Assembly (NCBI GenBank): GCA_965662895.1
Contig: CBFIJH010000005.1
Coordinates: forward strand, 1 to 64,000
Reading direction: 5' to 3'
From: Candidatus Poseidoniaceae archaeon
Lineage (GTDB): Archaea > Thermoplasmatota > Poseidoniia > Poseidoniales > Poseidoniaceae
Length of the DNA stretch: 64,000 bases
The position numbers and the translations under genes are program-made. The notes under the pieces were generated by a model that was not told the DNA's origin, made no database searches, and worked only from the letters and a program-made list of their open reading frames with translations. Positions 1-64,000 of the stretch are shown here, piece by piece; positions within the stretch are counted from its first letter, which is position 1; the number at the start of each line of letters is the position of its first letter.

Positions 1-257
1 TGTCCGTGACCCTCGACGACGGAACAAAGATCGTGGAAAATGGACAAGCGGTATCGGGTGCAACTGTTGATCTGGTCACAGTCGACTACATCGCTGGCGG
101 AGGAGACCAGTGGTTCTACGACTGGCCTAACAAGGAAGCCGATTACATTGACATCGGTGCTCTTTATCAGCAGTCTCTATCCCAGTACATCGAGCAGTTC
201 CCAGACCTCTCAACCTACAGCTCAGTAGAAGGTAGGATAACTGCAATTACAGAGTGA
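1..257 (+). CDS. C-terminal end of a 5'-nucleotidase/metallophosphoesterase-type protein (truncated by window start)
   Basis: VTVDYIAGGGDQW...YIEQ...VEGRI resembles the 5'-nucleotidase C-terminal 'T.dyla.GGDgy...eGRI' pattern. Confidence 0.6.
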   Translation, partial: SVTLDDGTKIVENGQAVSGATVDLVTVDYIAGGGDQWFYDWPNKEADYIDIGALYQQSLSQYIEQFPDLSTYSSVEGRITAITE

Positions 258-462
258 CATCCCTGCCCTGTGATAAAGATACGAACCGTATGGTCGCCCA
301 GCTAACCCTATGATTCAGATTCTAGTCAATGGGTAGCGTTGTATATGACCCACCGAGAGCCCTTATGAATAAGCGGTTTGTGTACAAGGGTGTTTAGCAT
401 AACCCCTCGTGATCATAAGTAAACCACTTATTCAATTCGCAACAATGTTATCGAAAGGTAAG

Positions 463-1227
463 TTATTCTCCATGCTTCCAATCTGGATAGTAAATTTTAG
501 TGGCTTCATTTGCGGTCTTCATATCATAACCTTGGTGCAACAGACTTTGGTAATAAGAAAGTGCGTCTGGGTTGTTCATTGGTTGGGTCAAAACATTTGC
601 TGTTTGCTGAACAGTAGATGAAGGTGAGAAGAAAGGTTGGCCAAGATTTGAGCCATTTTGAAGCACTACAAGATTGGTTTTATTATCTTTAATCATGAAG
701 GCTGAGACACCCCCTATTATCAGAAATAATACACCACAGCAACATCCCCAAACCCCTAATCCAGCAAGCAAAAATCCCTCTGAACCTGGTAAATCATCAT
801 AATCGCTGGTGTAAATTTCAATTTCACCATCTCCAGAGAATTCAAGTGTTCTCACATCTCGTTCTCCACTATATTCGAGTTCGCCAATGTAAGATATTGC
901 TCTTCCAGTGGCTTTTGAAACTCCTGAAAAACAACTATCTTGAGATTCACAGTTGATGAAGTAATTGTTTTCATCTGCCCCACTTAGAGAGACTTCAATT
1001 TGGTCTCCAGTGGAGACGAAAATATAGACGAATTTGCCTGAATCAAGATTTGAAGCATCCCATGAGTTTGGAGACGACCCACTCCATTCAAGGTTCAAGT
1101 CAATTTCTTCCTCATCTTCTTCCAGTATTTGATCAAAGGCAAATCCATAGCCTATGATCATCACAATAAACGAAACTAGGGTTAGGACAATGCCTACAAC
1201 TAACATCAATCTTGTGAATTTGTGCAT
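463..1227 (-). CDS. hypothetical membrane protein (N-terminal TM, acidic extracellular domain, second TM with CCC, cytoplasmic tail)
   Basis: 254-aa ORF with two hydrophobic segments, in AT-rich DNA. Confidence 0.7.
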   Translation of the reverse strand: MHKFTRLMLVVGIVLTLVSFIVMIIGYGFAFDQILEEDEEEIDLNLEWSGSSPNSWDASNLDSGKFVYIFVSTGDQIEVSLSGADENNYFINCESQDSCFSGVSKATGRAISYIGELEYSGERDVRTLEFSGDGEIEIYTSDYDDLPGSEGFLLAGLGVWGCCCGVLFLIIGGVSAFMIKDNKTNLVVLQNGSNLGQPFFSPSSTVQQTANVLTQPMNNPDALSYYQSLLHQGYDMKTANEATKIYYPDWKHGE

Positions 1228-1444
1228 ACTGCCCCTACGCTCCTCTAACTCTTATTCTTTGGGCAAGAAGTTTCTGGTGTACACAAGGGGGCCCCTTGTA
1301 CACGCAGGCAGCCACGTGGGTACCGTTGCAGTCGTATACGCATACGAGGGGACCCCTTTGATTCATTCTTCGCAATGGAGTTTTTGAAGTAAAACCTGTT
1401 AGGGACCTCTAGGAGGGGTTTTCCTGTTTTTTTGGTACAAACAA

Positions 1445-1669
1445 TTGCGTTTTAAGAATCAATGGCTAATTATTCCGTTGATAATGGCTGTGGGTTTATT
1501 TTCTGGAGGATTTCAGGAAGGTTATTACGGAGCAATGGGCCAAGACTACAATCACGAAGAGAGTTCATTCATCACGATATTGATCTCTATTTCCTTAATT
1601 ACTGCTTATTGTGTTTTCAAGTATTTCACTTATGATGGAGATCGAAAATTCGAAGAGGAAAATAAGTGA
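1445..1669 (+). CDS. small two-TM hypothetical protein
   Basis: 74-aa ORF, two hydrophobic stretches, TTG start (uncertain). Confidence 0.45.
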   Translation: MRFKNQWLIIPLIMAVGLFSGGFQEGYYGAMGQDYNHEESSFITILISISLITAYCVFKYFTYDGDRKFEEENK

Positions 1670-1742
1670 ATTTCAGAAAAATATCCACTGAATGTAGCGT
1701 GAATAAGTCGCTTTACGATTTATCAAATGGGTATTGCAAAAG

Positions 1743-1809
1743 ACCCATGTAACCAAAATGAGTTTGTACATGGGCTTGGCGTGGGCTCTATTCATGGCTA
1801 CCCATGTAA
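1743..1809. repeat. three copies of CCCATGTA (two direct, one inverted); possible hairpin/terminator or binding sites
   Basis: ACCCATGTAA at 1743-1752 and 1800-1809; TACATGGG at 1767-1774, between convergent genes. Confidence 0.5.
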
Positions 1810-1820
1810 ACAGTCCTTCG

Positions 1821-2522
1821 TCACCCTTTTCTTTGCCTCAATGCTTCAACAGCGAGAACACTGATTGCAACTTGAAGATTGTAAGATGGAACAAATCCAT
1901 CCATTGGCAATCGGACAACCTCATCGCATGCTTCCAGAACTTCTTGCGAAACGCCATCTCGTTCAGCTCCGACAACAAAGAGAACATTTCCTGTAAGGTC
2001 CGCATTCCAAGGTTCAACCGTTCCTACATCTTCGGCTGCAATGATTCTGAAATTGTTCTTCTTTGCTTCGTTGATAATGGATGTTGTATCGCTGTAAACG
2101 ACTGGAATGAATCGATCTGCACGCATGCTTGAGCGACGAATTGTCCTTCGATCTTGGTGTGTTCTTGAAATGTTGAGAACGACTGCATCTGCACCACTGA
2201 CTTCAATGGTTCGGATTCCGAATCCGAGATTTGTTGGATACTGGACGCCATCGAGCAGCCAGATTGAACCGCCACGTTGGAAGATTTCCTCCAAGGAACC
2301 ATGTGGTTCCCGCCCGAGTAATGCTAGTGCGTCTGTGCTGCCGGCAGCAGACATACGCCAAAGGTCGTTGGTCGATCCTTCCTCGAGAGGAATGCCTTGT
2401 CGTTCACATTCTTGACGTAGTGGTTTGGTGTCCATTTCTCGGTCAACGAGAACAAGTCGAATTCCATGGTCCGTTTGAAGCATGGAAAGAATTGTTTCGG
2501 AACCTTGCACCTGATGAGCCAT
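1821..2522 (-). CDS. SpoU/TrmH-family RNA 2'-O-methyltransferase
   Basis: LDGVQYPTNLGFGIRT, VVGAERDGVS, LPMDGFVPSYNLQVA match SPOUT motifs 1-3. Confidence 0.9.
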   Translation of the reverse strand: MAHQVQGSETILSMLQTDHGIRLVLVDREMDTKPLRQECERQGIPLEEGSTNDLWRMSAAGSTDALALLGREPHGSLEEIFQRGGSIWLLDGVQYPTNLGFGIRTIEVSGADAVVLNISRTHQDRRTIRRSSMRADRFIPVVYSDTTSIINEAKKNNFRIIAAEDVGTVEPWNADLTGNVLFVVGAERDGVSQEVLEACDEVVRLPMDGFVPSYNLQVAISVLAVEALRQRKG

Positions 2523-2565
2523 GATTCAGGGTCAGGGGTTGTAATGTTTGATGTTAATGGCGAAA

Positions 2566-2793
2566 TCACAGAGGTGTATTGATGCCAATGGCTCGTGCAA
2601 TGCACCAACCTTTGCGTGCTTCGAAGATGGCGAAAGCACCTCCAAACACGCTTCCTGCGACTGCAAGCCAGCCGAGAGAAGCAGGAAGGACACTCAAATA
2701 GGTCAGAAGAGCAATTGCGATACCAAATGCAATTGCGAGAATCCCAGTGTAGAGGCGAGCGAGTCGTCCTTTTCTATCAATGTTGCACTCCAT
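2566..2793 (-). CDS. small two-TM membrane protein (YgaP/DUF2892-like)
   Basis: MECNIDRKGRLAR...GWCIARAIGINT pattern; ATG 2793 lies 24 nt after TTCAAA. Confidence 0.65.
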   Translation of the reverse strand: MECNIDRKGRLARLYTGILAIAFGIAIALLTYLSVLPASLGWLAVAGSVFGGAFAIFEARKGWCIARAIGINTPL

Positions 2794-2878
2794 CAGGTTT
2801 ACCTGTAGTGCTGAATATTTGAATACGTGTTTCAAGAGTAGGCATATTTTCAAATGCAAATCTCATTTGTTTCCAGGT

Positions 2879-3256
2879 ATGGGAAAGAAACACAGCCCGA
2901 AGTTTTTGGCGACGGTCGAACAGTCTCGCTCGATGATCCAGGAATGCGATGTTGCTCAATTTTCGAGGATGTTGAACGATGGTCAAGATCTTGTTGTCAT
3001 CGACGTTCGTGAACGACATGAATACGAGGCTGGTCGATTTGAAGGAGCTCTTCACCTGAGCAAAGGGGTTCTCGAGCGAGACATCGAAAAACATCCTATC
3101 CCAGAAGATGCTCGAATTGTCTTGTACTGTGGTGGTGGCTTTCGCTCTGCGCTTGCTGCAGAATCCCTTGTCCGAATGGGCTATTCCAACGTCTATTCCC
3201 TGTGGGGTGGTTGGAGAAGCCTTGTGCAAGAAGGTCTTGCAAAACCCATCGAATGA
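2879..3256 (+). CDS. single-domain rhodanese/sulfurtransferase
   Basis: IDVRERHEY, LYCGGGFRS active-site loop, SLWGGWRS. Confidence 0.9.
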   Translation: MGKKHSPKFLATVEQSRSMIQECDVAQFSRMLNDGQDLVVIDVRERHEYEAGRFEGALHLSKGVLERDIEKHPIPEDARIVLYCGGGFRSALAAESLVRMGYSNVYSLWGGWRSLVQEGLAKPIE

Positions 3257-3348
3257 ACAACATTTCAGTACTTTGTTGAAACCTCAATCGATGGACAGAC
3301 TCATAAAGGGGTTCAAAGTCCGCGAGTTGCTCCCATTGAGGTGTTACC

Positions 3349-3951
3349 ATGGCAAAAGGACTCCACCATTATGTTCGTGAAACTTGGAAGAAGCCAAAAG
3401 AGGCTCTCCCGCACATGTTCCGTCAGACTCGAATGGCCCAGTGGCGCCGCGAGCCTGTCAATTGCCGCATCGAGCGTCCAACTCGCCTCGATGCCGCTCG
3501 CCGATTAGGCTACAAAGCCAAGCAAGGTGTTGTCCTTATCCGTACCCGTGTCCGCCGTGGTGGACTTCGTAAGGGTAAGATTCACATGAAGCGTAAACCA
3601 TCCAAGGCTGGTATCTCCAAGATTACCATGGCAAAGAACACTCAGCGCATCGCTGAGGAGCGTGTCGCCCGCCACTTCCCGAACCTTGAGGTTCTCAACT
3701 CCTACTGGGTTGGCGAAGACGGAAAGCACAAGTTCTTCGAAGTCATCATGATCGACACACACCATCCTGCTATCATCAACGACAAGCAACTCGGTGTCTT
3801 CTGTCAAGCCAACGGAAACAACAGCCACCGTGGCCGTGCTTACCGTGGCAAGACCTCCGCTGGAAAGCGTGGTCGTGGTCTCTTCAACAAGGGTAAGGGT
3901 GCAGAGAAGTTGCGACCCTCCCTCAAGGCCAACCTCAACCGTGGCAAGTGA
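3349..3951 (+). CDS. rpl15e: 50S ribosomal protein L15e
   Basis: RIERPTRLDAARRLGYKAKQG, NLEVLNSYWVGEDG, RGKTSAG; GAGGTG SD. Confidence 0.98.
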   Translation: MAKGLHHYVRETWKKPKEALPHMFRQTRMAQWRREPVNCRIERPTRLDAARRLGYKAKQGVVLIRTRVRRGGLRKGKIHMKRKPSKAGISKITMAKNTQRIAEERVARHFPNLEVLNSYWVGEDGKHKFFEVIMIDTHHPAIINDKQLGVFCQANGNNSHRGRAYRGKTSAGKRGRGLFNKGKGAEKLRPSLKANLNRGK

Positions 3952-4008
3952 AATCAAGCGTTTGTTTGATGTTCTTGTTCTTCCTGCCTGTACCAAGGAG
4001 GGGAACCT

Positions 4009-4266
4009 ATGAGCAAAGGTGAGCGAAATTTATCGCAACTATCTGGTCTCCAAGTCTACCTCCCAAATGGCCGATTGCTCGGTGTTGTGCATGATGCCGT
4101 TGTTGAACATGCAAGCCTTTCATGCACCCATTTGTTCGTCACAGATACGCCGGATGATCTTGTTGAGGGTTCCATCCACGTTGCAGTCCCATGGCGATGG
4201 GTACGGTCGATCGGTGATGCTGTGATTCTTCGATGGTTCCCTGAGACTCCAATCCCACGCCGATGA
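4009..4266 (+). CDS. PRC-barrel domain protein
   Basis: LSGLQVYLPNGRLLGVVHD...VPWRWVRSIGDAVIL. Confidence 0.85.
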   Translation: MSKGERNLSQLSGLQVYLPNGRLLGVVHDAVVEHASLSCTHLFVTDTPDDLVEGSIHVAVPWRWVRSIGDAVILRWFPETPIPRR

Positions 4267-4275
4267 GGTGAGAAA

Positions 4276-5424
4276 ATGATGGAGCTTCACATACTTGGGA
4301 CTGCGTCGGCGCGACCGACGTCGACACGAAGTGTGAGTGGAAGTGTGTTTTCATGTCAAGAAGGCATCGTGGTTCTTGATGCTGGAGAGGGATTCCAGAT
4401 TCGTTATTCCAAACAACGCAGTCAATTAAAACGCCAAGCAGAACCTTCTCTATTACGCCCGAATAGAATCGTAGCAGTGGCTTTGACTCACGGCCATTTG
4501 GATCACACCTGGGGGCTGCTGCCGTTCTTGCAGACGCTTTCACTTGATGGCCGGCAACAACCACTCATTGTCTATGGGCCAACATCCTCGGAAATTCTTG
4601 ATGAACTTGCGACTAACGGCGTCACGGCTTTGCTACCAAAGGATACACCTTCGGCTGAATTGTTGAATCAGTATCGTGCGTGGTTTGACCTTGGAGGTAC
4701 ATCAACGCATCTTGGCTACAAAGTGCGATGGTTGTTGGGCAATCCCCAATCTGGGCGCTGGGTTGAGTTTGTCGATGATGCATCTGGATTGATTTGGCAT
4801 GATTCCATGCCCCAACCTGATGCATTCAAAGAGTTCAGAATGGATTCAATTCCAACGCAACATAGCGTTCCTTCATGCGCATGGCAACTTTCTCGAAAAG
4901 AGCGAAAAGGGTCTTTTGATCGCGACAAAGCAACGCTAACTGGATTGTCGCAAGAAGAACGAAAGATGCTCTCACAAGGAATCGATCTTGAACGAGCGGA
5001 TGGAGAACTTCTACGCGCTTCCAACTTCCGAGGCCCTTCAAAACCAGCTGTAAGCATGATTGTCTCTGGCGATACGGCAGAACAAGCAATACATCCAATT
5101 GCTCCTGTTACCGTTCTCATCCATGAGGCAACGTTCCTCAATGAATCGGCAGACAAAGCGGATGCACATCTTCACAGTACCGCTGCAGGAGCTGCACGTA
5201 CAGCTTTACAATGCAAAGCCGAACATCTCATCCTTACCCATTTTTCAGCACGTCTCCGTGATGTTGGGGAAGCGATTGAGGAAGCAAGAGAGATACTGGG
5301 CGAAACCTGCGGATTGGATGCAGCCTCAGATGGAGACCGAGTACGTATTGGTGAAAACGGAAACGCATTCTTCCTCAAAGCATCGCAGAGTGGCTGGGTT
5401 CAGCACAAACTGTCGCATCATTGA
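4276..5424 (+). CDS. rnz: ribonuclease Z (tRNA 3' endonuclease, metallo-beta-lactamase fold)
   Basis: LGTASARPT, DAGEG, THGHLDH, SGDT, IHEATF, HLHST, LTHFSAR. Confidence 0.93.
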   Translation: MMELHILGTASARPTSTRSVSGSVFSCQEGIVVLDAGEGFQIRYSKQRSQLKRQAEPSLLRPNRIVAVALTHGHLDHTWGLLPFLQTLSLDGRQQPLIVYGPTSSEILDELATNGVTALLPKDTPSAELLNQYRAWFDLGGTSTHLGYKVRWLLGNPQSGRWVEFVDDASGLIWHDSMPQPDAFKEFRMDSIPTQHSVPSCAWQLSRKERKGSFDRDKATLTGLSQEERKMLSQGIDLERADGELLRASNFRGPSKPAVSMIVSGDTAEQAIHPIAPVTVLIHEATFLNESADKADAHLHSTAAGAARTALQCKAEHLILTHFSARLRDVGEAIEEAREILGETCGLDAASDGDRVRIGENGNAFFLKASQSGWVQHKLSHH

Positions 5425-5449
5425 AAGAGTATGCAATGAAGGGAAGCGT

Positions 5450-7921
5450 ATGCATTCGAGGAAAGTCGTTGCAGTTCTCGCTCTCGTCATCTGTATGTCA
5501 CTTGCACCGTTGGTTTCGGGCACATCAGCAAGGGCAGTGCCTTCTTGCAGTACAGAGTCCTCCTCAACGTTTGCGTCACAAGTCCCTGTTGACGATGGGG
5601 AATGCGTTGAATTGTCGCTTGGATTGCTCACGCCGGGTGATGTTTACGAAATTACAGTTCTCGTTATTGATGACGCTCTCGATGTTCTTGTTTTTGATGA
5701 AGCAGGTTTGCAGCCGTATCTTTTGGGACAATCCTATCGTTCAGCCTATCAGCAAATACCTTCAACAGAGTTTGCAAATGGTTCCTATGAATTCCATTGG
5801 AAGGTTCCACTGTCCATTTCAGAAAAATCCTGGACCATCGTCGTCGATAATCTCGCACACGATGGTGACCAAGGAAACGGCGATCAAGGAGGAAACATTG
5901 GTCGCGTTTCAATCTCAATAACAAAACTCAACGATGGTCCATGGACGTCGTACCATGACCTCCTTGGAATCATTCCAGGGGGGTATTTGACCTTGCTTGA
6001 AGGTGATGAGTTACGACTTGAGGAAGGAACAGCAGTGTCTGTTACCGCATGGTCGCTCGAAGGCTTTGGTGATGTATATCTCCAATCGGAAGCCATGAAT
6101 GCAAACTACCTGTCTGGCCAGTCCAATGTTGCGCTCGCGGGTGCTTCTTTGCTCGGAGTCGATGGAACGGCATCGTTCAACTGGGTCGTTCCTGAAGCCT
6201 TTGCGGACCAGCCGCTCAAACTCGTGGTTGATAACACCAACAACCCGGATGGTCAGGGCGACGGATCAACCACTCTTCGAATAACCATTCGCGTTGAATT
6301 AACACCGGTCATGAAGGCTATGTTTGTTGCGGAAAATCAAACGGTTGCCCTCAACACGGCTCTCAATTTTGATGCGTCATCTTCACCCAACAACCTTGGA
6401 CAAATCGATCAATACGTTTGGGATTTTGACGCATCCGTCGACGCTAATAACGATGGTGACGCGACAAACGATGTTGATGCAGTGGGCATGATGGCCTCGA
6501 CTTCATGGGCAAGTCCAGGTGAAAAAACAGTCTCGCTTACCGTTTCCAGTGCACTTGGTTTTGACCGATTGCAAAGCAACATAACCGTTGTTGATGAGAC
6601 CAAACCCATCGCTCGAATAACAGGGTCGTCAACTTCATCAGCAATACCAATTCAAGGAGGGTGGCGAATTGAGCACGGAGAAACAGTCACACTTTCGTGT
6701 GCAACGAGTACCGATAATCACCAAATTGCTGCCTGTTCGTGGTCGATTGACGGAAGTCCCTTTGGTCAACAGACGACTGCTTCTTTCAATTGGTCTGACA
6801 TCGGAACGCATGAAGCTGGTTTGATTGTTCTTGATGCGAGTGGAAACAGTCAATCCGCCACTGCGCAGATTCTCGTGACGGATTCAACGGTCCCCCGTCT
6901 CAATGAAGCACTGCTTGATGCACTTGAAAACCAAGCTATTGAAGGCCAAACGGTCGCATTCAGCGTGACCGCTTTTGACGGATACGATGCGAATACGGAC
7001 TTACGATTCCACTGGGATGTGAATCCGCTTGAGGACAGCGATGCGAATGGAAACTTGTTGGACGATCCAGACTACATTGGTTCACGTACGGATATTGTTT
7101 TCGATTCCCCCGGTACGAAGACAGTCATTGTCACCGTTTTCGATAAATCGAACAACAGCGATAGTCACACCTTTTCAGTGATTGTTAGCGAAGCTGAAAC
7201 TGAAGAAACCGATTATGCCATTTTTGTGGTGGTTATCTTTGCTGGCCTAGTTACGATGTCCATCGCTCTAATTGGTTATCGACGTTGGCAGTCGAGCATT
7301 GCGTTGAAACTTCTCACGGATCGAGGCTTGCCCGAAAATGAAGCGAGATCTCACATGGCGATGGTGAAACAAACCCAACGTCTTCCTCTATTTGCAAAAG
7401 CGATTCAACTCGCAGGTCTTGCTTCAGGCGGTGAAGTTGTATCGCAAGAAGAGGAGGAGAAGGCTAGAAAAGAGGCTGAACTTCAATCGATTTATGGTTC
7501 TGCGACAGGTTCAGAAATACCTCCACAAGCTCAATTTGCCCCTCAAATGCAGCTTTCCCAAGCCTCGAGCCAAGCAGCAAATGAAGCAGCAGCGCTGTTC
7601 TTTGATGATGAACCACAGGCACCGAAATCGGTTCCAACAAAAGATGGACTTGACGAATTGCTCGAACTGAATGCTCCAAAGCCAGAAGCAAATCCTCCAC
7701 CTCCTGGAATCGAATTACCCAAACCAATCGACTTACCTCCTTTGGAAAACGAAGCATCTGAGGCACCGAAGGAACCCCCTGTTTCATCTGAAAACACCAA
7801 CCTTCTCCGAGGTATGTGTTCCAGTTGTTCCTTGGAATTCCAAGTTCCAATGCCAGTCGGTGTCAAGGAAGCGATTGTTGTTTGCCCATCCTGCTCTTCT
7901 GAGCAACTGTTCCAACGTTGA
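5450..7921 (+). CDS. PKD-domain surface protein with TM anchor, Pro/Glu-rich cytoplasmic linker and C-terminal Zn ribbon
   Basis: signal peptide from ATG 5450; FDASSS...YVWDFD and FHWD PKD-like repeats; TM; CSSC...CPSC. Confidence 0.8.
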   Translation: MHSRKVVAVLALVICMSLAPLVSGTSARAVPSCSTESSSTFASQVPVDDGECVELSLGLLTPGDVYEITVLVIDDALDVLVFDEAGLQPYLLGQSYRSAYQQIPSTEFANGSYEFHWKVPLSISEKSWTIVVDNLAHDGDQGNGDQGGNIGRVSISITKLNDGPWTSYHDLLGIIPGGYLTLLEGDELRLEEGTAVSVTAWSLEGFGDVYLQSEAMNANYLSGQSNVALAGASLLGVDGTASFNWVVPEAFADQPLKLVVDNTNNPDGQGDGSTTLRITIRVELTPVMKAMFVAENQTVALNTALNFDASSSPNNLGQIDQYVWDFDASVDANNDGDATNDVDAVGMMASTSWASPGEKTVSLTVSSALGFDRLQSNITVVDETKPIARITGSSTSSAIPIQGGWRIEHGETVTLSCATSTDNHQIAACSWSIDGSPFGQQTTASFNWSDIGTHEAGLIVLDASGNSQSATAQILVTDSTVPRLNEALLDALENQAIEGQTVAFSVTAFDGYDANTDLRFHWDVNPLEDSDANGNLLDDPDYIGSRTDIVFDSPGTKTVIVTVFDKSNNSDSHTFSVIVSEAETEETDYAIFVVVIFAGLVTMSIALIGYRRWQSSIALKLLTDRGLPENEARSHMAMVKQTQRLPLFAKAIQLAGLASGGEVVSQEEEEKARKEAELQSIYGSATGSEIPPQAQFAPQMQLSQASSQAANEAAALFFDDEPQAPKSVPTKDGLDELLELNAPKPEANPPPPGIELPKPIDLPPLENEASEAPKEPPVSSENTNLLRGMCSSCSLEFQVPMPVGVKEAIVVCPSCSSEQLFQR

Positions 7922-7996
7922 ATGAGTCGTCAACAACCGTTCTCTGTTTGCACAATTCGGGGATGGGTTCAGATATGAGTTCTCCAACCTCCAATC

Positions 7997-10900
7997 ATGG
8001 TCGAGGAAGCGATTCGTTTGATTCGGCCTGGGCTGCATCAACCAAAACGTGGACGATTGGCGGTCTTTCTGGTCATGGTCCTTCTTATCCCCGTGTTCCA
8101 GCCCGTCCAAGCAGATGTCTCGGTTGAGAGGGATGATTTTGGTCTGATGGAGAAACTTTCAGATCTTATGGAACTCCAAGAATCTAGTGACGATACCGTC
8201 ATTGCAGCAGGCTCTTCGGCTTCTTCTCTTGCTTTGGTCGAAGCAGCAAAGCGAGAGAGTCGTGAAGGCGATCCCCTGAACGATTCAACGGAATATCTGA
8301 GCCAGACACAACTCAGAGATACGTCACCTCCTGAGCCTGAACATCCTCGCCCGTATGAGATTCTTCTTGACACCAGCACACAGCCTGAAGGCTGGCCGAA
8401 CAACCTTGTTCAAACGCTCTTTTCACTCGAATCATGGGACATCAATGACCCTTTGGCAGTTGGAATTAACACCTACGCATTGTACATTAATTTCTCTAGC
8501 AGGGATAATGGTCCACAATACGAGGCTTGGGATTATGGAACGTTTACAGGAGAATTATTCGTTGGGACGGACCTTGTCTTGTTTGAGAATTACATCGATA
8601 TCGATGGCGATTCTGTCGACGATGTCTCCATCTCGTTGACCGTTCTTGGACTGTTAACGCTGAACGAAGGATTTGGCTTTGAACCGCCATTGAATCCTCT
8701 CAATCCTCTCAACATTCCCGATACCTTGTGGCTACGCCCGACCTTCCAATGGAAAATTGATTATCTGAATGAGAACGATCCGATTTGGGACGAACTCGCT
8801 CACATGGAGGTCTCATTGCTCAAAGGGCTGGCTTTTGATTCAGCAATTCAAGACTCAGAATCCTATGCTCTCGTGCTTGATACGCGACTTACGCAACCGC
8901 CAAACAATTTCAGAGTTGAAGTAGGTATCCAAGAATTCCGATTCAGCATTTCCAACACAATCGGCAATGTTTTTGGTATTTTGACCGATTTTTTGACTGG
9001 AGGTGCATTACCAGCAAATGCGCTCTCACTCACATCGGTTTCTGCCCCTTATTCAATTTCGATACGGAACTCAAATTCGAATTCACAAAACAGACAGACT
9101 GAATGCGATACTTCGTACTATGATGTATTCAACGATCACAGTACCAAAAGTGAGGAACACAAATGTGGTTACGGAGTGGGTATTGGATTCATTCAATTCG
9201 ATCAGATCGACCAAGTCGGACAAACAGAAATCATCGATATGGGGTACATCGATGTCGGCTTCCATCCCGAGTATGGCTCAAATCTCTTGCCGGAAGAGGT
9301 TGATCTTGTCCTACGCAACGATAATCTCGGCGACAACACCTTTGACACGGTTGAACTGTACAGCAATATTGGTGCGGATTTGTGGCTGCATTATTTTGAA
9401 GATCGGAGCAATACACTCGAAGCTGGGACGTTCGGAAACACAACCGATTCACAACTTTGGATTCGTGGAATTCCATCAGGAACACTGCCTCAAGAAGAAA
9501 TCAATGCGATTTTTACGATGATTGGAGAAGCACCGGAAAGCACGAACTTGCCAGGAGATATTCCCGATCGGCTCTCATTCATCCTCGCCATCAAGAATTT
9601 CTCAGGAGATGCAACCGCAAACCAGAACGATTTGACATTGCCTGTCAATCCTGCAGCACCTCCTTCAACGCTCATTCTGATCGCTGGGACGGAACGAATC
9701 AAATCCCTCTCCTACAATTCAACTCTCAAGCGAGGTGGATTTGCAAACGATGTAAGTTCCCTCACCATTCAGGTAGAAAATCTTCCTGAGGTCCTTATCC
9801 TCAAGGGTAGTTTCCAACTGTCTTCAACAGGCCTCTCACGTGTGAACTTCAACAACCCTGACTTGAATACAATTGCACAACTTCTCGACAATGCTTTGCT
9901 AACGCTTGTTGAGATTGTTCTTGATTTGGGCTCGATTCTCAACACGCTTCCCGATCTGATTGTTGGAACTGCTGGTAGTTCAGGCGGAGAACTTGAAGTT
10001 CTCTGTTTGAGTCAAGTCCGGCAAACGTGGTCGAACGGTGAAGTTCGGGCACCGAGTAGCCTCGGAAAGATTTCCATGGCCATTGGTAGCAGTGATCATC
10101 CGTGGTTGACGGATTCCGATCACATTCTCCTTTCCCAAGATACGGAAATTGAGAAGATTGATGGGAGGGATGGTCCAGTCGAACCACTTGTTCCGGTGGC
10201 GATGAGCATTCGCGTTTCGAACATTTCAAGGGTGTATCAGTCCTACGATCCTGTAACCAGTGTCCGTGCGCTCGAGTTGCAGGGGCAACAATCTGGCGCC
10301 CTTCTTGTCGGTCATATTCGTCATTCAGGTACCAATTTTGCCAATGTCACCGCACAGTCGGCCATGTTTTCAAATCGGCCCGCAGATTTGAGCGTGGTTC
10401 AAGATCCGGAAAAATTGGTCTACACTGCAAGCGAACCGATTGGAACGATTACGTACGGTGGCGAACAAGGCCTTCAACGCAATGCGATACGACTTGAGGG
10501 GTTGCCTGCTCAATTCCAATTAAACATCGGTGATGACATTGGATTCCAAGCACAAACGCCGATTACGTCGATCATGGTTCAAATGACCAATGCAACGACG
10601 CCACTGACAATGAATGGTGACCACTTCCGCTTCTGGGTTGATGCTGACACGGCTCAGGCATCGCTGAGTGCGAAGATTTCCAATGTACAATCTGTGCAAC
10701 GTTATTCGCCAATCGATGCGAATTCCACTGGACCTGAAGGGAGCGCTAGGTATTCGCTCCAACGTCAAGTATCCTCTCCGTTCAGCATTTCGATGGAGGA
10801 TGTGAGCAATTACGACGACCCATTCCTCGGTCTCAATGGTATGATGCGTCTTGAGCCATTGCCTGCAAACCTTGAGATTCTCCTTCCGAGTGATATGGAT

Positions 10901-12664
10901 TCGAGCGGTCTTGAAATTCCAGATTTTAGCCAAGGAGAGGGCGTTGAAGCACTTTCCTTCTTCCTTGGAGATGTTGTAGGTATCGGCGGTCTTGTGAACG
11001 ATTTGGTGTACGGTCTTGTTTCAAACGTTGGCGATTCCACTGGTGAAACCGAAGATGTCGCATACGGACTTGACATGACAACAGGTGAAAGTTTCGACAT
11101 TGTTGCTGACATGCGAAAGGGGAGTGTTCCAGTTGCGCAACCAACGTGGCAACATGGATTTGACATGCAAGCTGTTGAGCGAAGCGTTATTGATTTCAAT
11201 CTATCAAAATTGACCAACCTTACGGAATCCAACCGCATCATCATCGACGAGATTCTCTCCGATTACATCATTGATGATGTTGAACTTGCCATCATAGAAT
11301 CAACGTTCTATCAAACAAACCTCTCGTTCGCTTACCCTCTTATGACGTACCTTGATGATGGAATCATTACCGAACGTGAGTTGGTTGGTGTTGATGTTGC
11401 CTTGCTTGAACAATTGGGTGTAACCTTCGAGAAACGACGTAGCTGGCACCTTCGCACGTGGTTGCCACAACTCCCTTCAGGTAAAATTGAGATAAGCTAC
11501 GTATTTTCGCTCGTTGAGGATGTGCCGACATACGAGTTCAACATGGATCTCGAAGAATGGCTTCCTGCCCGAGAAAACTTGTACATTACAATGAACGGTA
11601 TCGAACAATCTTCTGCAGATTTGCAAATCTTTGGATTTGATACGGAAACATCGAGGGATGTATCTGTTTCAGCAAAATTCTCTCGTCAAGATAATCTCAC
11701 CGTTCCTCGTTTATCGATTGAAATGAGTTACGACATAGGGCAAAGATTGGATTTTGCTTACGCTGTATTCATTGATTTGGAGAGTCTTGTTCGTGCTGAA
11801 ACGTTCATTGAAGGCGTTCCACAACAAACCGACTTTTCGGCAACCATTGGCGACGTTCTTCTGCTCAACGTTGACGTTCCACAAGCGTACAGAGTTGGAG
11901 AGACGAGTGTTGATTCTATGATGATTCAACAACATCGATTTGTTGATGGCTTTTGGTGGCCAGCAACCACATTCTTCCAAGATATTCCATCGGAAATGCG
12001 GCTTGCTGCAGAACCGGATACCCGTTATGATATTCGAGAGGAAACATCCTTCCAAGGCATGATGACGCTTGATTACGCCTCAAATTCGAATAAAATGGAC
12101 ATGTACATCGAAGCCAGTGGACGGGCTATCGATGCGAAAGGTGATACGTTAATGATTGCCAAGAATCTACCAAAGACCTTCAAACTCGAGACAACAGAAG
12201 ATTGGGGAGTCCGCATTGTTTCATCGGATAACGGTGTGGAAGAATTGTACATGCGTCAGTCCAATGTTCCTGGAGCCCCTGGAGCCTTCCTCGATCGATT
12301 TGAAATCGTCGGTGAGGATCTCAAAGGCGCAACCATTACCATTCACCGGCCGTTGGGATACCCGGTGATTATTCTCGATGATATCACGACGGGACGCCTT
12401 GTTTCAAGTGCAGAAGTTCATGTTGAACCGGGCGTGTATGCTCCGATTTTTGGTGACCTTGAAGTCGATGGACGCGCTGTACTCCTCGATGCTCAATTCA
12501 CAGGCATTCTTCCAACCTCAACGTCGATTGGTGTCAATGGGGTTGTGACCGACCTTTCGGTCGTTAGTACACTTACCGGCGGTTCGATTGAAACGCGTCA
12601 CATTATGGTTGTCGAACCGTTTACGTCAGGTATTGCCTCGCTCTTTGCGATGATTTTCGGGTGA
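7997..12664 (+). CDS. giant (1555 aa) secreted or membrane-associated protein of unknown function
   Basis: long ORF, signal-peptide-like N-terminus, acidic and beta-rich, hydrophobic C-terminus. Confidence 0.8.
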   Translation: MVEEAIRLIRPGLHQPKRGRLAVFLVMVLLIPVFQPVQADVSVERDDFGLMEKLSDLMELQESSDDTVIAAGSSASSLALVEAAKRESREGDPLNDSTEYLSQTQLRDTSPPEPEHPRPYEILLDTSTQPEGWPNNLVQTLFSLESWDINDPLAVGINTYALYINFSSRDNGPQYEAWDYGTFTGELFVGTDLVLFENYIDIDGDSVDDVSISLTVLGLLTLNEGFGFEPPLNPLNPLNIPDTLWLRPTFQWKIDYLNENDPIWDELAHMEVSLLKGLAFDSAIQDSESYALVLDTRLTQPPNNFRVEVGIQEFRFSISNTIGNVFGILTDFLTGGALPANALSLTSVSAPYSISIRNSNSNSQNRQTECDTSYYDVFNDHSTKSEEHKCGYGVGIGFIQFDQIDQVGQTEIIDMGYIDVGFHPEYGSNLLPEEVDLVLRNDNLGDNTFDTVELYSNIGADLWLHYFEDRSNTLEAGTFGNTTDSQLWIRGIPSGTLPQEEINAIFTMIGEAPESTNLPGDIPDRLSFILAIKNFSGDATANQNDLTLPVNPAAPPSTLILIAGTERIKSLSYNSTLKRGGFANDVSSLTIQVENLPEVLILKGSFQLSSTGLSRVNFNNPDLNTIAQLLDNALLTLVEIVLDLGSILNTLPDLIVGTAGSSGGELEVLCLSQVRQTWSNGEVRAPSSLGKISMAIGSSDHPWLTDSDHILLSQDTEIEKIDGRDGPVEPLVPVAMSIRVSNISRVYQSYDPVTSVRALELQGQQSGALLVGHIRHSGTNFANVTAQSAMFSNRPADLSVVQDPEKLVYTASEPIGTITYGGEQGLQRNAIRLEGLPAQFQLNIGDDIGFQAQTPITSIMVQMTNATTPLTMNGDHFRFWVDADTAQASLSAKISNVQSVQRYSPIDANSTGPEGSARYSLQRQVSSPFSISMEDVSNYDDPFLGLNGMMRLEPLPANLEILLPSDMDSSGLEIPDFSQGEGVEALSFFLGDVVGIGGLVNDLVYGLVSNVGDSTGETEDVAYGLDMTTGESFDIVADMRKGSVPVAQPTWQHGFDMQAVERSVIDFNLSKLTNLTESNRIIIDEILSDYIIDDVELAIIESTFYQTNLSFAYPLMTYLDDGIITERELVGVDVALLEQLGVTFEKRRSWHLRTWLPQLPSGKIEISYVFSLVEDVPTYEFNMDLEEWLPARENLYITMNGIEQSSADLQIFGFDTETSRDVSVSAKFSRQDNLTVPRLSIEMSYDIGQRLDFAYAVFIDLESLVRAETFIEGVPQQTDFSATIGDVLLLNVDVPQAYRVGETSVDSMMIQQHRFVDGFWWPATTFFQDIPSEMRLAAEPDTRYDIREETSFQGMMTLDYASNSNKMDMYIEASGRAIDAKGDTLMIAKNLPKTFKLETTEDWGVRIVSSDNGVEELYMRQSNVPGAPGAFLDRFEIVGEDLKGATITIHRPLGYPVIILDDITTGRLVSSAEVHVEPGVYAPIFGDLEVDGRAVLLDAQFTGILPTSTSIGVNGVVTDLSVVSTLTGGSIETRHIMVVEPFTSGIASLFAMIFG

Positions 12665-12668
12665 GAAT

Positions 12669-13313
12669 ATGGATGATGAATTGGTGGTTCATGAAGACGA
12701 CATTGTCGATGCCAAACCGATGGGACTGCTCGAGACGACCCAACGCAGAGAAGCCATCGAAATGGGCTTTGATCTGAACGATCCTGAACAAGCAGAGGCA
12801 TATCGTCAGGCGCAAGAAGTTGCTCTCTTTGTCAAGGAGCGTATCCGAGATATCAATCCTGTTCGAGTCGCCATCGCTGGACTAATTCTCATGCTCTTGG
12901 TTGGATTGGTGGCAAGCGGGTGGTACTGGGTGATTCCTCGTGATGATGTCGAAATTCATACCGTGTACATGCAACGAGGCGGACATCTGATTATGTCCGA
13001 ATTGCAAAACGATGGAAGTCGAGCAATTCATGACGTCGTTGTTGAAATTCAATTTTTGGATGCACAAGACGTCCTGATTCAAACGATGCGGATTGAGGTG
13101 GACACCGTCAAACCACATTCGTCTCTTGCAGGGGATGATTTGGAAATGATCGTACTTGGATACACCGTCTGGGACGAATATACGCTCAAAATCTCAGTTC
13201 GTTACACAATGTTCGACAACAGTCAAAATTTCTTGGAAGTCAATCACGTTGTTGGGACCTATGCGTCCGAAATTTTTGTCGATCAGGTTGAAACAACGAC
13301 TCGACTGTTCTGA
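12669..13313 (+). CDS. single-TM protein with a probable Ig-like C-terminal domain
   Basis: 214 aa, starts 4 nt after upstream stop with GGTGA SD; central TM. Confidence 0.75.
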   Translation: MDDELVVHEDDIVDAKPMGLLETTQRREAIEMGFDLNDPEQAEAYRQAQEVALFVKERIRDINPVRVAIAGLILMLLVGLVASGWYWVIPRDDVEIHTVYMQRGGHLIMSELQNDGSRAIHDVVVEIQFLDAQDVLIQTMRIEVDTVKPHSSLAGDDLEMIVLGYTVWDEYTLKISVRYTMFDNSQNFLEVNHVVGTYASEIFVDQVETTTRLF

Positions 13314-13377
13314 ATGCCTGTTGTTCAAACAATTGACCCATAGCGATAAATGCGTCATCAAAGCGAGGTAGGTAACA

Positions 13378-16300
13378 ATGGAGCAACAGACTCGCCTCGC
13401 CCTTGGGATTCTCGTTCTCTTGTTGATGAGCCCTTGGAGTTCGATGGCGGGTCCAGAATCTGAATCTGAACAGAGTTTGGAAGACCAAAGGAATGCAGAG
13501 TATTTCTCGATACGTACGGATGCGTATTCGGACTTTGTTGGAACTTACGAAGCCGCTTCAATCCATGAACAACGAGAACTCGTCGCAGAATCGCGACTGG
13601 GCGAGTTTTCAATCGACGGGCTTGAACTCAACCGACCACTGTCGGCCGATGTTCTTGAGCCGAGATTGGATGTTCAACTCCTTATTATCGATAACGACCG
13701 CCACATGCAGGACGTACGAAACGACCTTTCTGAGATTTCAGGTCTGGAAGTGCGGGAATTCATCAGCCCATCGGGATTGATGGTTCAAGGAACAGCCTCT
13801 GCCCTCGCCCGCTCCCAATCCGTCCAGAGTGTGATTGCACAATGGAATGTACCACTGGCAATGTTCCTTGATGATTCGATGCTTGATGCGTTGATGTTCG
13901 AGACTGGCGGCGAAGCATTGCTGGGCGCAGAGGTTCGAATGGAAGGATGGTGGAGTCATCATCAACTTGATTCGCTCTCAATTGCGGATCATGAGGGCAA
14001 CACAATCCGACAAGACTTGTCCCAAGTCGCTGCAATCGCCCTCGATGATGCTCAACATCTCGATCAAGGACAATATCGGGGTGTCTTAGCGGTCGACACG
14101 GTTCTTGATGTGGTACGGCAACCTTCGGTCATGTGGCTTCGGTTTGAGCCTCAGATGGCGTTTGAGAACGATCAATCAAAGAATCACATGAAAATCAATA
14201 CAATGCGGTCGTATTTCACAACGGATCTCGATGGTTCGGGCCAAATTGTCGCAGTTGCAGATTCAGGATTGGATGAAGATCATGGTGATTTTGGAACGCG
14301 TATCGTTGGAAATTATGACGTGATTGGTGATGGTTCGACAGCCGACAAACATTCTGGGCATGGAACACACGTGGCATGCACAGTTCTCGGAGATGGGAAC
14401 AAGGGCGGTTATGCAGGGGTTGCTCCGGATGCTGAATTGTATTTCCAAGCCATGGAAAATGACAATACGGGCAACTTCGTCTCGCCCTCTTTGAATTATC
14501 TTCTCAACACTGCCTATAATGCAGGAGCTCGAATTCACACCAATTCATGGGGATCTTCGGCAACTTCAACGCAAGGAGAATACACGTCTGAAGCAGAGGC
14601 GGTAGACGATAGGTCGTTCAACTACGATAAGGTAAGCAACGGCCAAGAGGGTCTAACGATTCTTTTCGCAGCAGGTAACGACGGCCCCGGCGCCGGAACG
14701 GTTGGTTCTCCTTCAACGGCGAAGAACGTTGTAACCGTTGGAAACCACCAAGCTCGATACAATGGCGCACCGGACAATCTCATGTCTGGTTCCTCCCGCG
14801 GGCCGACCGATGATGGGCGAATTAAACCAGACATTCTTGCTCCTGGAGGATATGTTCGTTCTTGTCGTGCACAAGAAGCGCAAGATATTGCAGGCTCAAA
14901 TTGGCAATCGACGTGGTATCTCGAATATACAGGAACATCGATGGCTACACCAAATGCTGCTGGTGCAGCTACACTCATCCGAGAGTATCTAATCGAAATC
15001 GCTCAACGCCCATCGCCACAGGGTGCGTTGGTCAAGGCACTTCTTGTCCTTGGTGCGCAGGACATCAACTCGAGAGACATTCCAAACAACGACGAAGGCT
15101 GGGGGCGTGTTAATCTCAAAGATACGCTCGCACCATCGCAAGGTCGTGGAATATGGGTTGACGATCGATCCGTTCTCACCAGTTCAGGAACATCAAAATC
15201 CTATGTGTTCAATGTCACCTACGCCAATTCTCAACTCAAGGCCGTGCTCGCATGGTCGGATTATCGAGGAAGCAGATTTGCCAGCAAAGCCTTGGTCAAT
15301 GACCTCGATTTGGAGGTCGAATCTCCAGACGGAACCATCTACTTGGGCAATGATTTCGCCAATGGGCGCTCGACGACAGGTGGGACCAAAGATGACATCA
15401 ACAATCTCGAAGTTGTTCTCATCGATATGGCCATGAAAGGTATCTGGACGGTTCGGGTAAAGGACGCCTATCATGCAGGGAGTGGTTCTCAACCGTTTGC
15501 GATTGCGGTTTCAGGACAAGGGGTCAACGATTTGCGTCCAGACCCTCAAGTCGTTCTCGATTCGATGCAATTGAACGTCACAATACCGCAGGTCGGTGAC
15601 CAGGTACGCCTGACAACCGAAGTATTCAATGCAGGAAACATCAAAGCAGAAACCGTCGATTTTGCCTTCAATGTTGACGGACTTGAAATTGAACGAAAAA
15701 CGCTGGACATTAATCCAGGAGCATTCCGCCAATCGACGTGGTATTGGACTCCTCAACAACCGGGATTAGCGACACTTGAGCTCATCATCGATCCCGATGA
15801 TACGGTTGATGAAATTCAAGAAAACAACAATGTTCTCACCAAAGTTGTTGATGTGACAGCACCGGGTGTGAAAGTGACAGCGGATACGATTGAACAACAA
15901 GTACAATTTGCAGAACAAACGACATCGACATGGAATCTAACGCTTGAAAATACTGCTTTATTGCAAACCAATGCATCGATTGACGCAATTGGAATTTACT
16001 CGGATGCAGATGATTCAGAAGTGCCGTGGTATCTCGGAATGACGGCTTCCAACTTTTCTCTTCAAGGAAAAGAAACTGCAGAAGTTTCCTTAACAGTGGT
16101 CTATCCTCAAGCTCCCGAGCCTGGATTGTATCGAATCGATGTTTCTGGTCTTGACGTTGACAACGGGATATCGTATCCCTTGTCGCTGTATCTTGAAGTT
16201 CTTGACATACCAGAATTCCGAATTGAATACGATTACACAATTGTTCCCGTCCACCCATCCGATGCTACCAACCTAACGGTTCGAGTGTACAATGATGGAA

Positions 16301-17850
16301 ATACAGAGATTGGTTACGATCTCTTCCTTCAAGCACCTTCAGGTTGGAGTGCCGGATTCACCGACTTGAGCAACGATCCAGGAGCAACATCTGGATCAAC
16401 CGGATTAATTCCGAAAAATGGACAGATGGATGTTGGCATGCAATTTACCCCTCCTCAGGTTTCAACCGCAGCTGGTGCCCAGCGAATGGTCACATTAACT
16501 GCTTTTTCTCAGACAGAACCCTCCCAACAATGGGAGATTGATATCCCAATCGAAGTCATTGAAGTTCGCGAAGTTGAATTGCTCCTCGAGTCGAACATCG
16601 GAACACCACGGCCGGATGCGCTGGTGAATCTTCTGTTTACGATTGAAAACCGTGGCAATGTCGATATGACATTGGTGCCGAGTTTGTCTTTACCAACCGG
16701 ATGGACACAACAAACATCGCTGCAACCCATTGAAATGGCTTGGACTGAGCAATCCAAAAACATCCTTGTTTCGATTCAAGGGAACGGTGACGCATTATCC
16801 GGGCAAATTCAATTGAATCTTGATGTAGCCTCTGAACGCTTTACTTGGACGGGTGAGATTGACGTACTGAAGTTGCCACAACCATCGCTTACATTCACAG
16901 AGTTGGAATTCGAGGATGGACGCACGTTCGATCATCCCTTTGGACCAGGTTCACATCCCGTTGGACAGGAGATGACTTTTACATGGCTTCTCATCAATGA
17001 AGCTGATGTTGCTTGGAGTCCTTCAATCACAACATCGTTGTCTCCAGGCATTTTTGGCGAGTGTTTTGATGTCGGCGTTGTTGCTGACGACGTCGTGCCC
17101 GTCGTCTGTTCGATTATCCTCCCGACTACGCTTGAGGTTGCATCGCAACCATCCTTCTCGTTCACGCTGTACGACGATGATGTCTCGTTGACCGAAGGTA
17201 CGAGTATGTTGGTTGCAGAATCGAGGCGTGTTGAGTGGGAGTTCACTTCTCCCTCGTCTCTTGATGAATCAGGTTCTGGAACGCTGCAAGTTCGAATCTT
17301 AAATTCTGGAAATACGGCACTTTCGCATCAATTGGTCGTTGAAACGAACGATGGAATCGATGCCCAAATTCAGGGTGACGATATTGTGAATGCCGTTGCA
17401 GGGGAATCCCAGCAATTTACGCTGCAAGTCAATGGACGAAGTACAGGTGTTCACCAAATTACGCTGCAACTCTCAGGCGTTCAAGACGTTGAATCATCGA
17501 TGACAACCATCGATATCGAGGTTACCGCTTCGTTCGAAGATACGGGCTCTGCAAGCAACACTGCGATGTACGTTGGCGTGGGTTTTGCACTCTTCTTTGG
17601 TCTACTTGCAATCCTCTTCATTCTTCGTTCAAAAGGACATTCTGTTGTTCAAACTCCTTCAGCGCCAACACCCGCACCGGTGGTTCAACAACAGGCTGCA
17701 ATGTGTTGGGCTTGTCGTTCCCCAATTCTTGGCCCAATGCAAGGCTGTCCGGGTTGTGGCGCTCGATACCATGCAGACTTACCCATTTGCCAAAAGGTTG
17801 AGAATTGCTCAAACTGTGGGGCTTCATCCGAAGGGTTCGTATCGGCTTAA
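13378..17850 (+). CDS. membrane-anchored S8 subtilisin (KP-43-like) with CARDB/Ig-like domains, TM and Zn-ribbon tail
   Basis: triad VAVADSG / HGTHVA / GTSMATP; FAAGNDG; GRIKPD; IDPDDTVDEIQENNN (CARDB). Confidence 0.95.
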   Translation: MEQQTRLALGILVLLLMSPWSSMAGPESESEQSLEDQRNAEYFSIRTDAYSDFVGTYEAASIHEQRELVAESRLGEFSIDGLELNRPLSADVLEPRLDVQLLIIDNDRHMQDVRNDLSEISGLEVREFISPSGLMVQGTASALARSQSVQSVIAQWNVPLAMFLDDSMLDALMFETGGEALLGAEVRMEGWWSHHQLDSLSIADHEGNTIRQDLSQVAAIALDDAQHLDQGQYRGVLAVDTVLDVVRQPSVMWLRFEPQMAFENDQSKNHMKINTMRSYFTTDLDGSGQIVAVADSGLDEDHGDFGTRIVGNYDVIGDGSTADKHSGHGTHVACTVLGDGNKGGYAGVAPDAELYFQAMENDNTGNFVSPSLNYLLNTAYNAGARIHTNSWGSSATSTQGEYTSEAEAVDDRSFNYDKVSNGQEGLTILFAAGNDGPGAGTVGSPSTAKNVVTVGNHQARYNGAPDNLMSGSSRGPTDDGRIKPDILAPGGYVRSCRAQEAQDIAGSNWQSTWYLEYTGTSMATPNAAGAATLIREYLIEIAQRPSPQGALVKALLVLGAQDINSRDIPNNDEGWGRVNLKDTLAPSQGRGIWVDDRSVLTSSGTSKSYVFNVTYANSQLKAVLAWSDYRGSRFASKALVNDLDLEVESPDGTIYLGNDFANGRSTTGGTKDDINNLEVVLIDMAMKGIWTVRVKDAYHAGSGSQPFAIAVSGQGVNDLRPDPQVVLDSMQLNVTIPQVGDQVRLTTEVFNAGNIKAETVDFAFNVDGLEIERKTLDINPGAFRQSTWYWTPQQPGLATLELIIDPDDTVDEIQENNNVLTKVVDVTAPGVKVTADTIEQQVQFAEQTTSTWNLTLENTALLQTNASIDAIGIYSDADDSEVPWYLGMTASNFSLQGKETAEVSLTVVYPQAPEPGLYRIDVSGLDVDNGISYPLSLYLEVLDIPEFRIEYDYTIVPVHPSDATNLTVRVYNDGNTEIGYDLFLQAPSGWSAGFTDLSNDPGATSGSTGLIPKNGQMDVGMQFTPPQVSTAAGAQRMVTLTAFSQTEPSQQWEIDIPIEVIEVREVELLLESNIGTPRPDALVNLLFTIENRGNVDMTLVPSLSLPTGWTQQTSLQPIEMAWTEQSKNILVSIQGNGDALSGQIQLNLDVASERFTWTGEIDVLKLPQPSLTFTELEFEDGRTFDHPFGPGSHPVGQEMTFTWLLINEADVAWSPSITTSLSPGIFGECFDVGVVADDVVPVVCSIILPTTLEVASQPSFSFTLYDDDVSLTEGTSMLVAESRRVEWEFTSPSSLDESGSGTLQVRILNSGNTALSHQLVVETNDGIDAQIQGDDIVNAVAGESQQFTLQVNGRSTGVHQITLQLSGVQDVESSMTTIDIEVTASFEDTGSASNTAMYVGVGFALFFGLLAILFILRSKGHSVVQTPSAPTPAPVVQQQAAMCWACRSPILGPMQGCPGCGARYHADLPICQKVENCSNCGASSEGFVSA

Positions 17851-17917
17851 TTCGTAAACATTAGAGGGCATCCTTTTGATAGGTCGATGTCTCCCCAATC
17901 CTTGGGGAGGATAACAA

Positions 17918-20785
17918 ATGCAGGATTCTGGGCGTAAGAAACGACTCGCTTCGCTCTTGATTTTGTTGATGTTTGTTTCAATTCTTCCTTTGTCTGCACC
18001 CATCGTTTCAGCGGATGAAGCAAGAGATGCAACCATCCAAGTTACAGTCACGCCGAGCGCTCAAACCATTAACCCTGGAGAGTCTGGAGAATACACTGTT
18101 CGCGTCTACAATTCAGGATCGAACCCTGTAACGGTACAGTTGAGTACTGCAGAAGAGCAAAACGAGGATTGTGCTGCTTACACGTCAACGATTACTCAAA
18201 TTACAGGGCCCATTGATGCCAACTCGTACGAGGAGGCCTCGATGAACGTCACCCTTGGCCAGAACGCTGAAGGCTCCTGTGAGACAACAGTCACCGCAAA
18301 CGCTCAAGATTCGCCTGAACCTCCAGAACCACCGGGTCAACCTGCAACTGAAACGGCGACTGCAACAACCACGGCCGGTGATGGGGCTGGGAATGCTCTG
18401 TTTGGTGTTGATCTTTCGATGGAAACCTCAAGCCGCACATGGGGCGGTGAAGAAACGACCGAATGGACGCTTATCGTCGAAAATACAGGGAGGAATCAGG
18501 CGAATGTAAACTTGGTCATCGCGGAAGATTCAAGCGCCTCTGGCTGCGAAGACATCGAGAATCTCAATCCATCCCTTTCTGAAACGTCTGTTCAACTTGA
18601 TTCCGAGGAAAGTACGGATGTAACCGTTTCACTCGATGTTTCCAATGATGTTGAGGCTGCGAAATATTGTTGGGACATTATAGGGACTGTTCAGGAAGAT
18701 CCGAGTGGAAACACCAGCGACAACCAACCGTTCGACGTCACGGTTCCAATCCTGAAAGAATGCAGCCTTTCACTCTCGAAATCCTCGATCAACATCGAGC
18801 CAGGAAGCCAAAGCACGTTGGTCGCTACCTTCAACAACGAAGGAAATTCGGATTGGACCATTCGGGCAGATGCTGCAGGGCCAAAGGCAGAGTGGGTATC
18901 TTTCACGGGAGGTTCAAGCGGATTGCTGCCTTACGAGGGTACTGCGAGCAAAGCCTTCAATATGGAGGTCAGCCCTGATGATTCGGTAAACGCAGGTCAA
19001 GAACAAACCATCTTTATTCAAGGTAAAGATGGAGCGCAGGTTAAGTGCGCCTCAGAATTGGTCATCACTGTTGGTCAGTCGTATGGGGCCATCATTACGA
19101 TGATTTCATCACAACTCTCCAACGTCGAGCCTGGAACCTCTGCGACAACATCTGTGACCGTCGAGAACACGGGCAACGGGCTCGATACATTCCGTTTAAC
19201 CTCCTCATCCGTCCCAACTGGCTGGTTGGTTGAATTGGATGAGAGTCTGATCACTCTTGACTCAAAACACGAACCAGCGCGAAAAGAAACAATTGACGTG
19301 ACCGTTACGTTGCCCGATGACGCACTGGCAACCGAAATTGTCCGTATCGATATTTCTGTAGCAGCGAGTTCTGGTGGAGAGGCGTACGATGATGTGACTC
19401 TTTCAGTATCTGTCGCAGAAGTTCATGGATTTGAAGCAGATTCAACAGCATTAACGCAAACTGGAAAGAATGGCAATGAAGTGAAATTCCCATTCGAAAT
19501 CGAAAACACAGGGAACGTGGAGGACAGCTTCCGATTAAGCGTCATTCAACAAACTGCGTCACCCGCTTGGTCTTATTTCTTCGAAGATGAAGCTGGTAAT
19601 CGATTTACCGAAATTTCGGTCGATGCTCGTGAAACGAAGAATCTCTACTTTGTAGCCACGATCTCCGATAGTGATGAATACTCAACGTTTACACTCAGAA
19701 TCACCAACAAAGACGATTCGAACGGAATTGATGACGACAACGATGGTATACCAGACAATCAACGCGAATTACGGTTCACTGCCTTCCTGACAACCCGAGA
19801 TTACGCCATGGACGTTTCTCTTGAGGAAGGTGGTCTCGATGGCCGAACAGGTGAACTTATTCTCGCTCCTGGTGATGAGGCTACCGTCGGTATGTGGGTT
19901 CGAAACATGGGCAATGGAGACGATACGGCTGTGCTTGAAATAACTGGGTTGAACGGAATAGCCACTCGTACAGTGTTCTACAAAGGATTGCCGATCGCTG
20001 CAAGCAATGAACTCGATGTCCCCTTTGGGTACGGTATTTGGGATGAAAACAACAGCGCCTTCGTTATTGACGCATCTGGCGCTCCATATCTCGAATCAAC
20101 TTCCGATGCAATGCTTGACGAAATGTTGTTTACACTCAATCTCAGTCAGGGTCACACTGTACGCCCGTATGAAATCTATCTTGAACTGAAGGTACAGGTC
20201 AATGAAGCCACACTAACTGGAGAAGGAGGCAATCTGAACATCGTCGTGACCAGCAAATCCAACGCAGCGAACCGGACGGGACAGGCAACAGTCGCTCTGA
20301 GCGTTCAGAAAATCTTTGATCTGAACATTCTCGAACCTGAATCAACTTCCTTTGATTTGGTCTACCCTCAAAGCAAATCGTTTACGTTGCAAATTCGAAA
20401 TGACGGGAACGTCGAAACAGAAACCGAGATTTTCTCATCAGAAAACCTTCGAGGCTGGAAGATCGAATTGGAAGGTCCAAAGGATGATTGTGAATCATTG
20501 ACAACATCGTCGCTGATTTGCTCCATCGAGAAGGGAGAAGTGATGAACATCACCATCGAAATTAAACCTCCATTCGGAGCAGAATTATCCGATACGTTCG
20601 ATTTCACAATTTCTGCTCAGCCCGAGGAGATTGGTGTCATAGGAAGGGTCAATCAGCAATTCGAGGTGACGGGAGATCTTGAACAAGGACTGTTCGGTCT
20701 TGCTGATGATACAACAGTGGTGATGTTCGCAGGCGGTTTCCTCTTGGCTGTAGGGATTGTCTACATCCTCAGCAGACGTTTCTAA
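17918..20785 (+). CDS. cell-surface protein with repeated Ig-like (NEW3/COG1470-type) domains and C-terminal TM
   Basis: repeated 'V/IENTGN..D.F.L' units; signal peptide; C-terminal TM followed by RRF. Confidence 0.85.
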   Translation: MQDSGRKKRLASLLILLMFVSILPLSAPIVSADEARDATIQVTVTPSAQTINPGESGEYTVRVYNSGSNPVTVQLSTAEEQNEDCAAYTSTITQITGPIDANSYEEASMNVTLGQNAEGSCETTVTANAQDSPEPPEPPGQPATETATATTTAGDGAGNALFGVDLSMETSSRTWGGEETTEWTLIVENTGRNQANVNLVIAEDSSASGCEDIENLNPSLSETSVQLDSEESTDVTVSLDVSNDVEAAKYCWDIIGTVQEDPSGNTSDNQPFDVTVPILKECSLSLSKSSINIEPGSQSTLVATFNNEGNSDWTIRADAAGPKAEWVSFTGGSSGLLPYEGTASKAFNMEVSPDDSVNAGQEQTIFIQGKDGAQVKCASELVITVGQSYGAIITMISSQLSNVEPGTSATTSVTVENTGNGLDTFRLTSSSVPTGWLVELDESLITLDSKHEPARKETIDVTVTLPDDALATEIVRIDISVAASSGGEAYDDVTLSVSVAEVHGFEADSTALTQTGKNGNEVKFPFEIENTGNVEDSFRLSVIQQTASPAWSYFFEDEAGNRFTEISVDARETKNLYFVATISDSDEYSTFTLRITNKDDSNGIDDDNDGIPDNQRELRFTAFLTTRDYAMDVSLEEGGLDGRTGELILAPGDEATVGMWVRNMGNGDDTAVLEITGLNGIATRTVFYKGLPIAASNELDVPFGYGIWDENNSAFVIDASGAPYLESTSDAMLDEMLFTLNLSQGHTVRPYEIYLELKVQVNEATLTGEGGNLNIVVTSKSNAANRTGQATVALSVQKIFDLNILEPESTSFDLVYPQSKSFTLQIRNDGNVETETEIFSSENLRGWKIELEGPKDDCESLTTSSLICSIEKGEVMNITIEIKPPFGAELSDTFDFTISAQPEEIGVIGRVNQQFEVTGDLEQGLFGLADDTTVVMFAGGFLLAVGIVYILSRRF

Positions 20786-20914
20786 TTTGGTTGCTGTTCA
20801 TCGAATTTTCTCCGGTTGAAGCGACCATTTGGTTCAAGGCTGACTGGGAACGCTTATGGAGGGTATTCAAGTCGGTTTAATCAGAGAGCGGATGCGTTCT
20901 TGAGGCGATGTTAA

Positions 20915-21382
20915 ATGGTCGATACTGGTTCAGTCCCGAGCGCCTATCTTTCGATTGCTTTCTTGGCGATTGTTGGAATTCTCATGCCACTCACAAATTT
21001 CATCATGTCATGGGCGCTTCGTCCACGAACAGACCCTTCTCGTCCACACATTACCAAGTCGTATTTACTGGAAGGTTACGAACGAGATCACAGCCTCTAT
21101 CCGCGCCGTCTTTCGACGTTCGAATGTGGAAGCGAACCGATTGGAGATGCGATGATACAATTCCACTTCCAATACTATTGGTACGCTATTGTCTTCCTTG
21201 TTTTCGATGTTGCGTTTATGTTCCTTGTTCTTGGAGGCATGGTCGCATCCGAAGAGACATCAAAAGCGACTGGAGATCTTGCCAAAGCTGAGGCTGGACT
21301 GGCGATCATTGGCATCTTCTTCGCCATCATGTCTCTTGGCGTTTGGTACGTATTCCGCAAGCGAGGGCGAATCTACATTTGA
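20915..21382 (+). CDS. nuoA: complex I subunit A
   Basis: FECGSEP, YYWYAIVFLVFDV; three TMs. Confidence 0.93.
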   Translation: MVDTGSVPSAYLSIAFLAIVGILMPLTNFIMSWALRPRTDPSRPHITKSYLLEGYERDHSLYPRRLSTFECGSEPIGDAMIQFHFQYYWYAIVFLVFDVAFMFLVLGGMVASEETSKATGDLAKAEAGLAIIGIFFAIMSLGVWYVFRKRGRIYI

Positions 21383-21393
21383 GGTGAAATCAC

Positions 21394-21987
21394 ATGGCAG
21401 AATCTGGAGAAAATTACACTGCATTCAACAGTCGTGCACTGGTCGAGGTCGTCGGTGACGTGACGGATGAAGCGCTCAAAGCAACGAAAATCAAGCAACT
21501 TCTTTCTGTACTTGCTGGCCGATTTTTCAATTGGGGTGGCCGTAAATCACTCTTCACCCTCCATTTGGGAATCAAGTGTTGCGCCATTGAAATGGCTGCA
21601 GCAGCTACGCCCCGATTCGATGGTGACCGATTTGGTGTACTGTTCCGTTCATCGCCACGTCAATCCGATGTTCTTCTCGTCAACGGCCCAATAAGCAAGA
21701 AATTTGCTGACAAAGTGGTTCGTCTCTGGGAACAAATGCCCGAGCCCAAGTATTGCATTGCAATGGGTGAATGCGCCATCTCTGGTGGGCCGTATTTCCA
21801 ATCGTACAACATTCTCGAAGGCGTCGACACGGTCATCCCTGTGGATGTGTACATTCCTGGTTGCCCTCCTCGTCCTGAAGCACTGATTGATGGATTCGGA
21901 CTTCTTCGAGAGAAGATCATCCGAATTGGCGGCGCTCCAAGTACAGGCCGAGATGGCGAGAAGCCGGTTATTGTGGGAGAGGACTGA
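21394..21987 (+). CDS. nuoB: complex I subunit B
   Basis: KCCAIEM, SPRQSD, MGECAISGG, VDVYIPGCPPRPE. Confidence 0.97.
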   Translation: MAESGENYTAFNSRALVEVVGDVTDEALKATKIKQLLSVLAGRFFNWGGRKSLFTLHLGIKCCAIEMAAAATPRFDGDRFGVLFRSSPRQSDVLLVNGPISKKFADKVVRLWEQMPEPKYCIAMGECAISGGPYFQSYNILEGVDTVIPVDVYIPGCPPRPEALIDGFGLLREKIIRIGGAPSTGRDGEKPVIVGED

Positions 21988-21989
21988 AC

Positions 21990-22640
21990 ATGGGCATGAG
22001 CATCTCTGCTGAGCAAAATGCAGCAGCAGCTTCAGCTTTTGCTGAACAAGTTGAAAGCCAATTTGGCGGAAGCGGTGTTACCGTCTCAGTCGAACATCAT
22101 AGCAATGCAGCAAAGTATGCATTTGTCCGAATGTCGTGCCCTCCACAACACTGGATTGCCGTTGCAAAGTGGATGCGCTTCGATGGAGGGGTCAATTACT
22201 GTTCAATGATTACTGGGACGCATTATCCAGAAGGAAACGAACGAGGCTGGGGCGTTGCTTACCACTTCTTGCGGCAACCAATTCGAGACGTTGAACCGTT
22301 CACTTCGGATGTTCTCAAAGCGAATGAACTTGATGTTGCTTCAACCCCTCTTGAAATCGAGGTTCTCATCGATTTGCCTGCAGGCGATGCACCCGTTGTT
22401 CCGAGTGTTCAATCGATATGGGTTGGTGCGGATTGGAACGAAAAGGAAACGTGGGATCTCGTTGGTATTCGATTTGAAGGCCATGAAAACATGCATCGTG
22501 TCCTCAATCCTCACGACAGCCCTGAAGGATTTCACCCACTGCAAAAACAACATCAAATTCGATATCATGATTTCAATGAAATGTACGATGATGCACAAGG
22601 TTTTGCGCGTAAACCTGCGGACGAGGGCCGCGTAAAGTGA
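21990..22640 (+). CDS. nuoC: complex I subunit C
   Basis: GADWNEKETWDLVGIRFEGH...HPLQK. Confidence 0.92.
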   Translation: MGMSISAEQNAAAASAFAEQVESQFGGSGVTVSVEHHSNAAKYAFVRMSCPPQHWIAVAKWMRFDGGVNYCSMITGTHYPEGNERGWGVAYHFLRQPIRDVEPFTSDVLKANELDVASTPLEIEVLIDLPAGDAPVVPSVQSIWVGADWNEKETWDLVGIRFEGHENMHRVLNPHDSPEGFHPLQKQHQIRYHDFNEMYDDAQGFARKPADEGRVK

Positions 22641-22649
22641 GGTGAAAAG

Positions 22650-23789
22650 ATGGCACAAATGTGGATTACAATGGGCCCCCAGCATCCAATGACGCACGGG
22701 TTGTGGACACTTCGAGTAAAAGTCGACGGTGAAACCGTTGTTGATACTGAAGCGGAACTCGGCTACATCCATCGCGGCGTGGAAAAAATTGCAGAGGCGA
22801 GAGATTTCACCCAAGTCACCCCCTATTGCGACCGACTCTGCTATGTTAGTGCAATGACATGGTCAAATTCCTACATCTATGCTGCAGAGGATTTGCTTGA
22901 AGTCGAAGTCCCTGAGCGTGCTGAATTTATTCGTCTAATTGCAGCAGAACTTCAACGCCTGGCTTCCCATCTCATGTGGCTCGGTGCGTTCGGCCCAGAT
23001 ATTGGAAACCTCACGTTGATGACGTGGTGCATGCGCGACCGTGAGATGTTCCTTGACTTGTTGCAAGAACTCGGCGGTTCAAGAATGCACTACAACTATC
23101 CTCGTATTGGCGGCGTCAAGCGTGACCTTCCGGTTGGATTTGCTGACCGTGCTCGTGCCAAAATTAAGTTGTTCGAAAACCGTATCGATGAATACGAAAT
23201 GATGCTCGATGAGTCAACCATTTGGTTGGTCCGTCTTCAAGGGGTTGGCTATGCCCGTGCCGAAGATATGGTCAATGCAGGTGTTTCAGGTCCAAACGTT
23301 CGTGCTGCAGGTGTCAATTACGACGTGCGTTGGGCTCACCCCTACTCGGTTTACGACCAAGTTGATTGGGAGCCTGCTGTCGAAAAGCCAACCTCAGTAA
23401 AGGGAGCTGACTGTTACGATCGCTATCGTGTGCGCATGGAAGAGATGCGACAATCGTGCAGAATGACACTCGATGCTCTCGACAAAATTCCCGGTGGAGC
23501 CGACACACACTACAACACAGGCGATGAAATGATCATCTCGAAAGCACCAACGCGGGCCCCCGAAGGAGCGACTGGTTTCAGCAATTACGAATGCACACGC
23601 GGCGCCTCACAATTCTATATCCAAGGAGGTGGAGATGGCCGAGGTAAGAACCCATATCGTCTTTCTATACGTTCACCGATGTTCATCACAATTCCATATG
23701 TTGCAAAAACCATGATTGGATACAAGGTCGCTGACATTCCAGCCATCATGGGTAGTTTCGACCCTTGCATCGGAGAAACAGATCGTTAA
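22650..23789 (+). CDS. nuoD: complex I subunit D
   Basis: MGPQHPMTHG, GYIHRGVEK, DRLCY, GETDR. Confidence 0.97.
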   Translation: MAQMWITMGPQHPMTHGLWTLRVKVDGETVVDTEAELGYIHRGVEKIAEARDFTQVTPYCDRLCYVSAMTWSNSYIYAAEDLLEVEVPERAEFIRLIAAELQRLASHLMWLGAFGPDIGNLTLMTWCMRDREMFLDLLQELGGSRMHYNYPRIGGVKRDLPVGFADRARAKIKLFENRIDEYEMMLDESTIWLVRLQGVGYARAEDMVNAGVSGPNVRAAGVNYDVRWAHPYSVYDQVDWEPAVEKPTSVKGADCYDRYRVRMEEMRQSCRMTLDALDKIPGGADTHYNTGDEMIISKAPTRAPEGATGFSNYECTRGASQFYIQGGGDGRGKNPYRLSIRSPMFITIPYVAKTMIGYKVADIPAIMGSFDPCIGETDR

Positions 23790-23799
23790 GGTGATTTTG

Positions 23800-25308
23800 A
23801 TGGATGACAAGTATGATTTACGCAGCCTTCTTGTCGGGGAGGATAGTTTCGCTCACAAAACCATCACTTCACTTCTTGAAGGAACACCGCTTGAAGAGAG
23901 CTCTTCCGCTATCGCTTTTGGCGTTGGGACCTTTGCCGTCGTGAACATTGTTTTCCTCCTTCTTTTCTTCTCTCAATTCGCCATTCTGTGGATTGAGCGA
24001 AAAGCTGTTGCTCGAATGAACGATCGTCGCGGTGCAACAACTGCACTCCGCTCGCTCTGGGTCGGAGAAAACGGCGTTACGGCCGGTGCTTGGTGGACCA
24101 TGCTCCCATTCGGACTCGGTCGTCCAGTTGGAGCGCTCAACAAATGGCTCAACAACCGATTTGGAAATGCCTCCGAATACGAGACCGTTGATCGTGTCGG
24201 AAATCGTTCATGGATGGGTCTCAGTATCTTCCCCGGGTTCTTCCAAAACGTTGCTGACGGTATGAAGTTCCTCATCAAGGAACACATGGTTCCTCGTCGT
24301 GCAGACAAACTCATTTTTGAGGTATCACCGTTCCTTATTGTTTCCACAACGCTTCTGATTCTTGGAATGATTCCACTCTCAAGCGGAATTTACGCAACCA
24401 ACCCCGATCTTTCCATCCTCTACATCATTGCAATCTTTGGAATTGCACCGATTGGTGTCTTCTTTGCAGGCTGGTCTTCCAACAACAAGTACACACTCAT
24501 CGGTGGTATTCGTTCCGCAGCCCAACTTACTGCTTACGAAATTCCACTTCTGCTAACGCTACTTGCCGTTGCTATGCTCACAGGAACCTTCAACATCATT
24601 GAAAGCGTCCATTTCCAACATACAGCAGGTGCATGGAACATCTTCCTGATGCCGTTGGGCGGTGCATTGTTCCTCATTACGATGATTGCTGAAGTCGAGC
24701 GTGTGCCCTTTGACATGCCTGAGGCTGAGGCTGAACTTGTCGAAGGATGGTGGACTGAATACGGTGGCATGCGATTTGGTATGCTGTTCATGGCTGAATA
24801 CATTCGAACCTACGCCGCTTGTTTCCTCTTTACACATTTCTTCCTCGGCGGATGGCACCTTCCATTCCAGGGCATCATTGGAAGCATTCCATATCTCGGT
24901 GATGCCTACCTCTTGATTCCGGGCGCACTTGTTGTGCTGGTCAAAGCTTGGCTTGTCTTCCTCATCGTCTTCGTGTGGGCTCGTTTCTCTCTTGCTCGTA
25001 TTCGGACCGATCAAATCCTCGAATTTGGATGGCGAATGCTCTTGCCACTCGCAGTTTTGCAAGTCGTTCTCGCTGCAGTGTACCGACTCTACCTGTTTGA
25101 CTTGAGTGGAATGTCCAACACTGTTTACGGTGGAACGGCATGGGATGCGTTTGGAATACCATTCCTCGTTCCTGCTTTGACCACAATCTTGTGGCTTGCT
25201 ATCTTCTTCCTCTTGCTCAATGATACGGGCAAGAATGAACGCGCTGCACGTATGTACCACGTGCAAACGGTGCAACCCGCAGGTACACACACTCCTGGAC
25301 AGGACTGA
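23800..25308 (+). CDS. nuoH: complex I subunit H (elongated)
   Basis: WIERKAVARM, ADGMK, SNNKY, RVPFDMPEAEAELVEG, RIRTDQ; ATG 23800 after AGGTGA. Confidence 0.95.
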   Translation: MDDKYDLRSLLVGEDSFAHKTITSLLEGTPLEESSSAIAFGVGTFAVVNIVFLLLFFSQFAILWIERKAVARMNDRRGATTALRSLWVGENGVTAGAWWTMLPFGLGRPVGALNKWLNNRFGNASEYETVDRVGNRSWMGLSIFPGFFQNVADGMKFLIKEHMVPRRADKLIFEVSPFLIVSTTLLILGMIPLSSGIYATNPDLSILYIIAIFGIAPIGVFFAGWSSNNKYTLIGGIRSAAQLTAYEIPLLLTLLAVAMLTGTFNIIESVHFQHTAGAWNIFLMPLGGALFLITMIAEVERVPFDMPEAEAELVEGWWTEYGGMRFGMLFMAEYIRTYAACFLFTHFFLGGWHLPFQGIIGSIPYLGDAYLLIPGALVVLVKAWLVFLIVFVWARFSLARIRTDQILEFGWRMLLPLAVLQVVLAAVYRLYLFDLSGMSNTVYGGTAWDAFGIPFLVPALTTILWLAIFFLLLNDTGKNERAARMYHVQTVQPAGTHTPGQD

Positions 25309-25319
25309 GGTGAAGAAAC

Positions 25320-26303
25320 ATGCCTACACACCCTCAAGCAAAACCTAACTTCCGAAATCTGTTCTGGTATCCGTTCAAGATCACCTTGATTACGGCACTT
25401 CGAACATTCCCATTTTTGGGGCGTATGTTCCCTAAGAAACTGGGTATGGGATACCACAACACTTCGCACCCAGAGTTCCTCGATGATGCAAGCGAACATC
25501 GAGCGAAGAGTCGTGCAAAGTACAACGATATCTCAAAACAAGAATTTGCTCCAGACCGAGTGACGTCCGATCTTTTCCCAAGCCTCTGGAAGCCGCAGAC
25601 CGTCCAGTATCCATATGAACGTCTTGAGGATATGGAACCATGGCTCTTCGTTCCAGGAAATTACAACGGACGTATCGGTGTCATTTGGGAGACCTGTACT
25701 GCTTGTAAGATGTGCGTCAACATTTGTCCTAACGATTGTTTGCACATGACGACCGAACTTCGTGTCGACGTTCTTGACAATGCAGATGGCGAATACGATG
25801 GCTACGGTGCAGAACTCGAAGTTGGTGGTTATGCAGCCAAGTTCCGCGAAGAAGTGACGGAAGAACTCGAATCGTTCGATTTAATCACTGCACATTCCGC
25901 CCCTCCATCAGAATGGCGCTTTGCTCAGGTTCTCGATTTGTCTGGAGATACGGCTACAGTACGTTGGAATGATTCAGGTCAGGAAGAAGTCCTTGCGCAA
26001 TCAGACCTTCGAACAGCTGACGATCAAATCGTATCTGGGCGTATCGACATAGGACGCTGTATGTTCTGCGGTCTTTGCATGGAAGCATGTGGATTCACTT
26101 CCTTTTTCATGACCAATGAATACGACGGAATGTCCGGGTTTACTCGACAAGATCTTTGGTTCGATGCAAACCGGACACGTGTCCTCCCTTCGGTCCATCA
26201 AGAGGCTGTCGATGGCGAACTTGCAAAGCGTGCAACCAAGGAACGCGACAAGCGTGCAAAGAAGGCTGCAAAGGCTGCAAAGGCTGCCGAGGAAGGTGCC
26301 TGA
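25320..26303 (+). CDS. nuoI: complex I subunit I, 2x[4Fe-4S], with large insert
   Basis: CTACKMCVNICP and CMFCGLCMEAC; position in operon. Confidence 0.9.
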   Translation: MPTHPQAKPNFRNLFWYPFKITLITALRTFPFLGRMFPKKLGMGYHNTSHPEFLDDASEHRAKSRAKYNDISKQEFAPDRVTSDLFPSLWKPQTVQYPYERLEDMEPWLFVPGNYNGRIGVIWETCTACKMCVNICPNDCLHMTTELRVDVLDNADGEYDGYGAELEVGGYAAKFREEVTEELESFDLITAHSAPPSEWRFAQVLDLSGDTATVRWNDSGQEEVLAQSDLRTADDQIVSGRIDIGRCMFCGLCMEACGFTSFFMTNEYDGMSGFTRQDLWFDANRTRVLPSVHQEAVDGELAKRATKERDKRAKKAAKAAKAAEEGA

Positions 26304-26304
26304 A

Positions 26305-26580
26305 ATGGATGTTGCCTCTACCACTGAGACAATTATCTTCTTTGTTTTTGCGACGATTACCATCCTTGGTGCGTTGGGGCTCATCTATGCGCAGCGAGTT
26401 GCGCACTCGATGCTTTCATTGATTTTCTGTTTCATGGCCGTTTCCGGAATTTTCATCCTCCTTGGTGCTGAATTCCTTGCAGCCATTCAGATTCTGGTTT
26501 ACTTGGCCAGTGTAGGGTTGGTTGTCCTGTTTGGTATTATGCTGACCCGTCGACAAATTCAGGAGGAGGATTTTGAATGA
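26305..26580 (+). CDS. nuoJ: complex I subunit J, N-terminal half
   Basis: GAEFLAAIQILVY...VLFGIML. Confidence 0.88.
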   Translation: MDVASTTETIIFFVFATITILGALGLIYAQRVAHSMLSLIFCFMAVSGIFILLGAEFLAAIQILVYLASVGLVVLFGIMLTRRQIQEEDFE

Positions 26581-26843
26581 GATTGATGTCCACATTGACC
26601 CGAGTTGGTTTGATTTTCCTTGCAGGTGCAATGATTACGGTTCTTGGAACGGCAGAACTGTGGGATGAAGAGCCAAAGGAGGTCACAACCCTCGACCTTG
26701 CGGAAACAATGCTCGATGATTGGGCCATGCCACTGTTGGTCCTTGGCGTATTGATGGCTATGGCGATGATCGGTGCTGCGTACCTTGTTCGTGACGAACG
26801 TCGTGAAAATCTGGAATGGGAACAACGAGGTGAAGACGCATGA
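26577..26843 (+). CDS. nuoJ: complex I subunit J, C-terminal half
   Basis: LAETMLDDWAMPLLVLGVLMAMAMIGA; ATGA overlaps at both ends. Confidence 0.8.
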   Translation: MRLMSTLTRVGLIFLAGAMITVLGTAELWDEEPKEVTTLDLAETMLDDWAMPLLVLGVLMAMAMIGAAYLVRDERRENLEWEQRGEDA

Positions 26844-27142
26844 TTGATCCAGCATGGGTAAGCGTTCTTTCCGCTATACTGTTCATCATTGGTGTTTGGG
26901 GCGCTTTTACTCGAAAGAATGCCATTATCGTCTTGATGTGTCTTGAATTGATCCTTAATGCTGCCAACCTCCAATTCGTTGCAGCAGCCATCCAGCACGG
27001 TGATGCGACTGGATGGGTTTACGCAATCTTTGCCATTGCCATTGCAGCTTCTGAAGTTGCGATTGGTTTGGCCATCTTCCTTGCCATGTACGGCCAACAC
27101 GAAACGATTTCACTCGATGATGTGAATCTCTTGAAACACTGA
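26840..27142 (+). CDS. nuoK: complex I subunit K
   Basis: RKNAIIVLMCLELILNAANL, AASEVAIGLAI. Confidence 0.95.
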   Translation: MIDPAWVSVLSAILFIIGVWGAFTRKNAIIVLMCLELILNAANLQFVAAAIQHGDATGWVYAIFAIAIAASEVAIGLAIFLAMYGQHETISLDDVNLLKH

Positions 27143-27151
27143 GGTGATGAA

Positions 27152-29407
27152 ATGGGTGGTACATCAGAAACAATCAGTTCAACATTTATCGAATATGCGA
27201 TTTTCATCGTTCTTTTACCGATGCTTGCATTCCCAATCATTCTTTTCCTTGGGCACATCTTCAATGGAAACCAAACATGGGTCAAGTCGGCAAAGGAAGG
27301 GGGGCTTATCGCGCTTCCAATCATGGTTGCAAGCTTTGTTCTCTCCATGCTCCTCATTTCGGAATTCATTGGAAAAGGAACAGGAGCGCACCACATTGGC
27401 GATTGGCTCTCGTTTGGGTGGATGAGTGCTGATGGTATGACCATCAATGAGAAGGTCTTCGGAGTTGGCATATACATCGATCACGTTACAGTGATGTTGC
27501 TGTTCATTGCATCGTTCCTGTGCATGCTCATCAATATCTTCAGCATTGGATACATGAACACCGACCCGATCAACGACAATCGAAATCATCGCTTCTATGC
27601 TGAATTCGTTTTGTTCTGTTCAGGTATGCTCGGCATGGTGCTGGCAGATTCGTTTCTGTGGTTGTTCATCTTTTGGGAATTGATGGGTCTCTGTTCCTAT
27701 CTTCTCATCGGATTCTATTACGAGAAGCCAAGTGCAGCCTATGCAGCAAAGAAGGCATTTCTGACCACACGTGTCGGTGACGTTTTCCTCGTCATTGGAT
27801 TGGTTATGCTTTGGAACCTGTTTGACTCTCTTGACTACGCTGTTGTGTTCAATGAGGATCTCATTGCAACGGTTGACCCAGGGCAACTTCAAATTGCTCT
27901 TGGAATGATGTTCATTGGTGCCGTCGGTAAATCCGCACAATTCCCGCTCCACGTTTGGCTTCCAGATGCGATGGAAGGGCCAACACCAGTATCCGCTCTC
28001 ATCCACGCTGCAACCATGGTCAATGCTGGCCTGTACCTTGTCGCACGCATGTTCCCATTCTTCGGTGCAGAAGCAATGCATGGTGAATTGGTCGATCTTG
28101 CATTCATCATCGCCGCAATTGGTGGTATCACTGCCGTTATGGCTGCAGCGATTGCGTTTGTTCAGGATGATTTGAAGAAGGTTCTCGCCTATTCAACAAT
28201 GAGTCAACTTGCTTACATCTTTACCGGTCTCGGTGCAGCGCTATGGCTTGCCAATTCACTCGATTGGCATCACGACAGCAAGGCCCACGACATCGTAGTC
28301 GTTGCCTTCGGTGCAGCACTCTTCCATCTTTTCAACCACGCAATGGCAAAGGGAATGCTGTTTATGGCGAGTGGTTCCGTCATTCATGAAATGCATCATG
28401 CACATCACGATTTGCATCATCATAATGACCACGATGACGAACATCACGATGACCATCATGACGACCATTTCGATGCTCAATCCATGGAAAACATGGGTGG
28501 GCTCGCATCCAAGATGCCAATCACCGCTACGGCGATGCTGGTCGGTTCAGCCTCGATCATGGGATTGCCACTCATCGGAGGATTTTGGTCCAAGGAGGGT
28601 ATCATTGCAAACGCTTGGCGTGTTGCTTTGGAAGATCCACGTTTCTTCCTCCCAGCTGCATGTGTCCTTATCGGTGCAGCAATGACTGGATTCTACATGT
28701 CACGAATGTGGCTGAAAACGTTTGCAGGCAAGCCAAAGACCGAAGTTGCGGAAAACGTCCACGAGCACACACCATGGATTCCAATCCCGTTGGTTACTCT
28801 TACATTCGTTTCACTTTCGAGCGTTGTTCTTGCTGGAATGATGTTTACGCATTGGGCTGGCGAACCTGGCTCGACGTATGCATTCTTTGGCAAGAAAGGT
28901 CTGCTTGAAGGCCTCATTTACGAGTTTGAACACGTCTTTGCCAATGACAAGCCGTTCTTCTTTGTCTTGACCTACGTTGCCATCTTCATCGGTGCAATCG
29001 TTGGGCCTGGTCTTGCAATGGCACTTTATGGTGGTTCACTCAATGATGGAGAGAAAGCCAAGCCATGGATGCAACCGATCATCAACCTCTCCTCTCGAGT
29101 CAACGCAAAGCGTGGTTTCGACAACAGTGCATGGGCGGACTCAGGGCTCTCAAATGCGCTCAAGGAACGACTGTACTTCGATAAGTGGTACGATGCGGCT
29201 ATGCTCAAACTGGTTGCAGGTTTTGCCAACATTAGTGCAGCCTTCGACCGCAACGTTGTTGACGGAACCATCAAAACCATTGAATCAACCTCTCAGAAAA
29301 TTTCCTTCCAAGTACGGCGCTTGACGACTGGCTCAGCACGTGATTACATTATGATGGCGGCCTTAGGCGTCCTTGTCATCTATTTGCTCTTGGGGGTGAT
29401 GATTTGA
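27152..29407 (+). CDS. nuoL: complex I subunit L
   Basis: FWELMGLCSYLLIGF, GKSAQFPLHVWLPDAMEGPTPVSALIHAATMV, LAYSTMSQL. Confidence 0.97.
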   Translation: MGGTSETISSTFIEYAIFIVLLPMLAFPIILFLGHIFNGNQTWVKSAKEGGLIALPIMVASFVLSMLLISEFIGKGTGAHHIGDWLSFGWMSADGMTINEKVFGVGIYIDHVTVMLLFIASFLCMLINIFSIGYMNTDPINDNRNHRFYAEFVLFCSGMLGMVLADSFLWLFIFWELMGLCSYLLIGFYYEKPSAAYAAKKAFLTTRVGDVFLVIGLVMLWNLFDSLDYAVVFNEDLIATVDPGQLQIALGMMFIGAVGKSAQFPLHVWLPDAMEGPTPVSALIHAATMVNAGLYLVARMFPFFGAEAMHGELVDLAFIIAAIGGITAVMAAAIAFVQDDLKKVLAYSTMSQLAYIFTGLGAALWLANSLDWHHDSKAHDIVVVAFGAALFHLFNHAMAKGMLFMASGSVIHEMHHAHHDLHHHNDHDDEHHDDHHDDHFDAQSMENMGGLASKMPITATAMLVGSASIMGLPLIGGFWSKEGIIANAWRVALEDPRFFLPAACVLIGAAMTGFYMSRMWLKTFAGKPKTEVAENVHEHTPWIPIPLVTLTFVSLSSVVLAGMMFTHWAGEPGSTYAFFGKKGLLEGLIYEFEHVFANDKPFFFVLTYVAIFIGAIVGPGLAMALYGGSLNDGEKAKPWMQPIINLSSRVNAKRGFDNSAWADSGLSNALKERLYFDKWYDAAMLKLVAGFANISAAFDRNVVDGTIKTIESTSQKISFQVRRLTTGSARDYIMMAALGVLVIYLLLGVMI

Positions 29408-30966
29408 ACATTGATTACCTCTCATTGATGGTTGTTCTTCCAATTCTAGCAAGCATTTTCCTGCTGATTTTGACGTCTCGTCTCAACCCAGAAGCACGTG
29501 CAAAATTTGACGCTCCTGTGCGCATGGCAGCATTCCTTATTTCCTTGGCAATGTTCGTTCTTGCAACATTGATGTTCTTGGGACAAATCGGTGATGTTGG
29601 ATGGAACGATATTGCCTTCAATAATTTTGAATTTAAAGAATCCTATGTTTGGATCGAACAACTTGGTATCACCTGGACGGTCGGTGTTGACGGGCTTTCC
29701 TTCCCAATGGTCTGGCTGACAACCCTCTTGATGCCAATCACCATCATTGCAACATGGAACGAGAAGTCTGGTGCAACCTACTTCCCACTCATGCTCATGC
29801 TCGGTGGTGCACTTATCGGTGTCTTCGTCGCTCTTGACATGTTCATGTTTTACGTCTTCTGGGAATTGACCCTTATTCCTATGTTCTTCATGATTCTGAA
29901 GTGGGGTGGAAAGGACAGAAAGTATGCTGCTCAGAAGTTCTTCATCTACACGTTCACAGCATCCGTCATTATGCTTCTCGGCCTGTTGACGATGTACTTC
30001 TTGATGGATACGCAAACCTTCAGCATGCAAGAGATGGTTGTACAAGCTAGCGGTGCAAACGCAAGCGGTGTCTGGCTCGGTCTCGAAGTTCAGAAGGTTC
30101 TGTTCATCATGCTGATGCTTGGATTCCTCGTCAAACTTCCAGCAGCACCGTTTCATACGTGGCTCCCTGATGCGCACGTTCAAGCACCAACTGGAGGATC
30201 GATGATGCTAGCAGGTGTGATGCTGAAGATGGGTGCCTACGGTATGTTCCGATTACCCATCTCTCTGTTCCCACATGCACTGGAAGAGTTCCAATTCATC
30301 ATCATGATGATCGGATTGGTTTCATTGGTTTGGGGAGCCATCGTCTGTCTTGGACAAACCAACCTCAAGAAGATGGTCGCCTATTCCTCTGTTTCGCACA
30401 TGGGTGTCATCCTACTGGGCATTGCCAGCATGCAACCACTTGGATGGGCAGCTGCACTCTTCATGATGTTCGCTCACGGTATCATCAGCCCAATGCTTTT
30501 CGCTGTCTGCGGTGCATTCAAGCATCATTATCACAGCATGGAAATTGGAGCCATGCGAGGTATGGCAAAACACTCACCATGGCTCGCAACGAGCATGATG
30601 TTCGGATGGATGGCCTCGCTTGGTCTTCCACTCCTTGCTGGTTTCGTTGCTGAATTGATGCTGATGGTTGCCTACTGGTACGCCTATGGCTGGTGGATTA
30701 TCTTCCCTGGTCTTGTTCTCGCTATCACAGCAGCCTACTACCTCTGGTCGATGCAGCGAACCATCTTCGAGGGTGGAGATGAGACGCAACCCCCTGAAAC
30801 TCTGCATGGTGAGCCTGTGCCCGACATCGATAATTCAGAAAAGATTGCAATGCTTCTCCTTGCAGCCTTTACCATTCTCTTCGGTATCATGCCATGGATT
30901 TTCCTCGATATGATGGACATGTGGACAAGGAGTGCTATGACGTTCCTTGGATTAGGAGGTATCTGA
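29404..30966 (+). CDS. nuoM: complex I subunit M
   Basis: FYVFWE, PFHTWLPDAHVQAPT, AYSSVSHMG. Confidence 0.97.
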   Translation: MNIDYLSLMVVLPILASIFLLILTSRLNPEARAKFDAPVRMAAFLISLAMFVLATLMFLGQIGDVGWNDIAFNNFEFKESYVWIEQLGITWTVGVDGLSFPMVWLTTLLMPITIIATWNEKSGATYFPLMLMLGGALIGVFVALDMFMFYVFWELTLIPMFFMILKWGGKDRKYAAQKFFIYTFTASVIMLLGLLTMYFLMDTQTFSMQEMVVQASGANASGVWLGLEVQKVLFIMLMLGFLVKLPAAPFHTWLPDAHVQAPTGGSMMLAGVMLKMGAYGMFRLPISLFPHALEEFQFIIMMIGLVSLVWGAIVCLGQTNLKKMVAYSSVSHMGVILLGIASMQPLGWAAALFMMFAHGIISPMLFAVCGAFKHHYHSMEIGAMRGMAKHSPWLATSMMFGWMASLGLPLLAGFVAELMLMVAYWYAYGWWIIFPGLVLAITAAYYLWSMQRTIFEGGDETQPPETLHGEPVPDIDNSEKIAMLLLAAFTILFGIMPWIFLDMMDMWTRSAMTFLGLGGI

Positions 30967-30967
30967 A

Positions 30968-32665
30968 ATGTCATCGCACAGTGGATTTGACTCAGAAATG
31001 ATCGAAACGCTCGGTCCAGAATTGACGTTGTTTGTCGGTTTGCTTCTCATTATGATCGTTCCAAACCTCGGGAATGGGACCTTCCGCATACCTGGGACAT
31101 CCATTCGACTTCCATGGTTCCTCGGAGGAACACGGTACAAAGCAGTGGCTTCACCACGTTTGCCCGGTCTTCTCGCCGTGCTAACATTGGCCCTTGCATT
31201 GTTCCAAACGGTGTGGTACCTGATTGACGCGAATCCGGCCGATGGGAAGATCATCTCCAGTGAGAATATTGAAATCTTCAAAGTGAACATGTTCTCTCGT
31301 ATATTCGAAGCCATTTTCTTTGCAGCGTTGTTGTTGGCTGCCATCGCCTCACTCGACCGATTGCCCACAGGCTCTCAGAAAAGCGATGATATCGATGTCT
31401 TGTTCAACAACCGTCGCCAAGCAGATTTCTACATTTTGATGCTTACATCAGCGCTTGGAATGAGCGTTGTTGCACTCGCGCAAGACATGTTTGTCCTGTT
31501 TGTTGGACTCGAGGTTGCCTCCTTCTCAACTTACATTCTCGTCGCCTTTCACAAGGAAACCCGAGCAGGCTCAGAAGGTGGTGCCAAGTATTTCATCGTC
31601 GGATCTGTCGCCTCAGCGGTCGGTCTCTATGGTATGAGCATGCTCTACCTATGGGCGGGCTCAGCAGACGGTCAAGGCCTCCAATTCGATGCACTCGCTG
31701 CGAAGTGGGCTGAAGATGGTGCTACACCACTCAGCCTCATGGCGCTCGGATTTGTCCTCGTTGGATTTGCCTTCAAGATCAGTGCAGTTCCGTTCCACTT
31801 TGCAGCTCCGGATGCATATTCGGGTGCGAACAGTCCAGTCGCTGGTGTTCTCGCTACTGCAAGCAAAGCCATGGGAATGCTTGGGTTGATGCGTGTTCTG
31901 TTGATTATCACCGTTCCCGAGGCAGATGCAGATGGTTCCGCCATTTGGATTGGTCTTCTCGGTGTTCTCGCAGCGGTAACCATGACGTGGGGCAATATCG
32001 CAGCCCTCGGTAGTGAAAACCCAAAGCGTATGCTCGCTTACTCATCGGTTGCCCATGCAGGATACATGCTCGCAGCATTGACAGCCATCGGTGCTTGGAA
32101 TTGGGGATTGGTTGACAATGCTGGTGTAGCCATGGATGTTGTTGTTGCAGCGCTCCTCTTCCACATGTTCGTTTTGGTCTTCTTCAAACTCGGAGCCTTC
32201 CTTGTCCTTGGTGTCCTTGAAATGGAGGGTGGAGCATCTCGTCTCTCATCCCTTGCAGGACTCGGAAAGCGAGAGCCACTTCTTGCGGTCGCTATGTTCC
32301 TGTTCATGATCTCCCTTGCAGGTGTTCCTCCAATGGCTGGCTTCCTTTCGAAGTTGCTTGTCATCATGGGTATTGTTGAGGTTGCTACTGGAACAGGTTC
32401 ACTCTCCTCGATTGGTGATGCTCACTGGGTTTGGTGGCTTGCTTTACTGATGGTCATTAACAGCGCTATATCGATGTTCTACTATCTCCGTATCGGTGTT
32501 GTCATGTATTTCCATGAACCTGAAGAAGGACGTCGTGGGCCGCTTGCATCAGGGGCATCGATTCGTATCGCAATCGCACTTTGTGCGATTGGAACAGTTG
32601 CCTTTGGATTGGTGGGTGGCGAACTTATTGATCTATGCAGAGATGCTGCTGAATCACTTCGCTAA
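30968..32665 (+). CDS. nuoN: complex I subunit N
   Basis: EGGAKYF, FKISAVPFH..PDAY.G, KRMLAYSSVAHAGY, SLAGVPP.AGF..K. Confidence 0.96.
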   Translation: MSSHSGFDSEMIETLGPELTLFVGLLLIMIVPNLGNGTFRIPGTSIRLPWFLGGTRYKAVASPRLPGLLAVLTLALALFQTVWYLIDANPADGKIISSENIEIFKVNMFSRIFEAIFFAALLLAAIASLDRLPTGSQKSDDIDVLFNNRRQADFYILMLTSALGMSVVALAQDMFVLFVGLEVASFSTYILVAFHKETRAGSEGGAKYFIVGSVASAVGLYGMSMLYLWAGSADGQGLQFDALAAKWAEDGATPLSLMALGFVLVGFAFKISAVPFHFAAPDAYSGANSPVAGVLATASKAMGMLGLMRVLLIITVPEADADGSAIWIGLLGVLAAVTMTWGNIAALGSENPKRMLAYSSVAHAGYMLAALTAIGAWNWGLVDNAGVAMDVVVAALLFHMFVLVFFKLGAFLVLGVLEMEGGASRLSSLAGLGKREPLLAVAMFLFMISLAGVPPMAGFLSKLLVIMGIVEVATGTGSLSSIGDAHWVWWLALLMVINSAISMFYYLRIGVVMYFHEPEEGRRGPLASGASIRIAIALCAIGTVAFGLVGGELIDLCRDAAESLR

Positions 32666-32717
32666 GAAGGGGCGACTTCAAGAGGGGTTGACCTTTCGTA
32701 GTACCTGGTGAGACTCA

Positions 32718-33404
32718 ATGGGACGACGTCATGAGGAAAAGGTGGACGAGGAAGAACTCGCTCGCTTGGAAAATCCTGAGGGGTCACCTGGAAAGATTCG
32801 AGTTAAACTTCCAAACAATGGAAAATCCAAGGGTGAGCTTGGCTACAAGGGCGAAATGTTTGCGCTTGCTGAAGAAATCCTTGGCGGTCGACGCGTTACT
32901 GTCCTCTGTGCGGATGGGAAGACACGAATGGCTCGAATTCCAGGAAAAATGCGACGCCGTCAATGGGTTCGCGAAGGTGATTTGATCATTGTCTGGCCCT
33001 GGGATTTTCAAGATTCAAAAGCTGACGTGAAACACCGTTACACAAAAACGCAGGCGATGTACCTCTCCCGAAAACAGGTTCTACCGGATGTTGTCGATAT
33101 GTTCGGTATGAACTCTCGAGTTGATGATGATGACACAGGCGATGATTTGTTTGGTCTTTCTGATGCACCTGAAGAGGTCATGGAAGACAACGATGTCGAC
33201 GATGTGTTTGGTTCAGACGATGATGACGATGTCGACGATATGTTTGGCTCGGATGATGATGACGATGACGTCGATGACATGTTTGGCTCAGATGACGAAC
33301 AAGAAATCGTTGAACAACCACCTGCTCCACAAGCGATGCCTGAGCCTGAGCCACTCGATGATGACGACGATGATGACGATGATATCGACGCTTTGTTCGC
33401 TTAA
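32718..33404 (+). CDS. eif1a: translation initiation factor aIF-1A with long acidic C-terminal tail
   Basis: LGGRRVTVLCADGKTRMARIPGKMRRRQWVREGDLIIVWPWDFQ. Confidence 0.95.
   Translation: MGRRHEEKVDEEELARLENPEGSPGKIRVKLPNNGKSKGELGYKGEMFALAEEILGGRRVTVLCADGKTRMARIPGKMRRRQWVREGDLIIVWPWDFQDSKADVKHRYTKTQAMYLSRKQVLPDVVDMFGMNSRVDDDDTGDDLFGLSDAPEEVMEDNDVDDVFGSDDDDDVDDMFGSDDDDDDVDDMFGSDDEQEIVEQPPAPQAMPEPEPLDDDDDDDDDIDALFA
33192..33297 (+). repeat. three tandem in-frame copies of DVDD(V/M)FGSDD
   Basis: GA(T/C)GTCGA(C/T)GA(T/C)(G/A)TGTTTGG(T/C)TC(A/G)GA repeated three times. Confidence 0.85.
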
Positions 33405-33458
33405 TTGGCAAAGGGTTGAAGTTTATCAAAAGCAAATCGAGGCTTGAGGGGCATTCAC

Positions 33459-34457
33459 ATGGCACGTTCTGGTGACGATTGGGATGAACTCACTGAGCGA
33501 ACACGTCAACGAAAGCAAACACGACGTAAGCGCAACAAACGTCAGCGCTCCAAAGAAGAGCAAGCTGACGACGATTATGAAGATCAGCACACTTCAAAAT
33601 TCATCTCTGATTTGGCCAAGAAAGACAGTCAATACAATTGGATGAAAGATGAAAAGAACAAGCGTATGTTCAAGAAAATCGAGAATCGAATTCAGGGAGC
33701 GCTCGGAACTGGAACTTACGATTGGGTTGATCGACGAGTTTTCGATCAGGTCTTCGATCGACTTACGCTCATGTCCTTGTACAAATTGATGAATGGTGGT
33801 GCTCTTGATACACTTGATTTTCCCGTCGCCCGTGGGAAGGAGGCACACGTTTTCCATGGAACGGATCCAAATGGGAAAAGTGTCGCAGTGAAAATTTTCC
33901 ACACATCCAATGCCGTCTTCAAGAATTTGATGCAATACATCGAGGGCGACCCGCGATTTGGCGGTCTACGTCGAAGACATCGAGATTTGGTCGACATTTG
34001 GGTCCGGAAAGAGCATCGAAATTTGATGCGACTCCATCGATGGGGCCTACCTGTTCCCCAACCTCTCGCCATCCAAAAGAACGTCCTAATAATGGATTAT
34101 TTAGGAACCGAATCGCACCCCTCTCCAAAGTTACGTGATGTACAGATTGAAAACCCTCTACCAGTTTACGAAGAGATGCTTGAATTTGTCGCGGTATCTT
34201 GGCAAAAAGCAGAATTGGTTCATGGCGATTTTTCACCCTTCAACATCTTGTGGCATGGAAATGCCCCGGTAGTCATCGATGTTGGCCAAGGCGTGATTCA
34301 ACATCATCCAAAAGCAAAAGAATTCCTCGTTCGGGATGTAACTCGCCTCGTGGAATGGGCGAAGAAGAATGGAATCGATGTCGAACTTGCCGATGCAATG
34401 TACGATGTTCTTGAAATGGATTTATCCCACGTCGTTGAGCGAGTCGAAGAAGAGTGA
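33459..34457 (+). CDS. rio1: RIO1-family atypical Ser/Thr kinase
   Basis: RGKEAHVF, VAVKIF, YIEGDPRF, VHGDFSPFNIL, IDVGQ; directly after aIF-1A. Confidence 0.95.
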   Translation: MARSGDDWDELTERTRQRKQTRRKRNKRQRSKEEQADDDYEDQHTSKFISDLAKKDSQYNWMKDEKNKRMFKKIENRIQGALGTGTYDWVDRRVFDQVFDRLTLMSLYKLMNGGALDTLDFPVARGKEAHVFHGTDPNGKSVAVKIFHTSNAVFKNLMQYIEGDPRFGGLRRRHRDLVDIWVRKEHRNLMRLHRWGLPVPQPLAIQKNVLIMDYLGTESHPSPKLRDVQIENPLPVYEEMLEFVAVSWQKAELVHGDFSPFNILWHGNAPVVIDVGQGVIQHHPKAKEFLVRDVTRLVEWAKKNGIDVELADAMYDVLEMDLSHVVERVEEE

Positions 34458-34458
34458 A

Positions 34459-35202
34459 CTATTCCTCTTCCCAAGTGACAGATTCATCATCCGCCATCTC
34501 CATCATTGCATCGACTGCCTCATCATCATCGGGATCGACTTGACTTGCCCGTAGACGCCGTTCTTTCCGTTCAGAAACCTTCGCAAGACCGGGAACCAGA
34601 CCGTCAAACCCATCGCTACGACCGGTGTCTTGACGTGTTTCGACGTAATCAAGAGAGCGATTCTCAAATTTCATTCGTTTTCGGTTACGTTCAAGGAATG
34701 AAAGGACGCTTCCGTGTTCGGAGCCACCTGCAATCATCTCCACTGCTTGACGAGCAAGTGCTAACCCGTCTGCATCGCCAACCAACACAACCGTCGATTT
34801 GTAGATTGTAATTTCAACATCGGTGAGATTTTCGATCAGTCGCCGAATCTTTCCTTGACTTCCGATGATTCGTGCACGAATCCGGCGTTGTTGTTGGGAG
34901 CGTTTGCCAACAAAATCTTTCAAATCAACCATTTCAAAGAAATTGTCATCATCAAGCAATCGAATCGCCGCCTTTGGTGCCATTCCTCTTCCTATTGCTT
35001 TGATAACATCTGGAAATTTCATCGCCTTGATTGGGTCATACGTTCCAGGCTCACCCCATACAACATCAACGTCTCCAGATTCGGAATCGATGTGAAATTC
35101 AAGAGCGCCAGAGGCTTCACGGAGTGCTTTCGCAGTTGTTCCTTTTGAGCCAATAAGGACAGCAATTCGGTCCTTGGGGATACGTGGTAGGCCTTGTCGC
35201 AT
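34459..35202 (-). CDS. KH-domain rRNA-processing protein (Dim2/Pno1)
   Basis: IPKDRIAVLIG, KAIGRG, RIIGSQGK, GSEHGSV. Confidence 0.92.
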   Translation of the reverse strand: MRQGLPRIPKDRIAVLIGSKGTTAKALREASGALEFHIDSESGDVDVVWGEPGTYDPIKAMKFPDVIKAIGRGMAPKAAIRLLDDDNFFEMVDLKDFVGKRSQQQRRIRARIIGSQGKIRRLIENLTDVEITIYKSTVVLVGDADGLALARQAVEMIAGGSEHGSVLSFLERNRKRMKFENRSLDYVETRQDTGRSDGFDGLVPGLAKVSERKERRLRASQVDPDDDEAVDAMMEMADDESVTWEEE

Positions 35203-35228
35203 TGTTAGTTGCCTCACGCCACTCTTTT

Positions 35229-37061
35229 TCAATCTCGTTGTTGAAGCAATGCAACAACAAAACCAGCACAAATGAGCGCAGAGATTGTTGGAGCAAAGGA
35301 TGGAACGAGACCGGGGCTGGAAACATCAGCACCAGTAACAACCATGTAGTGATCGTTGTTGATCTCGCTGTTCTCATCGATAACGTTGGTTGGATCGATA
35401 CGAACACGGAGGTCATATTGACCACTGTTGGGTACAGTGTACGACCATTCAATGGTCTCCACACCATCGCCAAGCGAACCGGCTGGAAGTGTTTGAACGT
35501 TCATGACCGTCCATTGCGTTGTTGCACTCCGGTCTGCAGGTGCAGCCTCAAGACTAACCACAACGGCACCTGCATAGATTTGGTTGGATACGAGCTGGCC
35601 AGTTATGGTCACGTTTCCGAAGGTTTCTCCAGGTCGAACCACCAAGCGATCAACATCAGTGGCAGTTGCATTCCAAGACAAATCGAGTCCCGGCATGACT
35701 TGGAAGGCTTGAGGAACGGTTGTTTCAGTGTTTCCTGCCTCATCGGCAATCGTTGCCCGTAACATGAGATATTGACGAGATTTTGTTGCCCAATTGGCCA
35801 TTGCTAGTCCACGATCCAGACCAGAGCCAGGGAGTTCCAACCACTGACCAGAAAGGTCGGGGGTTAATCCTACACCATTGCTATCGAATCCATACTGCAA
35901 TGAAGCAGCACCCACATCGATTCCTGAAAGCAAATCGTAGGTTGAATACGAAATATTCGCAGTTCCAATCAGGCTTGTTGTCAATGGATCGACAGTCCAA
36001 CCAACAAGTTCAGGCAACGATGTATCGACACGAACAGTTTCCGTTATCGTGTTTCCAACATTACCGACTCGGTCCGTCGCACGCAGAGAAATGGTGTGGT
36101 TCCCTTCAGTCAGTACAAGGGTATGAGAATTGCTCGTAAGCGAGGTCCAAGCGCCCCCATCTGTTTGCAACTCAACGAACTCTACACCGCTTCCTGATCC
36201 ATCGTTTGCTGCATCAAGAATTCCATTGATGGTGATTGAATTCGATGACTGCCACGAATTTCCGTTGCCAATGGATACGGAATTTATGGACGGACCAGTT
36301 CGGTCAATTCCAATAAAAATCGTCTCCGATGAACTCAGACCTGAGTCGTCAAAGACCGTAAGTCGCGGGTTCCAAGTACCTTCTGAGAATGCACCGGTGC
36401 TCCAATCCCAACCGTATGCTAAGGAAGTGGGCCCATCGGTTGCAGGCGATCCAGGGCCGGGAACATTTTGCAAAGTTGCTCGAGAAAAATCATCATCTGA
36501 TATTCCGTATCTGAATTCAATTGTGGCGGATTGGCTAACATTGAACCATGCCCGGTCCGAACTTGCCGTTCCTGTTCCTACGTCAGGGGAGAGAACGGTA
36601 AACGCAGTGATGACAGGAACTTGGTTGGCGATGGTGAATTCCTCACTTGTCGTCACTGTGGTATCGCTGACATCAGAATCCCACCCCGTAGCCCGGAGTG
36701 TGTAGGATCCGTTCGTGTACGCATTTGAATCGAAATTGAACAACCAAGGAGATCCGGTTAGGTTGGTTAGCGTTGCATAAGCGTCTCCTACTTCGGCAAT
36801 CTCGACCAAGATTGAATCGATTGTTCCCGTTCCAGAAATACTGAAACTGACTGTTTTCAATCCTGTAACAGATTCGTCTTCAACCGGTCCGTTTGAGAAG
36901 GTAATGGTCGCTGAGGAAGCACGCATTGGCTCCTGTTCCACATCAAGATGAGTTGTCACAGGTAGTGAAACGGAGACCATAGAAAGGAGGAGGAAGGTAA
37001 CAAGACTCACAGCCGTAACCCTTCCTCCCATGCTTTCCTTAGGTTTGCGACCATCCTTCAA
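35229..37061 (-). CDS. surface protein with Ig-like and CARDB domains and C-terminal hydrophobic anchor
   Basis: signal peptide; IDRTGP, RATDRVGN Ig-like motifs; IDPTNVIDENSEINND; VPSF + TM. Confidence 0.8.
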   Translation of the reverse strand: MKDGRKPKESMGGRVTAVSLVTFLLLSMVSVSLPVTTHLDVEQEPMRASSATITFSNGPVEDESVTGLKTVSFSISGTGTIDSILVEIAEVGDAYATLTNLTGSPWLFNFDSNAYTNGSYTLRATGWDSDVSDTTVTTSEEFTIANQVPVITAFTVLSPDVGTGTASSDRAWFNVSQSATIEFRYGISDDDFSRATLQNVPGPGSPATDGPTSLAYGWDWSTGAFSEGTWNPRLTVFDDSGLSSSETIFIGIDRTGPSINSVSIGNGNSWQSSNSITINGILDAANDGSGSGVEFVELQTDGGAWTSLTSNSHTLVLTEGNHTISLRATDRVGNVGNTITETVRVDTSLPELVGWTVDPLTTSLIGTANISYSTYDLLSGIDVGAASLQYGFDSNGVGLTPDLSGQWLELPGSGLDRGLAMANWATKSRQYLMLRATIADEAGNTETTVPQAFQVMPGLDLSWNATATDVDRLVVRPGETFGNVTITGQLVSNQIYAGAVVVSLEAAPADRSATTQWTVMNVQTLPAGSLGDGVETIEWSYTVPNSGQYDLRVRIDPTNVIDENSEINNDHYMVVTGADVSSPGLVPSFAPTISALICAGFVVALLQQRD

Positions 37062-37147
37062 ATCTCCCCTTCATCCATGGGAATTTCAGGTGTCTTATGG
37101 GGTTCTGACCAGATGGGTTCAAGTGCTTTGCATGTCGTCGAATTATC

Positions 37148-39964
37148 ATGGCGAGAGGGGCATTTGCGGTAAGTTGCGTTCTTCTGATGCTGACATCTCT
37201 TGTGGTGGTACCAGCGAGTTCCTACGATAGCAACGGCGTCCAGGCTTCAGAACAGAGTCTGAGTATCCTTCCATCAAGTCCAACCGAAGGTGGGTCAGTC
37301 ACAGTTTCTTTGGCCTTGCAAAATACAAACTCTCAGCTTGCTGCAAACGTCGAGTATTCTTTTTACGCAAATGGTGTCTCAGATAATACGAAGCTCTGGG
37401 CTTCGACAGTGAACATTCCTGCAGATAATGTATCAATAGTTTCCACAACTTGGGATGGCTTACCAGTTGGAGAAAACAAAGTGTTTGTGACCTACTCATA
37501 CAACAATGGGCCTGAACACCAATTTTGGAAGTCGTTTACTGTACAAGGTCTTCCAAGTTTGCACATCGTTGAATCGACAATGACTCCTTCGTCTGGTATA
37601 CACGCCGGAGATACAATCGAACTCAACACCAAAGTTGCAAACCTTGGAAGCGTTGATGCATCCGCGTCGAATCTTGGAATCAATTATCCTGGTTCGATAA
37701 GCGACGTTGAACTCCCAACCGATGCACTTGCAGCTGGTGCTGAAGTTTGGGTCAATACAATATTTATCGCTCCATCAACCGGATCTTATGACATCATCTT
37801 GACGCCTGACGTGAACGATGTAATTCTCGAATCCTCTGAACAGGGCAAAGAATCAACCGTATCGCTCATCGTCGAGCCTCGAATGGATTTGTCACATGTG
37901 GGCGACTTGAGTATCGTGTCCACAGAAGGTTCCTTGATTGGCCCTTGGACAATCTCTGGCGTTCTTGCACGGGAATCTGGTGAAGAGACTTCCACGGTTC
38001 CCATGGTATTGGAATTTAGGGAAGGTGCATCTCTTGTTCGTCCCTTGCAAATCTTCGAAGTTGACATTTCGGGCACGGGCTACAGTACAGAGGCATGGAC
38101 CACCAGCATCACAAGCACAGACATCGCAGGATTGCCAACAGGGCAATACACGCTCGCAGCAGTTATCGATCCATACGATTCCGGAACGTTCATACAAGAA
38201 AATACAGACAACGACGAACTCATAACAACATTTTCTTTACCCGAAATACCTGATGTTTTCATCGATCCTCTTGCTTTGGCAAACCGGACGACTGTTGGCG
38301 CCGGGGATTTTGTTGATTGGTCGATGACGGCAACAAACACAGGTGACGTTGCCGTTTCTGGGACGTTTGTCTACACGTGGGAAGAACAGAGTTTTGAATC
38401 GCCATTGATTCTTCTCAATCCTGGACAGATTTACACCTACACGACTTCACATGGTACCAACAGTGGCCAACACACTGCAATTTTGGATGCGGAATGGAAA
38501 GCATCGACGGGGTCGTACGATCGTGTGCCTACAAACAGCGTTGCAACAGGCGAAGTCTTGGTTGAAGCAAATTTGCAATTGGATTGGGACAGCGACTCGA
38601 TGGTACTGCTCGATGAGGGTGGAGAAGCTGCTACATTCCCTCTCGAATCTGGTGAGAAATACACCATGACACTCGATGTTCGATCGACTCGCGGCACAGG
38701 TGATGTGACGTTCACATGCAAGAACAGTCAAACCACATGGGGGACGACGGATGTCAGCATTGAGAATCCCGGGGATCGCGCTGAAATCTCGTGCACATTC
38801 ACTGCATCAGGAAAGATGTCGATTTTACAACTTGTACCATCCGACCCAATGGTTGCGAACACATACGAGCGCTCTTTTTCCACTGCGCTCATCGAAGGCG
38901 ATGGTGCAAACGGTGGAACCTCCAACGGTACAGGAACTGCTCTTCTCATGTTTGTCGGCGCACTTGCATTGATTGGTGTACTCGTAGGAGCGATTCTTCT
39001 CACTCGTGAGAGAGAAGAAGAGGTTGAACGTGACATTTTCAATTATTGCCCTGCTTGCGATGGAGAACTTGAAGGTGATGAGAACCGTTGCCCACATTGT
39101 TCCTTCAATCTTCGAAAAGCTCGCTCGCAATTCCACGACTGTCATGAGTGTGGTGAATCCATACCCGATCTTATGGAAAATTGTGCATACTGTGGTGCTG
39201 AACAAGATGTCTCTTCCTTCTTTGAACGCAGAGAACGACGTGTTCGTGAGGTTCCGGAGGAGAAAGAGCTCGTCTCACTGCCTGAGGAAGATGAGAATGA
39301 GATTGTTACCGGTACTGAGGACTTTGCGACTGCGGTCAAAGAATTTGGCTTTGACGAATCAAATCTCGAAGATGAGTGGGATGAGAATGTTGTAGCAGCA
39401 GAAGAAGAAGTTACAGCAGCCTATGATTCACGCAATGCAGACGAAATAGCGATGGAAGACATGACTGAAGAAGAGATTGAGGCCATGCAAAACCAAATTG
39501 TTACGACCTTGAAGACGATTGAAGAGTCGTTTGAAGGGCACAATTTGGATGCGTTCTTGCCATCAAAGGAAGAGATGAAATCGCTCAAGGATGATGGTAA
39601 AGACAAAGATGGAGCTGCATGGACAACACTGTCGGCAAGTGATGCGGAAATTCGCGGTGATCTGTACGAATTAACCGGTGAAGAAGGTGTGATGCCGGGT
39701 GAGAAGGTGAATGTTGGAATGGGGATTACAGACAGTTCCCTTGCAGGAAATGAAATCAAAGAAGCCAGTGCAGACTTTGCATTTGAAGACGACACTGAGT
39801 TGCCACTTACTGTTGAAGACGGTGACAAAGCAGTCACAAAACCACGTCGTCGACCTCGCCGAAAGCGAGAACCTGAAGTTCAAACAGCGGATTGTGGCGC
39901 ATGTGGCGCTGTCATCCCCGCCGATGCCAAAGAATGCGCAACGTGCGGTGCAAAGTTCGAATGA
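37148..39964 (+). CDS. CARDB-domain surface protein, TM, cytoplasmic double Zn ribbon, acidic region and terminal Zn ribbon
   Basis: VANLGSVDA, IDPY...QENTDND; CPAC/CPHC/CHEC/CAYC; CGAC...CATC. Confidence 0.85.
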   Translation: MARGAFAVSCVLLMLTSLVVVPASSYDSNGVQASEQSLSILPSSPTEGGSVTVSLALQNTNSQLAANVEYSFYANGVSDNTKLWASTVNIPADNVSIVSTTWDGLPVGENKVFVTYSYNNGPEHQFWKSFTVQGLPSLHIVESTMTPSSGIHAGDTIELNTKVANLGSVDASASNLGINYPGSISDVELPTDALAAGAEVWVNTIFIAPSTGSYDIILTPDVNDVILESSEQGKESTVSLIVEPRMDLSHVGDLSIVSTEGSLIGPWTISGVLARESGEETSTVPMVLEFREGASLVRPLQIFEVDISGTGYSTEAWTTSITSTDIAGLPTGQYTLAAVIDPYDSGTFIQENTDNDELITTFSLPEIPDVFIDPLALANRTTVGAGDFVDWSMTATNTGDVAVSGTFVYTWEEQSFESPLILLNPGQIYTYTTSHGTNSGQHTAILDAEWKASTGSYDRVPTNSVATGEVLVEANLQLDWDSDSMVLLDEGGEAATFPLESGEKYTMTLDVRSTRGTGDVTFTCKNSQTTWGTTDVSIENPGDRAEISCTFTASGKMSILQLVPSDPMVANTYERSFSTALIEGDGANGGTSNGTGTALLMFVGALALIGVLVGAILLTREREEEVERDIFNYCPACDGELEGDENRCPHCSFNLRKARSQFHDCHECGESIPDLMENCAYCGAEQDVSSFFERRERRVREVPEEKELVSLPEEDENEIVTGTEDFATAVKEFGFDESNLEDEWDENVVAAEEEVTAAYDSRNADEIAMEDMTEEEIEAMQNQIVTTLKTIEESFEGHNLDAFLPSKEEMKSLKDDGKDKDGAAWTTLSASDAEIRGDLYELTGEEGVMPGEKVNVGMGITDSSLAGNEIKEASADFAFEDDTELPLTVEDGDKAVTKPRRRPRRKREPEVQTADCGACGAVIPADAKECATCGAKFE

Positions 39965-39965
39965 T

Positions 39966-40037
39966 TGTTGCCTGTCAGCACTCATAGGGTTCGTCATCGC
40001 TTGCGCTCGGAGTCAATGTTGCGTCATTCAGGCAACA
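39966..40037 (-). ncRNA. box C/D guide sRNA, predicted to direct Cm34 of elongator pre-tRNA-Met (sR-tMet-like)
   Basis: minus strand: 9-bp terminal stem, C AUGACGC, D' CCGA, GC-GCAA-GC hairpin, C' AUGACGA, D CUGA; D guide ACCCUAUGAGUG is complementary to CACUCAUAGGGU; TTCAAA box upstream. Confidence 0.85.
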
Positions 40038-40104
40038 TCAATGAATCGCATCCTTCGTTTGAACGCTTCCCTGTGATGGGGTGATTTTCATATCATTGAG
40101 TTGA

Positions 40105-40674
40105 TTGGCTGTGTTCATGCAGCAGAGGTTATTGACGGTCTTTGTGGCCCTCTCTATGCTGCTCTTATCTGCATCGGGTTGTATTGGGTTGCTCCAAGGA
40201 AGAGAGTACATGGAGCATCTTCGCGGTGATGTTCAACAGGCTACATCGATTGAGACGACGGTTGTCGAGCATGCATTTACCAACGCTGAAATAAATGTTG
40301 AATGGAACGAGAGGTTTACGGTCGATTCCGAAGTTACAAAGATTGGCGTTTATTTCAAAACTGAGATGGCAGGCGAAATTATTCGAGAAATCTTCCCTGA
40401 TTTCTTTGACTTGCGGGAAATAAAAGTTGAGATAAAAGATCCCACTGGTGCACTGAAATACAATGCTACTCATGGAACAACAAAAACTGCCCCATACGCT
40501 TTGATTGAACCCGAGTTTGATGGGGAGTTCGTCTCCGGTGAATGGAACATCAACATCGTTGGTACCGGAGGAGGCGTCCTTACTGAGCAAGACAATTTCT
40601 TGGTCAGTGTTGATGTGACAAGAACGTGCACATTGTATCCACAAGATGACGGTCGTTGTGTTGTTGACAACTAG
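40105..40674 (+). CDS. putative lipoprotein (start probably ATG 40117)
   Basis: hydrophobic N-terminus ending ASGC lipobox-like; P/PPC-like 'VEIKDPTG...GEWNI'. Confidence 0.7.
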   Translation: MAVFMQQRLLTVFVALSMLLLSASGCIGLLQGREYMEHLRGDVQQATSIETTVVEHAFTNAEINVEWNERFTVDSEVTKIGVYFKTEMAGEIIREIFPDFFDLREIKVEIKDPTGALKYNATHGTTKTAPYALIEPEFDGEFVSGEWNINIVGTGGGVLTEQDNFLVSVDVTRTCTLYPQDDGRCVVDN

Positions 40675-41861
40675 ACCAATGATTCGCTGCAAGCGTATCG
40701 TCGACTGCAATTTCTGCACTTGCCTTCGCGTTCATGATTTCGTTTGGCACCGCCTTCGACCATCAATCGTTGTACTTCTATGATGCTTTCACGAAGATGC
40801 TGCTTTTCGTGTGTATCCCAGAAGACCTGATGGATGTCTTCTTCACCATAGCGTAAGATTCCATAGGGTGGAGATTTTTTGGTGTTGGTCTCGACAAGAG
40901 AGATGTAAGCGAGCAGTTGCAATCGATGTGAGGGATACGGTTTTTTTGGTATTTTACCAGTTTTCTGCTCAACCGGAATAAATTCACCATCAATGATGAC
41001 GATTTGATCGGGTCTCCCGCGCAGACCTGATACACGATCGATGAGAAGGTCGCTGGTTTGGTCATCATCAGAATAAACGATTTCAGCTCCACTTTCAAGT
41101 CCAACCTTTTCTCTGTTCATAGCCATCTCATTTTCCGCTTTGAGCGAATTTTGAAGTTGCCAAGTAGCAAAAAATGTCCATATAAAAGCAATGAGTATGA
41201 GAATAAAGCCAGCCTGGCTTCGATCTTGTGCTGCAGCGAGTGCAATGGCGTGGATGCCTATGACGATTGTCGATAAGAGGAGACCTGCTTCTGTTTTTCC
41301 TGCTGAAAACCATCCTCCGAGAAAACCGATAGGACTCCAAGTTGGCTCCATGCCAGTTGAAGCAAAGCGTTGTTTCATTTCTCGAATTTCTTTCAAATCA
41401 TGTTCGAAATTGAGCCAGTTTCGCCAAGGTAAAACGATTGACAGAATCGCAGCGATGAGAAACGAAACAGACCACATCGAGAGGATTTTTGCCAACTCAA
41501 TTGGGGAATTCATTACATCATCGATGTAAACAAACGCAACAGCGTCGATTGAAAAGGCGATGATAATTCCAAACCACCATGACCAAATGAGAAGTGAGCG
41601 ACGCATTCGAATTAACGCCTCTTGGAATTCATTCATATCCTTGTGAATCTCTTTGTGCTTCTCAACACCTTTTTCCACGGCTTCTCCAACTCCAGAGGTA
41701 CCTTCCTTTGCGAGTTGCCACGAGAGAGGACAGTACATGAATCGCTCCAGATCACTGGCACTTACAGAGAGCGGCGTTTCAGAATCGTCGATGTAATAGC
41801 CTTCTGGGCCGGGTTTTGCATCCGAAAAATCGGCCCCCATGTTTTCATCTCTAGCCCACAT
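40671..41861 (-). CDS. solo Cas4-like PD-(D/E)xK Fe-S nuclease with internal four-TM insertion
   Basis: SASDLERFMYCP, G...H, GRPD, VEQKTG, QLLAY, CRNCSRRYAC; four hydrophobic helices at about aa 88-237. Confidence 0.85.
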   Translation of the reverse strand: MWARDENMGADFSDAKPGPEGYYIDDSETPLSVSASDLERFMYCPLSWQLAKEGTSGVGEAVEKGVEKHKEIHKDMNEFQEALIRMRRSLLIWSWWFGIIIAFSIDAVAFVYIDDVMNSPIELAKILSMWSVSFLIAAILSIVLPWRNWLNFEHDLKEIREMKQRFASTGMEPTWSPIGFLGGWFSAGKTEAGLLLSTIVIGIHAIALAAAQDRSQAGFILILIAFIWTFFATWQLQNSLKAENEMAMNREKVGLESGAEIVYSDDDQTSDLLIDRVSGLRGRPDQIVIIDGEFIPVEQKTGKIPKKPYPSHRLQLLAYISLVETNTKKSPPYGILRYGEEDIHQVFWDTHEKQHLRESIIEVQRLMVEGGAKRNHEREGKCRNCSRRYACSESLV

Positions 41862-41962
41862 AGATTTGATTTCTTCCCCTACTTATGTCAAAAACACAGT
41901 TCCGAGATGTTGCGAAGCGGTTAAGAAGAGGCTTCAGGTCGGTTGCTTGCTGAGGCACTACT

Positions 41963-42571
41963 ATGTCTGAAGAAACGCAACTTTTGATTCCACTTGAACT
42001 CTATGAAGAATCTGGTGCGAACATTGGAACAAAGCAAAAGAGTGCAGACATGGGTCGATTCATCGATACCGTCAACTCCGATGGTCTGTACCTTCTCAAC
42101 CTCAATCAAACCGACAGCAGGATTCGAATTATTGCCTCCTTCCTGAATCAATTTGAGCCATCACAAATCATGGTAGTATCTGCTCGACAGTACGGACAGC
42201 GTCCTGCTCGAATGTTTGCTGAAGCCATCGGTGCTCTCTCTGCAGTTGGTCGTTTTATTCCCGGAAGTCTCACCAACCCAGACCTCCGCTCCTACAAAGA
42301 ACCTGACGTTCTTTTCGTCACAGACCCTGCATCAGACCAACAATCGCTTCGCGAAGCGGTCAACACAGGTCTGCCGATTGTTGGGCTTGTTGATGCAAAC
42401 AACAAGCTACGAAACGTCGATGTTGCTCTCCCTGCAAACAACAAGAGCCGACATTCTCTTGCACTCATTTATTGGCTCCTCTCGCGAGAAGTCCTCAAAC
42501 TCCGTGGAGCAACCACTGACGAAGCATGGGCAGAAGCCAACGATCTTGAGGACTGGAAGTCAACCTTCTGA
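41963..42571 (+). CDS. rps2: 30S ribosomal protein S2
   Basis: IGTKQKSADM, SARQYGQRP, GRFIPGSLTNP, PANNK. Confidence 0.97.
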   Translation: MSEETQLLIPLELYEESGANIGTKQKSADMGRFIDTVNSDGLYLLNLNQTDSRIRIIASFLNQFEPSQIMVVSARQYGQRPARMFAEAIGALSAVGRFIPGSLTNPDLRSYKEPDVLFVTDPASDQQSLREAVNTGLPIVGLVDANNKLRNVDVALPANNKSRHSLALIYWLLSREVLKLRGATTDEAWAEANDLEDWKSTF

Positions 42572-43594
42572 GATTGGCTTCAGGAAGTCAGAAATCGCTT
42601 GCGCAGATTCGTTAACATCTGAAAGTTCGTGCATCAGTGTTCGAACGGATTTTGCTCCGGGTAGACCTTTTGAAAATGCAATCGCATGACGTTGCATTGT
42701 TTGTTTTGCAAGTCCTGTTGTTTCTCGACAGAGTGCAACATAGCGATCCCAACACCATCGACGTGAAGCAAATGCTCTTGAGGTCTCTGACATTGTTTCC
42801 CACGAATCTTGATGCTGTTTCACCCAGGGCAATTCCTCTTCTTCCAACCATCCAAGACCTACCTTGATTCGTGCAAAAATATCGGGGCGTCCAATTGCCG
42901 CTCGGCCAATCATGAGTCCTGAAGCGTTGGTAGCCTCCAAGCATCGTCGTGCACTCTCTGCATTGGTGATGTCTCCATTTGCAACGACTGGAACGTCCAC
43001 CGATTGAACAGCTGTTTCAATCGTCTTCCAGTCAGCAATTCCGGAATATCGTTGCCTGAGTGTCCGACCATGGATGCACAAGCGTTGAGCACCTACCTTC
43101 TCGAGCGATTGACAGATATGAACCGCATTGTTTGGGCCTTGGCCGGTACCAAGTCGCATTTTTGCAGTGACGGGAACATCAACAGCATCAACAATATTTT
43201 CAACCATTGAAACGAGTTTTTGAGGCTCTCCCATCAATGCTGCACCAGCGCAAATATTGGTAACCTTTGGAGCAGGGCACCCAAAATTCAAATCGATGAC
43301 ATCTGCAGAATCTTGAAGCATTGTCGCCGCTTTGACCATATCACTGATTTCGCCTCCAAAGATTTGAGGAATGAACGGTTGTTCCCTTGGATCTGATTCC
43401 ATTTTTCTCCATGAGGTTGTTGCTTCCCGGCTCAATGCTGTACTGTTCGTAAATTCTGTAATCGTTATGTCCGCGCCACATTCCTTTGCTAACAGACGAT
43501 AAGGAAGGTCTGAGACTCCTGCCATTGGAGCGAGATAGAGTGGTCTCTGCTCACCAGACCAGGGCTCATAGGTCTCGAAACCGACGCCACTCAT
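42560..43594 (-). CDS. dus: tRNA-dihydrouridine synthase
   Basis: LAPMAGVSD, DLNFGCP, AKMRLG, IHGRT, VANGDI, MIGRAA. Confidence 0.95.
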   Translation of the reverse strand: MSGVGFETYEPWSGEQRPLYLAPMAGVSDLPYRLLAKECGADITITEFTNSTALSREATTSWRKMESDPREQPFIPQIFGGEISDMVKAATMLQDSADVIDLNFGCPAPKVTNICAGAALMGEPQKLVSMVENIVDAVDVPVTAKMRLGTGQGPNNAVHICQSLEKVGAQRLCIHGRTLRQRYSGIADWKTIETAVQSVDVPVVANGDITNAESARRCLEATNASGLMIGRAAIGRPDIFARIKVGLGWLEEEELPWVKQHQDSWETMSETSRAFASRRWCWDRYVALCRETTGLAKQTMQRHAIAFSKGLPGAKSVRTLMHELSDVNESAQAISDFLKPISEG

Positions 43595-44706
43595 CGTTCA
43601 TCGCCCGTTGTCAAGACCTCTTCAATCATCGTGCCGACTCGTCGTATTCTTCGTAACAAACGGTCGAGGCGAGCCATCATGTTCTGTTTGGAATCTGAGA
43701 TTGTGTTCCCAACCAGACGGTATCCGAGAGGCAAGCGACCTCCGAGTAGGTTGAGCAACAACATTTGATCTGCAGCATTGATGCCCACCATCGCCCGTTG
43801 AACGTCTTCGATGGTGAGTTTTCCCTTGTTCAAAGGCCTCAGCAAAGCGTTGTGATTTTCCTCAGGAATCAGACGCATGAAACCTCCTTTCTTCAAGAGC
43901 CAATCCTCTCCTCGCCGTTGATGCTGAGTCATCATTGCGGACCAAAGGGCAGAAGCGAGCCGGTCGGTTCGAGGAATTCGTTCAACAAGCCCACATGCTC
44001 GGAATCGCTCAAGAATGCGTCCAAGTCGAGCCTTTTGCCCTCCAAACTTCTCATGAGCATCGTCCAATGAGATGGGTGAATCAGTGTTGAGAAGAAGGCC
44101 GAACAGTTGTTCTGAGACAGAACCTGCAAGGATTTCATGACCTGGGCGGTCTCCAAGCAATCCAAAATCAGCCATCCACTGGGTTACGTCGGAAGCACCC
44201 TCCGTTGCGGGACGATAATCAATAATGTTGAGATTGAGGGGAAGTTGCGATTCTTCAGCAAGTTCATTTTCGAGTGTGATTCCCTCACGGTTCCAATTCG
44301 ATTGAAGAAGATCCATCTTGTGTTCGAGAATCAAACGATACTGAGCAAAGCACAATTCCAGTGCTTGCGTTAATCCTCCACCCCTGAGAATGTACGTTCG
44401 CCAACCTTTCCCTTCATTGGTATAGGAGAGCAAACCAGATTGGCTCAACCGAGAAAGGTGATGATTCAATGCAGCAGGCGTCATCGCAAGTTCGTCCGAC
44501 AACGCCTGTGCATCCCATGAAGATTGAGGATGCAAAAAGAAATGGTCTCGTAACATACGGTGTATAGGTGATGCAAAACCGTAATCCGCAGTAGCATCAC
44601 CTTTTCGACGGACAAAACAAAACGACTCCACAAACCAACCAATCAATCGATCGATTGAACGGTCTGTGGTCGGCATTGGAAGTTCTTCCAACTTGACATT
44701 AAGCAT
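43591..44706 (-). CDS. transcriptional regulator with two tandem winged-helix units
   Basis: AQALSDELAMTPAALNHHLSRLSQSGLL and SLDDAHEK...LGRILERFRACGLVER; ATG 44706 lies 24 nt after TTCAAA. Confidence 0.75.
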   Translation of the reverse strand: MLNVKLEELPMPTTDRSIDRLIGWFVESFCFVRRKGDATADYGFASPIHRMLRDHFFLHPQSSWDAQALSDELAMTPAALNHHLSRLSQSGLLSYTNEGKGWRTYILRGGGLTQALELCFAQYRLILEHKMDLLQSNWNREGITLENELAEESQLPLNLNIIDYRPATEGASDVTQWMADFGLLGDRPGHEILAGSVSEQLFGLLLNTDSPISLDDAHEKFGGQKARLGRILERFRACGLVERIPRTDRLASALWSAMMTQHQRRGEDWLLKKGGFMRLIPEENHNALLRPLNKGKLTIEDVQRAMVGINAADQMLLLNLLGGRLPLGYRLVGNTISDSKQNMMARLDRLLRRIRRVGTMIEEVLTTGDER

Positions 44707-44770
44707 ACTCTTGTACAATCGGCGATGGTCTTTGAATCCTGTGCAACAATTGCTTTACAGAAAGGGAAAG

Positions 44771-45439
44771 TTATGCCTGAGCCCGACGCCCATCACTCCA
44801 ATGATAGGTCAAACGTTCCGATCTTCGGAAGGTGTCGATTTGGATGTGCGAGGCAAGATTGAGTACGTCCTGCCGTAAAATCCCTCGTCGTCGCAGAACC
44901 TTGACCGCTGAATGAACGGTTGCCCGTGTTCGTCCAATTCGTCGTGCAAGTTGTGCTTGTGACCGAGGAATCCCTCCTTCGAGAATATCATCGATGACTT
45001 GCCTTTGAACTGTTGAGAGGCCAATCGGAAGACTTGATGCCATACGTTCTTGGTCGGTTGAAGCTGATTGAAGGATTTCAACCTGAGCCGGTCCACCAGC
45101 GAAGTAACAGGTTCGTCCATTGACAGGCATAACAGTGATTTTTCCACTGCTTTGCATGACATCCAAATGGTGGCGAAGTGTTCCATTCGCAGCACTCAAT
45201 TCGTGTTGAAGTTCTCTGTAACACAGGCCTGGATGGCGCTCAAGCGTTCGTAAGACTCTCGTTCGGAATGGATGTTCGCTTGATTGTCGTTTGGTCGAAA
45301 TACCACCAAAAGCGAAAGCCGTTGCAGCAGATGCCATGGCCGCTAGAGCTTGTGCAATTCCAGCAAGACCGCCTGCTGCACCAGCGATTCCTGCCGCCAG
45401 CCAAGGGCGTTCACGAACCCACTGCGTGAGAAGTGCCAT
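44771..45439 (-). CDS. double winged-helix DNA-binding protein with hydrophobic N-terminus
   Basis: HPGLCYRELQHELSAANGTLRHHL and SQAQLARRIGRTRATVHSAVKVL. Confidence 0.8.
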   Translation of the reverse strand: MALLTQWVRERPWLAAGIAGAAGGLAGIAQALAAMASAATAFAFGGISTKRQSSEHPFRTRVLRTLERHPGLCYRELQHELSAANGTLRHHLDVMQSSGKITVMPVNGRTCYFAGGPAQVEILQSASTDQERMASSLPIGLSTVQRQVIDDILEGGIPRSQAQLARRIGRTRATVHSAVKVLRRRGILRQDVLNLASHIQIDTFRRSERLTYHWSDGRRAQA

Positions 45440-45486
45440 ACATCGAACATGACCTCTTGGTATCTTAATGCATCGCATTGATGTAT

Positions 45487-45942
45487 CTAAGCGCCAACGA
45501 TGGAGCCTTGATGAATTTTCATGAACGCAACCAAAGGAGAGAGAAGTCTCCCACAGGTCATACCATGATTCGATAATCGATAGGTTACACGAACAGGAGG
45601 GCCATCGTTGACAATCCTTTCAACAAGTCCTTTCTCGGCAAGATAGCGGAGTTTATCGGACAGTGTTCGTGAAGATATACCTTTGAGAAGGTGCTTCATT
45701 TCATTAAATCGGCGATCGCCTGCAATGTAGAGCGTTGATAGGATTTCAATCGTCCATCGTGAACCAAAGACGTTGAGTGCTTCAACGGCAGCATCGACTT
45801 CCCAATTGAGGTTGAATTGACCTTGGCCGGAGTGGTCTTCGAGCAAGGAACGAATGGAACCTCCATTTTGGATTGTTTCACTGATCTTGTCACTCACAAT
45901 CTTGAGTTCAGTTGCAGGAAGCACCATCGGAGGTTCTGGCAT
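45487..45942 (-). CDS. HxlR-family transcriptional regulator
   Basis: GSRWTIEIL, RRFNEM...GISSRTLSDKL, PPVRVTYRLS. Confidence 0.92.
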   Translation of the reverse strand: MPEPPMVLPATELKIVSDKISETIQNGGSIRSLLEDHSGQGQFNLNWEVDAAVEALNVFGSRWTIEILSTLYIAGDRRFNEMKHLLKGISSRTLSDKLRYLAEKGLVERIVNDGPPVRVTYRLSNHGMTCGRLLSPLVAFMKIHQGSIVGA

Positions 45943-46007
45943 GATAACCCGATTCCTTTCCAATACTTGATTTCTTTTCAACACCAAAGGGAACAACGAG
46001 TGAAAAC

Positions 46008-46124
46008 CTAACTCATTTCACACGAGGCTTCCAATTCTCTTCTTCGATCGAGGGTAGCATTTTTGCATGTGAAAATGCCACAAGATCCCACAAATATCGT
46101 AAACAGGATGAAACCAAGGTCCAT
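46008..46124 (-). CDS. putative 38-aa single-TM micro-protein
   Basis: MDLGFILFTIFVGSCGIFTCKNATLDRRRELEASCEMS; TTATAC box exactly 24 nt upstream of ATG. Confidence 0.45.
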   Translation of the reverse strand: MDLGFILFTIFVGSCGIFTCKNATLDRRRELEASCEMS

Positions 46125-46240
46125 GACAAAATAGAATTGTACGTCAGTGTATAATTTGTCTGAAACACTGTTTTCGATCCAAGAATTGAACAAAACGTAG
46201 GAGCGTATGATTCATGAACGGTTTGCCAGTCGTTGGCAGT

Positions 46241-48316
46241 ATGAAGGCTGTCGAAAACGTCGCAATCATCGGTGCAGGAAACATGGGTTCTGGAATTGCA
46301 CAGAAAAGTGCACAAGAAGGATTCAACGTACAAATGGTCGATCGAGAACCTCAGTATGTTGCTCGTGGTCGTTCCATCATCGAGAACTTCCTCCAAGAAG
46401 CTATTGAGCGTCGGATCTTTTCACAAGACGAAGTTGATGCCACACTCGGCCGAATTGCAGATGTTGTCGGAACAGAAAACACTGCTGCGGAAACGGACCT
46501 TGTGATCGAGGCAGTGTTCGAAGATTTTGACATCAAAACATCCGTTTTTTCAACACTCGATGAAGTCTGCGATGAGGGGACCATTCTTGCATCAAACACT
46601 TCCTCTCTTTCTGTTAATGCCCTTGCTGAAGCAACGGGGCGACCAGATCGCTTTGTTGGCCTGCATTTCTTTTATCATCCAGCGAAGAATCGGTTGATAG
46701 AGGTCATTCCCGCAGAAACCACTTCCAAAGATACGCTTGATCGAACCGTTCAGTATTGTCGAACGCTTGGAAAAGTTGTGATTGTATGCAAGGATCGACC
46801 AGGATTCGTCGTCAACCGATTTTTTGTTCCATGGTTGAATGAAGCATGCTTGCTGCTTCAAGAAGGCGTTGCAACGGCAGCACAAATCGATGCTATTTCA
46901 TGCAAAGCGTTCCGCATCGGCCTCGGTCCATTTGGTTTGATGAACCTCACAGGTCCTCCAATTGCTTTGCATTCGACCGATTACCTTGCTGAACAGCTCA
47001 ATACGCCACGATACAATGGGGCACAGAACCTTCGCAATCTCGTTGCGGAGAATGCAATGTGGCCAATTGAAGATGAATCTGAATACACAGAGGACCAGTA
47101 TACAACAGTCTCTGAGCGTCTTTTGGGCGTTGTCTTCGGAGTTGCAGCACAAATTGTTGAGGAAGGCATCTGTTCGATGGAAGATGTTGACCGAGGTGCG
47201 AAGGTTGGTCTGCGATGGGCACGAGGTCCATTCGAGATGATGAATCGAATTGGTGTTGATGAAGCCTACCGAATGGCACAAGCGTACCAATCGCTCGCTG
47301 GTGATGCGTGGACCTTACCCTCTTTCTTTGAGAACCAATCTGATGCTTCACGAAACTGGGAATTCTCCTACGTCGATTCCTCTGTTGAAGACGGAATCGC
47401 AACCATCACCATCAATCGTCCTGAAGCTATGAATGCTCTGAACGAAGTCGTCGTGGCCCAACTTACGGAAGCGGTGAAAGTGGCAAACTCCGACAGTAAT
47501 GTTTCGACCATTGTTCTCGATGGTGCAGGTAAAGCCTTCGTTGCAGGTGCGGATGTGAAATTCTTTGTCGATAAGATCCGTTCTGATGACATTCCAGACA
47601 TCGAAACCTTCACCGAGAATGGTCACGTTCTGCTTGCAGCGCTTGAGGATTCAACGAAGACGACGATTGCGCTAACCACAGGGCTTGCCCTTGGTGGAGG
47701 ATTGGAACTTGCGCTTGCTTGCGACTATCGAATTGGAACCCGACGCACACAGTTCAGGTTCCCAGAGACCAGCATTGGTATTTATCCAGCGCTTGGTGGG
47801 ACCCAACGCCCTGCTAGAATAGCGGGTCGTGAACTCGGACGGTGGGCCGTTCTTGCTGGAAACTTCATGAATGCAGAAACGGCCACTGACCTTGGTCTTG
47901 TTACGCACCTTGTGAACATCAACGATGTCCCAAATTGCATCCAAGACCTTCATGCATCAGGAAAACCGGAAAATAAGTATCCTGGCAAACCAATGAATGA
48001 AAACAGTCCAGTGGTCAAGTTTGCAAAGAAATTCTTCTCAGATGGAAACATGACTGCCTTGCTTGCAGGAAGTTGCCCAGATGGCTTTGATGCAGAGGAT
48101 AAGACGGTAGCACGTCAGCTGAAATCTCTCAAATTTACTGCTCCAATCGGATTAGCGATGGCAAGTGAGCGAATCGATGCGACAGCATCGATGTCCCTCG
48201 ATGAGGGTTTACAACTCGAATTGCAAGGTTTGGACCGGATCTTCTCAACCGAGGACGCACTCGAAGGCCTCAGTGCCTTGATTGAAGGACGTAGAGCAAC
48301 CTACAAGAACGCCTAA
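46241..48316 (+). CDS. 3-hydroxyacyl-CoA dehydrogenase / enoyl-CoA hydratase fusion (archaeal domain order)
   Basis: IIGAGNMGSGIA, IEAVFE, ASNTSSL, GLHFF; C-terminal NRPEAMNAL, AFVAGAD, GGGLELALACD. Confidence 0.95.
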   Translation: MKAVENVAIIGAGNMGSGIAQKSAQEGFNVQMVDREPQYVARGRSIIENFLQEAIERRIFSQDEVDATLGRIADVVGTENTAAETDLVIEAVFEDFDIKTSVFSTLDEVCDEGTILASNTSSLSVNALAEATGRPDRFVGLHFFYHPAKNRLIEVIPAETTSKDTLDRTVQYCRTLGKVVIVCKDRPGFVVNRFFVPWLNEACLLLQEGVATAAQIDAISCKAFRIGLGPFGLMNLTGPPIALHSTDYLAEQLNTPRYNGAQNLRNLVAENAMWPIEDESEYTEDQYTTVSERLLGVVFGVAAQIVEEGICSMEDVDRGAKVGLRWARGPFEMMNRIGVDEAYRMAQAYQSLAGDAWTLPSFFENQSDASRNWEFSYVDSSVEDGIATITINRPEAMNALNEVVVAQLTEAVKVANSDSNVSTIVLDGAGKAFVAGADVKFFVDKIRSDDIPDIETFTENGHVLLAALEDSTKTTIALTTGLALGGGLELALACDYRIGTRRTQFRFPETSIGIYPALGGTQRPARIAGRELGRWAVLAGNFMNAETATDLGLVTHLVNINDVPNCIQDLHASGKPENKYPGKPMNENSPVVKFAKKFFSDGNMTALLAGSCPDGFDAEDKTVARQLKSLKFTAPIGLAMASERIDATASMSLDEGLQLELQGLDRIFSTEDALEGLSALIEGRRATYKNA

Positions 48317-48555
48317 ACCCAACACGATTGCATCTTTTTGATGGATTCAACGATTTTCTCCAAATCGATGGATTCTTGTTGCTGTTGTGCAAAAAGTATA
48401 CGATTTTCAACAGCTTCAATAAGTTCGTTGCCCGGTATCTCGCCCAACATATCTGTCAGAACCTCCTTCAAGGATTTTGATTGACCTCGAAGAATAGCGA
48501 TATGCGCTTTCAATTCTTCTTCATCGTCTCGTGGCGCTCGCACATTGGACGTCAA
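48313..48555 (-). CDS. small helical hypothetical protein (~80 aa)
   Basis: TTG start overlapping the JAB stop, GAGGTGA SD. Confidence 0.65.
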   Translation of the reverse strand: MTSNVRAPRDDEEELKAHIAILRGQSKSLKEVLTDMLGEIPGNELIEAVENRILFAQQQQESIDLEKIVESIKKMQSCWV

Positions 48556-49094
48556 ACAATCACCTCGATTGGTTCGGATTGGCGTTGTGCGTACCACTGA
48601 TCCCAAGGAACAACTTCTTCCTCTGTCCAGTGCTTTAACGGTCCTTCTTGTCCAATCGATTGGATGCCTTCAGGACCAATGTTTCGACTCTGCTTGATAC
48701 CAGGTGCACCGAGAACGAGTGCAGAAGTAAGGATTCCTTGTGCAATGGCAAGGCTGTTTTTGTCGGTACCACTCCAATACGCTTGGAATCCTGGATGGGT
48801 GTGAACCCATACTCTGAATGGAGCCATCATTCCGACCGGAGGTCGAAGCGGGACTCGGCCAGGCGAGCCCCAATCGATCTGAATCTCTCCATTTGCATCG
48901 ATGAGCACAGAGGTTTCAAGTCCAGCAATCAAGGAGAGATTGTACACCAAATCCCATCGTCCGTGTTGAGCAGCGCTTCGTTGGACATCGAGGACATCAT
49001 CGGATTCAACGGCTTGGGCTTCAGCCTGGATGCATGCTCTCATCCACTGTTCGTAGGTAATGCCTATGGATGCAAGATTCATCACTGGAATCAT
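48552..49094 (-). CDS. JAB/MPN+ (JAMM) metallo-isopeptidase-like protein
   Basis: GLETSVL (Glu) ... HTHPGFQAYWSGTD = HxHx7SxxD. Confidence 0.8.
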   Translation of the reverse strand: MIPVMNLASIGITYEQWMRACIQAEAQAVESDDVLDVQRSAAQHGRWDLVYNLSLIAGLETSVLIDANGEIQIDWGSPGRVPLRPPVGMMAPFRVWVHTHPGFQAYWSGTDKNSLAIAQGILTSALVLGAPGIKQSRNIGPEGIQSIGQEGPLKHWTEEEVVPWDQWYAQRQSEPIEVIV

Positions 49095-49720
49095 GCCTTC
49101 ACCTCAGGAAACTTGAGTTCACCAAACACGATACTCGACATTCGTTCTCGAAGTGGTGGTTGATTTCTCAGTTGTCCAACAAGCCATGTCGCAGCAGCAG
49201 CAGCAGCGTTCACAAATCCGAATTGGATGTTTCCAGCATCGATTGCACCTTTGATTTGACAACTCGCAGGCTCATGGTCCGGCGTCATCATCCGAACGAG
49301 GTTTTCATCCGATTCGTTCGTGAAATAAACATGCCCATCGCCGGTTGATCGCAAGTCAATCCAGGGCACGTTTGTTGCGTGAACAAGCCTTCGAGGCTCT
49401 GGTCTGTCAACGCCGATGATGATGTAATCATAGCCTTCCAATTGTTCCGCTGTTCTCAGATTTTCGGTTTGAGAATGGCAATGGACGTTTGAAAGAGTAG
49501 CAAATTTAGAAACAAGTGAAGAAGTCTTGAATTTCCCAACATCGTTTTGGGAGAATCGTTGGTGCCCGAGATTCGATTCTTCAACTGTATCTCCATCCAT
49601 GATTGTAATGGAGCATTTTTGATTTATTTTTTCGAGCGCTGGAACAATTAAATCGAAGGCGAATCCTCCAATTCCACCTGCTCCAACAATCAATATTTTC
49701 GGCATAGGCTCTGCTGTCAT
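49091..49720 (-). CDS. ThiF/E1-like adenylyltransferase
   Basis: IVGAGGIGG, MDGDTVEESNLGHQ, GKFK, GVD; no CxxC Zn motifs; exact start uncertain (49705-49756). Confidence 0.85.
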   Translation of the reverse strand: MTAEPMPKILIVGAGGIGGFAFDLIVPALEKINQKCSITIMDGDTVEESNLGHQRFSQNDVGKFKTSSLVSKFATLSNVHCHSQTENLRTAEQLEGYDYIIIGVDRPEPRRLVHATNVPWIDLRSTGDGHVYFTNESDENLVRMMTPDHEPASCQIKGAIDAGNIQFGFVNAAAAAATWLVGQLRNQPPLRERMSSIVFGELKFPEVKA

Positions 49721-49752
49721 GTTCATATCGAACATCAACAGTATATGAACGC

Positions 49753-50757
49753 TCAAGTTTGAATGATTGGGAGCTTTTTGACAGGGGGTGCAATACCCAA
49801 ATCCTCTGGGAAGTAAAGTTCTGCTTCAGGGATTGGAATTGGAACAATCTCTCGACCGATCAAAGCAACACGACTCGGGCGACTTTCTGAAAGGACCTCT
49901 CGGCTGACTTGAGGTGCAAGTTCGTTTGAGAACGAAAGAATGTCTTCGTGGCTTGGCATATTTTCCATGGAGAGGTTTTCTCGGCTATGACCAACATAGA
50001 CGTACCCCTTTGCTTCAATAAAGTCAGGATCGGCGCGGTTGTCGAGTTCTGCAAACTCATTGATGTGTGTTGATGACATATTGACGCCTTTCATGAGTGT
50101 GTGTCGGCAAACAATTCTCGTGTCAAGACTTGGCAGCAAGTCGATGGTTTTCTCGAATTGATCCCAAGCACCACTGTTCCACTTTGGTCGACATACATCA
50201 TCGAAGACTTGCTTGTTCGGCGCGTCAACAGAGACGTAGAGTTGCGTAGGAAGGGTATCAAGATTCTCGAGAACCTTCGGAAGCGTCCCATTGGTGACGA
50301 GCATTGTTGTCATCCCATGTTTGTGGCACAAGTCCATGTACTCCGCAAGTCGGGTGTAAAGCGTAGGTTCACCGTTGAGTGAGATTGCGACATGCTTCGG
50401 GTCTTGGGCTTCGAGGAATTTTTCTCTTGGAACCTTGTCGTTCCCACCAAAACCTGAGAGGAGTCGTCGTTGGGCACGTACGCTTTCATAGAGAAGCTCG
50501 AGTGGATCTTGATCCGTGAGCTCGAGGGTGTCCATGTGCGGTTCTCGCCAGCAGTATGTGCAGGCGAGATTGCATTGATCAACAACCGGTGACATTTGCA
50601 TGCACGTGTGGCTCTTTACACCGTAGAACGTACCTTTGTAACACGCTCGATCGCGGAGTAATGATTCTTTGGTCCAGTGACAGGTTTTGACTCCACCGTG
50701 TTCACCAACGATGTGATATCGTTGCTTCTGTAGTTTCGCTTTGAGTGCGGGATCCAT
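49753..50757 (-). CDS. taw1: 4-demethylwyosine synthase (radical SAM)
   Basis: VKTCHWTK, CYKGTFYG, SHTCMQMSP, CNLACTYCWR, HVAISLNGEPT, EAKGY. Confidence 0.96.
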   Translation of the reverse strand: MDPALKAKLQKQRYHIVGEHGGVKTCHWTKESLLRDRACYKGTFYGVKSHTCMQMSPVVDQCNLACTYCWREPHMDTLELTDQDPLELLYESVRAQRRLLSGFGGNDKVPREKFLEAQDPKHVAISLNGEPTLYTRLAEYMDLCHKHGMTTMLVTNGTLPKVLENLDTLPTQLYVSVDAPNKQVFDDVCRPKWNSGAWDQFEKTIDLLPSLDTRIVCRHTLMKGVNMSSTHINEFAELDNRADPDFIEAKGYVYVGHSRENLSMENMPSHEDILSFSNELAPQVSREVLSESRPSRVALIGREIVPIPIPEAELYFPEDLGIAPPVKKLPIIQT

Positions 50758-50868
50758 ACCGATGGTTATTCCTCCTGAGGCCGGGTTCCACTGTCGCTGT
50801 GCGGTCGGGAGCGGCTCGGATGAGCCTCCCTCGGATGTTTTGTTCTTGAATCGAACGGTTCGTCAAAG

Positions 50869-50900
50869 TGTAGTAAAATACATTTAATGTAAAAACTACA
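50869..50900. promoter_or_regulatory. tandem operator-like palindromes TGTA-N6-TACA and TGTA-N5-TACA
   Basis: TGTAGTAAAATACA (50869-50882) and TGTAAAAACTACA (50888-50900) in the AT-rich divergent promoter region. Confidence 0.55.
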
Positions 50901-50967
50901 TCTATGTGTTGGCAAGTTTACCACGCCTTTGAATAGGTAGAGCACCAAAATAAGAGTGAGGATAACA

Positions 50968-51129
50968 ATGGATAACGAACTCCAAACATACACCGACCGA
51001 ATTATGGATCAACAAGAGTACCGTTCGGGGATTTTCTCGGACATGCTCTCACCGATTCTGAAAGCTATCGCTTCATTCCGGTTTTCTGCGAATGAACGTG
51101 CCGCCTTCAATACACGGAGGGAGAACTGA
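50968..51129 (+). CDS. 53-aa micro-protein (paralog 1), missing from the ORF track
   Basis: MDNELQTYTDRIMDQQEYRSGIF...; GTGAGG SD; similar to next ORF. Confidence 0.7.
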   Translation: MDNELQTYTDRIMDQQEYRSGIFSDMLSPILKAIASFRFSANERAAFNTRREN

Positions 51130-51249
51130 ATGGATCGAGAACTCGATACGTTTGTTGAGCGAGCCCTCGACAGTCAGGTGTACCGCAACGGTATTTCCTT
51201 CACGCCTGGTTTTTTTCAAAGGCTAGCCAAGATGTTTCGCCGTTCTTGA
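51130..51249 (+). CDS. 39-aa micro-protein (paralog 2), missing from the ORF track
   Basis: MDRELDTFVERALDSQVYRNGISF...; GGAGG SD; TGA-ATG abutting. Confidence 0.7.
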   Translation: MDRELDTFVERALDSQVYRNGISFTPGFFQRLAKMFRRS

Positions 51250-51291
51250 TTCAAAGGCAACGCATTTGAATCATGAGTCCTACGTTCCGAT

Positions 51292-52266
51292 ATGACTCGA
51301 TGGGCTCCGCATTTGATCGGTTTGCTCACGCCTGTCTCCGCCGCTATAACGCTCGTTGTTGGCGGCTGGTGGATGGTGACTCCAATCGTTCTTCTGCTCG
51401 GTCTTTACCCATTTCTTGATGTTCTTGGTGGTTCATCAACAATTCACGATATCGAGGAAGAAGGTAAAGGGCACAATGTCATCGTTCACCTTCACGGTAT
51501 TCTTGTCCCAGTCGTCGTTCTCTGTCTCTTGTATCGGGTTTGGGCAGGTCTTGGTTCCATTTCGATGATTGTGCCGGCTTTATCTGCTGGATTGGCAACC
51601 GGAGCAGCGGGCGTTGTTGCAGCACACGAGCTTGGACATCGTCGTCCAAAATCGGGGAGTTGGTGGCTCGGGCGACTCGACCTTCTTTGCGTTCTCTATC
51701 TCCATTTTACTGTTGAACACAATCACACACATCACAAGCACTGGGCTCGTAAGGTCGATCCAACAAGTTCTCCATGGGGCCGTAGCGTCTACGGCCATTT
51801 GATTCGAACTGTTCCTAAGCAATTGCGAAATGCGTACCGAATCAGGAAGAAGGATACAACAATCTCAATTCTTGTTGAACTCACGCTTCTTGTTTTGCTT
51901 GCAGTCTGGGGCTTGCCCTACCTTGCTGCATTCGTAGGACAAGCCGTTGTTGCCATCTATCTGCTCGAATTTGTGAATTTTATTCAACATCATGGCCTTG
52001 AACGAGGAGAAAATGAGCGTCCTCATGCAGGCCATGCCTGGGAAAGCCGAACGCGTTGGTCAAGATACACATTGATGAATCTCCCCCTTCATGCTGCACA
52101 TCATCTTCGATCGAGCACACCGTACGAGCGACTACGCCCGTACGATGAATCACCTCAACTGCCTGGTGGTTACTACCAGATGTTCTGGATTGCGTTGATA
52201 CCGCCATTGTTCAATCGGCTGATGCGGAGGTCGGTGAATCATTCCGGTGGAGTTGGTGGAGCGTAG
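51292..52266 (+). CDS. alkB: AlkB-like membrane di-iron monooxygenase / desaturase family
   Basis: [33 protein letters not shown]. Confidence 0.8.
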
Positions 52267-53303
52267 CCCCCATCAACGGCCTCCTGAACCACCGCCAAAT
52301 CTGAAACGACCATCATTTCAATCAGTTGCTCAAACGTTGTCTTCGGTTCCCATCCAAGTTTTTCTTTTGCGTAAGATGGATCGCCAATCAGAAGGTCGAC
52401 TTCAGCAGGACGGAAGAATTTCGGGTTTGTTCGAACCCTTACGACACCATGTTGATCGGTTGCAATTGTATCAACACCCTCTCCAGACCATGTCAAATTG
52501 AGATCGATGTGTGAAAAAGCAAGATTAATCATCTCGCGAATGCTGTGCGTGCGACCCGTTGCGATGACGTAATCATCAGGCTTGTCTTGTTGCAGCATCT
52601 TCCACTGCATCTCAACATAATCGCCAGCAAACCCCCAGTCACGCTTCGCATTAACGTTGCCGATGTGAAGACACTCATCGAATCCATGCTTGATTCGAGC
52701 AACCATCATGGTAACTTTTCGTGTGACAAATTCAAGTCCGCGGCGTGGGCTTTCGTGATTGAAGAGGATTCCTGTACAAGCAAACATATCGTACGACTCA
52801 CGATAATTACGTGTGATTTCGAACGCCATGACTTTGGCGCAACCGTACGGTGAGCGTGGATGGAATGGCGTCTTTTCAGTTTGTGGGACTTCTCGCACCT
52901 TTCCATATTGTTCGCTGGAACCCGCTTGATAGAACCGACAACCAGGTGCGTGCTTTCGAACGGCTTCAAGACAACGAAGTGCACCGAGTCCTGTAATATC
53001 AGCGGTCATCATTGGCGATCGCCATGATTCTGGAACAAAGGACATCGCACCAAGATTGTAGAACTCATCCGGCTTGACTTGTTGAACAGCGTTATCGATG
53101 GAGTTCTGATCGGCAAGATCCCCATTGAGCAAATTGAACTTCTCATTGCTCATCAGATGATTAATGAGGTTGCGGCCGAGGCTTGGTTGCGATACTCGAC
53201 GGACCAAGCCGTAGACGGTGTATCCCTCCTCGAGGAGCAATTCAGCAAGATAGGAACCGTCTTGTCCCGTGACTCCGGTAATGAGTGCAGTCTTCCCGCT
53301 CAT
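52239..53303 (-). CDS. gmd: GDP-mannose 4,6-dehydratase
   Basis: [42 protein letters not shown]. Confidence 0.97.
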
Positions 53304-53428
53304 AGGGATTGCTGATGCTTGCCTTTTTTCAAAGCGTCGTACTAAAATGTACAGTCATTGGATACAAACCATTGTAAAGAAATAACCACGCCATTCTAAC
53401 TGCATGAGAAAATGTTGGAGTTTTTGAG

Positions 53429-54136
53429 ATGCTAAATGTTGATGGTTTAACCAAAAGTTTCGGTTCCCTCGACGTCTTGAAAGGCGTCAATATGCAAGTC
53501 GAAAAAGGGGAAATGGTCGCTCTCATGGGTCCATCAGGTTCTGGAAAATCTACGCTCCTGAACATCATCGGCGGTTTGCTTGCAGGCGATGGAGGAAGCA
53601 TCACGTTGGATGAGCGCACCTATGGGCAAAAGGGTCCCTCCAGCGTGGTCGATGTTCGTCGAAACAAAATTGGTTGGATTTTCCAGGATTTCCACCTTCT
53701 CGACAATCTCTCTGCCGTCGACAACGTTGCGATTGCACTTGAGTTGTCAGGCGTTCCTTCCCACGAAGCTGTCACAGCAGCTGAGGAGGCATTGCAAAAG
53801 GTTGGACTTGGTGATCGCCTCAATTTCATTCCAGATCAATTGTCGGGTGGACAGCAACAACGTGTTGCAATCGCTCGAGCGATTGCTGGTAACCGTCCGG
53901 TCCTACTCGCTGATGAACCGACCGGAAATCTCGATATTGCGAGCGGGAAAGAAGTTCTCAAGCTGTTCAAAGATCTCTGCCATGATGAGGAAAACCCGAT
54001 TTCAATTCTCATGGTTACACACGATCCAGATCTCGCTTCGAATGCTGATCGCATGCTTCTTCTCAACGATGGGAAAACGGAAGCATCCGACATTCGCTCT
54101 GCTTGGGGCCTTGAAGAGGAGGGTGAGGAAGAATGA
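53429..54136 (+). CDS. LolD/MacB-type ABC ATPase
   Basis: GPSGSGKST, LSGGQQQRVAIARA, LADEPTGNLD, VTHD. Confidence 0.95.
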   Translation: MLNVDGLTKSFGSLDVLKGVNMQVEKGEMVALMGPSGSGKSTLLNIIGGLLAGDGGSITLDERTYGQKGPSSVVDVRRNKIGWIFQDFHLLDNLSAVDNVAIALELSGVPSHEAVTAAEEALQKVGLGDRLNFIPDQLSGGQQQRVAIARAIAGNRPVLLADEPTGNLDIASGKEVLKLFKDLCHDEENPISILMVTHDPDLASNADRMLLLNDGKTEASDIRSAWGLEEEGEEE

Positions 54137-57100
54137 GTGACGAAGTCTCCGATTTGAAAGACAGCGACTTTGGGCAAGGTCGGTCGCGAATTCGACGCTA
54201 TCAACACGCTCTCATGGAGCTGCCAAGTCGACTTCGCCTCGCAGGTCAGAGCGCATGGCGTGGAAAAGAGCGCGGTATGGCTGTCATCGCTGGTGTATTC
54301 CTCGCATCTCTTGTCATTACGACCGTTCTTGCGTACGGAGTTGGCTTATCCCAATTGTTCTTTGAAGAATCCCTTGATTCCGAACCGTTTGATGCGAAGA
54401 TCGAGTTTGCACGAACGCCTGTTGAGAACGCATCAGGGTGGACCAACAATACGACGACGATGACCGAAGTCTGTGACGAATTGATGGATGAATTTTCCGA
54501 GTTCAACGATTGTACCCTTGTTCTAGGGCGTCAAGGAATTCACAGTGGTGGCTTCTTCAACATCGAGTTCGTTGTTGCTCAACCTCTTGAAATGCGAGCG
54601 ATTTCCGACAACGAAAATCCGTTATGGGATACGATGAATTTTGATTATCCCGAAGCACTTGATGCTGGACCACCCATTTCGGACAAGCGTGCCATTCGGT
54701 TTCTTGGACCCGAAGCCTTTGATGGTGAATTAGGCGAACGGCTTGGTGAAAACATCATTGCTGGTCTTGGTGAATGGCCAACGCCAGAAAACATGAGTGA
54801 AAACCGTGGCATTATTCTGCCATCGACGATTGCCAGCGAAGCGCAGGCGAAGGTTGGGGACGTCCTTGATGAACTCACGTTTGCTTACGTTGTCGACGAA
54901 TCAACCCTTCTCGAAGCCAGCATAACCGAAGACAACTGTGCAGGTGAAATCACGCCTGAAAACAACGAAATGATCTACTGTCGAATGTGGATGACCGTTG
55001 AAAATCTCACCGTTATGGGCATTTACGAACCATGGGATTTCGGCAACCCAACGCTCCCATTCAATCCGATTTTCACAACCTGGGAAGTACTTGAAGAATC
55101 CGAGCGAGCGACGTTGATTGACAACGATCACATGTATCTTGGCGTGACCATCGATCGAGGCCAATTGCCAACGACGTCGACAGCCGATGCTGCAGACTGG
55201 CTTGAAAATCTTGGAACCGAAGTTCAGGGTGGAAATTACACCGATGCAGGTATTGAACTGTACTACACGGACATTGTTTCCGGAACCATTCTCTTCCTCA
55301 ACATCTTCCTTGGATTGATTCAAATTTTCGACTATATCATCATGATACCAATCGTATTCTTGTCTCTTGCAGTCCTCATCTATGGGCTGGTCTTGTCTCT
55401 TGAACAACGTCGTCGAGAAGTCAGTATCCATCGGGTCATTGGTGCGGATGGAAAGAATCTGCAAGGCATGGTCCTCTTGGAACTGTTTGTGATGTCCTCA
55501 GTTGCCTGGCTCATTGGCTACATTTTGGCTCTGATGGCAGTACCTATCGTTCTCTCAGCGGTCGGTTTCATGGAATTCAGAACGGGAGACTTCGATGTGA
55601 ATCCAACACTTGGTATCGGTTCAACATTGTTCACAGCCATTGCTACACTTGGGCTTGCGATGATTTTTGGACGCAGTCGTGCCAAAGATTTCATTGAACT
55701 TGAAATCGAAGAAGGTGTTCGCAAAACAACGGTCAAAGCAGAACCAAAACGATGGCTTCACTGGTCTGCATTCCTGTTCGGTATGCTCGCAGTCATCGAT
55801 ACGTGGCTTGAGATGAATGGTAGTGAGGACGGTATTGTTTCGAACTTCTTCATTGAAGGATTGATTGGCATCATCGGACCGTTTGCTCTGTGGATCGGAG
55901 GTGCTCTTTTGCTCGGAAGAATTGGTGCAAAGGGACCACAAATCATGCAACTGTTGTTTGGACGCTCACCGCTTCTCAAGGACGTGAAGCGCGGTTTGAA
56001 AGGGTCGGGGTCTGCGGAATCCGTGAATCGTCTTGCCGTCATCATGCTCCTGACACTCTCGATTGTCACCTTAGCAGCTGTTCAAGGATACACTGGGACA
56101 TTGGTCGATGAAAAGACGGCCGATGCTACAGTTGGTTCAGATTTGCAAATTTCATCGGAACAAGCCATCAATTCAACGACACTCATCTCCTTGATCAACG
56201 AATTTACCGATGGTGACGTGAATCCGGTCGCTACAAGTGTGCCTGAGATAGCACTCGCCGATCAACAAGGCGGTGACAGCTTGCAAACCCTCGTTCTTCT
56301 CAATGGAAACCAGAACGTCTTACGATGGAGTGAGCAATCCATTCCCGGTACGGATATTGGTGCTGCTATGAATGCCTACTCCAACAACGGCTTCTCAGCA
56401 GGCCAAGATTCTGCCTATTCACTTGACCTACCAGGTTCCGATCGTGGAGGCGACGAGAACAGACTCGATGACGTCTTGCTCAAGCCGGGTGAGGATAAAT
56501 CACGAGAGATCACCTTCGTCTGGGAAAAGATCGAGTTCAACTTCTCTTCTGGCGGTTCGGAAGAAACAGACCCACAGGAACTGTTCAACGCCTACACGCT
56601 CCTGATGGATGCCGACTGGGGTGAACTCAATCTCTCTGGTCAAGATTTGGATGAGCGAGATTTGGGACGCGTTGATTTGTCGAACACCAATCTTGCGGAT
56701 GCAGACCTCTCAAACATGAACATGAGCGAATCTGCTCTTGTCGACGTGAACCTCAGCAATGCAGATTTGACTGGAGCAAATCTGGAGAATGCTATCCTCT
56801 TCAATTTCATGGGTGGTTCGATGGAAGATGCTGATTTCACAGATGCAAATCTTGCAGGTGCCTTTGGATTCTTTGACCTTTCATCAGCGACCTTGTCGAA
56901 TACAACGTGCCCAGATGGAACCAACAGCGATGAAACCGGTTGTTTGGGCGGAGCAAGTGAGATTCCTCCACCGCTCGCAGCAGACCTCTTCTTTGCGGAT
57001 ACGCGTGTTCAATTGATTGTCACGCCATTCACGACATCGATGTACTACATGGGGACACACGAATACATTCCAGGTGTTGGAGCAGCAACCATCGCTTCAG

Positions 57101-57753
57101 CATTGATCATCGGAGAGGATTCATGGCGCAGTCTCGTTGGAGATGATGTAGCGAACAACCTGACGTCCAAGACGTGGATTGTTCGTGTCGATGGCCTATC
57201 GGGTGACGCGTTGGAATCGCTCGCTTCTCAGATTAAGGCAGATTCTCGTGTATCGGGAGTCCTCGATTGGTCAAGCACGCACAAGGATGTTGAGCGAAAC
57301 GGCGGGCTGATCTTCGGAACACCGGGTTTGCTCTCTCTGCAATTCGTTGTTGCGAGTGTTGCTGCTGTTGCATCGAGTTTCGTTTTCCTTTCACTTGTGT
57401 TGAGTCAACGACAGAAAGAATTGGCTGTCTTGCAAGCGATTGGAGCCTCTCCGAACCAAATCATTCGATTGGTTCTGTTTGAGATTCTGTCGATTGTTGT
57501 TGTCTCGATGGCGCTCGGTATTGTTCTCGGTGCTGGCTTGGCGCTGTCCTTCAATGGATTCTTTGATATCTTTGGATTCATCTTCCAAATCTTTGGAGGT
57601 TCGTCAACAACGATACAACGGACACTGGTCTATCCATGGTCACAGATTATTCTCGTGTCCTTGGCGGTTTTTGCTGCCGTCGTCGTAGCCTTGTTGGTGA
57701 CAACACGCCGTGCATTAACAGCTGATTTGGCAAGCGTGCTGAAGGGGGAATGA
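54133..57753 (+). CDS. duplicated FtsX/MacB-type ABC permease with pentapeptide-repeat insert
   Basis: QRRREVSIHRVIGA and QRQKELAVLQAIGAS; NLSGQ/DLSNT/NLADA/DLTGA/NLENA repeats. Confidence 0.9.
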   Translation: MSDEVSDLKDSDFGQGRSRIRRYQHALMELPSRLRLAGQSAWRGKERGMAVIAGVFLASLVITTVLAYGVGLSQLFFEESLDSEPFDAKIEFARTPVENASGWTNNTTTMTEVCDELMDEFSEFNDCTLVLGRQGIHSGGFFNIEFVVAQPLEMRAISDNENPLWDTMNFDYPEALDAGPPISDKRAIRFLGPEAFDGELGERLGENIIAGLGEWPTPENMSENRGIILPSTIASEAQAKVGDVLDELTFAYVVDESTLLEASITEDNCAGEITPENNEMIYCRMWMTVENLTVMGIYEPWDFGNPTLPFNPIFTTWEVLEESERATLIDNDHMYLGVTIDRGQLPTTSTADAADWLENLGTEVQGGNYTDAGIELYYTDIVSGTILFLNIFLGLIQIFDYIIMIPIVFLSLAVLIYGLVLSLEQRRREVSIHRVIGADGKNLQGMVLLELFVMSSVAWLIGYILALMAVPIVLSAVGFMEFRTGDFDVNPTLGIGSTLFTAIATLGLAMIFGRSRAKDFIELEIEEGVRKTTVKAEPKRWLHWSAFLFGMLAVIDTWLEMNGSEDGIVSNFFIEGLIGIIGPFALWIGGALLLGRIGAKGPQIMQLLFGRSPLLKDVKRGLKGSGSAESVNRLAVIMLLTLSIVTLAAVQGYTGTLVDEKTADATVGSDLQISSEQAINSTTLISLINEFTDGDVNPVATSVPEIALADQQGGDSLQTLVLLNGNQNVLRWSEQSIPGTDIGAAMNAYSNNGFSAGQDSAYSLDLPGSDRGGDENRLDDVLLKPGEDKSREITFVWEKIEFNFSSGGSEETDPQELFNAYTLLMDADWGELNLSGQDLDERDLGRVDLSNTNLADADLSNMNMSESALVDVNLSNADLTGANLENAILFNFMGGSMEDADFTDANLAGAFGFFDLSSATLSNTTCPDGTNSDETGCLGGASEIPPPLAADLFFADTRVQLIVTPFTTSMYYMGTHEYIPGVGAATIASALIIGEDSWRSLVGDDVANNLTSKTWIVRVDGLSGDALESLASQIKADSRVSGVLDWSSTHKDVERNGGLIFGTPGLLSLQFVVASVAAVASSFVFLSLVLSQRQKELAVLQAIGASPNQIIRLVLFEILSIVVVSMALGIVLGAGLALSFNGFFDIFGFIFQIFGGSSTTIQRTLVYPWSQIILVSLAVFAAVVVALLVTTRRALTADLASVLKGE

Positions 57754-58736
57754 AGATGAGTGAAATTATTCTGGAATCCGACGGATTGTACCACGTCTAC
57801 GAATCCAAGGCTGAAGATGGAAACGTCGTCGCATTGCGAGGTCTTCACATCAATATGAAAGCGGGTGAAGCCATCGCAGTTGTTGGTCCCTCAGGTTCAG
57901 GGAAATCAACACTGATGAAGTGTCTTGGTGGTTTGATGAAACCAAGTGCGGGTTCAGTCAGTCTGGCTGGAAAGAACATGACCCGATTGAAAGGCCAAGA
58001 ATTGGTTGAACTTCGACAAAAGACCGTATCGTTCATTTTCCAAGAAGGAAACCTCCTTCCCGACTTGAACGCTCGGGACAACGTCGCTCAACCACTTCGC
58101 CATCAAGGCGTCCCCTCAAAGAAAGCACTCGCACAGGCTGATGCTATGTTGGAACGACTAGGAATGGCGCATCGGACACAAGCGCTTCCAGCTAAGCTCA
58201 GTGGTGGAGAGCAACAACGCGTTGCCATTGCTCGAGCACTCATCACTCGTCCTCGATTGATTCTTGCTGACGAGCCAACGGGTGCACTTGATCCTGTGAC
58301 GAGCAGAGAAGTTCTTGCTTTGTTCAAAGACTTGCACGAAAACGATGGCGTCTCGTTCCTGATTGTTACACACTCAAAAGAAGTCGCTTCTTTTGCAAAC
58401 CGATCGCTTGAACTTCGAGATGGTCGCTTTGTGGCCGAACATGGTGATTCCATCGACGTTGAAGATTTGAGCAAGGACCGTGAACTCATCATCGATGAGA
58501 CAGGAACAGTAACACTGCCTCCAGATCTTTTGGTCCGCCTTGGTGGAGCAGGACGATACACCGTCGGAAACGTGGCAAGCGGGTACCTTTCACTGCAAGG
58601 TGATTCGGTCGAAGCCATGGGCAAAATGGAACTTGCTCAGGTCTGTCCTGCCTGCAAGCATGACTATGTTGATAGCGATGAGCAAATGTGTCCATCCTGC
58701 GGCTCAAGTCGGCCCATGGTGGAAGTTGAAGTATGA
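57750..58736 (+). CDS. LolD-type ABC ATPase with C-terminal AbrB-like segment and Zn ribbon
   Basis: GPSGSGKST, LSGGEQQR, DEPTG; IIDETGTVTLPPDL; CPAC...CPSC. Confidence 0.92.
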   Translation: MKMSEIILESDGLYHVYESKAEDGNVVALRGLHINMKAGEAIAVVGPSGSGKSTLMKCLGGLMKPSAGSVSLAGKNMTRLKGQELVELRQKTVSFIFQEGNLLPDLNARDNVAQPLRHQGVPSKKALAQADAMLERLGMAHRTQALPAKLSGGEQQRVAIARALITRPRLILADEPTGALDPVTSREVLALFKDLHENDGVSFLIVTHSKEVASFANRSLELRDGRFVAEHGDSIDVEDLSKDRELIIDETGTVTLPPDLLVRLGGAGRYTVGNVASGYLSLQGDSVEAMGKMELAQVCPACKHDYVDSDEQMCPSCGSSRPMVEVEV

Positions 58737-59020
58737 AGCAACTCGTCTCATTTGTTAGTTATCTCGAGGGTTTCTCAGCCCTGTTTCTATTTGCAGTAGC
58801 GATGCCTGTCAAGTATATCGGTGGCGATCCATCACTGGTTTCACTCGTTGGCGCCATCCACGGAGGTCTTTTTGTTGCGTTCATTGGTTTGTTGTTCTTC
58901 GGTGTAGGACGTCAATGGAACCTGACTGCACTGATTCACGGATTCATCGCTGCCGTCGTTCCAGCAGGACCGTTTCTCTTTGATGGAATGCTCATCAGTG
59001 GAGAGTACGACCCCAAGTAA
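58733..59020 (+). CDS. DUF3817-like small membrane protein
   Basis: EGFSALFLFAVAMPVKY...GAIHGGLF...AAVVPAGPF. Confidence 0.8.
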   Translation: MKQLVSFVSYLEGFSALFLFAVAMPVKYIGGDPSLVSLVGAIHGGLFVAFIGLLFFGVGRQWNLTALIHGFIAAVVPAGPFLFDGMLISGEYDPK

Positions 59021-59091
59021 TTTGATATATAATCAGTTTTATTTAGTCAAGACTATAAGTAACGTGTTGTGTCGCTGGCTAACGTGATAAA

Positions 59092-59505
59092 ATGGACGCG
59101 AAAACTATCTTTCAACCGAAAATATGGTACATCATCTGTGGCGCTATAGCCCTCTTTGGTGGAATTGAAAACATGATGAACGCTGAAACTTGGGCTGAAA
59201 GCGCCTGGGGTAAGGACGGCGTAAACGATCAAAGCAAAGCAATGGAGACCCTCTTCGGCCTCTTCATGTGTGGATTTGGGGTGATGGGTCTTGTTTGTGC
59301 CTTCGTGCTTGATGGTACAACTCAGGCCAAATTTGCGATGGCCAATGCAGGCGCAATCATGGCGTTCTTCCTCGCTATGTTTTTTGTTCTCCCAGAAACT
59401 GGCTACGAAATGCCAGGTGTTGCTTTCTTAGTACCACCATTCTTGTTCCTTGGTGGTCTTCTCGCTGCAGGATACTTGCACATGAACGACACGGAAATGG
59501 TTTGA
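59092..59505 (+). CDS. four-TM hypothetical protein (paralog A)
   Basis: MDAKTIFQPKIW start; hydrophobic; similar to next two ORFs. Confidence 0.8.
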   Translation: MDAKTIFQPKIWYIICGAIALFGGIENMMNAETWAESAWGKDGVNDQSKAMETLFGLFMCGFGVMGLVCAFVLDGTTQAKFAMANAGAIMAFFLAMFFVLPETGYEMPGVAFLVPPFLFLGGLLAAGYLHMNDTEMV

Positions 59506-59886
59506 ATGGATGCAAAGTCGATTCTTAACACGAAAGTATGGCTAACAATCATTGGCGTTATGCATCTTCTCATGGGTGTCATTGTCAACTATATGGAAAA
59601 TGGTAGTGAAGACAATCTTGCAGGATTTGGATTCTTTGCCATGATTAGTTTCTACCTACTTTATGTCGCATTTATGACCACAGGACAGGTACAAGCACGA
59701 TTGGCAGTTATTTTCTGCGGACCAGTCGTTGTTTGGTTTATCGTTTGTATGGTTATGGATCTCAATCTCTTTGGGGCTCCGGTCGCATCTATGCCGGAAG
59801 CAGTTCTACCACTCGTTCTTTGGGGTATGCCTGCTCTCTGCGGTATTCTCGATTGGAACATGGACGACACCGCAACTGAGGCATGA
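59506..59886 (+). CDS. four-TM hypothetical protein (paralog B)
   Basis: MDAKSILNTKVW start; abuts previous stop. Confidence 0.8.
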   Translation: MDAKSILNTKVWLTIIGVMHLLMGVIVNYMENGSEDNLAGFGFFAMISFYLLYVAFMTTGQVQARLAVIFCGPVVVWFIVCMVMDLNLFGAPVASMPEAVLPLVLWGMPALCGILDWNMDDTATEA

Positions 59887-60359
59887 TGATGGATGCAAAG
59901 CGTATTTTTCAACCAAAAATATGGCTACTCGTATTCGCTTTGGTCCATACTCTTGGGATGAGTGCTGATCTTCTACCGGTCCTAACGGATGACGAAGCTG
60001 CAGGTACACACTTAGGTAACACCGTCAATGAATCGCTTGCCGATGATGAAAGTGCAATCGAGGCTTATCAAGGTGGCATGTCACAGGTGTATGGTATCGG
60101 ATTGTCATGGACCATCATCATGGTTGGTGGTGCCTTCTGGACACGTGGGAAATCACAGGCCCAACTGAGCGTATTGTTCGGTGGTGGACTTTTTGTGACC
60201 GGCTTAACCTTGGGCATTATGGGTTCGATGGTCGGTGACGGCTTCGACGCGTTTGCCTTTGTCATGACTACGCTCTTTGCGGCTCCGATCATCGCGAGTG
60301 GTGTTCTTCATCTTGAAGATGAGGCCGAAGAACCGTCCGCATCTCACGTTGATGCTTGA
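59883..60359 (+). CDS. four-TM hypothetical protein (paralog C)
   Basis: MDAKRIFQPKIW start; ATGA overlap. Confidence 0.8.
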   Translation: MMMDAKRIFQPKIWLLVFALVHTLGMSADLLPVLTDDEAAGTHLGNTVNESLADDESAIEAYQGGMSQVYGIGLSWTIIMVGGAFWTRGKSQAQLSVLFGGGLFVTGLTLGIMGSMVGDGFDAFAFVMTTLFAAPIIASGVLHLEDEAEEPSASHVDA

Positions 60360-60376
60360 ACGAGTCTTGAACTCGA

Positions 60377-61606
60377 TCAACTGATTTTGAGTTCGAGAAA
60401 GCCAAATCCGCCGTTGTCGACCGCCACCACGAGGTTGCCGTCTTTGTTGACACAGATGTCTTCACCGGCCCAATCTCCGCCTTCAGGTCCGTAGGTGGCT
60501 TCCCATTCCAACATACCTGTAGAATCATACTTCAGCACGTAGACCCGCCATGCATCGGAACATTCCTCACCGTCGCATTTCGAGTAGCGCCAATATTCGT
60601 CACCCGTGCCCGCTACCACGACAACGCCACCATCCTCGAGCGCTTGCAAGCCCCAGACTTCGTCGTGAATGTATCGAGCATCAAAGCCTCGAGGGTTGCC
60701 GTTGGTAGCCTCCCAAAGCACCTCTCCTTGGGTATTCACTTTCACGGTATAGGTGTCCCAGTTTTCAGTTCCTGAAAGCGTGTGTCCGGAGAGATACATC
60801 AAGCCCTCAGAGGTCATGCCGAACGCAAAGTTGTGATCGGGCTCGCTGCCACCGTAGGTTTTGGCCCACTTCACTTCGCCCGTTATGTCTGCTCTCAGGA
60901 GGGCATAATCCTCAGCGCCTTCGGTTAGCCCGGACACGTACAGGTCTCCCTCATACATGGCAATACGATAAGCTTGAGCCATGTGGACTTGGAGTGATTT
61001 ATCTGAAATTTGTTCGCCTGATGGTCCAAAGACCATCATGTGCCCTCGTCCTTCGGTGAAGAAGGTGTTCTCGTCGTCCTCCGCATTGGTGTAGCCAACA
61101 GCAACAAAGCCACTTGGAACCGCCACCAGGTGTTCAAGAGCATCGCTGCCTCCGTAATTGTAGGTCTTTAACCAAAAGCTCTCACCCGTGGTTTTGTTAA
61201 GTTTCATGATGCTACTGTCCTCGCCCAACGCGCCGACAACAACGTAGCCGTCCGCAACCTCAATGGCGCTGTTGCCCAAATTGTGGCCTTTCGTACCGAA
61301 TTCTTTCTTCCATTCAAGAACCCCTGTGGCATTCACCTTGACGACGAGAAGCTTTGCTCCGTTTGGGATGAAACCAGTCTCGCCGATTTGCAAGTAACCC
61401 CCGTCCTCACAAGCGAGAATGAAGTGGCCATGCGATTCTTCCTGCGAGCCACCGTAGGAAGTCATCCAACCAACCTCCGGTACGGTGCCGCTGTGTTCGT
61501 TTGAGGCGACAAGAAGGGGACCATCGCCTTCACCTTCTCCGAAGCATCCAGCGATTGAGGATATGAGCAGCACCAAACAGAATAAGGCAAAGCTACGATG
61601 ATGCAT
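60377..61606 (-). CDS. beta-propeller-like lipoprotein
   Basis: IAGC lipobox; repeated W.K/T.(Y/F)GG...DGG units; start probably ATG 61606 or 61615. Confidence 0.8.
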   Translation of the reverse strand: MHHRSFALFCLVLLISSIAGCFGEGEGDGPLLVASNEHSGTVPEVGWMTSYGGSQEESHGHFILACEDGGYLQIGETGFIPNGAKLLVVKVNATGVLEWKKEFGTKGHNLGNSAIEVADGYVVVGALGEDSSIMKLNKTTGESFWLKTYNYGGSDALEHLVAVPSGFVAVGYTNAEDDENTFFTEGRGHMMVFGPSGEQISDKSLQVHMAQAYRIAMYEGDLYVSGLTEGAEDYALLRADITGEVKWAKTYGGSEPDHNFAFGMTSEGLMYLSGHTLSGTENWDTYTVKVNTQGEVLWEATNGNPRGFDARYIHDEVWGLQALEDGGVVVVAGTGDEYWRYSKCDGEECSDAWRVYVLKYDSTGMLEWEATYGPEGGDWAGEDICVNKDGNLVVAVDNGGFGFLELKIS

Positions 61607-61704
61607 GGATTTCATCCGTCTCTGCTCCTTCATGAATCCATTGGGTCGAGGGTGTTCTTTGGGCGATGGAGAATCTCGCTCTGTTCGACTATGCGAATCA
61701 TGAT

Positions 61705-62067
61705 TCAGGCAGCCTTGACTCCTTGCGGCCAGAGTACGAGGATGAGCGTCTTTCCACGCGTCTTTGGCGTGTGGGTTGATTCTGGGTCCATCCAAACAAT
61801 GGATCCAGTTGGATAAGTCCCATCTTCATCCCAGACTTCACCTTCAAGGACGACGTAGCATTCGCCACCAGGGTGGCTGTGAGGCATGAACGCATCCACT
61901 TCGACTTCAGATTGTGCTTCATAGAGAACCAGAGATGTTTTCTCTTCACGCTTGAGTTTGCCCAAGCGTACACCGGTTCCAAAATCCTTCCAGGAGATGT
62001 TCTCTTTGAGCCAATCCTCGTCAATGTTGAAACTGAGCCAATCGGCCATGTCGTGTGTGAAGACCAT
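61705..62067 (-). CDS. ChrR-like cupin domain protein
   Basis: PHSHPGGECYVVLEGE...DEDGTYPTG...STHTP. Confidence 0.85.
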   Translation of the reverse strand: MVFTHDMADWLSFNIDEDWLKENISWKDFGTGVRLGKLKREEKTSLVLYEAQSEVEVDAFMPHSHPGGECYVVLEGEVWDEDGTYPTGSIVWMDPESTHTPKTRGKTLILVLWPQGVKAA

Positions 62068-62120
62068 GTCCGTCCCAACGACAACGGTTTGATGAGGTGT
62101 TCGGTTTCGTGGTTTGCAAA

Positions 62121-62651
62121 CTATTGTGCCGTTTCCCACAAATCAAGAACTTCTTGCGGTTCTTCCAGCATACCGACCTTTGTCGCAGTGATGTAACCTT
62201 CAGCATTGACGAACATCACTGTGCCTGGAGAAGTGATGTCAAGTTCGAGCCCTGGTTCAACACCTTTCATGAACGCATAGGTTGTGAGTGTGACGCCTGT
62301 ATCGCCAGATTCGTCATCGAAGGCGTTGGCTGATTCATGCCAATCTTGGAGTGTAATGCCGCTGGCGTTTTCAGCAGGATCTGTGGACATGACAAGTACA
62401 GGAAGTTCAGGAAGCGCTTCCCAAATTGTGAACATCGATGTGTGACATGGGTTGTTGCACCACTCTGCTGAGAACATGACAATATATGGAGAACCCGCCA
62501 TCTTTGCTTTGTTGTAGGTTTCATTGTCGTCTGCAACACTTGAAAATTGAGGGAAGACCTTCAGTTCTTCAGTTTCTTCGGATGTACATCCAGCAAAGCC
62601 TGTTGAAATCAACAGCAGTACGACCAAAATGGTGAGGTTTGATTTCATCAT
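62121..62651 (-). CDS. thioredoxin-fold (redoxin/SCO-like) lipoprotein
   Basis: FAGC lipobox; FSAEWCNNPC; PGTVMFVNAEG. Confidence 0.75.
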   Translation of the reverse strand: MMKSNLTILVVLLLISTGFAGCTSEETEELKVFPQFSSVADDNETYNKAKMAGSPYIVMFSAEWCNNPCHTSMFTIWEALPELPVLVMSTDPAENASGITLQDWHESANAFDDESGDTGVTLTTYAFMKGVEPGLELDITSPGTVMFVNAEGYITATKVGMLEEPQEVLDLWETAQ

Positions 62652-62735
62652 GTATCCTTCTCCGTCCGGTGCTATTGAAATGTTTTCCCTATAGGTTTCG
62701 CAAAAACCCAAATACGGCAGGCCATATCCTGAGGC

Positions 62736-63809
62736 ATGAAACATCGGGTGCTGCTGGTTGGTCTCGTTGTTTTCTGCCTGGTTCAACCCATGGCCCATGC
62801 TGAAGATTCGTCCTACGAATGTACCGCAGGCGACTCGACCGAAGACCGAGTTGGTTGCCTCGACTCGGATGGAGATGGTTGGTCCGATCCAGATTCAAAC
62901 TGGAACGAATCGATGGGTGCCGATGCGTTTCCAAACAATGCTTCTGAGCATCGAGATCTTGACGGAGACGGTCTAGGTGATGGCATCGATTCAGACATGG
63001 ACGGCGATGGCTCCAACGATGATGTAGATTTGTGGCCAGAAGATGCAGGCATTTGGTCAGATTCCGACGGAGATGGATACGCAGATCAAGGCTTGCATTC
63101 ACTTTCTGACAATTGTCCATTCATCTATGGAAAGAGCAAGATTCGTCTTATTGGGTGCTCCGACATTGATGGAGATTTCATGCCGGATGAATACGATGAT
63201 GATGCAGACGGTGATGGAATTCGAAATGAAATGGAACGTGCAGCATCCTCGGGAACAATCCTCTACGACCCCTACAATGCAGAATCAACCCCTCTCGATA
63301 CGGACCGAGATACACTTCCCGATGTCCTCGATGATGACAACGATAACGATGGCTGGCCGGATGATGTCGAACTCGATCGTGGTTCTGGTATCTATGATGC
63401 TGATTCAACTCCGTTCAACATGTACATGGGGGTGGAGACAGGATTCTTTTATCGCGGCGGTTTGAATGCAGACTCATTCACGAGCGAATACGATCCTGAG
63501 AGTTTCGAAATCTCTCTGTCTGCACTAAGTGAAATTGTGTTTGAGGAATTGGTGATACCTCTTCTTCTTGTTCCGATTTATTTTGCTGTCTTTTTCGCTC
63601 GACGTGGTGAATTCCGAAATTGTCTGAAGAAAATTGAGTCCGCTTCGACATCCAATGAACTCATTGAACTTGAGAAAATTGTCAATTCGATGGTAAAGGA
63701 AAAGAGAATCAAGGTTTATCATGGGCTTGTTTTGAGAAATGCATTGGAAGAAAAGGAATCCGAGTTTGGCTCTGAACCTCAATATGAAGCCAAATCAGAG
63801 GAAGAATAA
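62736..63809 (+). CDS. thrombospondin type-3 repeat (Ca-binding) membrane protein
   Basis: many DxDxDG repeats, DAFP, DNCP; signal peptide; C-terminal TM and helical tail. Confidence 0.85.
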   Translation: MKHRVLLVGLVVFCLVQPMAHAEDSSYECTAGDSTEDRVGCLDSDGDGWSDPDSNWNESMGADAFPNNASEHRDLDGDGLGDGIDSDMDGDGSNDDVDLWPEDAGIWSDSDGDGYADQGLHSLSDNCPFIYGKSKIRLIGCSDIDGDFMPDEYDDDADGDGIRNEMERAASSGTILYDPYNAESTPLDTDRDTLPDVLDDDNDNDGWPDDVELDRGSGIYDADSTPFNMYMGVETGFFYRGGLNADSFTSEYDPESFEISLSALSEIVFEELVIPLLLVPIYFAVFFARRGEFRNCLKKIESASTSNELIELEKIVNSMVKEKRIKVYHGLVLRNALEEKESEFGSEPQYEAKSEEE

Positions 63810-63813
63810 TCCT

Positions 63814-63999
63814 TCATATCCAAACATCGTTGGATGCGGTGAGATTGCTTTCAGCATCTCCAGTGTTGACAACACCTCGAGGTTCAATCAGCATAATTTT
63901 GCATTCTGCTTTTGCATAAGGGCGATGTCGTACACCCTTTGGAACAACGTACATTTCACCAGCATTCAACTCCATTGTTTCGGACTCAAATTCAATGAA
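63814..63999 (-). CDS. C-terminal part of a cupin-domain protein (truncated by window end)
   Basis: translated by eye: ...LNAGEMYVVPKGVRHRPYA..ECKIMLIEPRGVVNTGD...VWI*. Confidence 0.8.
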   Translation of the reverse strand, partial: FIEFESETMELNAGEMYVVPKGVRHRPYAKAECKIMLIEPRGVVNTGDAESNLTASNDVWI

Positions 64000-64000
64000 C

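Follow-up and report, generated by a model that had tools for sequence, protein, structure and literature searches.

A box C/D sRNA gene lies on the minus strand of the window (the whole 64,000-nt stretch of DNA analysed here), at positions 39966..40037, and comparison with related genomes indicates that it is a genuine, conserved and single-copy guide RNA gene. Its product very probably acts in trans as the archaeal counterpart of sR-tMet and sR49, guiding 2′-O-methylation of the wobble C (Cm34) on the unspliced elongator pre-tRNA-Met, as judged from sequence comparison and predicted pairing. The window is contig C5 of an assembly with 26 contigs, 1.86 Mb and 48% G+C, rated 92% complete. Annotation based on Rfam misses the locus: an earlier sequence-only reading of this DNA had described it as unannotated and, in agreement with this, no Rfam match reached its gathering score anywhere in the window. 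The gene and the predicted Cm34 of elongator tRNA-Met are additions to an uncultured marine archaeal lineage, and our literature search found no published description of C/D sRNAs in Poseidoniales / Marine Group II (MGII). Nevertheless, the function is already known in other archaea, and the locus reveals no new mechanism.

Architecture and putative promoter of the sRNA gene

The interval 39966..40037 is the maximal extent of the gene, as delimited by reading a 9-bp terminal stem from the sequence. A covariance model of the lineage, R1, matched a conserved core at 39969-40034 (88.2 bits, single copy in the genome), and the Rfam model RF02163 matched 39971-40032 (31.1 bits), both on the minus strand. 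Following the RNA from its 5′ end, the first strand of the terminal stem, UGUUGCCUG (40029..40037), is followed by box C (AUGACGC, 40021..40027), with an unpaired A in the bulge between them. Then come a D′ spacer of 10 nt, AACAUUGACU (40011..40020), which is hypervariable, showed no target above chance and is probably an orphan, non-guiding element, and box D′ (CCGA, 40007..40010). A GC-GCAA-GC mini-hairpin with a GNRA loop, GCGCAAGC (39999..40006), closes the C′/D′ kink-turn (helix 4, 100% paired) and leads to box C′ (AUGACGA, 39991..39997), which is preceded by a G and was recognized in the sequence, in the Rfam alignment and in the relatives. The 12-nt D guide, ACCCUAUGAGUG (39979..39990), box D (CUGA, 39975..39978) and the second strand of the terminal stem, CAGGCAACA (39966..39974), complete the RNA; boxes D′ and D were assigned from both sequence and alignment, and the two strands of the terminal stem show compensatory changes. 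The only kept part of the 5′ strand is GCCUG (40033-40029). Conservation of the 9-bp stem is restricted to GCCUG/CAGGC, which makes a mature RNA of close to 66 nt more probable than one of 72 nt. Re-reading the sequence returned, letter for letter, the minus-strand string and the upstream TTCAAA given in the sequence-only reading.

A kink-turn is laid out as a canonical stem, a 3-nt bulge, tandem sheared G.A/A.G pairs, a non-canonical pair and a G-C pair. Read directly off the sequence, both the C/D and the C′/D′ box pairs fit this geometry, including the 3-nt bulges that had been proposed for them; AAU and GAU form the bulges, with C.U and C.C as the non-canonical pairs. The sole departure is a C that replaces the usual U just after the tandem G.A pairs. 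The terminal C and D boxes can form a kink-turn beside the terminal stem, although box C deviates from the consensus RUGAUGA at positions 5 (U to C) and 7 (A to C). A second, internal kink-turn can be formed by CCGA, the GC-GCAA-GC hairpin and G-AUGACGA, whose boxes were invariant in 28 out of 28 sequences. The sequence-only reading had singled out a U-to-C change shared by both C boxes; the change is there, but it is no peculiarity of this locus, being found as UGACGA in the Rfam sR-tMet consensus and in haloarchaeal and MGII copies.

Upstream of the gene, the sequence TTCAAA (40058..40063, minus strand) is a putative, TATA-like promoter box situated 24 nt from the conserved GCCUG stem, and in relatives from the same genus the motif GGGAAGYGTTCAAAC is kept at a fixed distance of 25 nt from CCUG. 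We counted such boxes upstream of the 38 tRNA genes of the genome with a full upstream stretch of 55 nt (there are 39 in all, one of them cut by a contig end). Five of the 38, among them the gene of the target tRNA-Met described below, have an exact TTCAAA whose end is 22-26 nt short of the mature 5′ terminus, and by hand count TTGAAA, TTCATA or TTTATA occupies the same place before six further tRNA genes. From this arrangement we infer transcription of the minus strand from the gene's own TTCAAA promoter, which would yield an RNA of ca. 66-72 nt. The 3′ end of the sRNA lies directly next to the stop codon (39962-39964) of a gene that runs towards it and codes for a 938-aa CARDB/zinc-ribbon protein. 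Upstream, and on the same strand as the sRNA, there is a gene for a Cas4-like PD-(D/E)XK nuclease, and the two ORFs at 40105-40719, one per strand, had no match in Pfam or NCBIfam.

Conservation and relatives of the sRNA

Model R1 (E<=1e-5) found the sRNA in 135 of 151 genomes of the order, corresponding to 50 of 58 high-quality genomes and 20 of 22 genera, with scores of 48-89 bits and a single match per genome except in one genome with two. The Rfam model RF02163, searched at E<=1, matched in 29 of 31 genomes (G000 plus 30 relatives), although none of the matches surpassed the gathering cut-off and the best in the relatives scored 44 bits. A first alignment was built from 30 of these loci, with the window representing its own locus, after discarding the two weakest ones, which had no guide (L031 and L032), leaving 28 sequences. 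In this alignment the boxes and CCCU.UGA were invariant, as were the UGA and the G of box C (28/28), and the guide core CCCUAUGAG was nearly so. Additionally, 99.6% of the cells were paired, with double changes in two stem pairs (UA to CG in two sequences and GC to CG in four). A second alignment, to which 18 sequences from other genera were added and which leans towards structure because it was fitted to the model, had 99.7% of its cells paired. It showed double changes in four of nine pairs, a number matched by 4 of 500 shuffles, and 17 cells changed on both sides, which none of 500 shuffles reached. The sRNAs from family f3 and loci titled Thalassarchaeaceae or Poseidoniales have in common the GCCUC/GAGGC stem, the AAUGACGA box and the GAGUACCGA end, from which we take the order to be probably Poseidoniales (Marine Group II).

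We consider it hardly credible that the motif arose by chance or that it is a decayed relic which has lost its expression or function. Such a reading could draw on the Rfam score below threshold, on a single-sequence fold energy that is not significant (z = -1.31), and on the contigs assembled from two RNA runs, which cover just the neighbouring protein gene (39700-39933) and are contigs, not reads; a third run gave no cover of the stretch. An unremarkable fold energy is, however, what is expected for protein-scaffolded C/D RNAs. A relic is also difficult to reconcile with a single-copy gene kept in most genomes of the order with invariant boxes, a nearly invariant guide, compensatory changes in the stem and a conserved promoter box. 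Likewise, a relaxed C...D′...C′...D regular expression that also demands a terminal stem of 4 bp or more has two matches in the 1.86-Mb genome, the second of them on contig C8, and none in any of five shuffled genomes; when the stem is not demanded, the counts are 14 and 0-3, respectively.

The resemblance to the haloarchaeal sR-tMet (RF02163) is extensive. A permissive Rfam scan aligned the locus along the full model with a score of 31.1 bits against a gathering score of 50 (E 0.003). The sRNA consequently falls outside the sR-tMet family as Rfam currently draws it; its score with RF01126 (sR41, Pyrococcus) is likewise below the gathering score (24.6 versus 54 bits). As in sR-tMet, the sRNA is separately encoded and its parts follow the order C, spacer, D′, internal hairpin, C′, guide and D; both share the guide core CCCUAUGAGUG, the UGACGA-type C and C′ boxes and the CCGA D′ box. 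They also share the target, C34 of an intron-containing elongator pre-tRNA-Met, with a pairing that runs into the intron. The two differ in that the internal hairpin is here a minimal GC-GNRA-GC of 8 nt, whereas the stem-loop of the Rfam consensus is ca. 15 nt longer (the alignment shows 15 unshown consensus positions versus four here). In addition, box D reads CUGA, against CCGA in the copies from haloarchaea, and the host is a marine MAG with 48% G+C, probably of the Poseidoniales, and not a haloarchaeon. These comparisons show that the Rfam model for sR-tMet is too narrow.

The guide core CCCUAUGAG also precedes box D in a C/D sRNA from Pyrococcus and Thermococcus, designated sR49 in PMC2584109 and sR41 in Rfam (RF01126), which has the same predicted target; in contrast to the sRNA described here, the copies of the Thermococcales carry the canonical UGAUGA/UGAAGA boxes and lack an internal hairpin. 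Grosjean et al. (2008, PMC2584109) report that a separately encoded C/D sRNA guides Cm34 of the intron-containing tRNA-Met, a role predicted for Pyrococcus sR49; they give 18 archaeal candidates and conclude that methylation has to precede splicing since part of the tRNA-Met intron pairs with the guide. The haloarchaeal sR-tMet is tabulated for Cm34 in a review (PMC4033218); both this review and Vitali and Kiss (PMC6601510) cite the original description by Joardar et al. (2011, RNA Biol 8:782).

Guides that act on the wobble C are known from other contexts as well. The C/D guide for euryarchaeal pre-tRNA-Trp (Cm34, Um39) addresses the wobble C of an intron-containing precursor and uses intron bases in its pairing, so that methylation precedes splicing, as described in PMC2584109 and PMC11408192; that guide, however, resides inside the intron of its own target, while the sRNA described here is a separate gene on a contig other than that of its target. 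Human SNORD97 and SCARNA97 are box C/D guides for 2′-O-methylation of C34 in elongator tRNA-Met(CAT), according to PMC6601510. The likeness is one of described function; these RNAs are eukaryotic and intron-hosted and are described as pairing with the anticodon stem-loop.

We also examined the distribution of the guide motif with the pattern TGANGNNCCCTATGAGNNCNGA over all species genomes, which gave at least 120 matches; among the 80 listed, 75 are archaeal and five are bacterial records. The archaeal matches listed include Halobacteria, Methanosarcinales, Methanotrichales, Methanobacteriales, Methanomassiliicoccales and Thermococcus, together with Hydrothermarchaeales, Marine Group III (MGIII), Poseidoniales/Thalassarchaeaceae and one record from Bathyarchaeia. 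Among the matches listed, therefore, the motif extends across haloarchaea, methanogens, Thermococcales, Methanomassiliicoccales, MGII, MGIII and Bathyarchaeia.

Predicted pairing with the intron-containing pre-tRNA-Met

No tRNA gene was found in the 64,000-nt window. In the genome, aragorn with intron search identified three CAU tRNA genes, of which only one, at C9:60223-60353, has an intron; finding the tRNA-Met(CAU) gene had been proposed as a check of the guide assignment, and this is the single intron-containing one. It scores 56 bits with the Rfam tRNA model, and its 55-nt intron is inserted after position 37 (37/38). The CAU gene on contig C6 reads as that of the initiator tRNA (A1-U72, GGG/CCC in the anticodon stem), and by elimination the one on contig C4 would code for an Ile2-type tRNA.

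At the guide site, the precursor reads GACUCAUAGGGC, and the ten central positions of these 12 pair with the D guide; the exon-intron junction reads GGACUCAUA|GGGCAG. Within the guide, CCCUAUGAGU forms ten contiguous Watson-Crick pairs with ACUCAUA|GGG, that is, with A31-A37 and the intron bases G+1 to G+3, and this duplex is flanked by G-G and C-A mismatches. The guide G at position 39983, the fifth nucleotide from box D, faces C34, in accordance with the N+5 rule. The guide consequently spans the 5′ exon-intron junction of the elongator pre-tRNA-Met and places N+5 on the wobble C, as the sequence-only reading had anticipated. The 12-nt target predicted there was correct at 10 of its 12 positions, but the duplex is of 10 bp and not 12, and the exact 12-mer, CACUCAUAGGGU, is absent from the genome except in the antisense of the sRNA gene itself. 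A search with CACTCATAGGGT allowing up to one mismatch returned, besides the sRNA antisense, one protein-coding site that reads like an HD-domain motif and was not retained as a target. Three copies of the target 10-mer exist in the genome: one within the tRNA gene, one on the strand opposite the sRNA and a third elsewhere.

The pre-tRNA-Met is the best match of the D guide among 41 stable RNAs (8,192 nt), comprising the 39 own tRNA genes plus a 23S (G041) and a 16S (G006) from congeners; in this test, limited to Watson-Crick pairs, 18 of 1000 shuffled guides reached 10 bp. These equally good shuffles (1.8%), on one genome alone, count against the pairing. The predicted duplex with the precursor has an energy of -17.6 kcal/mol, and 2 of 1000 shuffled guides were equally stable on the same precursor. 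Among the relatives, GGACUCAUA|GGG was invariant in 25 out of 25 pre-tRNA-Met genes, and the entire pre-tRNA-Met, intron included, was 98-100% identical across the genus. The GGG at the intron start is also explicable by the intron's own h′ helix, and its conservation is thus not evidence unique to the guide.

Drawn by hand, the precursor adopts a canonical hBHBh′ motif with an anticodon stem UCGGA/UCCGA, a central helix CUCA/UGAG, bulges UA|G and AC|A, and an h′ helix GGCA/UGUC. The guide target overlaps this splicing motif, which means that the guide duplex and the BHB fold exclude each other. This overlap gives some room to the idea that the RNP is chiefly a splicing chaperone or timer, holding the anticodon and junction open and delaying BHB formation, with methylation being secondary. 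The 4 bp of the central BHB helix (CUCA), the 5′ bulge and the beginning of h′ all fall within the 10-nt target, such that binding excludes the splicing-competent fold, and the near identity of the intron across the genus hints at constraints beyond splicing. We nevertheless regard such a role as quite improbable, because every occurrence of the guide retains the register in which C34 falls exactly on N+5, and Cm34 has been chemically documented for the Haloferax counterpart, according to PMC4033218 and PMC6601510.

We also considered a box C/D element inside the tRNA-Met intron itself (AUGACG ... CUGA), but Rfam reports only a tRNA at this location. Neither a flanking stem nor a 3-nt bulge geometry could be drawn for the intronic element, and its CUGAG is the strand of the BHB helix that pairs with CUCA; the idea finds no support.

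The genome codes for the proteins of a C/D RNP. The genes for fibrillarin (PF01269, 152 bits) and Nop5 (PF01798, 113 bits) adjoin at C3:58841-60031, and that for L7Ae (PF01248, 73 bits) is at C15:1224-1472. By analogy with known C/D RNPs, once the ca. 66-72-nt RNA is transcribed, L7Ae would bind the terminal C/D and the internal C′/D′ kink-turns, and Nop5 and fibrillarin would assemble next. The 12-nt D guide would then pair by 10 bp with A31-A37 and, beyond the junction, with intron bases 1-3 (GGG) of the unspliced pre-tRNA-Met from contig C9, and fibrillarin would 2′-O-methylate the wobble C34, the nucleotide that faces the fifth guide position counted from box D. Because three of the ten pairs are intronic and the target lies over the central BHB helix and the 5′ bulge, methylation would have to precede splicing and would need an alternative fold of the precursor. 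The D′ half would contribute solely a second kink-turn, as structure.

The D′ spacer and the apparent loss of the sRNA

The D′ spacer behaves differently from the rest of the RNA. The sequence-only reading had raised the possibility that it pairs with the 3′ junction of the same precursor, which our analysis rejects: its best duplex with the precursor (-4.0 kcal/mol) involves the T arm and is equalled by 916 of 1000 shuffles. Against the own tRNAs and the congener 23S and 16S, its best match is of 8 bp, equalled by 158 of 1000 shuffles, and a loose scan of the genome with the 10-mer gave 928 matches, too many to be informative. The spacer differs at most positions between congeners (AACAUUGACU, AACGACAACU, AAUGACGACU, AAUGUUCACU and GAAACCGGA, among others), whereas the rest of the RNA is nearly invariant. 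Since the spacer varies while the pre-tRNA-Met intron is almost identical in the genus, the spacer does not track the intron. These results suggest that the D′ half is probably without a target and serves only as a structural second kink-turn.

A dual guide, in which the spacer would also direct a second modification, for instance at a site of the own 23S or 16S rRNA, seems unlikely but has some points in its favour. No 16S or 23S gene was found in the assembly, so that the own rRNA was outside the target scan. Additionally, the RNA type can be a dual guide: in g13, g15, g2, g6 and g7 of the order, as well as in a Methanomassiliicoccaceae record among others outside the order, the D′ spacer is AAGAGGGUCA, which pairs in register over 10 bp with UGACCCUCUU in the 23S, that of congener G041 being taken as a proxy. 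We take UGACCCUCUU to be the helix-69 region. Within the genus of the window, the spacer of congener G013, AAGAAUGACU, matches 23S over 10 bp around position 1426, a result equalled by 1 of 300 shuffles in a statistic that permits G-U pairs. The spacer of the window, however, makes only five contiguous pairs at this G013 site by hand reading, its best match to the RNAs scanned is no better than that of many shuffles, and, at 10 nt, it is below the usual 12. Its variation at most positions within the genus, in an otherwise almost invariant RNA, is the pattern of relaxed selection. A replacement guide for helix 69 (GAGGGTCA followed by CYGA) was not found elsewhere in the genome. From these distributions, the likeliest history is that of an ancestral dual guide whose rRNA arm would have been lost in the genus of the window and in g11, g12, g16 and g17.

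The sRNA itself appears to be missing from two genera of the order, which belong to different families. Model R1 had no match in five genomes of g14 (family f1) or in seven of g18 (family f3). Their pre-tRNA-Met genes are present and keep the intron, but the intron starts with GGA and not with GGG in all nine genes read, a tenth genome having yielded only a 37-nt fragment. A search in five genomes of these groups for a guide that had co-varied with the intron (CCTATGAG, up to one mismatch) gave one doubtful match. In G029, the intron starts with GGG and yet no sRNA was found. The absence of the sRNA is suggestively linked to the change from GGG to GGA; the link comprises only two evolutionary events and is hence not a statistical one.

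A tentative reading of these patterns, which we regard as possible but doubtful, is that the pairing between sRNA and intron is what maintains the tRNA-Met intron and its GGG start across this taxonomic order. The intron would be retained, in that case, because Cm34 could be installed solely on the unspliced precursor, and the GGA start in g14 and g18 and the drifting D′ half-guide would be two natural experiments. The sRNA thereby provides a clean comparative setting in which to ask why certain tRNA introns are retained and how a dual guide comes to lose an arm. In the first draw of genomes, the intron started with GGG in 25 out of 25 genes, and the sRNA was found in 24 of those genomes.

The D′ arm of the guide RNA and 23S rRNA

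The D′ spacer of the minus-strand box C/D sRNA (window 39966–40037), a second potential guide situated before box D′, reads AAGAGGGUCA in many relatives, as well as in members of other orders (L015, L021, L023, L028; L211–L214; L045, L047, L106, L111). This spacer pairs over 10 bp with the 23S rRNA sequence UGACCCUCUU in the N+5 register, with the target opposite the fifth guide base from the box; the site was read in the 23S gene of the congener G041 (L188, about 1894–1903), presumably in the helix-69 region. Such pairing implies that the ancestral sRNA would have been a dual guide, with tRNA-Met Cm34 and a 23S Cm as its predicted targets, and that the rRNA arm would have been lost in the genus of the window.

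Record 5 of sequencing run X4, a 4,199-nt contig from another organism, matches window positions 39969–40001, where the match is limited to the conserved C′ box and the guide, and the contig's loose flank holds a AAGAGGGUCAG-CCGA D′ arm. As judged from this arm, the contig is from a co-occurring relative with a predicted dual-guide form of the sRNA.

The D′ spacer of the sRNA from congener G013 (L029), AAGAAUGACU, matches 23S GGUCAUUCUU (about 1422–1431 of the G041 23S, L188) over 10 bp, with nine Watson-Crick pairs and one G-U pair, which was equalled by one of 300 shuffles, five guides having been tested; the window's own D′ spacer has two mismatches at this site. The G013 match may be due to chance, given the five guides tested, or may reflect a target that was lost recently.

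No 16S or 23S rRNA genes were found in the whole-genome assembly containing the window (G000), and within the genus (37 genomes, counting G000) only three had a 23S match and five a 16S match. In G041 the 16S and 23S genes are on separate contigs (C2 and C9), so that the rRNA genes do not seem to be linked.

The tRNA-Met intron and genera without the sRNA

The tRNA-Met intron of G000, 55 nt long and situated outside the window (G000 contig C9, 60260–60314; L153, 238–292), is 98–100% identical among species of the genus, while the D′ spacer of the sRNA varies freely. In addition to the 3′ CUGAG, which takes part in the bulge-helix-bulge, the intron contains a mid-intron motif complementary to the anticodon loop (GUAUGACG in G000, GAUGAGCG in other genera), suggesting alternative folds of the precursor. 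The intron could not be drawn in a box C/D geometry, and Rfam detected only the tRNA at this locus.

The lineage model of the sRNA did not find the sRNA in two genera, g14 (0/5 genomes) and g18 (0/7 genomes). The tRNA-Met intron starts with GGA, not GGG, in all nine genes read from these genera (L196–L204), and that of g14 also has CUAUGAG, which can form a hairpin with the CUCAUAG stretch that spans the anticodon loop and the junction.

Flanking genes and a second candidate sRNA

The 3′ end of the sRNA abuts the stop codon of a plus-strand gene (window 37148–39964) whose 938-aa product carries CARDB and several zinc-ribbon domains. A minus-strand gene (window 40671–41861) codes for a 396-aa Cas4-like PD-(D/E)XK nuclease, scoring 54 bits against TIGR00372, under the cut-off of 65.

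The relaxed pattern that matches the window sRNA (C, D′, C′ and D boxes, with a terminal stem of at least 4 bp) also identified a second box C/D candidate in G000, outside the window, on the plus strand of contig C8 (9855–9920). It shows a CCCGC/GCGGG stem enclosing UGAUGA-GUGCUCAAAGC-CGAC and UGAAGA-CUGAUGGGCGAA-CUGA, and its guide motif AUGAUGGGCG also adjoins the tRNA-Met guide in loci from Methanobacteriales and Hydrothermarchaeales.

What the first reader, a model, noticed from the sequence alone, without database searches (positions are those of the whole stretch)
40671..41861. Membrane-embedded solo Cas4-like nuclease
Seen: all Cas4/AddB-type elements are intact. These are the N-terminal YCP cysteine and G..H helix, the RPD / ExK / QxxxY motifs and C-terminal CxxC-x5-C. 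About 150 aa with four predicted TM helices are inserted between the N-terminal motif and the nuclease core. An even TM number keeps both halves of the Fe-S 'staple' on one side of the membrane. No CRISPR array, cas1 or mobile genes are nearby; it is divergent from rps2. Established: Cas4-family proteins are normally soluble nucleases. Inference: a membrane-tethered DNA-processing enzyme (DNA uptake, degradation of incoming viral DNA, or a nuclease-gated membrane effector). This is one of the best candidates for an undescribed system here.
Basis: partly seen in the sequence, partly recalled or inferred. Interest (0 to 1): 0.85.

Follow-up and report, generated by a model that had tools for sequence, protein, structure and literature searches.

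The report
Membrane-embedded Cas4-type nuclease family
This gene encodes a DNA-cutting enzyme of the Cas4 type that, unusually, is stitched into the cell membrane by four membrane-spanning helices, and the same design is inherited across a whole phylum of archaea without any CRISPR system beside it.

Summary
Window 40671-41861 (-) is a real 396-aa gene. Its residues 30-88 and 241-396 together make one Cas4/Dna2-type Fe-S PD-(D/E)XK nuclease: C44, G65, H69, D285, E298-x-K300, Q315-Y319 and C382-x2-C385-x5-C391. Residues 89-240 in between hold four predicted membrane helices.

It is not a chimera. A full-length single copy was found in 99 of 151 genomes of the order. Relatives with 2, 4 or 8 inserted helices (66 of 71 full-length representatives) occur across Thermoplasmatota, including cultured Aciduliprofundum boonei.

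The positive-inside rule places the nuclease in the cytoplasm. The membrane segment has no conserved residues, so it looks like an anchor. No Cas1, CRISPR array, defence partner or viral relative was found. Neighbours are housekeeping genes.

Best reading: a CRISPR-independent, membrane-tethered, cytoplasm-facing DNA-end nuclease. I favour action on DNA arriving at the membrane, but the biological role is inferred only. A chromosome-maintenance role at the membrane is nearly as likely. "Defence system" is not supported.

I found no description of this architecture in print. Databases call these proteins simply Cas4. Verdict: a new variant of a known kind; interest 0.6.

The parts
40671..41861 (-). 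Whole gene, 396 codons plus stop (stop codon at 40671-40673); protein P0001
   Evidence: ORF list and translation. 99-41% identical full-length orthologues across the order.
41598..41774 (-). N-terminal Cas4 piece, residues 30-88: SASDLER-x2-YCP (C44, first Fe-S ligand) and the G65...H69 helix
   Evidence: Y43, C44 and G65 are invariant and H69 is at least 90% conserved in 51 rows. The piece aligns to residues 3-67 of type I-C Cas4 8d3l. pLDDT is about 90 or higher.
41730..41732 (-). Codon of Cys44, the lone N-terminal cysteine
   Evidence: Cysteines occur only at 44, 382, 385 and 391. C44 is invariant.
41142..41597 (-). Membrane insert, residues 89-240: two helical hairpins joined by a 45-aa cytoplasmic loop
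   Evidence: Hydropathy. AF2 helices 60-116, 120-143, 188-210 and 214-253; the loop at about 150-190 has pLDDT of about 46-60, with residues 170-186 below 50. 0 of 106 scored columns in the two hairpin regions are 90% or more conserved.
41523..41579 (-). Predicted TM helix 1 (residues 95-113)
   Evidence: Kyte-Doolittle 19-residue window above 1.6. Part of continuous AF2 helix 60-116.
41430..41486 (-). Predicted TM helix 2 (residues 126-144)
   Evidence: Kyte-Doolittle peak 2.41. AF2 helix 120-143.
41232..41288 (-). Predicted TM helix 3 (residues 192-210)
   Evidence: Kyte-Doolittle peak 2.15. AF2 helix 188-210.
41154..41210 (-). Predicted TM helix 4 (residues 218-236)
   Evidence: Kyte-Doolittle peak 1.95. 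Part of AF2 helix 214-253, which runs on to the nuclease core.
40674..41141 (-). Stalk plus PD-(D/E)XK nuclease core and Fe-S C-terminus, residues 241-396
   Evidence: Pfam PF12705 and PF01930. PADLOC Cas4 models at 2.4e-17. Foldseek hits to Dna2 5eax, SSO0001 4ic1 and Cas4-Cas1-Cas2 8d3l.
40962..41009 (-). Catalytic motifs D285 ... E298-Q-K300 (RPD and ExK)
   Evidence: K300 is invariant; D285 and E298 are at least 90% conserved. They align to the IPVEiKtG motif of the solved Cas4 structures.
40905..40919 (-). Q315-x3-Y319 motif
   Evidence: Q315 is invariant and Y319 at least 90% conserved.
40689..40718 (-). C382-x2-C385-x5-C391, the three C-terminal Fe-S ligands
   Evidence: Invariant in 51 rows and in 54 rows of 2-, 4- and 8-helix relatives.

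Best explanation
SHOWN. The gene encodes one Cas4-family PD-(D/E)XK nuclease. Its polypeptide is interrupted, between the N-terminal helices (Fe-S ligand C44, G65, H69) and the catalytic core (D285, E298, K300, Q315/Y319, C382/C385/C391), by two membrane-spanning helical hairpins. The design is inherited vertically in its order. With one, two or four hairpins, it occurs across Thermoplasmatota.

INFERRED from charge bias, the even helix number and the need to assemble a [4Fe-4S] cluster. Both nuclease pieces lie in the cytoplasm and fold into one domain. That domain sits directly under the membrane on two continuous helices: TM1 is one helix with the H69 helix, and TM4 runs on into the core. 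The outer loops are only about 7-10 residues long, so the protein has no outside domain. The membrane part is an anchor, because its sequence is free to vary.

INFERRED mechanism. It is a metal-dependent DNA-end nuclease, as in Cas4, Dna2 and AddB. It works without CRISPR and is confined to the inner face of the membrane. There it trims or destroys linear DNA that arrives at or crosses the membrane, such as viral or environmental DNA, and it is kept away from the nucleoid.
For: Anatomy and fold:
- Motifs and cysteines.
- Pfam, NCBIfam and PADLOC Cas4 matches.
- AF2 model with pLDDT 85.5 and pTM 0.76.
- Best PDB fold matches are Dna2, SSO0001 Cas4, Cas4-Cas1-Cas2, ACE1 and MGME1.
- Both halves align to solved Cas4.

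Topology:
- Mean K+R counts are N-flank 3.6, loop 1-2 1.0, loop 2-3 4.6, loop 3-4 1.0 and C-flank 3.0. The inside sum exceeds the outside sum in 45 of 45 rows. Six of the 51 rows were left out because my predictor found fewer than 4 helices in them.
- The insert has 2, 4 or 8 helices in 20, 33 and 13 of 71 full-length representatives. Five others gave 0, 0, 1, 6 and 7. Eighty of the 151 sequences were fragments or lacked a landmark and were not counted.

Anchor:
- 0 of 106 scored columns in the two hairpin regions are 90% or more conserved, against 11 of 59 and 27 of 138 in the two nuclease pieces.
- Identity to non-Poseidoniales rows is 13-16% in the hairpins against 33-40% in the nuclease pieces.

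Inheritance and spread:
- 99 of 151 genomes of the order have it, with one full-length match in nearly all (f1 74/74, f2 2/2, f3 22/74).
- Gene order around it is conserved in 21 of 21 loci.
- At least 554 species-representative genomes encode a relative. 67 of the best 80 titles name Thermoplasmatota lineages.
- Cultured A. boonei has a 323-aa form.

CRISPR-independence:
- No Cas1 and no CRISPR array were found.

Weak leads towards DNA from outside:
- A secreted LTD + PLD protein, closest to DrmC and NucT nuclease models but below their cut-offs, lies within three genes in 20 of 59 loci of other Thermoplasmata, in two different arrangements.
- The genome has other RecB-family genes that could serve ordinary end resection.
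Against: - Nothing shows nuclease activity, an Fe-S cluster or membrane insertion directly.
- TIGR00372 scores below its equivalog cut-off.
- No channel, pilus, translocase or competence gene is conserved beside it.
- The phylum-wide, vertical, single-copy, housekeeping-context pattern is unlike most defence genes. It fits an endogenous role equally well.
- The LTD-PLD link is weak. In the window's own genome the homologue lies on another contig. It is also kept in genera where the membrane Cas4 was not found (g12 8/10, g14 12/12, g15 7/7).
- The gene is dispensable. It was not found in 52 of 151 genomes, all from small-genome genera, with either the protein query or the profile.
- Cys-Cys distances in the model could not be measured.
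Confidence: 0.4

Rival explanations
1. Same enzyme and same topology, but the substrate is the cell's own DNA. The protein would be a housekeeping nuclease that processes chromosomal ends, flaps or DNA trapped at the membrane or division site, in repair, replication or segregation of a membrane-attached chromosome.
For: - The gene is a core, vertically inherited single-copy gene.
- Synteny with rps2, Dus and regulators is conserved.
- In other lineages it sits next to ribosomal protein L15e, IF-2B-like, AcnX, TIM and Kae1 genes.
- It evolves slowly in the nuclease parts.
- NurA was not found in the 92%-complete genome.
Against: - The genome already has several other PDDEXK_1 genes, including two long ones (open frames of 1231 and 1659 aa) and a soluble 384-aa Cas4/RecB-like one.
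- The gene is lost in all sampled small-genome genera.
- Nothing explains why a repair nuclease would need 2 to 8 membrane helices.
Confidence: 0.3
2. A nuclease-gated membrane effector. DNA binding by the Cas4 domain is passed through the two continuous helices to the hairpins, which oligomerise and depolarise the membrane (abortive infection). Alternatively, membrane stress switches the nuclease on.
For: - AF2 predicts H69 on the same unbroken helix as TM1 (60-116), and TM4 continuous with the core (214-253), so coupling is geometrically possible.
- The number of hairpins expands by duplication: hairpin-to-hairpin alignment z-scores reach 10 in 3 of 4 eight-helix proteins examined.
Against: - No residue in the membrane part is conserved.
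- The hairpin number varies among close relatives on the tree.
- The gene is core and lies in no defence island.
Confidence: 0.08
3. An ordinary CRISPR adaptation Cas4 that trims prespacers for Cas1-Cas2.
For: Sequence and fold are closest to CRISPR-associated Cas4. Source databases name the orthologues 'CRISPR-associated protein Cas4'.
Against: - No Cas1 match was found in the genome.
- No CRISPR-like array was found.
- No cas gene appeared in any of the 21 + 59 + 20 neighbourhoods I clustered.
- The membrane insert is absent from solved Cas4 structures.
Confidence: 0.02
4. A membrane-anchored nuclease that acts on RNA or RNA-DNA hybrids, as an organiser of RNA decay at the membrane like bacterial RNase Y or RNase E.
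For: Only context: ribosomal-protein and tRNA-modification neighbours. That some relatives of the fold cut RNA-DNA flaps is recalled, not tested.
Against: Every family and structure matched is a DNA nuclease. The neighbours are not co-oriented: rps2 is divergent.
Confidence: 0.05

Closest known systems
CRISPR-associated Cas4 (SSO0001, PDB 4ic1; Pcal_0546, 4r5q; type I-C Cas4 in Cas4-Cas1-Cas2, 8d3l)
   Same: The same motif set (N-terminal Cys, His helix, D, ExK, QxxxY, CX2CX5C), the same fold, and the best sequence and structure matches.
   Different: - About 150 aa with four membrane helices are inserted inside the domain.
- There is no cas1, cas2 or CRISPR array.
- It scores below the TIGR00372 equivalog cut-off.
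- It has family-specific conserved residues, R374-N-H376 and S311-H312.
Solo-Cas4 of Methanosarcina mazei (Rentz et al. 2025, PMC12501428; abstract read, text searched for 'membrane')
   Same: A Cas4-family protein outside CRISPR loci in an archaeon. Per the abstract it is a [4Fe-4S] protein and a Mn/Mg-dependent DNA nuclease.
   Different: That protein is described as a soluble high-order oligomer. The words membrane and transmembrane do not occur in the paper. Its sequence was not compared here.
Solo-Cas4 and Cas4-like clades of Hudaiberdiev et al. 2017 (PMC5704561; text searched)
   Same: That paper treats stand-alone Cas4 homologues as a class.
   Different: 'Transmembrane' occurs 0 times. 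'Membrane' occurs once, in an unrelated gene name.
Iron-staple nucleases Dna2, AddB/AdnAB, Exo5 and MGME1
   Same: A PD-(D/E)XK core with an Fe-S or arch element. These are top Foldseek hits: 5eax, 6ppr, 7lw7 and 8xa9.
   Different: No helicase domain is present, the protein is much smaller, and it is embedded in the membrane.
Membrane-based anti-phage machines such as Kiwa (abstract seen in the listings) and Zorya (recalled)
   Same: The concept of acting on invading DNA at the membrane.
   Different: Those are multi-gene systems with dedicated membrane sensors and a patchy distribution. This is a single core gene with no partner, and there are no PADLOC hits beyond the nuclease domain.

Membership tests
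Cas4 family (Pfam PF01930 / TIGR00372) | RecB-type catalytic motifs D, ExK and QxxxY | tested here: met
   D285, E298-x-K300 and Q315..Y319 are conserved in 51 rows and align to solved Cas4.
Cas4 family (Pfam PF01930 / TIGR00372) | Four cysteines, one N-terminal plus CX2CX5C, for a [4Fe-4S] cluster | tested here: met
   C44, C382, C385 and C391 are invariant and are the only cysteines. Cluster binding itself is not testable here.
Cas4 family (Pfam PF01930 / TIGR00372) | Score above the curated family cut-off | tested here: inconclusive
   PF01930: 37.3 bits against 22.7, met. TIGR00372 equivalog: 54.1 bits against 65, not met.
Cas4 family (Pfam PF01930 / TIGR00372) | Cas4 fold | tested here: met
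   Foldseek probability 1.00 to 4ic1, 8d3l, 7mi5 and 4r5q. For 8d3l_I, rmsd is 3.6 over 139 columns.
CRISPR-Cas adaptation module | Encoded with cas1/cas2 and a CRISPR array | tested here: not met
   No PF01867 match in the 92%-complete genome. No array found. No cas genes in any neighbourhood clustered.
Cas4 family, as solved so far | A soluble single domain of about 170-220 aa | tested here: not met
   A 150-aa insert with four helices. Solved relatives are 190-218 aa.
AddB / Dna2 helicase-nucleases | A superfamily-1 helicase or helicase-like domain fused to the nuclease | tested here: not met
   Only PDDEXK_1 and Cas_Cas4 matches in Pfam. No longer fused relatives were found, which is weak evidence.
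Known anti-phage defence systems (PADLOC-DB 2.0) | System-specific partner genes beside the nuclease | tested here: not met
   The three flanking proteins scanned (189, 938 and 610 aa) have 0 PADLOC families. The gene itself hits only Cas4 and DruK nuclease-domain models.
Active metal-dependent DNA nuclease | DNA cleavage that depends on D285, E298 and K300 | not testable with these tools
   Inferred from motif conservation only.

The most novel reading that the evidence does not exclude
The hairpin insert may be more than an anchor. The metal-ligand helix (H69) is continuous with TM1, and the core is continuous with TM4. The arch that closes the Cas4 DNA tunnel would therefore itself be closed through the membrane. 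The family would then be a previously unrecognised, phylum-wide 'entry-point' nuclease of archaea. It would thread and cut DNA as the DNA emerges at the inner membrane face, with activity gated by membrane state, and could be a single-protein ancestor-like counterpart of membrane-coupled defence or uptake machines.
Probability: 0.15. Interest if true: 0.85.

Novelty: new variant of a known kind. Interest (0 to 1): 0.6.

Why it matters
Cas4-family enzymes are known as soluble nucleases of CRISPR adaptation, repair or viruses. The role of stand-alone Cas4 is an open question.

Here a stand-alone Cas4 is built into the membrane. It is kept as a near-universal single-copy gene in abundant marine archaea that lack CRISPR, and it recurs with 2, 4 or 8 helices across Thermoplasmatota. 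That gives a concrete, testable case of DNA processing localised to the archaeal membrane. A cultured carrier, Aciduliprofundum boonei, is available for biochemistry.

It also warns that automatic 'CRISPR-associated Cas4' labels in these genomes do not indicate CRISPR immunity.

Tried and rejected
- **Chimeric assembly.** Rejected: full-length orthologues are found in 99 of 151 genomes.
- **Conserved partner gene.** In Poseidoniales a lipoprotein-like 189-aa gene is convergent and overlaps the 3' end. In other Thermoplasmata a 2-helix coiled-coil protein (32 of 59 loci) and a lipoprotein (30 of 59 loci) are convergent. A profile-profile comparison of the two lipoprotein families matched only the signal peptide (probability 26%), so no phylum-wide partner was shown.
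- **LTD-PLD secreted nuclease-like neighbour.** Followed into the window's own genome and the order. It is unlinked there and is kept where the membrane Cas4 is missing.
- **Homodimer prediction**. No verdict; it says nothing either way.
- **Longer fused forms.** None found, which is weak evidence.
- **Viral relatives in IMG/VR.** 40 pattern matches, 0 confirmed.
- **Expression.** One 221-nt contig of one marine metatranscriptome library matches 41188-41405 without a difference. DNA carry-over cannot be excluded, so this is only a hint.
- **Tree of the nuclease core** (106 rows, 135 columns, quick method).
  - The window's clade has support 100.
  - The 4- and 8-helix forms lie on one side of a branch with SH-aLRT 93.
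  - Short soluble proteins and many 2-helix forms lie on the other side.
  - Most forks are unresolved.
  - My helix counter in that script wrongly labelled about 20 short soluble proteins as '1TM'. The group counts of that call should therefore not be used.
- **Earlier findings.** The tool was not open.
- **Atlas search**. It returned only the protein's own Cas4-named clusters, plus an unnamed bacterial (Planctomycetota) cluster at 0.93. The latter was not followed up.
Full report
**What is there**

Window 40671..41861 on the minus strand is an open frame of 396 codons. Pfam finds PDDEXK_1 (2.2e-10, 41.3 bits) and Cas_Cas4 (3.6e-9, 37.3 bits) over residues 245-391, both above their cut-offs. 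NCBIfam's cas4 equivalog TIGR00372 matches at 1.7e-14 but with 54.1 bits, under its cut-off of 65. PADLOC's Cas4 models match at up to 2.4e-17.

The protein has exactly four cysteines: C44, C382, C385 and C391. My Kyte-Doolittle scan gives four hydrophobic stretches at about 95-113, 126-144, 192-210 and 218-236.

**One nuclease domain split by the insert**

I aligned 51 sequences: 26 from the window's order and 25 four-helix forms from elsewhere.

- The invariant columns are Y43, C44, G65, G282, P284, P296, K300, P305, S311, H312, Q315, Y338, R374, H376, C382, C385, R387 and C391.
- H69, D285, E298 and Y319 are at least 90% conserved.
- A profile of this alignment matches the solved type I-C Cas4 (8d3l) in two pieces. 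Profile positions 8-71 match Cas4 residues 3-67, which hold the Cys and the G..H helix. Positions 240-341 match residues 102-202.

For SSO0001, a paper passage I read names His62, Asp99, Asp113 and Lys115 as the metal site (PMC13621843, passage). By motif order, H69, D285, E298 and K300 are their counterparts. So the active site and the Fe-S site each draw residues from both sides of the insert.

AlphaFold2 on the 51-row alignment gives mean pLDDT 85.5 and pTM 0.76.

- Helices are modelled at 60-116, 120-143, 188-210 and 214-253, followed by a beta/alpha core.
- The loop at about 150-190 is of low confidence (block means 46-60), and only residues 170-186 fall below pLDDT 50.
- The H69 helix is thus modelled as one rod with TM1, and TM4 as one rod leading into the core.

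Foldseek against the PDB returns Dna2 (5eax), SSO0001 (4ic1), Cas4-Cas1-Cas2 (8d3l, 7mi5), ACE1, MGME1, AdnAB and Exo5, all with probability about 1.00. I could not obtain coordinates, so the closeness of C44 to the other three cysteines was not measured.

**It is a family, not an accident**

The large protein collection holds 1093 relatives at E <= 0.001 within the length band searched. The best 120 are 81-99% identical and 389-408 aa long. Named ones come from MAGs labelled Poseidoniaceae, Thalassarchaeaceae or Thermoplasmatota and are called 'CRISPR-associated protein Cas4' or 'Dna2/Cas4 domain-containing protein'.

In 151 genomes of the window's order, 99 have a match, nearly all with a single full-length match (f1 74/74, f2 2/2, f3 22/74). 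The 52 genomes without a match belong to seven genera with small genomes of about 1.2-1.6 Mb. A family profile also found nothing in the members of five of these genera that were sampled again.

Around the gene, the order of about a dozen genes is the same in the window and in 20 loci from other genomes of the order.

**Spread beyond the order**

An exhaustive search of 1.84 billion representatives gave 887 hits at E <= 0.001. I took the query plus the best 150 hits.

- 71 carry all three landmarks (N-terminal Cys, GxPD..ExK, CX2CX5C).
- Their insert holds 2 helices in 20, 4 in 33 and 8 in 13.
- Five others gave 0, 0, 1, 6 and 7, probably prediction or parsing errors.
- 80 fragments were not counted.

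Named members include Aciduliprofundum boonei (323 aa), Thermoplasmata MAGs (499-596 aa, eight helices) and 'Poseidoniia archaeon' MAGs (280 aa, two helices).

Among the best 80 titles, 67 name Thermoplasmatota lineages. Eleven carry the catch-all labels Methanobacteriota or Euryarchaeota archaeon, one says Aenigmatarchaeota and one says only 'archaeon'.

A sample of 251 genomes of the phylum had a match in 179, but this count includes ordinary soluble Cas4 of about 180-210 aa.

In three of four eight-helix proteins examined, the hairpins resemble each other (alignment z-scores up to 10). This suggests growth by hairpin duplication. In P0001 the two hairpins do not resemble each other (z 0.5).

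**Topology and the nature of the insert**

K+R counts follow the positive-inside rule for an N-in, C-in protein. The means are N-flank 3.6, loop 1-2 1.0, loop 2-3 4.6, loop 3-4 1.0 and C-flank 3.0. Inside exceeds outside in 45 of 45 rows. Six of the 51 rows were dropped because my predictor saw fewer than four helices in them.

The outer loops average 10 and 7 residues, so there is no extracellular domain. None of the 106 scored columns in the two hairpin regions is 90% or more conserved, against 11 of 59 and 27 of 138 in the nuclease pieces. Identity between the window's protein and non-Poseidoniales four-helix forms is 13-16% in the hairpins and 33-40% in the nuclease pieces.

An even helix count, free sequence and a variable hairpin number point to an anchor rather than a channel.

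**Context**

No Cas1 and no CRISPR-like array were found in the 92%-complete genome.

The window's neighbours are:

- a 189-aa lipoprotein-like gene, convergent and overlapping by 4 bases, with no Pfam family;
- a 938-aa CARDB/zinc-ribbon membrane protein;
- rps2;
- a dihydrouridine synthase;
- three winged-helix regulators.

The three flanking proteins I scanned against PADLOC (189, 938 and 610 aa) hit nothing.

I clustered 59 loci from other Thermoplasmata; these were the 59 of 80 fetched loci that are at least 9 kb long. The recurrent neighbours there are:

- a 2-helix coiled-coil protein (32 loci);
- a small lipoprotein (30 loci);
- a secreted LTD + PLD + PKD protein (20 loci);
- IF-2B-like, AcnX, TIM, Kae1 and aminotransferase genes.

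In 20 loci of 2- and 8-helix forms, ribosomal protein L15e is adjacent in 5.

The lipoproteins of the two lineages are not detectably related.

The LTD-PLD protein is closest to the DrmC and NucT nuclease models, below their cut-offs. It is the only DNA-related neighbour, but the link is weak. In the window's genome its 1629-aa homologue lies on another contig. It also persists in genera where the membrane Cas4 was not found.

No relative was found in viral contigs, and none in proteins longer than 693 aa (weak evidence).

**Reading**

Shown: a Cas4-type domain with all catalytic and cluster residues, interrupted by hydrophobic hairpins, inherited vertically and spread across a phylum, without CRISPR.

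Inferred: a cytoplasmic orientation, an anchoring role for the hairpins, and nuclease activity on DNA ends.

Tethering a potent end-nuclease to the membrane makes sense in two cases. Either its substrate appears there, or it must be kept off the nucleoid. Both point to DNA entering the cell, which I favour at about 0.4. A role on the cell's own DNA at the membrane is nearly as likely (0.3), because the gene behaves like a housekeeping gene.

A pore or effector role is unlikely for lack of conserved membrane residues. A CRISPR role is contradicted. The genome has other RecB-family nucleases, and NurA was not found. Neither fact decides between the two leading roles.

**Literature**

- Searches combining Cas4 with transmembrane, solo, transmembrane helices, membrane-associated, membrane-anchored, Thermoplasmata, Poseidoniales and Marine Group II returned no paper describing a membrane-embedded Cas4.
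- The phylogenomic survey of Cas4 (PMC5704561) never uses 'transmembrane'.
- The one biochemical study of an archaeal solo-Cas4 (PMC12501428; abstract read) describes a soluble oligomer and never mentions membranes.
- Passages in PMC4158269 and bioRxiv 10.1101/270033 that mention Cas4 do not concern such a protein.

**Verdict**

This is a new variant of a known kind, and of moderate-to-high interest because it is widespread, cleanly defined and testable.

Noticed in passing
window 37148-39964 (+): A 938-aa protein with a signal peptide, CARDB/DUF7507 outer domains, one membrane helix and a long acidic cytoplasmic tail with several zinc ribbons (DZR, Zn_ribbon). It is conserved next to the locus in 20 of 21 loci of the order.
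   Followed up: partly
window 40105-40674 (+): A 189-aa lipoprotein-like gene (lipobox-like SGC after a hydrophobic start) with no Pfam or PADLOC family. It is convergent with the Cas4-like gene and overlaps its stop by 4 bases. It is conserved in 19 of 21 loci and is not detectably related to the lipoprotein found in the same position in other Thermoplasmata.
   Followed up: yes
window 33183-33407: Four copies of a 36-nt direct repeat (67-100% identical) at the 3' end of ORF 32718-33404. They encode an acidic D/E-rich repeated peptide.
   Followed up: no
window 43591-45996 (-): Three consecutive winged-helix regulator genes (375, 235 and 169 aa; MarR/HTH_24/HxlR-type). They are kept in this order in 19 of 21 loci of the order.
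   Followed up: no
L134 (G000:C2:205970-209767), ORF 1480-2634 (+): A second, soluble 384-aa Cas4/RecB-like nuclease in the same genome (full-length PDDEXK_1 match, 3.7e-21), with an N-terminal Cys motif and a C-terminal Cys cluster. Beside it is a 280-aa ORF that I did not annotate.
   Followed up: partly
G000:C6:87082-93122 and G000:C8:50142-53048: Further PDDEXK_1 matches lie inside long open frames (1231 and 1659 aa on C6; 597 and 614 aa side by side on C8). They may be helicase-nuclease pairs. NurA was not found in this 92%-complete genome.
   Followed up: no
L143 2033-6922 (+) = G000:C4:80032-84921: A 1629-aa secreted protein with five Lamin-tail domains and two PLD-like domains. Smaller homologues (LTD + PLD + PKD, closest to the DrmC/NucT nuclease models) sit next to the membrane Cas4 in 20 of 59 loci of other Thermoplasmata.
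   Followed up: yes
L049-L110, immediately downstream of the Cas4-like gene (e.g. L063:8987-9301, L072:9289-9759): A roughly 105-aa protein with two membrane helices and a C-terminal coiled coil (weak SieB and MscL-like hits below cut-offs), followed by a roughly 155-aa lipoprotein. Both are convergent with the Cas4-like gene, in 32 and 30 of 59 loci respectively.
   Followed up: partly
P0139, P0142, P0153 (eight-helix relatives): The four membrane hairpins of these proteins resemble one another (local alignment z-scores up to 10 against shuffles), which suggests tandem duplication of a two-helix unit. P0176 shows little of this.
   Followed up: partly
L116, L117, L118 (601, 581 and 645-aa forms): These eight-helix relatives start directly with membrane helices. 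My ORF calls lack the N-terminal Cys motif and carry about 100 extra C-terminal residues. I did not check whether the start is miscalled or the N-terminal piece is really lost.
   Followed up: no
ESM Atlas result for P0001: Besides its own Cas4-named clusters, the feature search listed an unnamed 356-aa bacterial cluster (324 members, commonest Planctomycetota) at score 0.93.
   Followed up: no

Follow-up and report, generated by a model that had tools for sequence, protein, structure and literature searches.

The locus lies within a 64,000-nucleotide stretch of DNA (the window) from a Candidatus Poseidoniaceae archaeon, and comprises three overlapping genes on the minus strand. The first encodes an E1-like adenylating enzyme of the ThiF fold (49091..49720; 209 amino acids from ATG 49720), the second a JAMM/JAB zinc metallopeptidase (48552..49094; 180 amino acids), hereafter JAB, and the third a small helical partner protein (48313..48555; 80 amino acids from a TTG start, with the C-terminal end SCWV). 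The E1 stop overlaps the JAB start in ATGA (49091-49094), and the JAB stop overlaps the start of the small protein in TTGA (48552-48555); these coordinates and junctions confirm the trio of coupled genes reported in the preliminary description. The source annotation names the genes 'ThiF family' or 'hypothetical'. An alternative, longer E1 frame opens at TTG 49756 and overlaps the stop of the neighbouring taw1 gene. Most of the 120 listed gene calls for E1 relatives are 209 amino acids long, so ATG 49720 fits as the start.

A TATA-like box, GTTCATATAC (49741..49750, minus strand), is found approximately 25 nt upstream of this ATG, with TTCATA at 49749-49744, 23 nt before it. Comparably placed AT-rich boxes, including TTGATATAC, TTCAAATAC, GTATATATTG and CTTTATATG, precede the E1 start in loci of the same genus and of other genera. 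From its position and recurrence we regard the box as a candidate promoter for a leaderless E1-JAB-small protein transcript, which fits the separate promoter suggested earlier for the trio.

The E1-like protein scores 57.7 bits against the Pfam ThiF model (PF00899, cut-off 28.1). The motif GxGGIG and residues D42, N50, H53, Q54, K65, D105 and R110 are invariant in all 15 relatives aligned, as is S153-C154-Q155 within EPASCQ, where a candidate catalytic cysteine had been proposed. E1 enzymes of the MoeB/ThiF/UbaA type carry two zinc-binding CxxC motifs in their C-terminal part, and the canonical E1 motif SNLxRQ contains an arginine. As the preliminary description had it, CxxC is absent from the 209-residue protein, and it is also absent from the 15-row alignment of relatives; assignment to the zinc-binding type was rejected. 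The SNLxRQ arginine position is a histidine, and the enzyme is a single domain without a rhodanese. The SAMP-activating UbaA family (NCBIfam NF047750) was rejected at 25.7 bits against a cut-off of 450, with only residues 20-126 matched. The PRTRC system ThiF family (TIGR03736) is the best NCBIfam match (E 7.9e-16, N-terminal half only), and was rejected at 58.1 bits against a cut-off of 144.75, over profile positions 13-126 of 245. When the E1 profile was compared with the PDB, MccB was among the best matches (E 3.8e-12), and the match to TcdA (E 1.2e-6, Rossmann half only) was weaker than those to Uba1, MccB and Uba4. PADLOC returned only weak E1-E2 (Cap2) matches, again to the Rossmann half. 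None of these specific family cut-offs was reached, and the enzyme is distinct from canonical UbaA.

JAB bears the complete active-site motif E...HxHx7SxxD (HTHPGFQAYWSGTD), as first described. All 10 aligned relatives share E60, H98, H100, S108 and D111 without exception, which places the protein among the JAMM/MPN+ peptidases. The Pfam Prok-JAB model (PF14464) aligns with the motif stretch only, at 16.4 bits (E 0.0088), below its cut-off of 25. Neither JAB nor the small protein has a match in NCBIfam or PADLOC.

The arrangement of these genes is conserved far beyond chance. The order taw1-E1-JAB-small protein-fadB is kept in 19 of 20 loci from the same genus; locus L009 lacks taw1 because its stretch starts inside E1. 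At family level, E1-JAB-fadB is found in 79 of 80 loci, with fadB convergent, and linkage of the three genes in relatives is borne out. A second family keeps E1-JAB in 9 of 9 loci and fuses the two in 3 of these. In every fusion seen, E1 comes first and JAB second.

The preliminary description saw neither a ubiquitin-like protein (Ubl) nor an E2 in the local operon, and this holds. It also allowed for a modifier encoded elsewhere and called for a search for Ubls that end in GG. Such a protein is encoded on another contig of this genome (G000 C2:80556-81176, minus strand), as a 206-amino-acid precursor made up of three head-to-tail repeats of approximately 68 residues. All three repeats terminate in GG, with a single cap residue after the third, and they are 38-40% identical to one another. 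The AlphaFold2 (AF2) model (pLDDT 82.4) contains three beta-grasp units (bb-a-bb-b) and is of low confidence exactly at the GG linkers. Foldseek aligns this model best with linear tetra- and tri-ubiquitin, ISG15 and FAT10 (E down to 2.5e-8), with a probability of 1.00 for the linear ubiquitin chains and ISG15, and the modelled fold is that of a ubiquitin-like modifier. At the sequence level, the score against the ThiS/MoaD family (PF02597) is 15.0 bits (E 0.037), short of the cut-off of 22.5. Neither the Pfam scan, polyUbl families included, nor the PDB sequences gave a significant match, and no relation to ubiquitin was detectable.

In 26 of 26 homologues of the Ubl precursor, repeats 1 and 3 end in GG, and the repeat ends INPGMVGG and RPLVGG are invariant. 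Repeat 2 ends in GG, or in AG in one subgroup of these homologues, so not every junction need be cut. The cap varies between homologues (I, L, V, F or IDLV, about 1-3 residues). In other genera, E1-JAB is immediately preceded, in the same orientation, by a single-unit Ubl (L024, L027, L028, L029, L119, G149, G160, G229, G242, G235 and L138); in L026, one Cys-domain gene stands between Ubl and E1. Five of six single-unit relatives end in GG followed by one or two residues (GGC, GGN, GGSQ, GGFY, GGLY), implying that trimming is needed. A GG-ended beta-grasp Ubl that co-occurs with the trio, and adjoins it in other genera, supports the proposal that the modifier is encoded elsewhere.

Co-occurrence was surveyed in 301 Poseidoniales genomes. 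The JAB family is present in 169 and the Ubl in 162; 154 genomes have both, 15 JAB alone, 8 Ubl alone and 124 neither. A Fisher test on these counts overstates independence, as the genomes are related. The 23 genomes with only one of the pair could reflect incomplete metagenome-assembled genomes (completeness 73-96%) or could be real. In genera where the distribution is patchy, the listed positives are the same for JAB and Ubl (7/22, 3/11, 6/14, 7/8, 1/18 and 1/17). JAB is nearly universal in genera of the window's own family (17/18, 41/49 and 40/43). A Cys-containing domain family with the signature 'ICI..GD' is present in 176 genomes; in one family of genera it is encoded no more than a few kb from E1-JAB. 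JAB, Ubl and 'ICI..GD' occur together in 152 of the 301 genomes, are all missing from 118 and occur in part in 31. A TFIIB-type zinc-ribbon protein also co-occurs with the system. With these two additional partners travelling with the trio, the earlier label of a 'stripped-down' system is doubtful. A UBC-type E2 (PF00179) had no match in this genome at E values up to 1.

This genome also encodes a canonical MoeZ-type E1 with a rhodanese, together with one ThiS/MoaD protein. A MoeZ-like rhodanese E1 is present in 291 of the 301 genomes, including 17/17, 8/8 and 9/9 genomes of genera nearly or wholly without the Ubl. Being near-universal, it cannot account for the patchy Ubl distribution.

A profile search places the small protein after JAB in 79 of 80 family-level loci, and it also lies 3' of fused E1-JAB genes. 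Its AF2 model (pLDDT 87.8) shows four helices, and fold searches with this model gave no informative match. The preliminary description had considered that this non-Ubl protein might itself be the modifier. E1 would then adenylate its C-terminus and JAB would trim it, by analogy with MccB/MccA and with CBASS Cap2/CD-NTase. The translational coupling to JAB and the company the gene keeps would suit such a role, E1-like enzymes are able to adenylate C-termini that are not Ubl, and MccB is among the PDB matches of the E1 profile noted above. Against this, the C-termini end without GG and vary (SCWV, KWA, NEHV, EAQA, QEMA, QESC), their length is also unconserved, no residue is invariant among 34 aligned members, and the protein is missing from the Ubl-E1-JAB loci L026 and L119 of one genus. 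A GG-ended Ubl, moreover, co-occurs with the enzymes and adjoins them. We consider it highly improbable that the small protein is the modifier. Because its C-terminus is unconserved and some loci lack it, it is more plausibly a conserved accessory subunit or regulator than the tag.

Taken together, these observations make it probable that the trio is the enzyme core of a Ubl system found across the marine group II archaea (Poseidoniales), acting on a tandem, GG-ended Ubl. The conjugation chemistry is inferred from the sequences. The JAMM peptidase would cut after the GG sites, freeing monomers and removing the cap. E1, whose ATP-site residues are conserved, would then bind ATP and adenylate the exposed C-terminal glycine of the Ubl, and the invariant Cys154 would take up the Ubl as a thioester. 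The Ubl might then reach target lysines without an intermediary, as happens in archaeal sampylation, or the co-occurring Cys-containing zinc-finger proteins might relay it. The same peptidase probably also takes the tag off again.

Some sets of E1, Ubl and JAB, CysO/Mec+ and QbsE/QbsD among them, are known to take part in sulfur transfer, and the Ubl here could instead be a sulfur carrier. The adenylated Ubl would become a C-terminal thiocarboxylate that passes sulfur to a tRNA base or a cofactor, the conserved cysteine could bear a persulfide, and JAB would serve only to expose GG. Operon types 4a-d are discussed in PMC1779556. In 19 of 20 same-genus loci taw1 is the immediate neighbour and is oriented the same way, which would hint at a role in tRNA modification, a link that the preliminary description raised. 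Outside the genus, taw1 and the trio are no longer neighbours: in other family-level loci taw1 lies at a distance of 1.8-4.8 kb or beyond the flank, and none of the 9 second-family loci contains it. The earlier link thus reduces to genus-specific synteny, and on gene order we read the adjacency as synteny rather than function. The trio also has its own TATA-like box, its E1 lacks a rhodanese in a genome already provided with a MoeZ-type enzyme and a ThiS/MoaD protein, and the canonical E1 is near-universal where the trio system is patchy. Tandem precursors, and viral contigs that carry the system next to a chaperonin and a TFIIB-like gene, are easier to reconcile with a protein tag than with a cofactor pathway. 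We therefore judge a sulfur carrier to be improbable and retain the Ubl-tagging interpretation.

In the surface ocean, Poseidoniales rank with the most abundant archaea; they are still uncultured, so that their cell biology is known from genomes alone. Our literature search found no paper describing this Poseidoniales Ubl system. Apart from E1, which exceeds the Pfam ThiF cut-off, its protein families either score below the cut-offs of current Pfam and NCBIfam models or are not covered by them. Genes named 'ThiF family' or 'hypothetical' thereby become a testable multi-gene tagging system. As the components are small and appear soluble, in vitro assays of precursor cleavage, adenylation and thioester formation could be run even though no host is in culture.

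The presence of related gene sets on viral contigs suggests that virus-host interactions are involved. With the E1 profile, 226 relatives were recovered from IMG/VR viral contigs, 80 of which were kept for a count of gene content: 40 have E1, JAB and Ubl, 30 E1 and JAB, 9 E1 and Ubl, and one E1 alone. A chaperonin and a TFIIB-like gene accompany the related system on viral contigs. The same chemistry could thus serve conflict between viruses and hosts rather than housekeeping, as a mobile accessory module for Bil-like antiviral tagging or as a takeover kit of viral origin. The patchiness within genera (7/22, 3/11, 5/24, 1/18, 1/17) and the compact cassettes in one family of genera are consistent with this, as is the antiphage role tied to bacterial Ubl-E1-E2-JAB operons (Bil, Bub, CBASS type II) in the relevant part of PMC11601596. 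However, in the window's own family the trio is nearly universal and occupies one constant chromosomal position flanked by core genes, fadB being convergent in 79 of 80 loci. Its surroundings showed no defence genes, and the PADLOC matches are weak, limited to the Rossmann half of E1 and lacking for JAB and the small protein. On this evidence, a conflict module is possible but rather unlikely. Somewhat more speculatively still, marine group II archaea and viral contigs resembling those of their viruses might share an undescribed tagging system, with a polyubiquitin-style precursor, a minimal Cys-E1, the 'ICI..GD' Cys zinc-finger proteins as a new class of E2/E3-like ligases and the TFIIB-type factor as a dedicated target or regulator. 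If so, the system would represent a virus-host contest over transcription or proteostasis.

Among known systems, the sampylation pathway of Haloferax volcanii (SAMP1-3/UbaA/HvJAMM1) uses a beta-grasp GG modifier, one E1, no canonical E2 and JAMM trimming and removal, and does not require genomic linkage of its components. The Poseidoniales system shares the archaeal beta-grasp GG modifier, the single E1 without a canonical E2, the JAMM peptidase and the occasional lack of linkage. It differs in its 209-residue E1, without CxxC zinc sites or rhodanese (25.7 against 450 bits for UbaA), in a Ubl from a family of its own, which scores under the ThiS cut-off and is produced as a tandem precursor, and in its extra conserved partners (the small helical protein, the Cys-domain zinc-finger proteins and the TFIIB-like protein). 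For sampylation, part of PMC4895103 describes proteasomal degradation of SAMP-modified TBP.

The bacterial '6E' polyUbl operons, now called Bub (Iyer et al. 2006, PMC1779556; Ye et al. 2024, PMC11601596; Gong et al. 2024, PMC11601603), resemble the system in their multi-unit Ubl precursor and sporadic distribution, and the portions of these papers concerned with processing show the Bub JAB cutting the precursor after a conserved glycine. As described there, however, JAB is fused to the N-terminus of E1, the E1 crossover loop lacks cysteine and uses oxyester chemistry, a serine E2 and a DUF6527 (BubE) protease take part, and cutting of the multi-domain Ubl is described only at its last glycine. 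Here, E1 precedes JAB, whether fused or separate, Cys154 is invariant by alignment, no UBC E2 was found in the genome and GG ends the repeats; membership of Bub/6E was rejected on the gene order in every fusion and on Cys154. Bil differs in its UBC-type E2 (BilB) and large IAD-AAD-CYS E1, against a single 209-residue domain and no PF00179 match here. The PRTRC/type 6d sets, in the part of PMC1779556 that treats them, combine Ubl, JAB, an E1-like, an E2-like and an alpha-helical protein, and the composition here (Ubl, JAB, E1, an alpha-helical protein and a Cys-containing protein) resembles theirs. Our E1 matches PRTRC ThiF over the N-terminal half only (58.1 against 144.75 bits), no ParB gene was seen, and, unlike the E2-like component of those sets, the Cys-domain proteins here are only candidate E2-like proteins.

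The organization of the precursor resembles that of eukaryotic polyubiquitin genes (UBB, UBC, UBI4), with head-to-tail GG-ended units and a short cap after the last GG, and linear polyubiquitin chains are the best structural matches of its AF2 model. It would represent a second, independent case outside eukaryotes of the polyubiquitin gene design. Its repeats are only 38-40% identical, rather than near-identical, and have no detectable sequence relation to ubiquitin. Eukaryotic polyubiquitin is processed by cysteine DUBs, whereas the predicted processing enzyme here is a JAMM peptidase.

The contig that carries the window, C5, is part of a 1.86-Mb genome in 26 contigs, which the source names of homologues and locus records assign to Poseidoniales, the marine group II archaea. 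On its minus strand, taw1 (49753-50757; TIGR03972 369 bits, cut-off 318) lies upstream of the E1-like gene (49091-49720), whose product passed the Pfam ThiF threshold, the JAB gene (48552-49094), which encodes the JAMM catalytic residues, and the gene for the small 80-residue protein (48313-48555). A fadB-like gene on the plus strand (46214-48316) is convergent with this trio, whose members overlap by ATGA at the E1/JAB junction and by TTGA at the JAB/small junction. The sequence details noted in the preliminary description were all verified: the EPASCQ motif of the E1 and its lack of CxxC, HTHPGFQAYWSGTD, the SCWV end of the small protein, and the TTCATA box 23 nt before ATG 49720.

Of 20 same-genus loci, 19 share the order taw1-E1-JAB-small-fadB; the stretch of the twentieth begins within E1. 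Identity in the aligned stretches of these loci is 71-94% for the trio vs 88-98% for the flanking taw1 and fadB. At family level, among named MAG records, a convergent fadB follows E1-JAB in 79 of 80 loci, and the small protein gives a profile match in 79/80. A second family has E1-JAB without taw1 in 9/9 loci, fused in three of them to a single protein of 409-422 aa. The three-gene linkage first described from the window extends to relatives, with E1-JAB retained in the same-genus, family and second-family sets alike. The proposed functional link to taw1 fared less well: taw1 contacts E1 in same-genus loci only, and elsewhere lies 1.8-4.8 kb upstream of E1 or beyond the flank. In other genera as well as in the same-genus loci, an AT-rich, TATA-like box precedes the start of E1 by about 25 nt, which is consistent with a promoter of its own and a predicted leaderless transcript, in line with the original promoter guess. 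Two contigs from one small metatranscriptome (5% of sampled words present) cover taw1 only (50267-50608).

Comparison of the E1 with UbaA and PRTRC ThiF, as the preliminary description had proposed, left it below both cut-offs (26 bits against 450 and 58 against 145, respectively), and no equivalog cut-off was reached. Against the PDB, the E1 profile was approximately equidistant from Uba1, MccB, Uba6, NAE, Uba4, UBA5, MoeB, ThiF, Cap2 and TcdA, with E-values of 3e-12 to 1e-6 and the alignment limited to the Rossmann half. Because its profile distance from all known E1-like families compared is about equal, the E1 is, as judged from sequence, a separate E1-like clade. A 15-row alignment retains GxGGIG, D42, N50, H53-Q54, K65, D105, R110 and S153-C154-Q155. 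All JAMM catalytic residues are likewise retained in 10/10 JAB sequences. The JAB family is a small one: a profile search of 1.84 billion representatives gave 152 clusters at E <= 0.001, and ten of the distant ones had no taxon names. Neither JAB nor the small protein had a match in PHROGs, PADLOC or NCBIfam. In GTDB genomes, all of the best 80 JAB loci belong to records of Poseidoniales type. Two contigs with the Poseidoniales E1-JAB-small-fadB block are filed under bacterial names, a Salipiger bermudensis MAG (L042) and a Rhodobiaceae bacterium MAG (L046), with 87% JAB identity in both and taw1 in the former; these labels probably reflect binning error.

A probable modifier, which the operon itself appeared to lack, was traced through L026, a locus in which a 73-aa ORF with a GLIGGC end lies two genes upstream of E1. 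Searching this ORF against the window's own genome gave three tandem matches on another contig, C2, and a GG-ending ubiquitin-like protein (Ubl), predicted to have the beta-grasp fold, was found there, of the kind that the preliminary description had suggested seeking. The gene (C2:80556-81176, minus strand) encodes 206 aa in three units of about 68 aa. The units end in MVGG, IVGG and LVGG, and a single Ile caps the last; the protein has no Pfam domain and is 'hypothetical' in the source annotation. Across 26 homologues, repeats 1 and 3 have invariant ends, the cap varies, and the second junction reads AG in one subgroup. AF2 modeling gave three beta-grasp units with low confidence at the GG linkers only, for which the best Foldseek matches were linear tetra- and tri-ubiquitin, ISG15 and FAT10. 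After this tri-Ubl gene, at a distance of 47 nt, comes a 55-aa CxxC...CxxC zinc-ribbon ORF (C2:80342-80509, minus strand) and then an RFC-like P-loop gene; a Ubl paired with a zinc ribbon calls to mind the ubiquitin-ribosomal protein fusions of eukaryotes.

Does this Ubl belong with E1-JAB? In 301 sampled Poseidoniales genomes, which are related to one another, so that no weight is placed on a Fisher test of the counts, JAB is present in 169 and the Ubl in 162; both occur in 154, JAB without Ubl in 15, Ubl without JAB in eight and neither in 124. Within patchy genera, the listed positive genomes are identical for JAB and Ubl. Immediately upstream of E1-JAB there is a single-unit Ubl at L024, L027, L028, L029, L119 and L138 and in genomes G149, G160, G229, G242 and G235. 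As a control, the genome's other E1, which is MoeZ-like with a rhodanese domain, was found in 291/301 genomes, including every sampled member of genera nearly or wholly without the Ubl. Phyletic pattern, adjacency and this control all say yes, and the assignment of the Ubl, E1 and JAB to one Ubl-system module is, in our judgment, probable.

In such a module, JAB would trim the Ubl precursor, and E1 would adenylate the Ubl and form a thioester with it through Cys154; the Ubl would then tag proteins, from which JAB would take it off again. Five of six single-unit Ubls inspected end in GG plus one or two residues, and therefore a trimming peptidase would be needed. Conjugation as such is held with less confidence than the module assignment. 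The Ubl could instead be a sulfur carrier, a reading that we regard as improbable: the taw1 link is genus-specific, the E1 of the trio has no rhodanese domain, the Ubl is made as a tandem precursor, viral copies exist, and the MoeZ-like E1 and one ordinary ThiS/MoaD gene in the same genome suggest a separate canonical pair. On C5 but beyond the window there is a second, weak JAB-like match (76750-76899, minus strand; Prok-JAB 23.4 bits, cut-off 25). Its open frame of 251 aa may encode the peptidase that serves the canonical ThiS/MoeZ pair. The canonical MoeZ-like E1 also has one in-frame TGA within the match in seven listed same-genus genomes (e.g. G016:C56, G013:C93, G009:C2), where the open frame is 390 aa vs 441; the true start is probably downstream of an upstream stop.

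The preliminary description had offered the small protein as a candidate modifier. It is conserved, and its AF2 model has four helices (pLDDT 87.8), but it has neither a conserved C-terminus nor an informative fold match, and in one genus two Ubl-E1-JAB loci are without it. We consider it essentially excluded that the small protein is the tag; it may be a subunit, adaptor or regulator. An RHH fold, considered from its beta - helix - GxS - helix pattern, was dropped as unsupported, with no Foldseek match to the PDB at E <= 0.001 and a best VIA-align wide Z of only 4.1.

Further parts may accompany the Ubl, E1 and JAB. Several proteins share a Cys-containing domain with the pattern V.G.SG..Y.I ... 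ICI ... GD ... L.L.DD (the 'ICI..GD' domain). It occurs in proteins flanking the Ubl at L026, where one such gene separates Ubl from E1, and at L119, and, in other genera, in two zinc-finger proteins of 570-640 aa encoded next to the cassette. The window's genome has it in a 755-aa zinc-finger protein (C6:97971-100253, minus strand; L120:3969-6236) and a 214-aa protein (C10:30897-31547, plus strand; L139:3907-4551). The domain was found in 176/301 genomes, and 152 of the 301 have domain, JAB and Ubl together, 118 none of them and 31 a part, so that its distribution agrees with that of the Ubl system. Its motif is one that we take to resemble the UBC catalytic motif, and these proteins may be an E2/E3-like component; E2-likeness of the domain is conjecture. 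The domain profile matched only repeat artefacts in the PDB (designed 'Cake' propellers), none of 6 members had a relevant Pfam match at E <= 10, and the ESM Atlas held no structure (best feature score 0.80).

The Ubl cassette or its Cys-domain proteins also recur next to a divergent zinc-ribbon protein of TFIIB type, 325-365 aa long (L026:5498-6517, L134:8076-9059, L135:7407-8456, L136:7469-8446). In compact cassettes its gene comes after the small gene, and in the window's genome it adjoins the 755-aa gene (C6, L120:1934-3028, plus strand). Of six members, three match the TFIIB type at 30-34 bits against a cut-off of 29, one at 23 and two not at all; the protein is possibly a target or regulator. 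In two genomes, each from a different family, the Ubl-E1-JAB cluster contains or adjoins the gene for a classic AAA-family ATPase of 467-469 aa (L026:4070-5473 in G057 and L137:4399-5808 in G235; PF00004 E 2.6e-19 and 2e-23).

Among known systems, archaeal sampylation is nearest by function, bacterial 6E/Bub polyUbl operons and eukaryotic polyubiquitin by gene design, and PRTRC by best profile match; for each named prokaryotic family, the system lacks defining features that were tested. A description of it was not found in open-access full text. For a single-cell genome of marine group II, Grau-Bove et al. (PMC4327156) list a UCH DUB and RING domains only.

With the E1 profile, 226 relatives were also detected in IMG/VR, 28-36% identical along almost the whole length. 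By profile, 40 of the 80 viral loci analyzed from these have E1, JAB and Ubl, 30 E1 and JAB, nine E1 and Ubl and one E1 alone, with weak Cys-domain matches in 31/80. Two of them, L142 and L152, have a low GC content of 33-37%. The L142 Ubl ends in IVGG plus QE. L152 has genes for a Cpn60/TCP1 chaperonin and for a class II RNR, and another of its genes (4324-5217) codes for a zinc-ribbon protein that weakly resembles TFIIB. We infer that these contigs are viruses of marine group II archaea. With such copies, the module might serve virus-host conflict instead of housekeeping, which we consider possible, if rather unlikely. Searched directly against IMG/VR, the fused E1-JAB and Ubl profiles gave 0 matches each, and the JAB profile found a single distant JAB-then-E1 pair. 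This pair (L118, 7767-9316), in which a JAB of 301 aa precedes an E1-like gene of 220 aa, is distant from the archaeal one and likely represents a different phage Ubl system.
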